34,757 bases of DNA from Verrucomicrobiota bacterium (GTDB taxonomy: Bacteria; Verrucomicrobiota; Verrucomicrobiia; Verrucomicrobiales; DEV007): positions 1 through 34,757 of the forward strand of contig JASFYY010000041.1 in assembly GCA_045046875.1 (NCBI GenBank), in the 5' to 3' direction. Each line of letters opens with the position of its first letter. Within the stretch, counting starts at the first letter, position 1. Of the stretch, positions 1-34,757 are shown in pieces. The notes below the pieces were generated by a model. The model did no database searches and was not told where the DNA came from. It saw nothing but the letters and a program-made list of their open reading frames with translations. Position numbers and translations under genes: made by a program.

Positions 1-62
1 GCCTTGGCGTGGAATTTTGCGATCATGCCGGAGCCGATAATGCCGAATTTCATAGGTGTCAT
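1..62 (-). CDS. Gfo/Idh/MocA family NAD(P)-dependent oxidoreductase, N-terminal fragment (runs off left edge)
   Basis: Not in the ORF track. The reverse strand from ATG at 62 reads MTPMKFGIIGSGMIAKFHAK, with a GxGxxA Rossmann start followed by His, typical of this family. Confidence 0.8.
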   Translation of the reverse strand, partial: MTPMKFGIIGSGMIAKFHAK

Positions 63-118
63 GGGTATGGATTAGGTTACGTGAGTTTTGCGCTGCACTG
101 TATTTTGTGAAAGAGGGG

Positions 119-173
119 AACCGCAACCGAAGTGTAGATAGACGGAGTCAAATTACGCAGATGGGCGCAGATA
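119..173 (+). repeat. Degenerate AACC-led repeat, CGCAGAT variant
   Basis: aaccgcaacc...ttacgcagatgggcgcagat. Confidence 0.45.
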
Positions 174-200
174 AAGAGAGAATAGAATTAAAGAAAAATA

Positions 201-296
201 TATAACCACTGATTTCACTGATGAACACTGATTGAAAAAATAAGCAGTAAAATAATAATACAAATCAGTGCTTATCAGTGTTCATCAGTGGTTATA
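201..296. repeat. Inverted pair of CACTGAT triplet arrays
   Basis: aaccactgat-ttcactgat-gaacactgat (204-233) faces atcagtg-cttatcagtg-ttcatcagtggtt (263-293). The outer 13 bp (tataaccactgat / atcagtggttata) are perfectly complementary. Confidence 0.9.
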
Positions 297-330
297 AAGA
301 AATGTAGTGGAGTGTGTTAGGAATATATGA

Positions 331-2034
<1,704 letters not shown>

Positions 2035-2108
2035 TTTTATTAAAGGATGGGGAAGTTGCTAGTGAAATTGGGTTCACCCTGTATGAACGTTTTATAAATT
2101 AAAAATAA

Positions 2109-2137
2109 AACCACGGATCTCACGGATGAACATGGAT
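2109..2137 (+). repeat. AACC-led triplet array, CACGGAT variant
   Basis: aaccacggat-ctcacggat-gaacatggat. Confidence 0.8.
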
Positions 2138-2243
2138 AAGAGGTTGATAGGAAGTTGTTATGCTTTTTTATCTAGCTCTACCCACGCTATTTGAGCTCAT
2201 TTTTTCATGATAGGTGAATCGGATTGTAAGGGATGTGCTTGAA

Positions 2244-2271
2244 TTGACAAGGGACAATTGACAAGGGACAA
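2244..2271 (+). repeat. Heptamer tandem repeat (nnGACAA x4)
   Basis: ttgacaa gggacaa ttgacaa gggacaa. Confidence 0.85.
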
Positions 2272-2321
2272 TGGGGGAGGAATCGAGGATTTTGCCTGGA
2301 TCTGACTTGTTTAGGAGATAT

Positions 2322-2975
2322 ATGAGGGTTTCTGTGATTATACCGACCTTGAACGAGGCGCAGAATCTAGCGGCAGTGCTGGAGGCGCTGGCCTGGAAGG
2401 ACGGGGCAGGGGATGAGGTGATCGTGGTGGACGGGGGCAGTGATGATGGCACTCGGGAGATAGCTAAGCAGGGAGGGGCGCGAGTGTTGAAAGGCCTGTG
2501 TGCGGGTAGAGCGCGGCAGATGAATCTCGGAGCCAAAGAGGCTCAGGGTGATATTTTGTTTTTTTTGCATGGAGATACGCTGGTGCCGGATGAGGCACTG
2601 CTTTTGATTGATGAGGTTTGTGAGGATGAGCAAATAGTGGGAGGAGGATTCATCCGTCAGTTTGATAGTGACTCGCGTTGGTTGGACTGGACCTGTCGTT
2701 TGGCGGATTGGCGTAGTGAGCAGTGGGGGGTGTTTTTGGGCGATCAGGGGATTTTTGTCAGACGCGCGGTTTTTGATCAAATGGGGGGCTTTGATGAAAA
2801 TTTGTCGTGTTGCGAGGATTTGCGTTTTTCAATGCAACTGAGGGAGCGTGGCAAGGTGGTGGCTTTGCGTCCGGCTGTGCTCAGTTCGGCGCGGCGTTTT
2901 GATAAACGGGGACCGTTTCGCACCACTTTGCGGGATGCTTGCTTGGCGGCGAGGTCTTGGTGGCAGCAAATGTGA
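2322..2975 (+). CDS. GT2 glycosyltransferase, TIGR04283-like
   Basis: MRVSVIIPTLNEA, VVDGGSDDGT, GRARQMNLGA, FLHGD, GDQGIFVRR, ED and SSARRF motifs. ATG 2322 follows AGGAG, so it is preferred over 2271. Confidence 0.88.
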   Translation: MRVSVIIPTLNEAQNLAAVLEALAWKDGAGDEVIVVDGGSDDGTREIAKQGGARVLKGLCAGRARQMNLGAKEAQGDILFFLHGDTLVPDEALLLIDEVCEDEQIVGGGFIRQFDSDSRWLDWTCRLADWRSEQWGVFLGDQGIFVRRAVFDQMGGFDENLSCCEDLRFSMQLRERGKVVALRPAVLSSARRFDKRGPFRTTLRDACLAARSWWQQM

Positions 2976-3196
2976 GTTAGCAGATAATACCGTTTCAATA
3001 GTCATATCAGCGGAATGAAGAAATTTGAACTGATATGAAAACGCTATCCCCAATAGGTATACGATAAGGGTAAGTGGGGATTTTGGAGATTTCACATGTG
3101 TTTCTCACCAATGATGGAGCGGAGAAGAGGTGTCAATTAGCGCGTTTTATTCCCCTGCCTAAAGTAGGAAGTTGTTCGTTGAACCGCTCTCCCCGT

Positions 3197-3242
3197 TGCC
3201 CTCCTCCCACTCCAGTTCGATAACTAAAGGGCAGGGAGGGCA
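3197..3242. repeat. Imperfect hairpin, short relative of the 3301/5553/9845 element
   Basis: tgccctcctccc...gggcagggagggca arms. The inner actccagttcgataa resembles accccagttggataa in the copy at 3301. Confidence 0.55.
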
Positions 3243-3300
3243 TCTGGCTTGACGGCAGAAATGTCCCGTGTTTTAATCGTCGCAAATGAATTGGATTAAC

Positions 3301-3410
3301 CCCTTCCTCCGCCTTGACCTGATCCAACCCCAGTTGGATAAGCAAATTTCTTTCGCTGAGGCGATGGCGGGCAAGAGAGCAGGGGAGGTGAAAAAGCAAA
3401 TTTCTAGCAG
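3301..3410 (+). repeat. Dispersed hairpin-like repeat, copy A
   Basis: gggcaagagagcaggggaggtg (3369-3390) is identical to 9885-9906, and the next 20 nt match at 17 positions. CT-rich left arm, GA-rich right arm. Confidence 0.8.
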
Positions 3411-3480
3411 GAGCAGTTCTCCTGAGATGATTGAGCATCCTGCTATCGTTTGCCATCCGTCTTGTAATTCCGTTGTTATC

Positions 3481-5385
3481 ATGAAAAATATTTTGTTCTA
3501 TTTTGGGCTCCTGTTGTTGGTATCGCTTAGTTCCGGACTTGCCGAGGAGGAGAACCTGGTGCTCAACCCATCGTTTGAACAAGCCGCAGCAGAGGGGGTG
3601 ACTGTCGAGGATTGGGTGACTCGTGAGGGCATTCCGGTAGTGCGGAGTAGTGAGGGCGGGCATACGGGTGAGGCCTTCATGCGTTTTGACGATGACAGCC
3701 CGAAAGAAGGGCAGTTCCTCGAATCTCGTCGGGTGCCAGCACGGCCTGGTGGCAAGTACACTGCATCGGCCTGGCTGCGTAGCTCGGATGCCTGCCGTCC
3801 TGGCGTTTATTTGAATTTCTATGATCTCAACGGGGTTCGCATCGCGCATCGGTACGAGAGGATCAATGGTTCTTCGAAGGACTGGCAGCGGGTTGAGGTG
3901 GTGGAAAACGCTCCGAAGAATGTTTGGGAGGTGGCTCTGGCTATCTACTCTTATTCGGGAGACGTCGGGGTGTTCGATGCCGATGATGCGGACTTGCGTG
4001 TCGAGGGCGGCAGCGAGCCGGGACTGGGTGGTCTGACTCGACTTAAAACCGGCGACAAAGGCGTTTATCGGATGGGTGGCCGGCGAGAACTTTTTGTCGA
4101 TCATTTTCTTATCGATTCGATTGGGGGGGCGGCAGAACGGCGTTTGCACCACCCGGTTCCCCGCGAGGTGGTGCTGAAGCTGGACCGACCTTGGGAGGGG
4201 GAGACATCAGCCTACTTTGCTTTGGTGAAGGACAAGGATCGTTACCTGCTTTATTACCGGGGCTACGCAGGTCCCGGCAGTGCTGGGCAGGTTTGTTGCG
4301 TGGCGGAGAGTGCCGACGGCATTCACTTCAGCCGGATCGAGGCGGGCCAGTTCGAATTCGAGGGATCCAAGGCAAATAACATCGTGTGGCGCGGAGTTGG
4401 GGGGCATAACTTTACTCCCTTCCTTGATCCGAATCCAGCGGCAGCGGCGGACGAGCGTTTCAAGGCGATGGGGTATTCTCACCAGGGTAAGGGGCTCGGT
4501 GTTTTTGGTTCTCCGGATGGGGTTCGTTGGCATGAACTGCTGGACCGGCCGGCGATCACCGACGGCGCTTTCGATTCGCAGAATGTGGCCTTCTTTGACG
4601 TCGAGCGTGGTCACTATGTGGATTTCCACCGCAAGGGACGCAAGGGGGTGCGCGATATCATGACCTGCACCAGTAAGGACTTTCGTAATTGGACCGATCC
4701 CGTTTTTATCGAATACGGGGATGATCGGCTCGAGCACCTCTACACGAATGGTATCCTGCCCTACCCGAGAGCTCCTCATATCTATCTTGGGTTGCCTGCC
4801 CGCTTCGTGCCGACGAGAACGAAGATGGTCGATCGCAAGGACCCAGGTGTCAGTGATGCCGTGCTGATGAGCAGTCGCGATGGGAAAAATTTCGAGCGTT
4901 GGTCCGAAGCTTTCATTCGTCCTTCAACGGAGATAGAAGTCTGGACCGACCGCAATAACTTCCCTGCCTGGGGTATGGTAGAAACGGCGCCAGGCGAATT
5001 GTCCGTTTACTGGACTGAGCACTATCGGCATCCCGGTATGAGACTGCGCCGGGGCACTCTGCGAACGGACGGGTTTGTATCTCTACATGCGGGGGGTGGT
5101 CCGGGAGAGGTTTTGACCCGGCCTATGGTTTTTGATGGCTCAAGTCTGGAGATCAATTTTGCCACTGATGCGGTCGGATGGCTTAGGTTTGAAGTCTGCG
5201 ACGAACAGGGCAAGGCGATCAAGGGACTCTCTTTCAATGAATCGAAAATCATGTTCGGCAACGAAATCGAAGGACGGGTGGCGTGGAGAGGGAAGGGGGA
5301 TCTGGCTGCTTTGGCGGGGCGTCAGGTAAGGCTGAGGATCCGCTTGGAGAATGCCGACCTTTACTCGCTGCGATTTGTGAAGTGA
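3481..5385 (+). CDS. Secreted protein: CBM4/9-like domain + beta-propeller glycoside-hydrolase-like domain + C-terminal beta-sandwich
   Basis: Signal peptide from MKNILFYF. NLVLNPSFE CBM-type start, RELFVD, repeated S.DG..W/F Asp-box-like motifs, FDSQN, LRTDGFVSL. The ORF-track start 3286 lies just upstream of repeat A and the ORF reads through it. Confidence 0.7.
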   Translation: MKNILFYFGLLLLVSLSSGLAEEENLVLNPSFEQAAAEGVTVEDWVTREGIPVVRSSEGGHTGEAFMRFDDDSPKEGQFLESRRVPARPGGKYTASAWLRSSDACRPGVYLNFYDLNGVRIAHRYERINGSSKDWQRVEVVENAPKNVWEVALAIYSYSGDVGVFDADDADLRVEGGSEPGLGGLTRLKTGDKGVYRMGGRRELFVDHFLIDSIGGAAERRLHHPVPREVVLKLDRPWEGETSAYFALVKDKDRYLLYYRGYAGPGSAGQVCCVAESADGIHFSRIEAGQFEFEGSKANNIVWRGVGGHNFTPFLDPNPAAAADERFKAMGYSHQGKGLGVFGSPDGVRWHELLDRPAITDGAFDSQNVAFFDVERGHYVDFHRKGRKGVRDIMTCTSKDFRNWTDPVFIEYGDDRLEHLYTNGILPYPRAPHIYLGLPARFVPTRTKMVDRKDPGVSDAVLMSSRDGKNFERWSEAFIRPSTEIEVWTDRNNFPAWGMVETAPGELSVYWTEHYRHPGMRLRRGTLRTDGFVSLHAGGGPGEVLTRPMVFDGSSLEINFATDAVGWLRFEVCDEQGKAIKGLSFNESKIMFGNEIEGRVAWRGKGDLAALAGRQVRLRIRLENADLYSLRFVK

Positions 5386-5552
5386 GTCTCGTTGCTATTA
5401 CCGATGGAGGGAAGCCGATCGCCGCCGGTCAGCACCCTCAAACGATTCGGGGCGATCAATCTGAAAGGTGGCGAGAAATCAGGATTCGGAGGTCATCGGG
5501 TTTGAGGGGAAAAATACCCTCTGTTCTAAGCGGTGTAAATGAATCAGACTTA

Positions 5553-5650
5553 GCCCTTCCTTCCTTTTGCTCTTTCCAACTCCAAGTCAGTCAGTAACAA
5601 ATCTATCTTCGGTGAGGCTATGGCGGGCAATAGAGTGGGGGAGGAGAAGG
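5553..5650 (+). repeat. Dispersed hairpin-like repeat, copy B
   Basis: cttcggtgaggctatggcgggcaatagagtgggggagg aligns with tttcgctgaggcgatggcgggcaagagagcaggggagg of copy A. CT-rich left arm is present. Confidence 0.7.
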
Positions 5651-5736
5651 TGAATTCTCATCGATCTCGAATTTCGCAGGCTTCCATTTTTCTGGTGATG
5701 GGCATATAATCCTTGACTCACAAACTGATGTAAATA

Positions 5737-6420
5737 ATGAACTCAAAATATTTTACGGCGATATTATTAATTATTGCTGCCATTGGAATGGGAATGGCTT
5801 GTCACTTGTATCCAGTGGAGAATGAATTTTCGCTTATGCGCTGCACGGTTTCCTTTCTGGGGTCTCCAGATTCAGACCGGAATCCTCAGGGGTGGAGGTG
5901 GCATCAGATTGGAATGACCTCACTGATACTGGCTCTGGCACAGATGGTTTGGTGGAGACATCGGAATTTCTATCCCTTCACTGGGGTGAAGATAAACAAA
6001 GCGACGGTTCTTTATGCTGCTGGATTTGTATTGATTCTCATTTCGGTTTGGATTGCAGATTCTGATGAGATCCTTTGGGGAGGAATTCGCTCAGGAGTGA
6101 TCCATACGAATGTTGCAATCATTGCAATAGTAACCTTGCTGGTTGCTGTGAGTCTGGATGGAATGATTCTCTCGCGTGCGGGGCTGCCGAGTAAAGCACA
6201 ATGGCCGTTTCGTATTTACGCATGTATCTGGCTTGTCACTATTTGTTGTCTGGCGTCGTGGCAGTGGAAATGTTGGAGTGACCCTAATTTGGAACACTGG
6301 CCAGGTGAGGGTATTCATTCAACTCCGATGTGGGAGTGGATATTGCTGGCTTACCTGATAGGCTTTGTGATATGGATTTCTCGACGTCGATTGGTGGAGT
6401 CGATGCCCGCAGGGGATTGA
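5737..6420 (+). CDS. Multi-pass membrane protein (possibly DUF998-like)
   Basis: 227 aa, ~5-6 hydrophobic helices. FS....VSFLG after TM1 and IH...A in TM4 resemble DUF998. Confidence 0.6.
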   Translation: MNSKYFTAILLIIAAIGMGMACHLYPVENEFSLMRCTVSFLGSPDSDRNPQGWRWHQIGMTSLILALAQMVWWRHRNFYPFTGVKINKATVLYAAGFVLILISVWIADSDEILWGGIRSGVIHTNVAIIAIVTLLVAVSLDGMILSRAGLPSKAQWPFRIYACIWLVTICCLASWQWKCWSDPNLEHWPGEGIHSTPMWEWILLAYLIGFVIWISRRRLVESMPAGD

Positions 6421-6432
6421 TGTTGTTAGGAT

Positions 6433-7842
6433 TCACTGGGGGGCGGGTTTTTGCGTGTTGATCAAGGCGTGCATCAGGTTGACGAAATAGCTGCCTCCCG
6501 TTGGTCCGAGGAAACTCATCTGCGCTTCGTAGGCTGATCCCTCAATATAAAGATTGTTTGGTAGAATATAACCTAGATAATCACCTTGAAAATTACTGAT
6601 CGTCAATCCTGATAGCCCGGCTTCTGTGGCGTAAGTTCGAAGAGGTTTGGATAATAATCCAGAAACTTCGATCGGAACACCCACCCAAAGGTGGTCATCT
6701 ATTCGGAGTGTTGACAAGTGAGCCCGTGGTTGGTGGATTAGGCTAGTCACGAGTGGCGAAGCACGTAGAGACGATCCGAAGCGTATTTGTAATTCTGGAG
6801 TCGGAAGCTCGAATTCATTCGCAGAAAGCCGTGCTGTGCTGTGAAATTTGACTGATTGAAGCTGCTCCAGTAACAAACGAGCCAGACCTCCACCTATATC
6901 AGCCACGCGATCCGACCTGTTCCCTGAAGTCACGGGCGAGTGGCTACCTGTGTTGCCGGCAGCAAAAGCTGCAAAATCGATTTTTTTTGTTGCTTCAAGA
7001 GTTCTCACTAGATAACCAGGATAATCACCGGATAGCTCCAGATTCTCATCTGACAGACAGGTTGCATGTGCACCAAACACTGCGAGTAAAGCCACTTTAT
7101 CAATGCCACCCTTATTTTTTTTCAGCACCAATGCCTCCAGAGTTCCATCGACCCCGGCACCATGGGCACTTCGATTGCGCATGTATTGCGGTGCCTGCGT
7201 CTCAATCCAGGCGTAGCTTGCCGGCGCGAGGGCATCGACAGCGGCGATCACGCTTTTACTTATGGCTCGAATCAATTCCTCCACTACGTCCGGATTGTGT
7301 GGGCCGGCGATCAATTCCTCGACGATTACAGATCCCCATCCGCCGGGACCAGAATGGGTATGGGTGGCCGTGAACAACAGTATGGGCGTTTGCGAACCGA
7401 GGTGGTTTTGAACTTGTTTGTAAACGGCATCGGCGTTCGGGGCGTTTACCAACAACAAATCCGTGCAAATAATAGCCACCGTGGAGATTTTTTCTTGGTT
7501 ATTATTCTTGTCACTGCTTTGCAATACCAGACTCCTTGCTGCCAGTAGTTCACCCGCCATGACGCCCGTTGATGCCGCACCAAGTCGCGAGCCATAACCC
7601 GCCAGAGGAATGCCTTGGGGGAGATCAAAGGCTTCGGTAGCCCAGCCTGCCTTAAATGGCTGCAGTGATCGAGCAACATGTTGATCGTGCAACTCATTGC
7701 CCATACGGGTAATAAGTTGCAGCGCATCAGCTTCAGGTTTGCTATCTGGATGACGATCAAGCGGCCACGGGCCAATGGTGATGAGGCAAGTCACCAGCAT
7801 CCCGCCTGTGACACTGAAAACCCATTTGCGTCGTTGTGTCAT
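6433..7842 (-). CDS. Neutral/alkaline ceramidase-like amidohydrolase, membrane-anchored
   Basis: PLAGYGSR, L.ARSLVL, ATHTHSGP, AHAT, LSGDYPG and YLGYI motifs, plus an N-terminal TM helix. Start at ATG 7842 is chosen; the ORF extends to 7890. Confidence 0.8.
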   Translation of the reverse strand: MTQRRKWVFSVTGGMLVTCLITIGPWPLDRHPDSKPEADALQLITRMGNELHDQHVARSLQPFKAGWATEAFDLPQGIPLAGYGSRLGAASTGVMAGELLAARSLVLQSSDKNNNQEKISTVAIICTDLLLVNAPNADAVYKQVQNHLGSQTPILLFTATHTHSGPGGWGSVIVEELIAGPHNPDVVEELIRAISKSVIAAVDALAPASYAWIETQAPQYMRNRSAHGAGVDGTLEALVLKKNKGGIDKVALLAVFGAHATCLSDENLELSGDYPGYLVRTLEATKKIDFAAFAAGNTGSHSPVTSGNRSDRVADIGGGLARLLLEQLQSVKFHSTARLSANEFELPTPELQIRFGSSLRASPLVTSLIHQPRAHLSTLRIDDHLWVGVPIEVSGLLSKPLRTYATEAGLSGLTISNFQGDYLGYILPNNLYIEGSAYEAQMSFLGPTGGSYFVNLMHALINTQKPAPQ

Positions 7843-8274
7843 ATTATGCAGTTTAGCCAAAACATATTTTATGAAGACCTTCACAAGCATCTCATAGGTT
7901 GCCGCGAGAGCTTTAAAGGGTTTGATTCTAGCTTGTTATTGAGTGGTTTTCACGTTTTTTCTAATATGAGCTGAGTTTAAGTGGTCAGGATCGTATTAGA
8001 GGGTTTATGTGTCTGTGACAAGATCGTCGAGGGGTTTGCTTCTAGCCCAGCTGGTCATCTCCGGGGATCTGATTTTGTAGCAGAAAGTGTAGGGAAAGTG
8101 ATATCAGGGCGGCGAATGCCGGTGGAAGTGAATAACTGGAATTGACCAAGGGTAGTACACTTTTCTTCTTTATGGGTGTGACCTTCTATAACGAACAAAA
8201 AGAGGGGTTTATTTTTAAGCTGAAAGATGATTTAATAATAGTCCTCTCGGACTTCTCACATTAGAAAACACTTT

Positions 8275-9384
8275 ATGACACCAACAAAACTGTGGTATCG
8301 TCCTTTTTTCGCCTTAATTCTGCTCGCTATAATCTTGTTGGTTTGGAACCCTCCAGCAAAGCTAAAAAGTGGAATCCAGCTTCTGCTGCGCGAGAGCGCA
8401 ACGGTCCGCGTTAACTCAGGTTGGGAAAAGCTGAACTTTCCTCAACATGCTATTTGCAATCTATCTCCCAAAGAGATCGCCGAGCTCTACGCAAAAACTG
8501 AGGAGGGCATGCGAGCCCCCCTCAAGTCTTACAAAAAAACAACAGACGGAGCCCTTCGTATCATAGGCACAGGTCACAGTTTCATGCGACCAGGTTACAA
8601 AACCCTCCCTTCGATAGCGCATGCCGCGGGTTTTAAGCAACCTCCCCTTTTCACTCATACTGGAGGTGGGGTGACGGGTAGCGCGCGCTACAAATGGGAG
8701 GAAGAAAATGGGATTTATGGCTTTGAAGAAAAGCCTGTCCCAAAACTGCTCGCGTCAATAGCCAACTCCGAGTGGGATTTGATGATGTGGGGACCCTACT
8801 TCCGTGATCGCCCAGCTTATTATTTATGTTGGATGAATTTTTGTCTGAAATATAATCCTCAAATGAGATTCTACCTCTCGGATGCCTGGCCGCAGTTGGG
8901 GCAATTTGGGGCTATCCCTTCTAGTGAAACGCAAATTTCATTTGAGTCCATTGCTAAAAAGGGACGTGAAAGGAATGCCCTTTTTCAAAAATTAATCAAT
9001 TCATTAAACCGATCCTATCCGGGGAAAGCTTTCATCCTTCCCACTAGTGACGCTATGGTGCTCGCAGTGAAATATTACAAACAAGGTAAACTTCCTGGCG
9101 TTCAAGGTTTACACCAATTGATCGGAAACAAAAAGCGCTCACTGTGGAAAGATCGTCTCGGACATCTCGGCCCAGGCTTTGGTGATTTAGAAGGTTACGT
9201 CTTCTATTCTGCCCTATATGGTCGTTCCCCCGAGCTCATCAAAAGTGATTTCAGACCTGATATGAACCAGCCTTTTCCCAGTAAAGAACTCGATCAGGTC
9301 TTTCGTGAAATCGCATGGATCGCAGTAACTCAAAACCCGCTCTCCGGTGTGACAGATAAGGATAATAATGGTCTGGCGGATTGA
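8275..9384 (+). CDS. Exported hypothetical protein, SGNH-hydrolase-like
   Basis: N-terminal hydrophobic anchor, RIIGTGHSF (block I-like) and WKDRLGH (Dxx(x)H-like). Ends in a DxDxNG motif. Confidence 0.6.
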   Translation: MTPTKLWYRPFFALILLAIILLVWNPPAKLKSGIQLLLRESATVRVNSGWEKLNFPQHAICNLSPKEIAELYAKTEEGMRAPLKSYKKTTDGALRIIGTGHSFMRPGYKTLPSIAHAAGFKQPPLFTHTGGGVTGSARYKWEEENGIYGFEEKPVPKLLASIANSEWDLMMWGPYFRDRPAYYLCWMNFCLKYNPQMRFYLSDAWPQLGQFGAIPSSETQISFESIAKKGRERNALFQKLINSLNRSYPGKAFILPTSDAMVLAVKYYKQGKLPGVQGLHQLIGNKKRSLWKDRLGHLGPGFGDLEGYVFYSALYGRSPELIKSDFRPDMNQPFPSKELDQVFREIAWIAVTQNPLSGVTDKDNNGLAD

Positions 9385-9409
9385 TGTCCGCCATGTAGCC
9401 TCAGATCAA

Positions 9410-9850
9410 ATGAAAAATTTCAGACTTCTTGTTATGGCTACGTTCTTATGTTCTGCCTTTTCCCTCGCCGCAGAAAAAGATCGAGAAGATCAGTGGGCAA
9501 CACGTGCGGGTGGAGATAAAAACGACAAAGCCCGCGGGATTTGTTCTGATAAAGAGGGTTCGATTTTTGTGACGGGTGGGATTTCGAGTAATGGCGATTT
9601 CGAAGATCATAATCTGGAATCCAGCGGAAACTTGGATTTCCTTCTCGCTAAACTGGATTCGCATGGAAAATTGATATGGGCAGCCACTGCAAGGAGGCGG
9701 AGGGGTGGATCGCGGCTACGCGGTTTCTCTTGATGGCAATGGCGGATGTTTTGTGACAGGACACTTTGAAAGCAATGTTATGAATTTCGGGACGATTGAG
9801 TTGAAAAATTCCGGTGGGTATGATGGCTTCGTGGCGCGATTTGGTAAACA
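9410..9850 (+). pseudogene. Frameshifted, truncated SBBP-type beta-propeller repeat protein
   Basis: Signal peptide and repeats W...AGG...D...GI..D..G.IFVTG. One extra A at 9691/9692 separates ...IWAATA from GGGGVDRGYAVSLDGNGGCFVTGHF. The repeat pattern stops at repeat copy C. Confidence 0.8.
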
Positions 9851-9926
9851 AATATCCTTTGCCCCGTGGGCGGGGGGCTATGGAGGGCAAGAGAGCAGGG
9901 GAGGTGGGAAAGCAAATTTTTAGCAG
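9845..9926 (+). repeat. Dispersed hairpin-like repeat, copy C (right half)
   Basis: 39 of 42 nt are identical to 3369-3410. Confidence 0.8.
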
Positions 9927-9945
9927 TCAGTTATAAGGACAAAAT

Positions 9946-10338
9946 ATGAAAAAGGTTTCAGTGATAGTCATCGTATTAATACTTGTCGCACTAGGTATTT
10001 TTTTTGCGACCCAATCAAGTCTGAAGAGCTCAGCTGAAAAGGTGCTGAGCCTTTTCAACGAAGGGCAATATGAACAAGTTTATAAAGACTCGCTTATGTC
10101 AAAACGCATGAGTTTTAGCCAATTTTCAGGTTCTATGGGTATTGGGTTTAAACGTGATATCACTAAGGCAAAAAAGATTTCCTGGAAGGCCACTGGCGAA
10201 CAAGATTCCCAACCATACATATATGGTGATTTCAAATATCCAGATGGAGAAATTGAAGATTTGACCTTTTGGTTTATTAAGAGAAAAGGTGACTACCTTT
10301 TATTTGATATAAGCCCTGAAACCCCAAAAAACCAGTGA
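9946..10338 (+). CDS. Small membrane-anchored/exported hypothetical protein (possible NTF2-like fold)
   Basis: 130 aa, AAGGA RBS, N-terminal TM helix, A..VL..FNEGQYEQVY pattern. AT-rich. Confidence 0.7.
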   Translation: MKKVSVIVIVLILVALGIFFATQSSLKSSAEKVLSLFNEGQYEQVYKDSLMSKRMSFSQFSGSMGIGFKRDITKAKKISWKATGEQDSQPYIYGDFKYPDGEIEDLTFWFIKRKGDYLLFDISPETPKNQ

Positions 10339-10350
10339 GGCAATAAAAGG

Positions 10351-10500
10351 ATGAAAACACCTATGCTACCAGTCCATACACCCGAAGATTTGGCTGGAGG
10401 TATCTCTGAAAAACAATTAAAATCCATTCAGCGAGATCGCCGTTACCTCACTGGGGATGGTTTTGTTCTGGAGAATAAAAAGAAAATTCCTATTAGTTAA
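10351..10500 (+). CDS. Putative 49-aa small protein or gene remnant
   Basis: MKTPMLPVHTPEDLAGGISEKQLKSIQRDRRYLTGDGFVLENKKKIPIS* fills the gap between two co-oriented genes and stops 2 nt before the next ATG. Confidence 0.35.
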   Translation: MKTPMLPVHTPEDLAGGISEKQLKSIQRDRRYLTGDGFVLENKKKIPIS

Positions 10501-10502
10501 AC

Positions 10503-11162
10503 ATGCATCTTCCGGCAACAGGCAAGCAGATTCGAAATGTCGCCATTTTCACAGCGATCTATCTTGTCGCCGCGGCATTAACCACTCTGTCTACCCGCAA
10601 TTTTGAATTTGTTTTTTATCTGGTGACGATGCTGTTGATGATCGCTGCGGTTTACGTGGTTCATCGCCGTGTTGGTATCAGTAACGGAGTGCTCTGGGGG
10701 CTCAGTCTGTGGGGTCTGTTGCACATGATCGGCGGACTCATGCCCATTCCAAACGACTGGTCTCAAAATACCGATCCCGGGGTAGGCGGTGTCGTTTATA
10801 ACTGGTGGTTGATTCCAGATCATCTGAAGTATGACCAGATTATTCATGCTTACGGGTTTGCCATCACCACCTGGCTGTGCTGGCAGGGATTGAGTTCAAT
10901 TGCTAACACCCGGAGCGATGAACCCCTGCGCCCCACACTCGGTCTTATGACGATTTGTGCTGCGGCAGGCATGGGTTTTGGAGCACTTAACGAAATTATC
11001 GAGTTCATCGCCACACTCACCCTTCCGCAAACCAATGTAGGTGGTTATATCAACACGGGTTGGGATCTGGTTTACAACATGATCGGATCGATCATCGCAG
11101 TGATCCTCATTTATCTAACTCAAGGCAAAACGACAGCTGCGTCTCAAGTGGAAAATCAGTAA
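10503..11162 (+). CDS. DUF2238 (YjdF-like) integral membrane protein
   Basis: LLHMIGG, YDQIIHAYG, GALNEIIEF and YINTGWDLVYN motifs with ~6 TM helices. Confidence 0.8.
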   Translation: MHLPATGKQIRNVAIFTAIYLVAAALTTLSTRNFEFVFYLVTMLLMIAAVYVVHRRVGISNGVLWGLSLWGLLHMIGGLMPIPNDWSQNTDPGVGGVVYNWWLIPDHLKYDQIIHAYGFAITTWLCWQGLSSIANTRSDEPLRPTLGLMTICAAAGMGFGALNEIIEFIATLTLPQTNVGGYINTGWDLVYNMIGSIIAVILIYLTQGKTTAASQVENQ

Positions 11163-11171
11163 ATCACCAGC

Positions 11172-11188
11172 AAAGGCTTGCCTTTTTT
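11172..11188 (+). terminator. Weak candidate intrinsic terminator
   Basis: aaagg-cttg-ccttt followed by ttt, 10 nt after the stop codon. Confidence 0.3.
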
Positions 11189-11323
11189 GGCTATCGGGCT
11201 TGATGATGGAAAACATTCAATGCTGAAAATGAACGGGATAACCCCCTTCTTTCCCATTGCCTCATTTCAGTCGATTGAATTGAAGCAACGAATATGGAAA
11301 TTTGTGTTATGGGGGGACGCTTG

Positions 11324-13276
11324 TTAGCGTCTGAACCAGCCGCGCTTTTTGGGGGGGGCGTTGAGGGGGGCGGGTCTGGTGGGTTCGTCGAATTCTGAAT
11401 CGTCGATCACTCCGGGCAGGGCGTGGGCTTCTTGGGCCTTTTGAGGTGCAGAGCCGATCAAGGCCGGGCCTTGGTTGGGTGGGGTCATCTGGCTGCCGGA
11501 TTCGCGCACGCTTGTTTGCGCGGCGGGTTTCTTTTTTTCGGGCAGGGAAAAACCCGCGGCTCCGTCCACAATGGTTTCGATTTCGCCTGAGCGGGAGAGC
11601 TGCAGGGACTCGAGCAATTCGGCCAGCTGTTCGAGGAAAAGGTGCAGGTCGAAGGTCACCACACAGTCGTTCACTGCGTTATAATTTTCCTGTAAAAACT
11701 TGCGTAAGGAGTTGAGGGCTAGGAATAAGGATTCGTCTGGGATGGACCCATACTCGAAGTGGGTGCCGAGCACCAGTTGCTCGGTGATGGCGATGAAGTT
11801 TTTATACAGCATGCCCTCTGCGCTGGGGCATTTCTCCCGGTTGAGGCCGCTCTCGATGCGTCCGGCGGGAGGGGCGGCGATGAGGCCCTCGGTGGTGGGG
11901 TAACAGCGCAGTTTGAGCGAAAAATCGGGCCAATGATCCACCCGGCGCTTTTGCAACTCACGGGTGCGGAAGCGGGTTTCGTGGGGGAAGTGAATCTGGA
12001 TGCTGTGGATCGACAGGCCGAGGATGGGGATGCGTGCCTCTTTGGCTTGATTGATGGCGTGGCGGATGAGGTTGAGCAGGATGATCGTCTCGACGGCCTC
12101 GAGCTGGTTGTGACGCAGGGCGAGGAAGTCGGAGAGGGAAAAACCGATGGTGGGCTCTTCGACCACCAGAATGGCTTGCTCAACTTCCCGGATTTCCCGG
12201 GCGGGCAGCAAATAGCTGTGAACGGCGGGGTCGATCTTGGCGAGATCCTGTTGCAGCCTTTTGCACTCAATCTCAGGCCAGGTGTGGGCGCGTGGCAGGA
12301 TGTGGATGTTGGTTTCTACCTTGGAGCCATCGAGCTCAAACTCGGCGGTTTCGGTGTAGATGTGGTAGTCATCCTCGGCGGCCTCAGTGATCTGGTATTG
12401 GCCGGCGAACTCTTTTTTGAGATCCAGATCTGAAAACAGTTTTTGTTTCAAGCGAAAGGCGGGCAGCAGGCGTTTGGCAATGGGTGGGGACTTGAACCGC
12501 GAGCCCTTGGTGATTTTTGGCGAGACCGCGCTGTAGGCATCACGCAGTTCTTTGCGGAATTCGGTCAGTGAGGTGGGGCCGTTGCCGGAAGTGGTGGAAA
12601 GGGTGTGCTTGAGAATGAACTTCACGTTGGCGGGCAGGGTGTCCAGATCGGTGATCTGCTGGTCGCCGCCTTTGGGCTGGTAGGGTTTGGCGGTGAGCAG
12701 GAAATAGAGAATCTGGGCGATGCCGGAAATCATCTTTTTCGGTTTGATGGTGACCGAGGGCAGTTTTTCATCGCAGGCGAGGCTGCAGTCGGAGATCTGC
12801 AGCGCCAGATGGGAGTGTTGGCTCGATACCACTTGCAGGCGGCCAAGGTTCAGGCCCTGCAGCAGGCGGGCTTTTGACTGCATTTGGAAAATGACATCGG
12901 TGAGCTGGATAGTGAGTGCCAGGGTCAGGGCGGTGTCGAGCGGGCCGTTGCGTTTGATGTAGGTGGTGATGGATTCGCCATCACTGATCTGGGTGGTGTA
13001 GTAGTGCAGGCCGTCGCTGTGGCCGACGTCGAGGATCTTGCAGCAACAGGGGCTGTGCAGGCTGGCAGCCATCCAGGCGCGATCGGTGAAGGACTTCCGG
13101 GTGTCTTCGTCGAAGCTTTCGCTTTCCGGCAGGATGTGCAGTTCGACCAGGCTCAGGGTTTCCGGATCAAAAGCCAGGCAGAGCATTTCCTTGGCGACCC
13201 CGGGGAAGGTCGCCGGGCTGCCGTCTGAACCTAAAGAGATAAAGTATCGACCAAACTGTTCTAGATCTTGAGTCAT
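11324..13276 (-). CDS. Tandem Ser/Thr pseudokinase-like protein
   Basis: Hanks-type scaffold (FGRY, LAFD, F..RA..AASLHSP...KILDVG..DG..YY, GES....IKRNGPL) but VAIK is VELH, HRD is LQG and DFG is DCS. A second degenerate kinase-like unit follows. Start ATG 13276. Confidence 0.7.
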   Translation of the reverse strand: MTQDLEQFGRYFISLGSDGSPATFPGVAKEMLCLAFDPETLSLVELHILPESESFDEDTRKSFTDRAWMAASLHSPCCCKILDVGHSDGLHYYTTQISDGESITTYIKRNGPLDTALTLALTIQLTDVIFQMQSKARLLQGLNLGRLQVVSSQHSHLALQISDCSLACDEKLPSVTIKPKKMISGIAQILYFLLTAKPYQPKGGDQQITDLDTLPANVKFILKHTLSTTSGNGPTSLTEFRKELRDAYSAVSPKITKGSRFKSPPIAKRLLPAFRLKQKLFSDLDLKKEFAGQYQITEAAEDDYHIYTETAEFELDGSKVETNIHILPRAHTWPEIECKRLQQDLAKIDPAVHSYLLPAREIREVEQAILVVEEPTIGFSLSDFLALRHNQLEAVETIILLNLIRHAINQAKEARIPILGLSIHSIQIHFPHETRFRTRELQKRRVDHWPDFSLKLRCYPTTEGLIAAPPAGRIESGLNREKCPSAEGMLYKNFIAITEQLVLGTHFEYGSIPDESLFLALNSLRKFLQENYNAVNDCVVTFDLHLFLEQLAELLESLQLSRSGEIETIVDGAAGFSLPEKKKPAAQTSVRESGSQMTPPNQGPALIGSAPQKAQEAHALPGVIDDSEFDEPTRPAPLNAPPKKRGWFRR

Positions 13277-13430
13277 TAAGCGTGAGCAGATTTTAACACT
13301 AGCTGATGCGTGGTTGGGTAGTTTGTTTGTGGTGGACGACTGATAGCGGGTATTTCTATAAAATGCGGAATAACTCGACAAGCTAAATATAAAGCCTTGT
13401 TGGGGAATTTCTCCTAAAATTCTCAGACTT

Positions 13431-13457
13431 TTCACATAAGCTTCATCTTTATTTCAC
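13431..13457 (+). promoter_or_regulatory. Cre-tag-like CreB binding site (three direct repeats, 11-bp period)
   Basis: TTCAC-ataagc-TTCAT-ctttat-TTCAC upstream of the creD-containing cluster. The E. coli cre-tag is TTCACnnnnnnTTCAC. Confidence 0.7.
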
Positions 13458-13479
13458 AAAGACTGACCAAGGTGAGGGC

Positions 13480-15315
13480 ATGAAATTATTCATTATTTGT
13501 ATTTTGTGTTTAGGCGGTCTTGTGTTGGGGGGATTGAGTGCTGGTCTCCGGGCTGCGGAAGAGGAGACGGGGACGGGGTCGTTGATTATCGATTTTGATA
13601 AAGTGATCGCCGGGCCGGCGGACTTGAGGGAGGGGGTGGTGCCGGAGGGCAGGGTGACTTTGCCTTATGCGGAAATGCGACGCTTGTGGTTGGCGGTGCA
13701 GGAAAAAGGGGTGAAACCGGAGGAGGCGGTGTCTCCTATAGATGCGGTGGTGGCTTCCGCGGAGTATGATTTGCAGCTGGAAGAAGAGTTTTCGGTGATC
13801 ACTGCTGACTACAGGGTCGAGGTGTTCACCGATGACTGGCGCATCATCCCGCTGGTCGGGGGTGCGCTCAGTCTCGAGCAAAGTGATGCGGGTGAGGGCA
13901 GTATTGTGCGCCGGGACGGAGCCTACGCGTTGATGGTCAAGGGGCGGGGGGAGTATGCGGTGCAGCTGATTCTGAGGGCGGCGGGATCGGAGAGCTGGTC
14001 ACAGCACCAGGGCTTGAAGCTGCGTCCGGCGGCGGCGACTTTGAGTCGGCTGCGGGTGAGTGGTTTGTCGGACCAACAGTCTCTCCGTTTGCAGGGCGGG
14101 GATGAGAAGCGGGCGATTATTTCGATGCAGACGGCCGTTGGCACGGAGTTTTTGCTGAATGGGGATGAACAGGAGTTGAATCTGGTTTTGGAATCAGCGG
14201 CCATGGCCGAGCAGTCGGCGGCGCTGGCCAATGCTCCGGTGGTGGAGAGTGTGTGGGAGATACAATCGCAGGTGTTTGTGCGTTATGCGGAGGGGCGTTT
14301 GCACTATGCGACGCGGGTTTTTGCGCAAAGTGACGCGGGTTCGGGTTTGTCGATGGAATTGATCCTGCCTCGTAAAGTGGCGGCGGTCGTGGTGGAGGGG
14401 GAGGATGTTGTTTCGTGGAGAATGGGGCGCAGCGAGCAGGGCTTGCGGAAATTGCATATTACCTGGCGAACAAGGGATCAACTGGATCGACGTTTCCGGC
14501 TTTCTTATGAGGTGGCGCAGTCACCGCTGTCAGAAAAATGGATGATATTGCCGCCGGCGCTCGAAGGTGAAGACCGGGTGGCCAGGCACTTGATGGCGAT
14601 CGAGGTGGTGGAAGGTTTGGAATGGAAGGGGGAGGGGATCAGCGCGACTGTGGCTTCGCGACGTTTACCGCAGTGGTTGGGGGAACAGGTGAAGCAGGTG
14701 GAGTTTGTCACTGCGGAGTCGAGTGGGGAACTGCAGATCGAGGCGAAATGGTTGCCGGTATTGGAAACGGTGCAGGCGACGGTGAGCCAGGCAACCTTCA
14801 GCACACGTTTGGTGAAAGACGGGGCGATGCTGGTCGAAGCGGAGTATCATGTTCAGCAGAGCGGGGCGCTGGATTGGACGGTGGATATCCCTTCTTTGGA
14901 TCAGGTGCTGCGTTGTGAGGTGGATGGTCAGGCGGTGAAACCGGTCAGGCGCAGTGAGAATGAACTGGAGTTTCATCTCAAGGCTCCGACCTCGGGAGAT
15001 CGTGGTGATGGCACGGTGGTGCGTTTTTCCTACGCTTTGCAGTCGAGTGCTTTTGACCCGGTGTCGGGGCAGGTGGTGGTGGAGTTGCCGCAAACGGATT
15101 TGTTTATTCATCGCTTGGATTGGGACCTTGAAATTCCGCAAGCTTACGAAACGACGGCGATCGAGGGCAATGTGCAACTGGCTCCGGTGAAAGTGGATAG
15201 GAAAAAAAAGGAGCCAGTTGTTAAGAGGCATCTGATTCGTTTGCACAAGGAGCTCTGTCGTGGGGAACGGCCTTCGGTGGAGGTGTATTACCGTCGCCGG
15301 GGAATTGATGATTAA
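13480..15315 (+). CDS. Exported hypothetical protein, beta-rich, first gene of the cre cluster
   Basis: 611 aa, signal peptide, GAGG RBS, no recognisable catalytic motif. Confidence 0.75.
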   Translation: MKLFIICILCLGGLVLGGLSAGLRAAEEETGTGSLIIDFDKVIAGPADLREGVVPEGRVTLPYAEMRRLWLAVQEKGVKPEEAVSPIDAVVASAEYDLQLEEEFSVITADYRVEVFTDDWRIIPLVGGALSLEQSDAGEGSIVRRDGAYALMVKGRGEYAVQLILRAAGSESWSQHQGLKLRPAAATLSRLRVSGLSDQQSLRLQGGDEKRAIISMQTAVGTEFLLNGDEQELNLVLESAAMAEQSAALANAPVVESVWEIQSQVFVRYAEGRLHYATRVFAQSDAGSGLSMELILPRKVAAVVVEGEDVVSWRMGRSEQGLRKLHITWRTRDQLDRRFRLSYEVAQSPLSEKWMILPPALEGEDRVARHLMAIEVVEGLEWKGEGISATVASRRLPQWLGEQVKQVEFVTAESSGELQIEAKWLPVLETVQATVSQATFSTRLVKDGAMLVEAEYHVQQSGALDWTVDIPSLDQVLRCEVDGQAVKPVRRSENELEFHLKAPTSGDRGDGTVVRFSYALQSSAFDPVSGQVVVELPQTDLFIHRLDWDLEIPQAYETTAIEGNVQLAPVKVDRKKKEPVVKRHLIRLHKELCRGERPSVEVYYRRRGIDD

Positions 15316-15318
15316 ACT

Positions 15319-15381
15319 TATCAGTGGCTAGCGGTGGTTAACTAATATTTTAACCACTGATTTTCACTGATGGGCACTGAT
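15319..15381. repeat. Back-to-back CACTGAT arrays
   Basis: atcagtggctagcggtggtt, then aaccactgat-tttcactgat-gggcactgat. Same unit as 201-296. Confidence 0.8.
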
Positions 15382-15424
15382 GTTAAAGAACGAAGAATTA
15401 AGAAGAATCAAACTATAAAAAATT

Positions 15425-16642
15425 ATGAATGTTAAACGATTATTTGCGATCTTATTTATTGTGGCGGGAACGGGAGTTGCCTGGTTGGTGCTGGGCAGCA
15501 CCTTGAACTACCGAACTGAACTGAGTGGAAGCCGACTGGGCAAAGCGGTGGAGGGGAATTGGGGGGTGCCGATGCGTCAGATGCATCCTGAGATCTTTTA
15601 TGTTTCGCCTACGGCGGCCAAGGCGCGGCGTGAGATCCATCCTCAATCGAGTGATATCAAGGTGAGACTGGATTTTGATAAAAAGAAAAAGGGGCTGTTA
15701 TGGTACCGGACTTATAAGGTGGACTTTGAGGCTGATTATATCATCGAGAACCCTACGCCGATCACCCAGACGATATACATTTCGTTTAAGTTCCCTGCCG
15801 AGGACGCTCGTTATGATCGTTTTAGTTTTGTGCTGGGGGAGAAACAAACCAATAAAGCTCCGCGTGATGGAGGTATCACCGATGCGGTGATACTGAAACC
15901 GGGCGAGCAATTACCGGTGAAGCTGACTTATACTGCAACCGGTTTGGATGATTGGTTTTATTCTTTTGGGAAAAATCATACCCGGGTGCGTGATTTTAGT
16001 TTGGCGATGAACACTAACTTCACTGAGATTGATATCCCTGCCGGCAGTGAGTCGCCGACATCACGTGAACCGGCGGGCAAGGGTTTGCTGTTGAATTGGG
16101 ATTACCGTGATGTGATCGGTGCTTCGGCGGTGGGCATGGCGATGCCGGCGGTGACCAACCCTGGTCCGGTGGCGGCTCGGATCACCTATTTTGCGCCGGT
16201 TTCCCTGTTGTTCTTTTTCTCGGTGATTGTGATTCTAGGTGCGGTGCGGAAGGTGGATTTGCATCCGATGAACTATTTTTTCCTCGCTGCGGGCTGTTTT
16301 GCTTTTCAGCTTTTGTTCTCCTATTTGGTGGACTTGATTCCCACTACGCTGGCTTTTGTGATTTCGGCACTGGTATCGTTGTTCCTGGTGAATTCTTATC
16401 TCGCCCGGGTCGCGGATCGTAAATTTGCCCAGATATCAGTGGTGGCGCAATTTGCTTATATGGTGCTTTTCAGTGCGAGCTTTTTCTTCGAGGGACTGAC
16501 GGGTATCACGATTACGATTGGCTCGATTGTGACCTTGGCGGTGCTGATGGCGTTTACTGCGAAGGTGGATTGGAGTGATGTTTTTAAACGTGAGCCTAAG
16601 GTTAAGGTGAATAAGATGCCTGATCTGCCGGTGAAAAACTGA
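15425..16642 (+). CDS. creD: CreD-family inner membrane protein
   Basis: N-terminal TM, periplasmic domain (V...WG....Q), C-terminal TM bundle with LHPMNYFFLAAG.FAFQLLFSYL (compare CreD HP.QY). Adjacent to creBC. Confidence 0.75.
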   Translation: MNVKRLFAILFIVAGTGVAWLVLGSTLNYRTELSGSRLGKAVEGNWGVPMRQMHPEIFYVSPTAAKARREIHPQSSDIKVRLDFDKKKKGLLWYRTYKVDFEADYIIENPTPITQTIYISFKFPAEDARYDRFSFVLGEKQTNKAPRDGGITDAVILKPGEQLPVKLTYTATGLDDWFYSFGKNHTRVRDFSLAMNTNFTEIDIPAGSESPTSREPAGKGLLLNWDYRDVIGASAVGMAMPAVTNPGPVAARITYFAPVSLLFFFSVIVILGAVRKVDLHPMNYFFLAAGCFAFQLLFSYLVDLIPTTLAFVISALVSLFLVNSYLARVADRKFAQISVVAQFAYMVLFSASFFFEGLTGITITIGSIVTLAVLMAFTAKVDWSDVFKREPKVKVNKMPDLPVKN

Positions 16643-16652
16643 AGAGAGGGGG

Positions 16653-16682
16653 AACCACAAATGGACACGAAGAAACACGAAT
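16653..16682 (+). repeat. AACC-led triplet array, CACGAA variant
   Basis: aaccacaaat-ggacacgaag-aaacacgaat, plus a partial aaccacgaa at ~16716. Confidence 0.7.
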
Positions 16683-16732
16683 AAGAAATGAGGAGGAGGG
16701 AGAACTGCTGATGGGAACCACGAAGTGACTTA

Positions 16733-16767
16733 TAAATGATAAATGATAAATCCTAAATGAGAAATGG
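16733..16767 (+). repeat. Heptamer tandem repeat (TAAATGA)
   Basis: taaatga taaatga taaatcc taaatga gaaatgg. Confidence 0.8.
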
Positions 16768-16834
16768 AAGAGTGTTTGTTGTTGGGGAGGATTTAGTGAA
16801 TGATTAGGTATAGGCTGTTTAGGTCACGGATTTT

Positions 16835-17587
16835 ATGAAAAAGCGCATTATTGTTATTGAGGATGAACCGTCGATTTTGGATAATATTCTTTATTCATTG
16901 GAGAGTGATGGTTTTGATGTTTGTGGCTGTGCGACAGGTGGGGAGGGGGAGCAGGAGTTTTTGACTCATGGGGCGGATCTGATCGTGATGGATGTGGGGC
17001 TGCCGGATACTTCGGGATTTGAACTGTGCCCGCGTATTCGTCAGAGTTCGGATGTGCCGGTGATTTTTCTGACCGCGCGTGCGGAGGAGGTGGATCGCAT
17101 TGTGGGACTCGAAATGGGGGCGGATGATTATATGGTGAAACCTTTCAGTCCCCGCGAGCTCAGTGCGCGGGTGCGTGCGGTGTTGCGCCGTTATCGGCCG
17201 GATCAGGGTCAGGCAGGCGCGGGGGAAAGCTCGACGACGACGGAGGCGGCGGGTCGGGGGATTCCGGGTTTCCCTTTTCAGATTGATGAAGAACGGGTGA
17301 AAGTAACTTATTTTGATCAGCTGTTATCTTTGTCTTCCACCGAGTTTCGTTTGCTGCGGATCTTGTGCAAACACCCAGGGCGGGTGTATTCGCGTTCCCA
17401 GTTGATGGACATCGCCTGGAGCGAACCCGATGCGGCGATGGAGCGCACCGTGGATGCCCACATCAAAAGCCTGCGGGGAAAAATGAGAGCGGTGCGTGAA
17501 GACGTCGACGCGATCGAAACCCACCGAGGAATGGGCTATTCCCTGAAAGAAAAATGGCGGAAGAAGGAGATAGGAGATAGAATTTAG
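16835..17587 (+). CDS. creB: OmpR-family response regulator CreB
   Basis: IEDE, MDVGLPD, FLTAR, GADDYMVKPFSPREL receiver motifs. RTVDAHIKSLR and IETHRGMGY winged helix as in CreB. Confidence 0.88.
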   Translation: MKKRIIVIEDEPSILDNILYSLESDGFDVCGCATGGEGEQEFLTHGADLIVMDVGLPDTSGFELCPRIRQSSDVPVIFLTARAEEVDRIVGLEMGADDYMVKPFSPRELSARVRAVLRRYRPDQGQAGAGESSTTTEAAGRGIPGFPFQIDEERVKVTYFDQLLSLSSTEFRLLRILCKHPGRVYSRSQLMDIAWSEPDAAMERTVDAHIKSLRGKMRAVREDVDAIETHRGMGYSLKEKWRKKEIGDRI

Positions 17588-17653
17588 GAGGTAGAATAAA
17601 TACGATGAGAAGAAAATATCGAAGAGCCTTCTGCCTTCTAACTTCTAACTCCT
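17565..17653. repeat. Facing heptamer arrays
   Basis: aggagat aggagat agaattt aggaggt (17565-17592) and gccttct gccttct aacttct aactcct (17626-17653). Confidence 0.8.
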
Positions 17654-17660
17654 TCCCCCC

Positions 17661-19124
17661 ATGACCACCGCTACCCGTAGTTTGATTGGATTTCTGCTGA
17701 TTGTTGCAGCGGCTTTTTATCTGTTGCTCGACAAGCTGATGGAGCGGGTTGAGCGGCAGTATATGGAAGCGGTCGAGGAGACGATGGTGGATACGGTCAA
17801 CTTGCTCGGTGCGTTGGCCGAGCAGTCTTTGTGGCAGGAGGGGGATGAATTCAAATCTCTGGACAGGATGTTTGATGATGCGCACCGGCGGGTGTTCGAG
17901 GCGAAAATTTATCAGGTGATCAAGCATGAGGTTAAGATGCATGCTTATATCACTGATGCTGAAGGGATAGTGGTTTTTGATTCACGTTGGCCGTCCCAAG
18001 TGGGGCAGGATTTTTCAAACTGGCGTGATGTGAGTCTGGCTTTGCAGGGGAAATACGGCGCGCGCTCCAGCCGGGCGGTGGAAGAAAATGATGATTCGTC
18101 TATTTTGTATCTTGCGGTTCCGCTGCGCAGGGATGGGCAGATTATGGGTAGTTTGACTTTGATCAAACCGCAGGACAGTGTGTTTGCTTTTCGTGACGAA
18201 ACCCGCAAGGAGATTCTTCGCAATGGCACCCTGGCACTGCTGGGCACCGGTTTTGCCGCGCTGTTGGTATCATTGTGGATGTCGCGTCCGATACGCAAAT
18301 TGACCGACTATGCGCGAGCGGTGCAACGTGGAGAGCGGGTCAAGCGACCCAAGTTGGCGACTCCGGAGATGCGCACTTTGGGCAATGCCCTGGAAGAGAT
18401 GCGCGAGTCTTTGGAGGATCGTAAGTATGTCGAAACCTATGTGCAAACCTTGACCCATGAAATGAAAAGTCCGGTGGCGGCGATTCGTGGGGCGTCGGAG
18501 TTGCTGCAGGAGGGCGACAGGGTTCCGCTGGATAAACAGCAGCGGTTTTTGGATAATATTTGTATCGAGACGGATCGGTTGCAGAAGATCATCGATCGTT
18601 TGCTGGCGCTGGCAGCGATAGAAAGCCAGAAGGCTCTTGAGGATCCGAGCAGTTTGTCTTTGGGTGATTTGGTGCTCCGGGTTTGTAATAATCTGGAGCC
18701 TTCCCTACAGGCAAAAGGGATCAGGCTTGAGCGGGATTTTGACAAGGATGCGAATCAACGGCTGAGCATTTGTGGTGAAGAATTTTTGCTGAAAACAGCG
18801 ATCGCCAATCTGCTGCAGAACGCCATCGATTTTTCCCCGGCCGGAGCAACGATCCGGGTGGGTTTGCGGCAGCAGGATTCAGAACAGGGCAGCATGGTGG
18901 CGCTGACAATTCAAAATGACGGGCCGGCGATACCTGACTACGCGGTGGAGCGGGTGTTCGAGCGTTTTTATTCGCTGCAGCATCCGGATACCGGCAAAAA
19001 AAGCTCTGGGCTGGGTTTGTGTTTTGTGCGCGAAGCAGCGGAGCTGCATCAGGGCAAAGCCAGCTTGCGTAACCGCGAGGATGGCAAGGGCGTGGTAGCG
19101 GAGTTGCTGTTGCCGACCGTGTGA
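17661..19124 (+). CDS. creC: Sensor histidine kinase CreC
   Basis: EETMVDT.NLL, WRDV.LAL.GKYGARSSR (CreC-typical), HAMP, KYVETYVQTLTHEMKSP H-box, NAIDFSP, FERFYSL, KSSGLGL. Confidence 0.92.
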   Translation: MTTATRSLIGFLLIVAAAFYLLLDKLMERVERQYMEAVEETMVDTVNLLGALAEQSLWQEGDEFKSLDRMFDDAHRRVFEAKIYQVIKHEVKMHAYITDAEGIVVFDSRWPSQVGQDFSNWRDVSLALQGKYGARSSRAVEENDDSSILYLAVPLRRDGQIMGSLTLIKPQDSVFAFRDETRKEILRNGTLALLGTGFAALLVSLWMSRPIRKLTDYARAVQRGERVKRPKLATPEMRTLGNALEEMRESLEDRKYVETYVQTLTHEMKSPVAAIRGASELLQEGDRVPLDKQQRFLDNICIETDRLQKIIDRLLALAAIESQKALEDPSSLSLGDLVLRVCNNLEPSLQAKGIRLERDFDKDANQRLSICGEEFLLKTAIANLLQNAIDFSPAGATIRVGLRQQDSEQGSMVALTIQNDGPAIPDYAVERVFERFYSLQHPDTGKKSSGLGLCFVREAAELHQGKASLRNREDGKGVVAELLLPTV

Positions 19125-19131
19125 AGGAGGC

Positions 19132-20688
19132 TCAAGAAATGGCGCGGTCAAAAATGTTTTTGGTGATGCGTTGCACTCTTTGGTCGGGGCCGTGGGGGCG
19201 GGACCAGTGCGACCAGGGCAGCATGTGACCGGGGGGCGAAGCGAGATCCTGGCACCAGAAGATGGTCGAGGCGTTGAAGACAAAATTATCTTTGGGGCCG
19301 GGGTAGATCACGGCTTGCCACTGTTGTGGGTTCACTCCGCCTTGCAATGCGGTGCCTCCGGCCACGATCTCAAGACCGGGGATGTCCCTGGGGGCGTCGC
19401 CATGGTATTCCCATCCGACTAAGCCTGGGATACTGTCGCCTTTTTTCATGCCGGTGCCGGCATAGATCCAGTGTTCGGGCTGTTGGCAGGTCCAATCACC
19501 GCCGCCGTTGACCGGGTCGATGTTGCGCACGCCCATCAGATAACCTTCGTCGGGGCCTCGGTGAGGAAAAGGGCCTTCGGATTTTTCGCGGGCGGTGGCG
19601 TATTTGTAATCACCGCCGTAGGGGCCTCCACGAAACATGATGCGGTTGGGGCGCTTGCCGTGTTCGCTAGGGCTCATCGGGGTGACCCAGCACACTGAGT
19701 TGCCGGAGAAAAACAGCAGGCTGGTTCCGCTGTCGCGCAGTTTGACGACATTTTCGTAAGCGCGGATATCCCAATATTCATCGTGGCCGACACTGAGGAA
19801 GGACTTGAAACGGCCGGGGCGGGCGTAGCTCGAATCGATCATGTCCGAGTTGGAGCAGTAGGTCACGTCGTAGCCTTCTTTTTCCAACCAATAGGCAAAG
19901 GGAAATTCAAAACACAACCATTCGCCGGATCCGATCGATTGGGGGTTGTCGTAGATCTGGGCATACTTGGCGTAGGGGCGGTCGAAGCTGACATCCGCCC
20001 AAGGGCCCTGGTTCCCTTTGGGATGGGTGTAAACGGAATAATTGGAGGGCCACTTGTTGTAGGCTTGCCAGGTGTTGTCCGAGCATTGGAAGACAATGTC
20101 AGCGGGGCGGTCATCTTTGACAATGAAGACCACATAACTCTGCCAGTAGCCGAAGCCACTTTTGTCCGTTGTGGTGGTCAGGCGCCCGAGATAGACACCG
20201 CTCGGCCAGTCGTCCGGAATCTCCAGACTGACAGAGGGCTGCCACTGGCATTCGTGCAGTTGACGGTCACCACGTTCGCTTGCTGGGGTGGCTTGTTTTT
20301 TGCCCGGAAAGGGGCCGAGTTTTTTCATCAGGCGGGCACCTGCGCCGTCGTAGTATCCGGTACGAAAAATCTCGATGAAAAAATCGGTGGCCGGTTCGGT
20401 GCTGACCATGATGTCGATGTGGTCCCCTGCGGCGACGGATTGTTTGGAGCAATAACCTTCGATCAAGGTGGTGCGAAAGCCTTTGCCCGCATTGGGGCGC
20501 ACACGGGTCAGTTGCCAGTCATCAGAGCCGGCTTTGGCATTTTCGGTTTTGATCAATTGAGGCTGGCGTTTGGCCGGGGCGGCGGCGTTGCTGATAGAAC
20601 GAGAGCTGGCAGTGAGCGCGGCCGCTGAGGCGCTGGCTTTCAGAAAAGCGCGACGCGAGGAGGAGGGTAGGGGTTGATCGGGGGGCAT
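19132..20688 (-). CDS. Tat-exported N,N-dimethylformamidase beta-subunit-like (DUF6605) protein
   Basis: SRRAFLK Tat motif. IEGY, WPSGVYL, TWQAYN.W, VSFDRPY, WLEKEGYDV, SVGHDEYW and LVGWEY motifs. Confidence 0.85.
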   Translation of the reverse strand: MPPDQPLPSSSRRAFLKASASAAALTASSRSISNAAAPAKRQPQLIKTENAKAGSDDWQLTRVRPNAGKGFRTTLIEGYCSKQSVAAGDHIDIMVSTEPATDFFIEIFRTGYYDGAGARLMKKLGPFPGKKQATPASERGDRQLHECQWQPSVSLEIPDDWPSGVYLGRLTTTTDKSGFGYWQSYVVFIVKDDRPADIVFQCSDNTWQAYNKWPSNYSVYTHPKGNQGPWADVSFDRPYAKYAQIYDNPQSIGSGEWLCFEFPFAYWLEKEGYDVTYCSNSDMIDSSYARPGRFKSFLSVGHDEYWDIRAYENVVKLRDSGTSLLFFSGNSVCWVTPMSPSEHGKRPNRIMFRGGPYGGDYKYATAREKSEGPFPHRGPDEGYLMGVRNIDPVNGGGDWTCQQPEHWIYAGTGMKKGDSIPGLVGWEYHGDAPRDIPGLEIVAGGTALQGGVNPQQWQAVIYPGPKDNFVFNASTIFWCQDLASPPGHMLPWSHWSRPHGPDQRVQRITKNIFDRAIS

Positions 20689-20759
20689 GGGGGATGGGTT
20701 TTTAGTTTAGAAAGCAAAACAGTGAGAGGGTTCGAAAAAAGATAATAAGTGGTTTCACC

Positions 20760-22688
20760 TTAAGATTGCAATTTTTCAATAATGGTATCGGCATCAAAAA
20801 CGCAGCCGCCCCAACTGCCGCCACAGGCATTTTGCAAGGCGGCCCACAAGCGGGTGTCGTCGGGCACATCGGCGATGGGTTGCAGCAGAGGATTTGTTTG
20901 GCGATTGGTGAGTTCGTTTTCCTCGCCGATGAAATTGAGGCTGCCTTGCAGGTTTTTGACATCGATGCGGATGCGAATAGGATCGCCGTCGCGGAGTTTT
21001 CCGATGGGGCCATCAGCCCAGGCTTCGGGGGAGACATGACCGATGCAGGCTCCGGTGGAGACTCCGGAAAACCGTCCGTCGGTGATCAGGGCGACGTTTT
21101 TGCCCCAGGGTAAATGTTTCAGCGCCATGGTGAGCTGGGCAGTTTCCGGCATGCCACATCCGATCGGGCCGTGACCGATCAGGACAACGACGTCACCCTC
21201 GCGGATGCGTTCATCACCCGTGGATTTGATCGCGGCGATGGCGGCCGGTTCGGAGGCAAAAACCCGGGCGGGGCCTTGATGCAGGTAGATACCGTCGGCG
21301 TCGACTTTACTCGGATCGATGGCGGTGCTTTTGATCACCGCTCCGTCGGGTGAAATGTTGCCGTTGGGAAAAGTAACCGTGCTGGTGAGTCCTGCATTGG
21401 CGGCTGCTTGCGGAGACATGATGACTTCATCAGGATCAATGCCGTCGAGTTCGCTTAGCTTGGCGCGTAGTCGCTGGCGGCGGTCGGATTTTTCCCACCA
21501 CTCGAGGTTTTCCCCGAGAGTGCGTCCGCTGGCGGTCAGGGCATTGAGTTTTAATAGACCTGCCTCGCGCAAATGCAGCATGACTTCGGGAACTCCTCCG
21601 GCGAGGAAGACCTGGACGGTGGCGAAGCACTGGGGGCCGTTGGGCAGAGCGTCCACCAGGCGTGGAACCAGCGCGTTGACCCGTCGCCAGTCATCGACGG
21701 TGGGGCGGCGCAGTTTGGCGGCATGGGCGATGGCCGGCAGGTGCATGATGAGATTGGTCGATCCTCCAAACGCGGCGTGGGTGACCATGGCGTTTTCGAT
21801 GGAGTCCGTGGTCAGGATGTCGCTGGTGGTGATCCCGTTTTTTTCCATGTGCAACATGGCGAGAGCGGAGCGGCGAGCGAGGTCGCGCCAGATATCCGAA
21901 CCGGAGGGGCTGAGTGCGGCGTGAGGCAGAGTCAGGCCGAGCGCTTCGCTGATCACTTGACTGGTTGCCGCGGTGCCGAGGAATTGGCAGCCGCCACCGG
22001 GTGAACCGCAGGAGCGGCAGGCCAGTTGCGCCGCTTCGCTAAGTTCGATTTCGCCCTGGGCATAACGCGAGCCAATGGTCTGGATACGGCCAAGGTCTTC
22101 GCTGTCTTCACTGAGCAGGGTGACTCCGCCGGGAATTAGGATAGTGGGTAGCTTGGGTGTTCCGGCGAGTGCCATCATCATCGCGGGCAGGCCTTTGTCG
22201 CAAGTGGCGACACCGATCACCCCTTTGTTGGTCGGCAGGGATCGGATCAGGCGGCGAAAAATCGTTGCGGCGTCGTTGCGGTAGGGCAGGGAATCAAGCA
22301 TGCCGGTGGTTCCCTGGGTGCGTCCGTCGCAGGGGTCACTGCAAAAGGCGGCAAAGGGCACTGCACCGTTTTCGCTCAGTACCTTGGCGGCTTCTTCCAT
22401 TAACAGGCCGACTTCCCAGTGGCCGGTGTGGTAGCCCAAGGCGACGGGCGAGCCGTCCTCGCGACGGATGCCTCCCTGGGTGCTGAGGATGACAAAATCA
22501 CCACCGTTGACTTTGTCCGGTGACCAGCCCATGCCGACGTTTTGGGTCCAGGAGAACAGGTTGCCGCTGGGGGAGCTGCTGAGTTGTTCGGCGGTGAAGG
22601 GCAGGGCGCCTGCCGGGCCTTTGGCGGTGGTGCGTAGTGTGAAGATGTTTTGATCACCGGAATTGAGGATGGCTTCGGGGGCGGGCAT
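20760..22688 (-). CDS. YjhG/YagF-family D-xylonate dehydratase (IlvD/Edd superfamily)
   Basis: [67 protein letters not shown]. Confidence 0.92.
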
Positions 22689-22805
22689 AGGCTAGGGGAG
22701 GAATTTTACCACCGAGGTCACAGCGGTAAGGAATGAGATTGAGGATGAATGAAGTGAAAAGATATAGGGAAGTGGAAGTATGCAAATATAAAGTCGTTTT
22801 TTTCA

Positions 22806-22828
22806 CCGGACAGAAATGTCAGCCCTCC
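22806..22828 (-). repeat. REP-like hairpin with GGAG foot
   Basis: Minus strand reads GGAG-ggctgacatttctgtccgg (gaca/tgtc core stem). Confidence 0.45.
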
Positions 22829-22848
22829 TGTATGTAGCTAAAGGTTTT

Positions 22849-23685
22849 TTATTCAACGACGTTTTCCAGGCAGCCCAGGGTGTCGATTTGGATGCGGATG
22901 CGGTCACCTGATTGTAGGGTGAAGTCGGAGTTGGGAACCAGGGCGGTGCCGGTCATGAGCAGGGCGCCGTCGGGGAATTCATTGTCGCGGTAGAGGAATT
23001 CCGCTAGTTCGTCAAAGCCGCGTTTCAGTTGGCTGAGATCGGTTTGGGCGTCGAAGTGGGTTTTGCTGTTACGGCTGATTTGGATTTGGATGCGGGTTTC
23101 ATTCAGGGGAGGCAGTTCTCCTACACAAAGGGCGGGGCCTAGGGCACAGGATCCACGATAGACTTTTGCCTGGGGCAGGTAGAGTGGGTTTTCTCCTTCG
23201 ATACTGCGCGAGCTCATGTCATTGCCAATGGTGTAGCCGAACACTTTGCCCTGGCAGTTGATCGCCAGGGTGAGTTCGGGTTCAGGCACGTCCCAGGTGG
23301 AATCCTTGCGGATGCAAACCTGGTCGAGGTGACCGCGCGCTCGTTGCGCGGTGGCTTTGAAAAAAAGTTCGGGGCGCTCGGCTGCGTAAACTTTGTCATA
23401 GAAAACATCGCCGCCGGAGGACTGTGCTTCTTCCATGCGGGCTTCGCGGGAGCGGAAGTAGGTCACGCCTGCTGCCCAGATTTCCTGATTGCCAAGGGGA
23501 GGGAGCAGGGCGGTGGATTCGCTGTCGATGGCATCGCAGGGCTCACAATCAGTGAGGTAATCATTGAGCAGATCGAGGGGGGAGTTTGATTGGAACAGTG
23601 TATCAAAGGAGAAGTTCTCCCCTAGGAAATATTTCCCGTCTTTGAGTAGGGTGACTTGCTGGAGGCCTCGGTAAATCGTGATCAT
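22849..23685 (-). CDS. FAH-family protein, 2-keto-3-deoxy-xylonate dehydratase (XylX/KdaD-like)
   Basis: [64 protein letters not shown]. Directly upstream of the xylonate dehydratase. Start ATG 23685. Confidence 0.85.
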
Positions 23686-23793
23686 TGCAGCGATAGTGTA
23701 AGGAGATTGTTGTGAATCGCAAGCGGGGAGGTTTTTTATGCGATGGGGGGGATGAGCTAGAGCCACGAGGGCGCATTACATTTGTTGCTAACC

Positions 23794-23867
23794 CACGCAG
23801 TGCCATTGCGTGCCACATTTAACACCGCATACCCTCTTCTCGTCGTGGAACGGATTGGCAATCCGTT
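23794..23867. repeat. Pair of REP-like hairpins, each with a GTGG foot, in opposite orientation
   Basis: Minus strand: GTGG-cacgcaatggcactgcgtg (23816-23794). Plus strand: GTGG-aacggattg-g-caatccgtt (23845-23867). Confidence 0.7.
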
Positions 23868-23927
23868 TTGGTTGATGCGGTTGATTGTTTTGAAGTTGAG
23901 TCTTGCAAGAGCAGCGGTAGAAACCCG

Positions 23928-25397
23928 TCACAGCAAAATCTCGTGGTTTACTTTCGGGTGTCCTACGACTCCGATGAGGCGGTTGTCTAATCCTTGAAAA
24001 GGGTAGGTGAAACTGTGGGCGTTTTTGCCTAGCAGGTGGAGGATGGTGGCTTGCAGGTCGGGCACAGACATCGCACCATCGGCGATCCGGTAGCCGAAGT
24101 CGTCGGTTTCGCCGTAGTTGAAGCCGGGTTTCACGCCACCGCCAGCCATCCATAGGCTGAAACAATGCGGGTGGTGATCGCGGCCGAGGAACTTGGAGCC
24201 GTTGCGTTCTTCGTTCATCGAAGTGCGGCCGAACTCGCCACTCCAGATGACGAGGGTATCTTCCAACAGGCCGCGTTGTTTGAGGTCTCGCAGCAGCGCG
24301 GCGATGGGTTGGTCGATGTTCTTGGTTTTGTTTTTCAAGCCGATCGAGATGTCGTTGCCGGCGCTGGTGCCGTGCATGTCCCAGCCGTAATCAAAGAGCT
24401 GGACGTAACGCACGCCCTGTTCGACCAGACGGCGGGCGAGCAGGCAGTTGTTGGCGAAGTTTTCCTTGCCAGGTTGAGTGCCGTAGGCTTCGTGCACGTG
24501 TTGGGGTTCCTGGCTGATGTCCATGATCTCGGGGACCGAGGTCTGCATGCGGTAGGCGAGCTCGTATTGGGCGATGCGGCTGAGCGTTTCCGGATCGCCG
24601 ACTTGTTCGAGTTCGAGTTGATTGAGTTTTTTCAGGGCGTCGAGGCCACGCCGGCGCGCTGCCCGGCTGAGACCTTTGGGATTGTTGACGTAGAGAACCG
24701 GGTCGCCGTCGGAGCGACATTGCACACCTTGATAGAGCGCGGGCAGGAAGCCGCTGCCCCACAAGGCTTTGCCGCCGGAGGGATTGGTGCCACCGGAGAG
24801 CAGAGCGACAAAGGCGGGCAGGTTCTCATTTTCACTGCCGAGCCCGTAACTGGCCCAGGAGCCCATCGAGGGGTTGCCGAAGCGGTTGAGACCGGTGTGC
24901 AGGAAAAGTTGGGCGGGGGCGTGGTTGAACTGGGTGGTGAACATCGATTTGATCATGCAGACGTCATCGACGACGGTTTTGAAGTGCGGCAGGATTTCTG
25001 ATACCCAGGTGCCGGCTTCACCACATTGTTCAAATTTCCACGGCGTGCCTAACAACTTGGGACGCCCTTTGATGAAGGCGAATTTTTCTCCTTTGAGCAG
25101 GCTTTCGGGGCAGGGTTGGCCGTTGTGTTTGACCAGCTCGGGTTTCCAATCGAAGAGGTCGTGCTGTGGTGGGGAACCTGCCATGTGCAGGTAGATGACG
25201 CGCTTGGCCTTGGGAGCGAAGTCGGGGCGTTTGGGGGAGGAGGGATTGGGTGACGGGGCAGCAGGGGAGGTGAGCGCTGCCTGGGCCTTTGGACCGAGCA
25301 GTTGGTTAAAAGCCAGGGCGCCGATACCGGCGTTGCAGTGGCGTAGAAAGTGACGCCGGGTGGCGAGTCGAGCGGAGTTTTTGAGCAGATGATTCAT
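23928..25397 (-). CDS. DUF1501 domain protein (Tat-exported)
   Basis: TRRHFL, AKRVIYLHMAGSPPQHDLFD.KP, FNHAPAQ, CLLARRLVEQGVRYVQ, WDMH, EFGRT, GRDHHP, WMAGGGVK. Confidence 0.92.
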   Translation of the reverse strand: MNHLLKNSARLATRRHFLRHCNAGIGALAFNQLLGPKAQAALTSPAAPSPNPSSPKRPDFAPKAKRVIYLHMAGSPPQHDLFDWKPELVKHNGQPCPESLLKGEKFAFIKGRPKLLGTPWKFEQCGEAGTWVSEILPHFKTVVDDVCMIKSMFTTQFNHAPAQLFLHTGLNRFGNPSMGSWASYGLGSENENLPAFVALLSGGTNPSGGKALWGSGFLPALYQGVQCRSDGDPVLYVNNPKGLSRAARRRGLDALKKLNQLELEQVGDPETLSRIAQYELAYRMQTSVPEIMDISQEPQHVHEAYGTQPGKENFANNCLLARRLVEQGVRYVQLFDYGWDMHGTSAGNDISIGLKNKTKNIDQPIAALLRDLKQRGLLEDTLVIWSGEFGRTSMNEERNGSKFLGRDHHPHCFSLWMAGGGVKPGFNYGETDDFGYRIADGAMSVPDLQATILHLLGKNAHSFTYPFQGLDNRLIGVVGHPKVNHEILL

Positions 25398-25408
25398 TGG
25401 GGAAGGTT

Positions 25409-25438
25409 GTTTAGGCTATAGGGGTTTAGGCTGTAGGT
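25409..25438 (+). repeat. TAGG-core short tandem repeat
   Basis: gtttaggctataggggtttaggctgtaggt. A similar run lies at ~16805-16824. Confidence 0.55.
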
Positions 25439-25451
25439 AAGAAAAAAAGAG

Positions 25452-25563
25452 AACCGCGAATGAACGCGAATAACTATGAATAAGATTAGGATTTTTAACC
25501 ACGGATAGCACGGATAACACGGATATTTTTTTAATTAATAATTTCCTATATTCACCCGTGGTT
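25452..25563. repeat. Two AACC-led triplet arrays (CGCGAAT and CACGGAT) plus a degenerate inverted end
   Basis: aaccgcgaat-gaacgcgaat-aactatgaat; aaccacggat-agcacggat-aacacggat; ...cccgtggtt. Confidence 0.8.
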
Positions 25564-25576
25564 CTCTTTTTTGTAT

Positions 25577-28500
25577 TCAGGATTTGGTTAAAGTGGCGTC
25601 TAGGTTGAGGAGGATGTTGGTGATGGCGGTCCAGGTGGCGAGTTGGATGGGGTCGGTGGTGGCGGCTTTGTTTTCGCCTTTGGCGGCGGCCAGGGTTTTG
25701 GCGGCTTCCGGGTTTTGTTTGAAGTTGTTCAGCTCTTTTTGGAACAGGGTGGCGATGACTTGTTGCTCGGTTTTCGAGGGCGGACGGACGAGCACCAGTT
25801 GCAGGGCGAATTTAATTCGCTCGGCATGGGTGTCACCGCCTTCTTTGATGATTCGTTGCGCCATGGCCTGGGCGATTTCGACGTAAACCGGATCGTTGAG
25901 GGTGACGAAGGCTTGCAAGGGAGTGTTGGTGCGGATGCGACGCAGGTTGCAGACTTCGCGGCTGGGGGCATCGAAGGTTGCCATGCTGGGGTAGGGCACG
26001 GAACGGCGCCAGAAGGTGTAGAGTCCACGGCGGTAGCGGTCTTCGCCTTTGCTGGTTGCCCAGTTGCGTTGACCGTTGAAAGCGGCGCGCCACATGCCGG
26101 GAGGTTGTGGTGGGTAAACCGAGGGGCCGCCGATTTTGTGACTGAGCAAACCGGACAGGGCGAGGGCCTGGTCACGGACCTGCTCGGCGTTGAGCCGGAA
26201 GCGTGGGCCGCGGGCGAGTTGGGCGTTGATGTGGTCATCAGCGTAAGCTGACGGTGAGGCCTTGCTCGATTGACGGTAGGTGGCGGACATGACGATAGTT
26301 TTGAGCAGGGCTTTGCTGTTCCAGCCGTTTTGCATGTATTCGGTTGCCAGCCAGTCGAGCAGTTTGGGGTGACTGGGGTAGGTGCCTTGGGCGCCGAAAT
26401 CTTCCTCGGTTTCGACGATGCCGGCGCCGAAGAGCTGGGCCCAGATGCGGTTGACGGCGACCCGGGCGGTGAGCGGGTTGTCGGTGGAGGTCAGCCATTG
26501 GGCGACACCGATGCGGTTGGCGGGCGCGCCTTTGGGGAAGGGGTTGAAGGAGGCGGGTACGGCGGCTTCGACCTGATCTCCCAAGTCCATGAAGTTGCCG
26601 CGGGAATGGATCTGGGTTTTGCGGTGTTTGTTTTTTGCCAGCTGGGTGATGATGGGGACGGTGGGTGGCTTGATCGCATCATATTGTTTTTTGACCTTGC
26701 CCAGTTCACCTCTGAGTTTGGCCAGCGAGGGAGCAAAATCGCGGAAGTAGAGAGCGAGTTTTTTCTTATCCTGCGCACTGCGTTGCGATTCGTTTTTGTC
26801 GATAATGGTGAGCATGTCGGGGCGCAGGGTGGCACGCTTGGACAGGGCGGGATCATTGGTGACCGAGATTCGGAAGCGGCCGAGGGTTTTCTGTCCGCCG
26901 TAGTTGTAGTGGTGATCGAGAATGATCGTGAGTTTGTCGGTAGCGGCGATTTTGATCTCTGCGCTGGGAACAAAAAAGGCGACGTGTTTTTCTTTTTGCT
27001 TGGGGGAAACGCTCCAACCTGCCAGGTTGCGGGCCACTGCGGGAATGGCATTGCTGACGGGCCATTTTTTTTCTGAGTAATCGGCAGTGGCACGGGTGAA
27101 AATCAGCGGCAGCGGGCCGGTGAGGGCAAAGGCTGCTGATGGATCAGGGCCTTTCAGCTTGGTGTTTTGCCAAACCAAATTGCGCTTAGCATCGAGCAGC
27201 TTGATTTGGTAACCGTCGAGTCTGGATTGTAGTTTGCTGTCCGTGCGGTTCCAGATTTTGATGCGATCAATGGGGGAGAGTTGGCCGAGATCGACTTCCC
27301 ACCAGGGAGATTTGTCTTTGCTGCCGACATGGGCGATGGATTTTTTTTCCCACAGGCCGTTGGTATTGCCATCGATGGCGTGACTGGCTTCGCCGCCGGG
27401 GTAGGTCGATGACTGTGAGGCTTTGCCTTTATTGGCAAGATTGTTGTCGCCATTAAAAACTTCGACCTCGGCGAGATGGAGGATTTTGTCTTTGCCGGGC
27501 AATTCGATGCGCACATAGCGTGCTTGTGGAGCTTTGTCGCCGGTGTCGAGGGTGGCGGCAAAACGCGATAGGATGAAGCTGCCGTCAGGAGCGCGTCCCG
27601 AACCTCCGGCGGGGTTGCGCGGGTCGGGGATGGCCTCCAGGCGGAAGCCGGTGATGGATTTCAGCGAGCTGTTTGCGCTGAGGGTGTAGCTGTCATTTTT
27701 GGGGCGTTTGCCAGTGACGAACAGGCTGCCGTCTTTTTGTTTTTCGAAAACCGATCCCTTAGTGGAGCTTGTTTTGGGGAAGGATAGAGGTGTCCACTGA
27801 GTGTGCCCGCGATACTGGCTTTCCCATTTTTGTTGCTCAAGCAGAAGTGCGGTTTGATCCACTTGGGAGATTTGTTTTTCGATTTTGGCGATTTGTTGAT
27901 CAAGTTCAGCGCGTTTTTTTAGTTCCTTGGAGCCAGGAACGGCAATGAACGGCGCGTCGTCATTGGTATCGGCATCGACGGCCTGGTTGAAAAAATCGTA
28001 GAACTGGTAGTATTCCTTATGGGTGATGGGGTCGTATTTGTGGGTGTGGCATTCGGCGCAGCGCATGGTGAGTCCCATCCAAACATTGAGGGTGGTGCTG
28101 ACCCGATCCTTGACCGCGGCAACCCGGAACTCTTCGTTGTCGGTGCCACCCTCGGTGTTGTTCATGGTATTGCGGTGAAAGGCGGTGGCGATCAAATTTT
28201 TGGATTTGTGTTTGGGTAGCAGGTCTCCAGCTAATTGCTGCAGGGTAAACTCATCATAAGGCATGTTGTCATTGTAAGCTTGGATCACCCAGTCGCGGTA
28301 AGCCCAGATGCTGCGCAGGTTGTCGGAGGCATAACCCATGGAGTCAGCGTAGCGGGCGAGGTCGAGCCACATGGCTGCCCAGCGTTCGCCGTAGGCGGAG
28401 CTGGCAAGCAGGCGGTCGACGAGGTTTTCGTAGGCTTGCGGGGATTTGTCATTGATGAAAGCGGTGACTTCTTGTGGTTGCGGAGGCAGTCCGGTGATGT

Positions 28501-29047
28501 CGAGCGAAGCACGGCGGATGAGTTGGTAGCGATCGGCTTCTGCTTGGGGTCTGACTTGATCTTTTTCCAGTCGGCTGAGAACAAAATAGTCAATTTCATT
28601 TTTCGGCCAGAAGGGTGTTTGTATACCCGGGGGGGCATGGCGTTGAGGTGGAACGAAAGACCAATGGCGCTCGTATTTGGCACCGTTGTCGATCCACTGT
28701 TTCAGGCGTTCGATTTCATTGGGCTTGAGAGGTTTGCCCGATTCGGCGGGTGGCATGAGGTCACCTTCATCGTGGGTGGTGAGGCGGGCGATGAGTTCGC
28801 TTTTTTTGCTGTTGCCGGGTTGGATGGCAAAATGGCCGTCGAGATTCTTGGTCGCCCCCTCGAAGGTGTCCAGACGCAGATCGGCTTCGCGGGATCCTTC
28901 ATCCGCGCCGTGGCATTTGAAACAATTGGATGACAGCAGCGGTTTGATGTCACGGTTAAAGTCGAGATCCTCGGCAGCGGATAAATGGATGCTGGGCAGG
29001 GCGATGCCGGTTAGTAGGAGGTTGAGAATGAAGGTAGGTATTTTCAT
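25577..29047 (-). CDS. Planctomycete-type cytochrome c / DUF1549 / DUF1553 (PSCyt1-PSCyt2-PSD1) protein with inserted F5/8/F-type lectin domain
   Basis: Signal peptide, CFKCH and CAECH heme motifs, [47 protein letters not shown]. Start ATG 29047. Confidence 0.92.
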
Positions 29048-29064
29048 GAAAAGCAGTTTTAGTT

Positions 29065-30672
29065 TTAATGATTCTGACCGGGCCATAACGAAGTGGGGCT
29101 GCCGGCATCGATCATTTTTTGAAGTTCGCTTTCGCTCAAGGCACGTTGCCACAGGATGACTTCATCCATGCGACCGCGTAGGCTGCGGACGGGGTTTTCC
29201 CATTCGGGGTGAGGTTTCCAATCACCGAGGCGGCAGGAGCCGGGGGTGATGAGGGCGTCTTTTTCCAGGTAAGCGGTGGAGGAGAGTTTGCCGTTGACGT
29301 AGGTGTGGACTTTTTTGTTTGAGCCTTCGCCGACGACGGCGAGGTGAACCCAGTGTTGCAGTGGCAAGGGGCTGGGGAAGTGGTCGCGTTTGCTACCGCC
29401 GTTGTAACCAAAGGTGAAATTCCGACGACTGCGGGAGATTTGAAAATGGGTGTCGCCGGGCTCCCATTGGTCGGAATCGAGGATGGTGGAGAGCTCGTGA
29501 TCCAAGCGATTGACTTTGACCCACACGGCTAAGGTGAAAGCGCTGAGAGGTTCTGGAATGTTAAGCAAAACCGCGTCGTGGTCGCGTTCGAAAAGCAGAG
29601 CATCCTTGTCCGGCCAGCGGCCGCTGACCCAGATGGGGCCCTGAATGATACCGTCTTCGACCGGACTGTTGTTTGCTTGGTTTTTCAGAATAGAGCTGTT
29701 GGCTTGACGGGTGAAGTCATAATAGAACAATAAGGAGGGATCTTTTTGCACGGCTAAGCTCCAGTTTTTCCAGCGTTGATAGCCGATCGACTGGGGGGTG
29801 GGGAAGGCATCGGCCTTGAGGCGGGCACCACTGGCGACCTGACCGTTTTCCATGGTGTAGGACTGGCCCAGGCTGGCGGCTTGCAACAGGGTTTGATTGT
29901 CGCTGCTTTTGATGTCAACCCGCCCTTCAAAAACATGCAGTTCGCTGGTGCCTGTTTTAGAATCGACGGAAACTCCGAACTCAGTGCCGAGGTCTTCAAA
30001 ATCTATCTGCGGAGCACCGATAGTGAAGCCGATTCCACTGTCGGGAACGATGGCGCGCATGCTGCCGTGATGCAGGGAGATATGAAAAGGGTCGATGATT
30101 TCGAAATCGACGGGGGCGCGGTAGATCAAATCCACTCCGTTGACAAAACGCATGTGGGCAGCTCCGCTTTGCAGTTGGTAACGGCCGGGTTTGAACTGAA
30201 CCACATCGGGGCTGTGTTGCGGGCTGAAGTCAGCGGAGGCTTCGCTGACCAGCAGAGCGGCGATGTTGCTTGCGGTTTTTTGTTGGGAGACAGGGTTGGT
30301 ATCAGTTGTGGTTTGGGTGACGGTGACTGGTGCGGGCTTGTCGGAATTTTGTTTAAAGACGGGTCCAATGATACCTGTCAAGGTTAAGGCAGCGACCACA
30401 CTGGCCGCGGCGGCTACGATCCACGCCGGCTGCAGCGGCCAGCTTCGGCTGCTGCTATTTTGTTTGGCGGGATCAAAGGCCAGCTGATCCATGGTCGCAG
30501 ACATTTTTTCGGCTTGAGCCCAATCGCTCAGAATGGCTTCTTCGTTGGCCAGGCTGATAAGTTGTTCGCACAAGTCGGGTTCTGATTTCAGCCGTTGTTG
30601 TAATTGGTGTTCATCTTGCGGGGACATATCGCCCTGCAAGTATTCCATCAGCAGTTCGTTGTTTTTTTTCAT
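29065..30672 (-). CDS. FecR-like anti-sigma factor with C-terminal LamG domain
   Basis: N-terminal anti-sigma helices, single TM, DLGTEFGV..LHVFEGRV (FecR), GRWPDK.AL.F, FTLAVWVK, WVHLAVV..YVNG, G.MDEV.LW.RALS (LamG). Confidence 0.88.
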   Translation of the reverse strand: MKKNNELLMEYLQGDMSPQDEHQLQQRLKSEPDLCEQLISLANEEAILSDWAQAEKMSATMDQLAFDPAKQNSSSRSWPLQPAWIVAAAASVVAALTLTGIIGPVFKQNSDKPAPVTVTQTTTDTNPVSQQKTASNIAALLVSEASADFSPQHSPDVVQFKPGRYQLQSGAAHMRFVNGVDLIYRAPVDFEIIDPFHISLHHGSMRAIVPDSGIGFTIGAPQIDFEDLGTEFGVSVDSKTGTSELHVFEGRVDIKSSDNQTLLQAASLGQSYTMENGQVASGARLKADAFPTPQSIGYQRWKNWSLAVQKDPSLLFYYDFTRQANSSILKNQANNSPVEDGIIQGPIWVSGRWPDKDALLFERDHDAVLLNIPEPLSAFTLAVWVKVNRLDHELSTILDSDQWEPGDTHFQISRSRRNFTFGYNGGSKRDHFPSPLPLQHWVHLAVVGEGSNKKVHTYVNGKLSSTAYLEKDALITPGSCRLGDWKPHPEWENPVRSLRGRMDEVILWQRALSESELQKMIDAGSPTSLWPGQNH

Positions 30673-31256
30673 AGACCGCCTTCCTGTGAAAGTTTGTTAT
30701 CAACGCAATCGCGCAGCACCAGGCGGATGCGTTTTAATAAAGCGTAAGTGCCTTGCACGCTGCGACCGAATTGCCGGGCAATGGATTCGACCGGTGGAGT
30801 GGGTTTGTCGTAGCGCATGGCGATCATACGACGGCTCTCGGTGGGTAATTGCTCCAGGCAGGTGTGCAGCAGATGGCGTTGGGATTGCTTGCGCTGTTGT
30901 TCTTGTTGATCGATGCGCTCTGCGGCTTGTGAGAGTTGGTCGAGCAGGTCGTCGTCGATCAGTAATAGTTGTTTGTGTTGGCGGACGTGGGAGAGGATGC
31001 GGCGGCGGGCGATTTCGCGTGCCCAGGGAAGGAAGCCGTTTTCATCGCGCAGTTGGGAAAAGGAGGTGGCGATGGCGAGCGAGCTTTCCTGAAAGATGTC
31101 GTCGGTATCCGCGTGGTTGCGGACGGCGGCGAGGATGTAGGCCATCAGGGCTGAGCGGTGTTCTAACAGCAGACGGGTGATGGTCGGGGCATCACTGGTC
31201 GCGCCGTTGCTTGGCAGCTTGGAGGGCTCGGATTTGGCTGGATTTTTTTCAGACAT
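30669..31256 (-). CDS. ECF sigma-70 factor (Rhodopirellula/Verrucomicrobium type)
   Basis: L.AYI.A.VRN..D.DDIFQE, FLPWAREIAR, CLEQLP..SR.MI.MRY, LKRIRL.LRDCV. ATGA overlap with the anti-sigma gene. Confidence 0.92.
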   Translation of the reverse strand: MSEKNPAKSEPSKLPSNGATSDAPTITRLLLEHRSALMAYILAAVRNHADTDDIFQESSLAIATSFSQLRDENGFLPWAREIARRRILSHVRQHKQLLLIDDDLLDQLSQAAERIDQQEQQRKQSQRHLLHTCLEQLPTESRRMIAMRYDKPTPPVESIARQFGRSVQGTYALLKRIRLVLRDCVDNKLSQEGGL

Positions 31257-31756
31257 CAACAGACTAGGTATAAGTAAAGGCGGCTTTTCATTGTATTAGG
31301 CAAAAAAAATGAAGTTTTGTTGAGTTTTTTTTCAGAGGGGAGCCACGGGAGGGGGTAAGACAAAATAGTTAAGCTGCTGATCGCTATGCGTTTCGCCCTT
31401 GCAGGACTGGAAGAATTGGATTTTTTACCCAGCGCTTCGCACTGGGCTATCACATTGAGCACCGTTGGTGCAAAAGAGATGAAAGCAAACTGTCCTAGTG
31501 CCAATTTATTTGTTCACTGTAGTTTTTTGCGCATTAGCGTTTGTCATTTTCGGATTAATTTCGACCTAGTTAATATGTAGGATATTGATGATGCTGAAGT
31601 GCCAGTTGAGGGGGGCCGTGTGATTGTTTTTTCAGTGTAAGAGCCGCGCGGACAGATTTGGAAATCTATCCTACGGGGGAGGGCGGATTTTTTTGCCTTG
31701 GATATTGATTTAAAGCGGCTTGCTTTTGGAACTTGATTTCGCGACACTTTGCCTTG

Positions 31757-33601
31757 ATGGGAAAATCCAAAGATAACGATGCTGGAACGCCGCGCTGGAT
31801 GCGGGATTTGCGCCGCTTTTTGCCTTTGCGCAGTCAATTTGTGCTGTGGGGCAATGTGCGGGATCGTTTTGCCTGGCATCAGGGGGAGCATGTGCTGCCA
31901 TTAGGGCTGGCGGAATATCTGGCGGCTCATCTGGCGCAGAACGGGGTGCCGCATTTTTTATCTTTTACGATTGCCGAGGGTTTGAGGATTGTGCCGCGGC
32001 TGGGAATGGAGCTGGACAAGGAAAAAGAATTTTACGCTGAGCGTTTTGGCCTGAAGTGGAGTGAAGATGAGGATGTGCTGCCGATGTCGAATGATGCTTT
32101 TTTTACTCTGATGGGAAGGCTGTCCCAGAATGACGAGGAACCGGTCGGGCTGGCGGTGGACATGGCGTCACGATTGATCGTGAGGGACGAGGCGATCAGT
32201 GACTGTGAACATGGGCTGTTCACCAAGGCGTTGTTGTTTTCCCAAAGAGCGCGTCCATTGGCGGCGTTTGGCGAAGAGGAATCACCGAGTCCGCGTTTTA
32301 ATGCGGTTTTCTGGTTGTTGGATCGCGAGGGGGATTTGCCTGACTGGCTGGTGCTGGAAAATCCGCGGTTGCGTTCCATTCCGATTCCGGTGCCTGATTC
32401 CGGATTGCGTAAGGTTTTTATCAAGGCGTTGTGCCGTGAGGGGAGGGTGAGCGATGAGACGGTGGATGATTTTGTTGATCAGACGGAGGGAATGCGACTG
32501 GCGGATTTGTTGGGCATTGTGCAACTTTGTCGGGCGGAGGGGCTGGATTTCAGCGAATTGCCGGAAGGCGCGCGACGCTACAAACTGGGGGTGACGGAAG
32601 ATCCTTGGAAAAAGATCGATCATGACAAGATAGCCAAGGCGGACGAGTTTGTGCGCAAGCGGGTGATGGGACAGGATCGAGCGGTAACAGCGATGCTGGA
32701 TATTGTGAAACGTGCGGTGATGGGTTTTTCCGGGAGCGGCAAACGATCCGGTCGCCCGCGCGGAGTGGCTTTTTTGGCGGGGCCGACCGGGGTGGGTAAA
32801 ACGGAACTGGCGAAGACGGTGACGGAGTTGTTGTTCGGAGATGAGAGGGCATATATCCGTTTTGATATGAGCGAGTTCTCTGCCGAACATTCGGATCAGC
32901 GTTTGATCGGAGCGCCTCCGGGTTATGTGGGTTATGACTCAGGGGGTGAACTGACCAATGCGATTCGCGAACGTCCCTTTAGTCTGGTATTGTTCGACGA
33001 GATCGAAAAGGCCCATCCGAAGATCCTGGATAAGTTTTTGCAGATATTGGATGACGGGGTGCTGACTTCCGGTCGTGGGGAGCGGGTGTATTTTTCCGAG
33101 GCGGTGATTGTATTCACTTCCAATCTGGGGATTTATCAAATGGAGCCGGATGGCACTCGCAGACTGAGTGTGACCAGTGATGACGATTATGAAACCGTGG
33201 AGAGTCGGGTCAAGACAGGGATTGAGAACTTTTTCAAACTGGAGCTGGGGCGTCCGGAGATTTTGAATCGACTGGGGGAGAATATTCTGGTCTTTGATTT
33301 TATTCGACCGCAGGTGGGCGAGGCAATTTTTGGTTTTATGTTGAAGAAGATCCTTGCTGATCTGGAGAGCGCGACGGGGATTGCGATTGAGATGAGTGAG
33401 TTGGCTAGGAAGACTCTGCTGGGTATTTGTTTGGCGGATTTGTCCAATGGAGGCCGGGGGATACGGAATCAGTTGGAGGCACGGTTGGTGAATCCTTTGG
33501 CGCGGGCTTTGTTTGATGGAAACTTTACCAGTGGGGATCGGGCGCAAGTCTGGTCAGTGGCGGTGGCACCTGACTTGCCTTTGGTTGAACTGATGAAATG
33601 A
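31757..33601 (+). CDS. ClpB/ClpA-like AAA+ ATPase with one intact (D2-type) module and a degenerate N-terminal module
   Basis: V.GQD.AV, GPTGVGKTELAK, RFDMSEF, LIGAPPGYVGY, LFDEIEKAHP, FTSNLG, RPEILNR, GGR. The N-terminal ~280 aa have no Walker A. Start ATG 31757. Confidence 0.88.
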   Translation: MGKSKDNDAGTPRWMRDLRRFLPLRSQFVLWGNVRDRFAWHQGEHVLPLGLAEYLAAHLAQNGVPHFLSFTIAEGLRIVPRLGMELDKEKEFYAERFGLKWSEDEDVLPMSNDAFFTLMGRLSQNDEEPVGLAVDMASRLIVRDEAISDCEHGLFTKALLFSQRARPLAAFGEEESPSPRFNAVFWLLDREGDLPDWLVLENPRLRSIPIPVPDSGLRKVFIKALCREGRVSDETVDDFVDQTEGMRLADLLGIVQLCRAEGLDFSELPEGARRYKLGVTEDPWKKIDHDKIAKADEFVRKRVMGQDRAVTAMLDIVKRAVMGFSGSGKRSGRPRGVAFLAGPTGVGKTELAKTVTELLFGDERAYIRFDMSEFSAEHSDQRLIGAPPGYVGYDSGGELTNAIRERPFSLVLFDEIEKAHPKILDKFLQILDDGVLTSGRGERVYFSEAVIVFTSNLGIYQMEPDGTRRLSVTSDDDYETVESRVKTGIENFFKLELGRPEILNRLGENILVFDFIRPQVGEAIFGFMLKKILADLESATGIAIEMSELARKTLLGICLADLSNGGRGIRNQLEARLVNPLARALFDGNFTSGDRAQVWSVAVAPDLPLVELMK

Positions 33602-34242
33602 GCGCCGTGAGTTTGAAGCTGAACAAGATGCATTTTCCGGTCACCACTCTGGGGCCGGGCAAGCGGATCGGGCTGTGGTTCAATGGTTGCTCGATCCAGT
33701 GCGAGGGCTGCATCAGTCGCGATACCTGGGAGTTTTCCGAGTCGAGTCGGGTTGAGCTGTCTGCGGTGATTGAAGTATTGGAAACCTGGTTGCCGCAAGC
33801 GCAGGGTTTGACGATTTCGGGTGGCGAGCCCTTTGATCAGGCCGGAGCTTTAGATGAATTACTATCCTGGTTCGAAAGGCGACGGGGAGAGCGGGAGGTG
33901 CTGGTGTATTCGGGATATGAGTTTTCGGTTTTGAGTCGACGTCACGGGGCGTTGTTGGGAAAAATCGATGCACTGGTGAGTGGGCCTTATGATGTCAATA
34001 GTGGTCAATCGAAGAGTTGGTGGGGATCGGATAATCAGCAATTGCATTTGCTGAGTGAGCGGGCGCGTATTCGATATGCCGAGCTGGAGGAAGCTGAGGG
34101 GCCGCAGCGGAAACTGGATGTGTTTGAGCAGGATGGGCAGTGGTGGTTTGCAGGGATTCCCCGCTCGGAGGATTGGCTGAAGATGCACGGTATGCTGGAA
34201 CAAAAAGGGGTGAGTGGAAAATTTTCTCATGCTGAGTGCTAA
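33598..34242 (+). CDS. Radical SAM protein, NrdG/PflA activase-like
   Basis: GPGKR..LWFNGCSIQCEGC (CxxxCxxC), GLTISGGEPFDQ, YSGY, ID.LV.GPY, GSDNQ. ATGA overlap with the ATPase. Confidence 0.88.
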   Translation: MSAVSLKLNKMHFPVTTLGPGKRIGLWFNGCSIQCEGCISRDTWEFSESSRVELSAVIEVLETWLPQAQGLTISGGEPFDQAGALDELLSWFERRRGEREVLVYSGYEFSVLSRRHGALLGKIDALVSGPYDVNSGQSKSWWGSDNQQLHLLSERARIRYAELEEAEGPQRKLDVFEQDGQWWFAGIPRSEDWLKMHGMLEQKGVSGKFSHAEC

Positions 34243-34757
34243 GCAAAATACTGGTAGCAAAGTTTGTGGGGTCTGTGGATTTGAGAATTCCGTGGTCGCG
34301 TTTTTGTGCCAACAATGCACCAATGATCTGACTTTTACGACGGTTAAGTTTCCTTCGCAGGTGTCGAGATCTTCAGCGGCAGCAGAGGTGAAAGAAGTGC
34401 CGAGGCGCCAGTGCGAAAACGGACATGAGCTGAGGCAGGGGGATTTGCTGTGTTTGGATTGTGGGGCAGCGGCGGTAGTGGAGAAAGAGGGTTCGCCATC
34501 GCAGGGGGGAGATTCTGAGCGGGTATTTACTTGTGGAGAATTGAGGGTGGAGTTGCCGGAGCAGGCGGTGGAGCATGAATTTTTCACTGTCGAAATTGGG
34601 AATCAGCGGGTTAGGGTTTTCCCTCAAGGGTTAGAGCCGGACGCCACTCTGCAGGATCGATTGATGCAGGTGCAGTCAGAGTTTGTCGCGACACTGCGAT
34701 CGCGGGGACGGGTGGAGGAAGATCGCAGTCGGTATTTTGAAGTGTGGGAAAACTCAC
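34229..34757 (+). CDS. Double zinc-ribbon protein, probably followed by a Ser/Thr kinase-like domain (runs off right edge)
   Basis: Not in the ORF track. Open from ATG 34229 to the window end: CGVCG..N.....LCQQC, CENGH.......LCLDCG, then VRVFPQGLEPD...FVATLRSRG...YFEVWE, which resembles a kinase N-lobe. Overlaps the rSAM stop by 14 nt. Confidence 0.7.
   Translation, partial: MLSAKQNTGSKVCGVCGFENSVVAFLCQQCTNDLTFTTVKFPSQVSRSSAAAEVKEVPRRQCENGHELRQGDLLCLDCGAAAVVEKEGSPSQGGDSERVFTCGELRVELPEQAVEHEFFTVEIGNQRVRVFPQGLEPDATLQDRLMQVQSEFVATLRSRGRVEEDRSRYFEVWENS

Follow-up and report, generated by a model that had tools for sequence, protein, structure and literature searches.

The window analysed here, 34,757 nucleotides from a Verrucomicrobiota bacterium, is an entire contig (C41) of its assembly, and the genes of concern lie at its right-hand end. 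Inspection of the open reading frame list and the raw sequence bears out an initial annotation in which 31757..34757 held three overlapping genes, here A, B and C, preceded by a divergent spacer of some 500 nt. The features are as follows.

30669-31259, minus strand: ECF-type sigma factor gene, the divergent neighbour of gene A
31260..31756: divergent spacer, 497 nt, between the ECF-type sigma factor gene and gene A
31351-31496: one copy of a dispersed repeat, ~146 nt, inside that spacer
31757..33601, plus strand: gene A, 614 aa from ATG, or 622 aa from TTG at 31733
33598-34242, plus strand: gene B, 214 aa, ATG at 33598, TAA stop
34229-34757, plus strand: 5′ end of gene C, encoding the N-terminal ~176 aa of ~2,100

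The 3′ end of gene A reads ...ATG AAA TGA (33601), which with the gene B ATG at 33598 gives the ATGA overlap described earlier, and genes B and C overlap by the 14 nt also described, GTG at 34214 being another start available to gene C. The promoter of the genes is presumably inside the spacer. The repeat there has 43 genome matches at E<=1e-10, no stable fold was found for spacer or repeat (z +0.84), and no Rfam family reached its gathering score between 31000 and 34757, where one sub-threshold snoRNA match was put down to chance. The suspicion that the operon is cut by the window edge was right: gene C runs off the contig end, its residues 957-2106 are encoded on another contig of the same genome (C148:8-3457), and 3′ of this remainder, at C148:3610-4926, is a further gene, D. 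Residues ~174-956 of gene C are absent from the genome assembly.

Is the arrangement peculiar to this genome? Among 80 loci fetched by homology to gene B, A-B-C are collinear in 74 and A-B-C-D in 70, the exceptions being loci at a contig end, loci where the C gene is split, a single IS66 insertion and a variant with permuted order, and the genes adjoin and mostly overlap. Genes A, B and C are the start of a conserved, unnamed four-gene cassette, A-B-C-D, found in many bacterial phyla, and so the cross-phylum comparison of neighbourhoods that had been proposed came out in favour of a unit. Of the initial idea of a dedicated module, what stood is that the genes are conserved together and are not housekeeping ClpB and NrdG; what did not is the number, which is four rather than three, and the shared protein target proposed for the three proteins, to which no result pointed. 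The 75 proteins in a gene A tree carry seven phylum labels (Pseudomonadota, Bacteroidota, Chlamydiota, Verrucomicrobiota, Acidobacteriota, Myxococcota and Planctomycetota) and group mostly by phylum, with 8 label changes where the minimum is 6, so that the spread looks to have been mainly by vertical descent with loss, not by rampant transfer; gene A identity between phyla is 47-55%. The cassette is rare and patchy. It is present in five of the 100 nearest relatives and in none of the 400 genomes of the order sample, gene D was found in no member of a sample of 400 further genomes of the phylum, and a genome of the same genus has, at the same flank, a decayed copy consisting only of gene A fragments. 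Loci with the whole cassette are from Stenotrophomonas, Bradyrhizobium, Rhizobium and Providencia, and there are copies on Rhizobium and Caballeronia megaplasmids. None of the 178 gene A matches in phage records covers 80% of A, being to the D2 half only, and a Serratia A+B query had no blastn match in 5,426 complete E. coli genomes; neither absence has a bearing on function either way.

Gene A encodes a two-tier Clp/Hsp100 AAA+ ATPase whose D1-like tier is degenerate and whose ClpB-type D2 tier is intact. The features first pointed out in it, Walker A (GPTGVGKT), Walker B (FDEIEKA), the GYVG pore loop (GAPPGYVGY) and RPEILNR, which we take to be the probable Arg finger site, are invariant or nearly so among 55 homologues. 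Pfam matches are to AAA_2 (8.5e-46) and ClpB_D2-small (1.2e-5), as well as to AAA_5 and generic AAA families, and in the PDB the gene A profile matches the D2 of ClpC and ClpB at 1e-79 to 8e-79, confined to profile positions 263-603; the protein thus has a ClpB-type D2 with both pore loop and D2-small domain. The structure model (pLDDT 84.3) superposes over residues 17-622 on two-ring ClpB, ClpC and ClpA (6oax_E, Z 26.4, 486 aligned), and D2-only superpositions give Z about 25 with rmsd 3.1-3.9; the single-ring Skd3/CLPB is among the D2 matches (7ttr_C, Z 23.5). The N-terminal ~290 aa (about residues 20-290) model as the D1-like AAA+ tier, in which there is no P-loop: at the GKT site G40, N41 and D44 are invariant in the 55 homologues. 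Class-I Hsp100 proteins have Walker A and B in each of two tiers, and gene A does not. The Pfam scan found no Clp_N repeat domain and the model has no long M-domain coiled coil, so the earlier statement that Clp-N, M-domain and an active first ring are missing holds; that an IGF loop is also missing was judged by eye only. Alike as they are in D2 tier, pore loop and whole-model superposition, ClpB, ClpC and ClpA differ from gene A in these respects and in lacking its constant pairing with a radical-SAM gene. Scores against the NCBIfam equivalogs are far short of the cut-offs: 251.8 bits vs 1232.1 for ClpB (1.6e-74), 202 vs 993 for ClpA and 207.3 vs 885 for TssH. Of PADLOC models, PDC-M37B matches gene A at 1.3e-28 and DolB at 2.8e-17, the latter over the ATPase core only. 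Dodola comprises DolB, a ClpB-like ATPase, and DolA (DUF6414), and no DolA/DUF6414 match was found for the other cassette proteins, in the case of gene C among the matches listed.

By its motifs gene B very probably encodes, as had been proposed, a glycyl-radical-enzyme-activase-like (NrdG/PflA-type) radical-SAM protein. It shares with NrdG and PflA a Fer4_12 core (Pfam 1.3e-28), CX3CX2C (C31/C35/C38) and GGE (G75-G76-E77), both invariant in 55 sequences. L18-G19-x-G21-x-R23 is likewise invariant, and gene B keeps a GPGxR loop aligned with the DGPGIR loop by which PflA contacts its substrate peptide. It differs in its ~60-aa C-terminal extension, in having no glycyl-radical enzyme in the cassette, and in its scores: NrdG, the best NCBIfam match (1.2e-26), gives 93.5 bits vs a cut-off of 126.1, and PFLA 47.8 vs 231.75. 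Since NrdD is encoded elsewhere in the genome (contig C149), adjoined by a Fer4_12 gene of its own, gene B is not the housekeeping activase. On what might it act? The proteins of genes A, C and D have no Gly_radical or NRDD domain and no conserved glycyl-radical motif like RVxG[YF]. A conserved Gly directly before an aromatic residue occurs only at A G63-Y and A G75-F, the pore-loop glycines, C G770-F (in DUF4011) and D G322-Y, and, none being in an RVxG context, these were set aside as a glycyl-radical target. No fused forms of gene B were found at E<=1e-10 among proteins of 376-2000 aa, which is weak evidence, and prediction of an A + B complex gave ipSAE 0.00 with both alignments, a value that, without controls, speaks neither for nor against binding. 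The family comprises 822 protein clusters at E<=1e-20, with homologues named from Burkholderia, Pseudomonas (including Pseudomonas putida and P. alliivorans), Serratia and Mesorhizobium. Many are annotated in aerobic bacteria as ‘anaerobic ribonucleoside-triphosphate reductase activating protein’ or as ribonucleotide-reductase activases.

The part of gene C in the window, which has the zinc motifs CxxC...CxxC and CxxxH...CxxC and in which a kinase-like N-lobe begins, had led to its being called a zinc-ribbon/kinase gene. The zinc-ribbon cysteines are conserved (the Pfam DZR match, E 0.0086, is below cut-off) and a kinase-like domain is there, recognisable only in full-length homologues, so that much stood, but gene C is not a small kinase. 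No longer homologues of the fragment itself were found, and domains were assigned from a full-length orthologue, P0001, 85% identical over residues 957-2106, which has Pkinase, DUF4011, AAA_11, AAA_12 and MTES_1575. Gene C is accordingly predicted to encode a protein of ~2,100 aa with two zinc motifs, a kinase-like domain, DUF4011, an SF1 helicase and an MTES_1575 nuclease. In 71 canonical homologues the helicase motifs GKS and DE are each present in all 71, and the nuclease E-C-D in 69-70. The kinase-like domain, its residues assigned by alignment to variants with canonical motifs, is quite a contrast: of the beta3 Lys, HRD Asp and DFG Asp that an active Hanks-type Ser/Thr kinase has, the first is found in none of the 71, the second in 59 and the third in 14, and in the window's genus the residues at the three sites are R, D and D. 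The absence of the Lys and scarcity of the DFG Asp make a phosphorylation role for gene C, which had been suggested, unlikely in this lineage.

Gene C has relatives among known and candidate defence systems. Residues 951-2103 of the orthologue match the PADLOC models PDC-S37 at 7.7e-151 and Hhe at 2.2e-66, and gene C proteins match MkoA models at 2.7e-46 to 2.8e-52, in keeping with the earlier suggestion that a conflict or anti-phage role is plausible. Hhe is an experimentally validated single-gene defence (helicase plus Vsr-type endonuclease), and gene C, which like it unites DUF4011, SF1 helicase and a Vsr/MTES_1575-type nuclease in one protein, resembles Hhe and PDC-S37 in having DUF4011, the AAA_11/AAA_12 SF1 helicase and the MTES_1575 PD-(D/E)xK nuclease. 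However, those are single-gene entries with no counterparts of genes A, B and D, whereas gene C does not stand alone, being within A-B-C-D in 70 of the 80 loci, and has an extra N-terminal part of ~950 aa with zinc motifs, pseudokinase and a helical region. Type I Mokosh consists of MkoA, a kinase joined to a Upf1-like helicase, and the PLD nuclease MkoB. Gene C is like MkoA in being a large protein that has a kinase-like domain as well as an SF1 helicase, and differs in that the kinase-like domain is degenerate and the nuclease is the fused MTES_1575 domain; no match to MkoB was found for A, B or D or, among the matches listed, for gene C.

The gene D product is helical, and its C-terminal end weakly resembles KA1 folds (5wi2_B, Z 8.1, 91/93 aligned; 3t4n_A, 7.8; 5iri_B, 6.8). 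Foldseek against the PDB gave no match at E<=1e-3, the gene D profile nothing in PDB sequences below E 0.03, and the ESM Atlas only ‘hypothetical protein’ clusters. Taken at E<=1e-3, the family has 1,713 representative clusters. No PADLOC model matches gene D, nor does any match gene B. Related variants have a kinase-D-A-B core together with kinases active by sequence, FHA and PP2C, the helicase-nuclease being a separate gene or absent. One locus is kinase-D-A-B-PP2C with no helicase (L027), and in it and another (L028) kinase, D, A and B are kept and the helicase-nuclease is missing; an Aristaeella plasmid has DUF4011-helicase-nuclease, kinase, hypothetical, DZR-FHA, B, A, PP2C, DUF6273 and kinase, in that order. 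In every architecture seen genes A and B are adjacent. This make-up suggests that the core is a switch for signalling and that the nuclease is an effector that can be exchanged.

The earlier failure to recognise a named system was well founded, as PADLOC, NCBIfam and full-text literature searches gave no name for the cassette. PDC-S37 had no mention in the full-text search, in which, among the matches listed, no paper linked ‘glycyl radical’ to phage defence. A paper on vWA-MoxR defence systems proved unrelated. A radical-SAM defence system, Ophion, has PHP and PRTase partners, as given in the available part of its description (bioRxiv 10.1101/2025.09.30.679545), and on that account is a different system. 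The PAO1 genes PA2725-PA2728 may be an A-B-C-D cassette, for which the support is indirect. A ‘probable radical activating enzyme’ lead, ending at a QueE-type entry (K10026), was dropped. In the relevant passages of PMC3697988 and PMC4918941, PA2727 is given as ‘similar DNA helicase’ and as ‘histidine kinase’, and PA2727 and PA2728 as one gene. As excerpted, Johnson et al. 2023 (PMC10250203) describe, for the right flank of the P. aeruginosa core defence hotspot cDHS1, genes whose order, matched by description, is D-C-B reversed, and treat them as markers, conserved at that flank, rather than as a system.

What, then, might the cassette do? At about even confidence, and arguing from the conservation, accessory distribution, modularity and defence-model matches described, we regard it as a candidate undescribed anti-phage or anti-mobile-element system, which would extend helicase-nuclease defence by a further, multi-gene form. 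Gene C would be sensor and effector, its Hhe/Mokosh-like SF1 helicase with PD-(D/E)xK (MTES_1575) nuclease hitting invading nucleic acid, and its zinc-ribbon and pseudokinase, together with gene D, would hold it autoinhibited or sense the trigger. As A and B are always adjacent they are taken as forming the switch: gene A, an unfoldase with a single active ring, would remodel some protein of the system, and gene B, as an NrdG/PflA-like activase, would put a radical on a protein residue. A bolder proposal, decidedly improbable, is that this is the first immune system with protein-radical chemistry, with B generating a backbone radical, on glycine or elsewhere, in a cassette protein that A has opened. 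In mostly aerobic hosts an O2-sensitive radical could be an irreversible switch, e.g., through backbone cleavage, freeing the helicase-nuclease from the pseudokinase/D lock.

An alternative, unlikely in our estimation, is a genome-maintenance or stress module in which C processes damaged or protein-blocked DNA, A strips proteins from it and B repairs or senses damage, or senses redox or SAM state. The gene A tree tracks taxonomy at phylum level, and the immediate flanks in the window and its genus are ordinary (sigma factor, FecR-like, DUF1553, glycoside hydrolases). In favour of defence, across 31 loci, 21 of 137 flanking ORFs have a PADLOC match at E<=1e-5, among them AriA (2e-56), PD-Lambda-4_B (2e-85), Upx (4e-89), PDC-S15 (2e-56) and four MkoA-like helicases; this count, which bears on the defence-island enrichment that had been looked to as a check, is without a background control, and the other 116 ORFs, which suit maintenance, have no match. 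According to the section of PMC10250203 concerned, the cDHS1 right-flank genes are core, present in every isolate; if equivalent to the cassette they would suit maintenance and be odd for a defence system. Against maintenance, however, are the very patchy spread set out above, the decayed copy in a sister species, the defence and defence-candidate models that are the best matches of gene C, and the resemblance of the FHA/PP2C/kinase variants to conflict-system signalling.

Quite unlikely, too, is an effector role for the A-B pair itself, A, once activated, feeding a phage or host protein to B, or B making a radical-derived small molecule, so that infection is blocked and the helicase-nuclease is one add-on of several. 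The two loci that dispense with the latter, the constancy of the A-B neighbourhood and the invariance of gene B catalytic motifs all suit it, yet 74 of the 80 loci have the helicase-nuclease fused within the cassette, its catalytic motifs invariant, and B is nearer protein-directed activases (PflA 3c8f, 2e-12) than nucleotide-modifying radical-SAM enzymes (QueE, 3e-4). That a housekeeping Clp chaperone and an NrdG activase merely happen to be beside an unrelated large gene, as the public naming of gene B homologues might lead one to think, has next to no probability and is already refuted by the conservation data: the order and the overlapping stop and start codons recur in the 74 loci with their seven phylum labels, gene B is under the NrdG cut-off in a genome with a separate NrdD-activase pair, and gene A is far under those of ClpB, ClpA and ClpV.

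Should the defence reading be correct, it would add to immunity a glycyl-radical-activase-type radical-SAM enzyme and an obligate pairing of radical-SAM protein with Clp-type unfoldase, neither found in the anti-phage literature searched, and would account for the role of the widespread orphan ‘NrdG’ to which gene B belongs. With the cassette in well-studied genera, this is directly testable. The pairing of a pseudokinase with a weakly KA1-like protein hints, in addition, at a regulatory logic also found in eukaryotic kinases.

Three overlapping genes, A, B and C, run to the right end of the window, and a further part of C and a fourth gene, D, were recovered elsewhere in the same genome (G000, a Verrucomicrobiota bacterium) by searching with orthologues. 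The features are as follows, with the full-length same-genus orthologue of C referred to as P0001.

31260 to 31756: spacer of 497 nt, between the end of a divergent ECF-type sigma factor gene (31259) and the ATG of A (31757); sequence
31757 to 33601, + strand: gene A, Clp-type ATPase, ATG to ...ATG AAA TGA; ORF list and raw sequence
33598 to 34242, + strand: gene B, NrdG/PflA-like radical-SAM protein, from ATG, ATGA overlap with A; ORF list and raw sequence
34229 to contig end (open), + strand: 5′ part of gene C, from ATG, 14-nt overlap with B; ORF list and raw sequence
Contig C148, 8 to 3457: residues 957-2106 of C, 85% identity to P0001; same-genome search
Contig C148, 3610 to 4926: gene D, small helical protein; same-genome search with orthologue

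The ORF list and raw sequence thus bear out the initial annotation's overlapping trio behind a divergent spacer of about 500 nt. It was also right that the operon is cut at the window edge: as the window is the whole of contig C41, one of 163 in the assembly, the truncation of C is an assembly break. Residues ~174-956 of C were absent from the G000 assembly in the search with the full-length orthologue, which is why DUF4011 was not detected in that genome. In the same-genus genome G003 (locus L013) B and C are separated by a gap of ~223 nt, compared with the 14-nt overlap in the window.

What kind of protein is C? It had been taken for a zinc-ribbon/kinase protein, and P0001 (2,106 aa) does have two zinc motifs and a Pkinase match (aa 196-349), but the kinase-like domain is probably inactive and the whole is a large helicase-nuclease, with DUF4011, AAA_11/AAA_12 (an SF1 helicase) and an MTES_1575 nuclease. 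Among 71 full-length homologues of the canonical type, helicase motifs I (GKS) and II (DE) are kept in all, and the nuclease E-C-D in 69-70. With kinase columns assigned via the alignment, none of the 71 has Lys at the beta3 position (T in 64, S in 3, R in 2, I and V in 1 each) and only 14 retain the DFG Asp, which makes the domain a pseudokinase in the canonical cassette, that of the window's genus included. Against PADLOC models P0001 matched PDC-S37 (7.7e-151, aa 951-2103), Hhe (2.2e-66) and MkoA (2.7e-46), and its effector part would be of the known or candidate kind that it shares with Hhe and PDC-S37. D is a protein of ~450 aa for which neither a Pfam nor a PADLOC family was found; at E≤1e-3 its family extends to 1,713 representative clusters (594 at E≤1e-30). 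Its model (pLDDT 87.9, pTM 0.83) has a helical bundle and a small alpha/beta domain; Foldseek returned nothing for it at E≤1e-3, and an exhaustive structural aligner gave the small domain a middling signal to the KA1 domain of Chk1 (5wi2_B, Z 8.1, 91/93 aligned), with further KA1 matches in AMPK (3t4n_A, Z 7.8) and SAD-B (5iri_B, Z 6.8), a likeness that may serve as a lead.

A, of 614-622 aa, has Pfam matches to AAA_2 and ClpB_D2-small only, both in its C-terminal half, and a profile of 55 homologues found the D2 of ClpC/ClpB among PDB structures (8e-79), a match confined to profile positions 263-603. Residues 17-622 of its AlphaFold model (pLDDT 84.3) superpose on the two-ring ClpB, ClpC and ClpA (6oax_E, Z 26.4, 486 aligned) while just ~288 align to D2-only crystal structures, so that the N-terminal ~290 aa form a D1-like tier. 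That tier has no P-loop, with G40, N41 and D44 invariant in the 55 homologues; the D2 retains both Walker motifs along with the GYVG pore loop and conserved arginines, the translocase motifs originally noted. Falling far under all Clp equivalog cut-offs, A is, as proposed, not a housekeeping ClpA/B/C.

The activase-like character assigned to B (214 aa) holds up well: Fer4_12 is matched at 1e-28, the best family is NrdG (93.5 bits, under the cut-off of 126.1), the nearest solved relative is PflA (2e-12, with QueE weaker at 3e-4), and the CX3CX2C and GGE motifs are invariant across homologues. Also invariant is an LGPGRR loop aligning to DGPGIR of PflA, the loop by which activases contact the substrate peptide. 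B is annotated as NrdG by JGI and in part of the NCBI records; however, a true NrdD of G000 (C149, 33151 to 35305; PF13597, 1e-174) is immediately followed by a Fer4_12 activase gene of its own, so B is a second, dedicated activase-like enzyme. A conserved-motif search of the cassette proteins A, C and D found no glycyl-radical motif.

Conservation was assessed in the best 80 of 335 tblastn-confirmed stretches from a B-seeded pattern scan with one genome per species. There, tblastn detected A in 79, C in 79 and D in 74, and by ORF coordinates A-B-C are contiguous and collinear in 74/80 and A-B-C-D in 70/80, about half the junctions overlapping. The proposed operon of three genes therefore stands as a conserved unit and gains D as a fourth, and with seven phylum labels among 75 A proteins (Pseudomonadota, Bacteroidota, Chlamydiota, Verrucomicrobiota, Acidobacteriota, Myxococcota, Planctomycetota) the trio is kept together across phyla. 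The ten exceptions include four loci cut by a contig end, three in which C is split, one locus with D undetectable, a permuted variant accounting for two, and a disrupted copy (L085) that lacks A and has an IS66-family transposase inserted between B and C (11847-12599). RefSeq names for A to D are 'AAA family ATPase', '4Fe-4S single cluster domain-containing protein', 'AAA domain-containing protein' and 'hypothetical protein'. A Chlamydiae MAG locus (L061) has an unusually long C ORF (2,802 aa) and, upstream of the cassette, a second A-like ATPase gene (4877-6502; PDC-M37B, 3e-28).

Two Verrucomicrobiota loci (L027, L028) have the order kinase (820 aa)-D-A-B-PP2C. In this kinase the HRDLKPAN loop is canonical and the beta3 Lys is present; these loci lack the helicase-nuclease. 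A plasmid of Aristaeella lactis (Bacillota), whose A and B are 39% and 35% identical to the window's, carries DUF4011-helicase-nuclease / kinase / hypothetical / double-Zn-ribbon-FHA / B / A / PP2C / DUF6273 / kinase. From these architectures, A and B always travel together, as do the kinase-like and D-like proteins; depending on architecture, the helicase-nuclease is part of a fusion, encoded by its own gene or missing.

Among the 100 nearest relatives nine have a B-like match at E≤1e-10, and five of them (G003, G005, G009, G037, G082) carry the cassette; in the 3.5-kb loci of the other four (27-38% identity) A, C and D were not found. With at most four candidates scored per genome, the D profile hit 0/400 other genomes sampled evenly from the phylum and 0/400 from the order to which a Moraxellaceae carrier belongs. 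In the same-genus G001 (L110, C51:2337-2854) the sigma/FecR flank is kept beside three A fragments (aa 220-290, 294-330 and 452-520; 65-78% identity), a decayed cassette. Copies also reside on Rhizobium and Caballeronia megaplasmids, a plasmid of Rhizobium leguminosarum among the carriers, and environmental Pseudomonas putida and Aquimarina have the cassette as well.

What does the cassette do? Its anatomy, its conservation, which of its catalytic sites are intact and which lost, and its likeness to defence models are direct observations; we infer its role in defence, how the proteins share the work and what B acts on. That the four genes form an anti-invader system is, to us, an even bet: C would be the nucleic-acid effector, D with the Zn-ribbon/pseudokinase head of C a lock or sensor, and A with B a switch combining unfolding with protein-radical chemistry. 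The resemblance of C to the PDC-S37, Hhe and MkoA models speaks for the conflict or anti-phage role suggested at the outset, which is for now evenly poised. Raw counts of flanking genes point the same way only suggestively: of 233 flanking ORFs from 32 loci, the 137 nearer ones from the 31 loci other than L018 were scanned and 21 matched PADLOC models at E≤1e-5, strongly (E≤1e-15) in 10/31 loci, including AriA, PD-Lambda-4_B, Upx, PDC-S15, MkoA-like helicases, HNH and mad2. The window's own cassette neighbours are ordinary genes.

The main rival, a role in genome maintenance or stress, would suit the mostly vertical A tree, grouped largely by phylum (8 label changes; minimum 6; shuffled mean 23.3) apart from a few clear exceptions: Hahella falls with Bacteroidota, Acidobacteriota lie within a group of Alphaproteobacteria, and one Pirellulaceae row sits on a long branch. 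It would also suit possible core status in P. aeruginosa, and we consider it unlikely beside the likeness of C to defence models. By their description, the P. aeruginosa genes that flank cDHS1 in Johnson et al. (PMC10250203) would fit the order D-C-B, and two papers (PMC3697988, PMC4918941) list PA2727 as helicase-like and kinase-like. Literature searches found no description of the cassette, and the four-gene assembly, with its activase-type radical-SAM enzyme and half-dead Clp motor, turned up in no library or paper that was searched, in keeping with the original failure to recognise a named system with this trio.

Just upstream of A, three proteobacterial loci (L035, L060, L074) have a gene for an MkoA-like helicase of ~1,130-1,180 aa (E 3e-35 to 6e-41), perhaps an accessory gene or else a system in its own right. 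The spacer upstream of A in the window holds one copy (31351-31496) of a dispersed repeat of ~146 nt, with 43 matches in G000 at E≤1e-10 (40/106 candidates scored); two other genomes of the genus also have many copies. No stable RNA fold was found for it (z +0.84), and it may be a MITE/REP-like element. Over 1-34757, regardless of gene orientation, 33/34 one-kb windows have a strongly positive GC skew (0.04-0.38) and AT skew is mostly negative, a strand asymmetry unusually strong for a bacterial contig.
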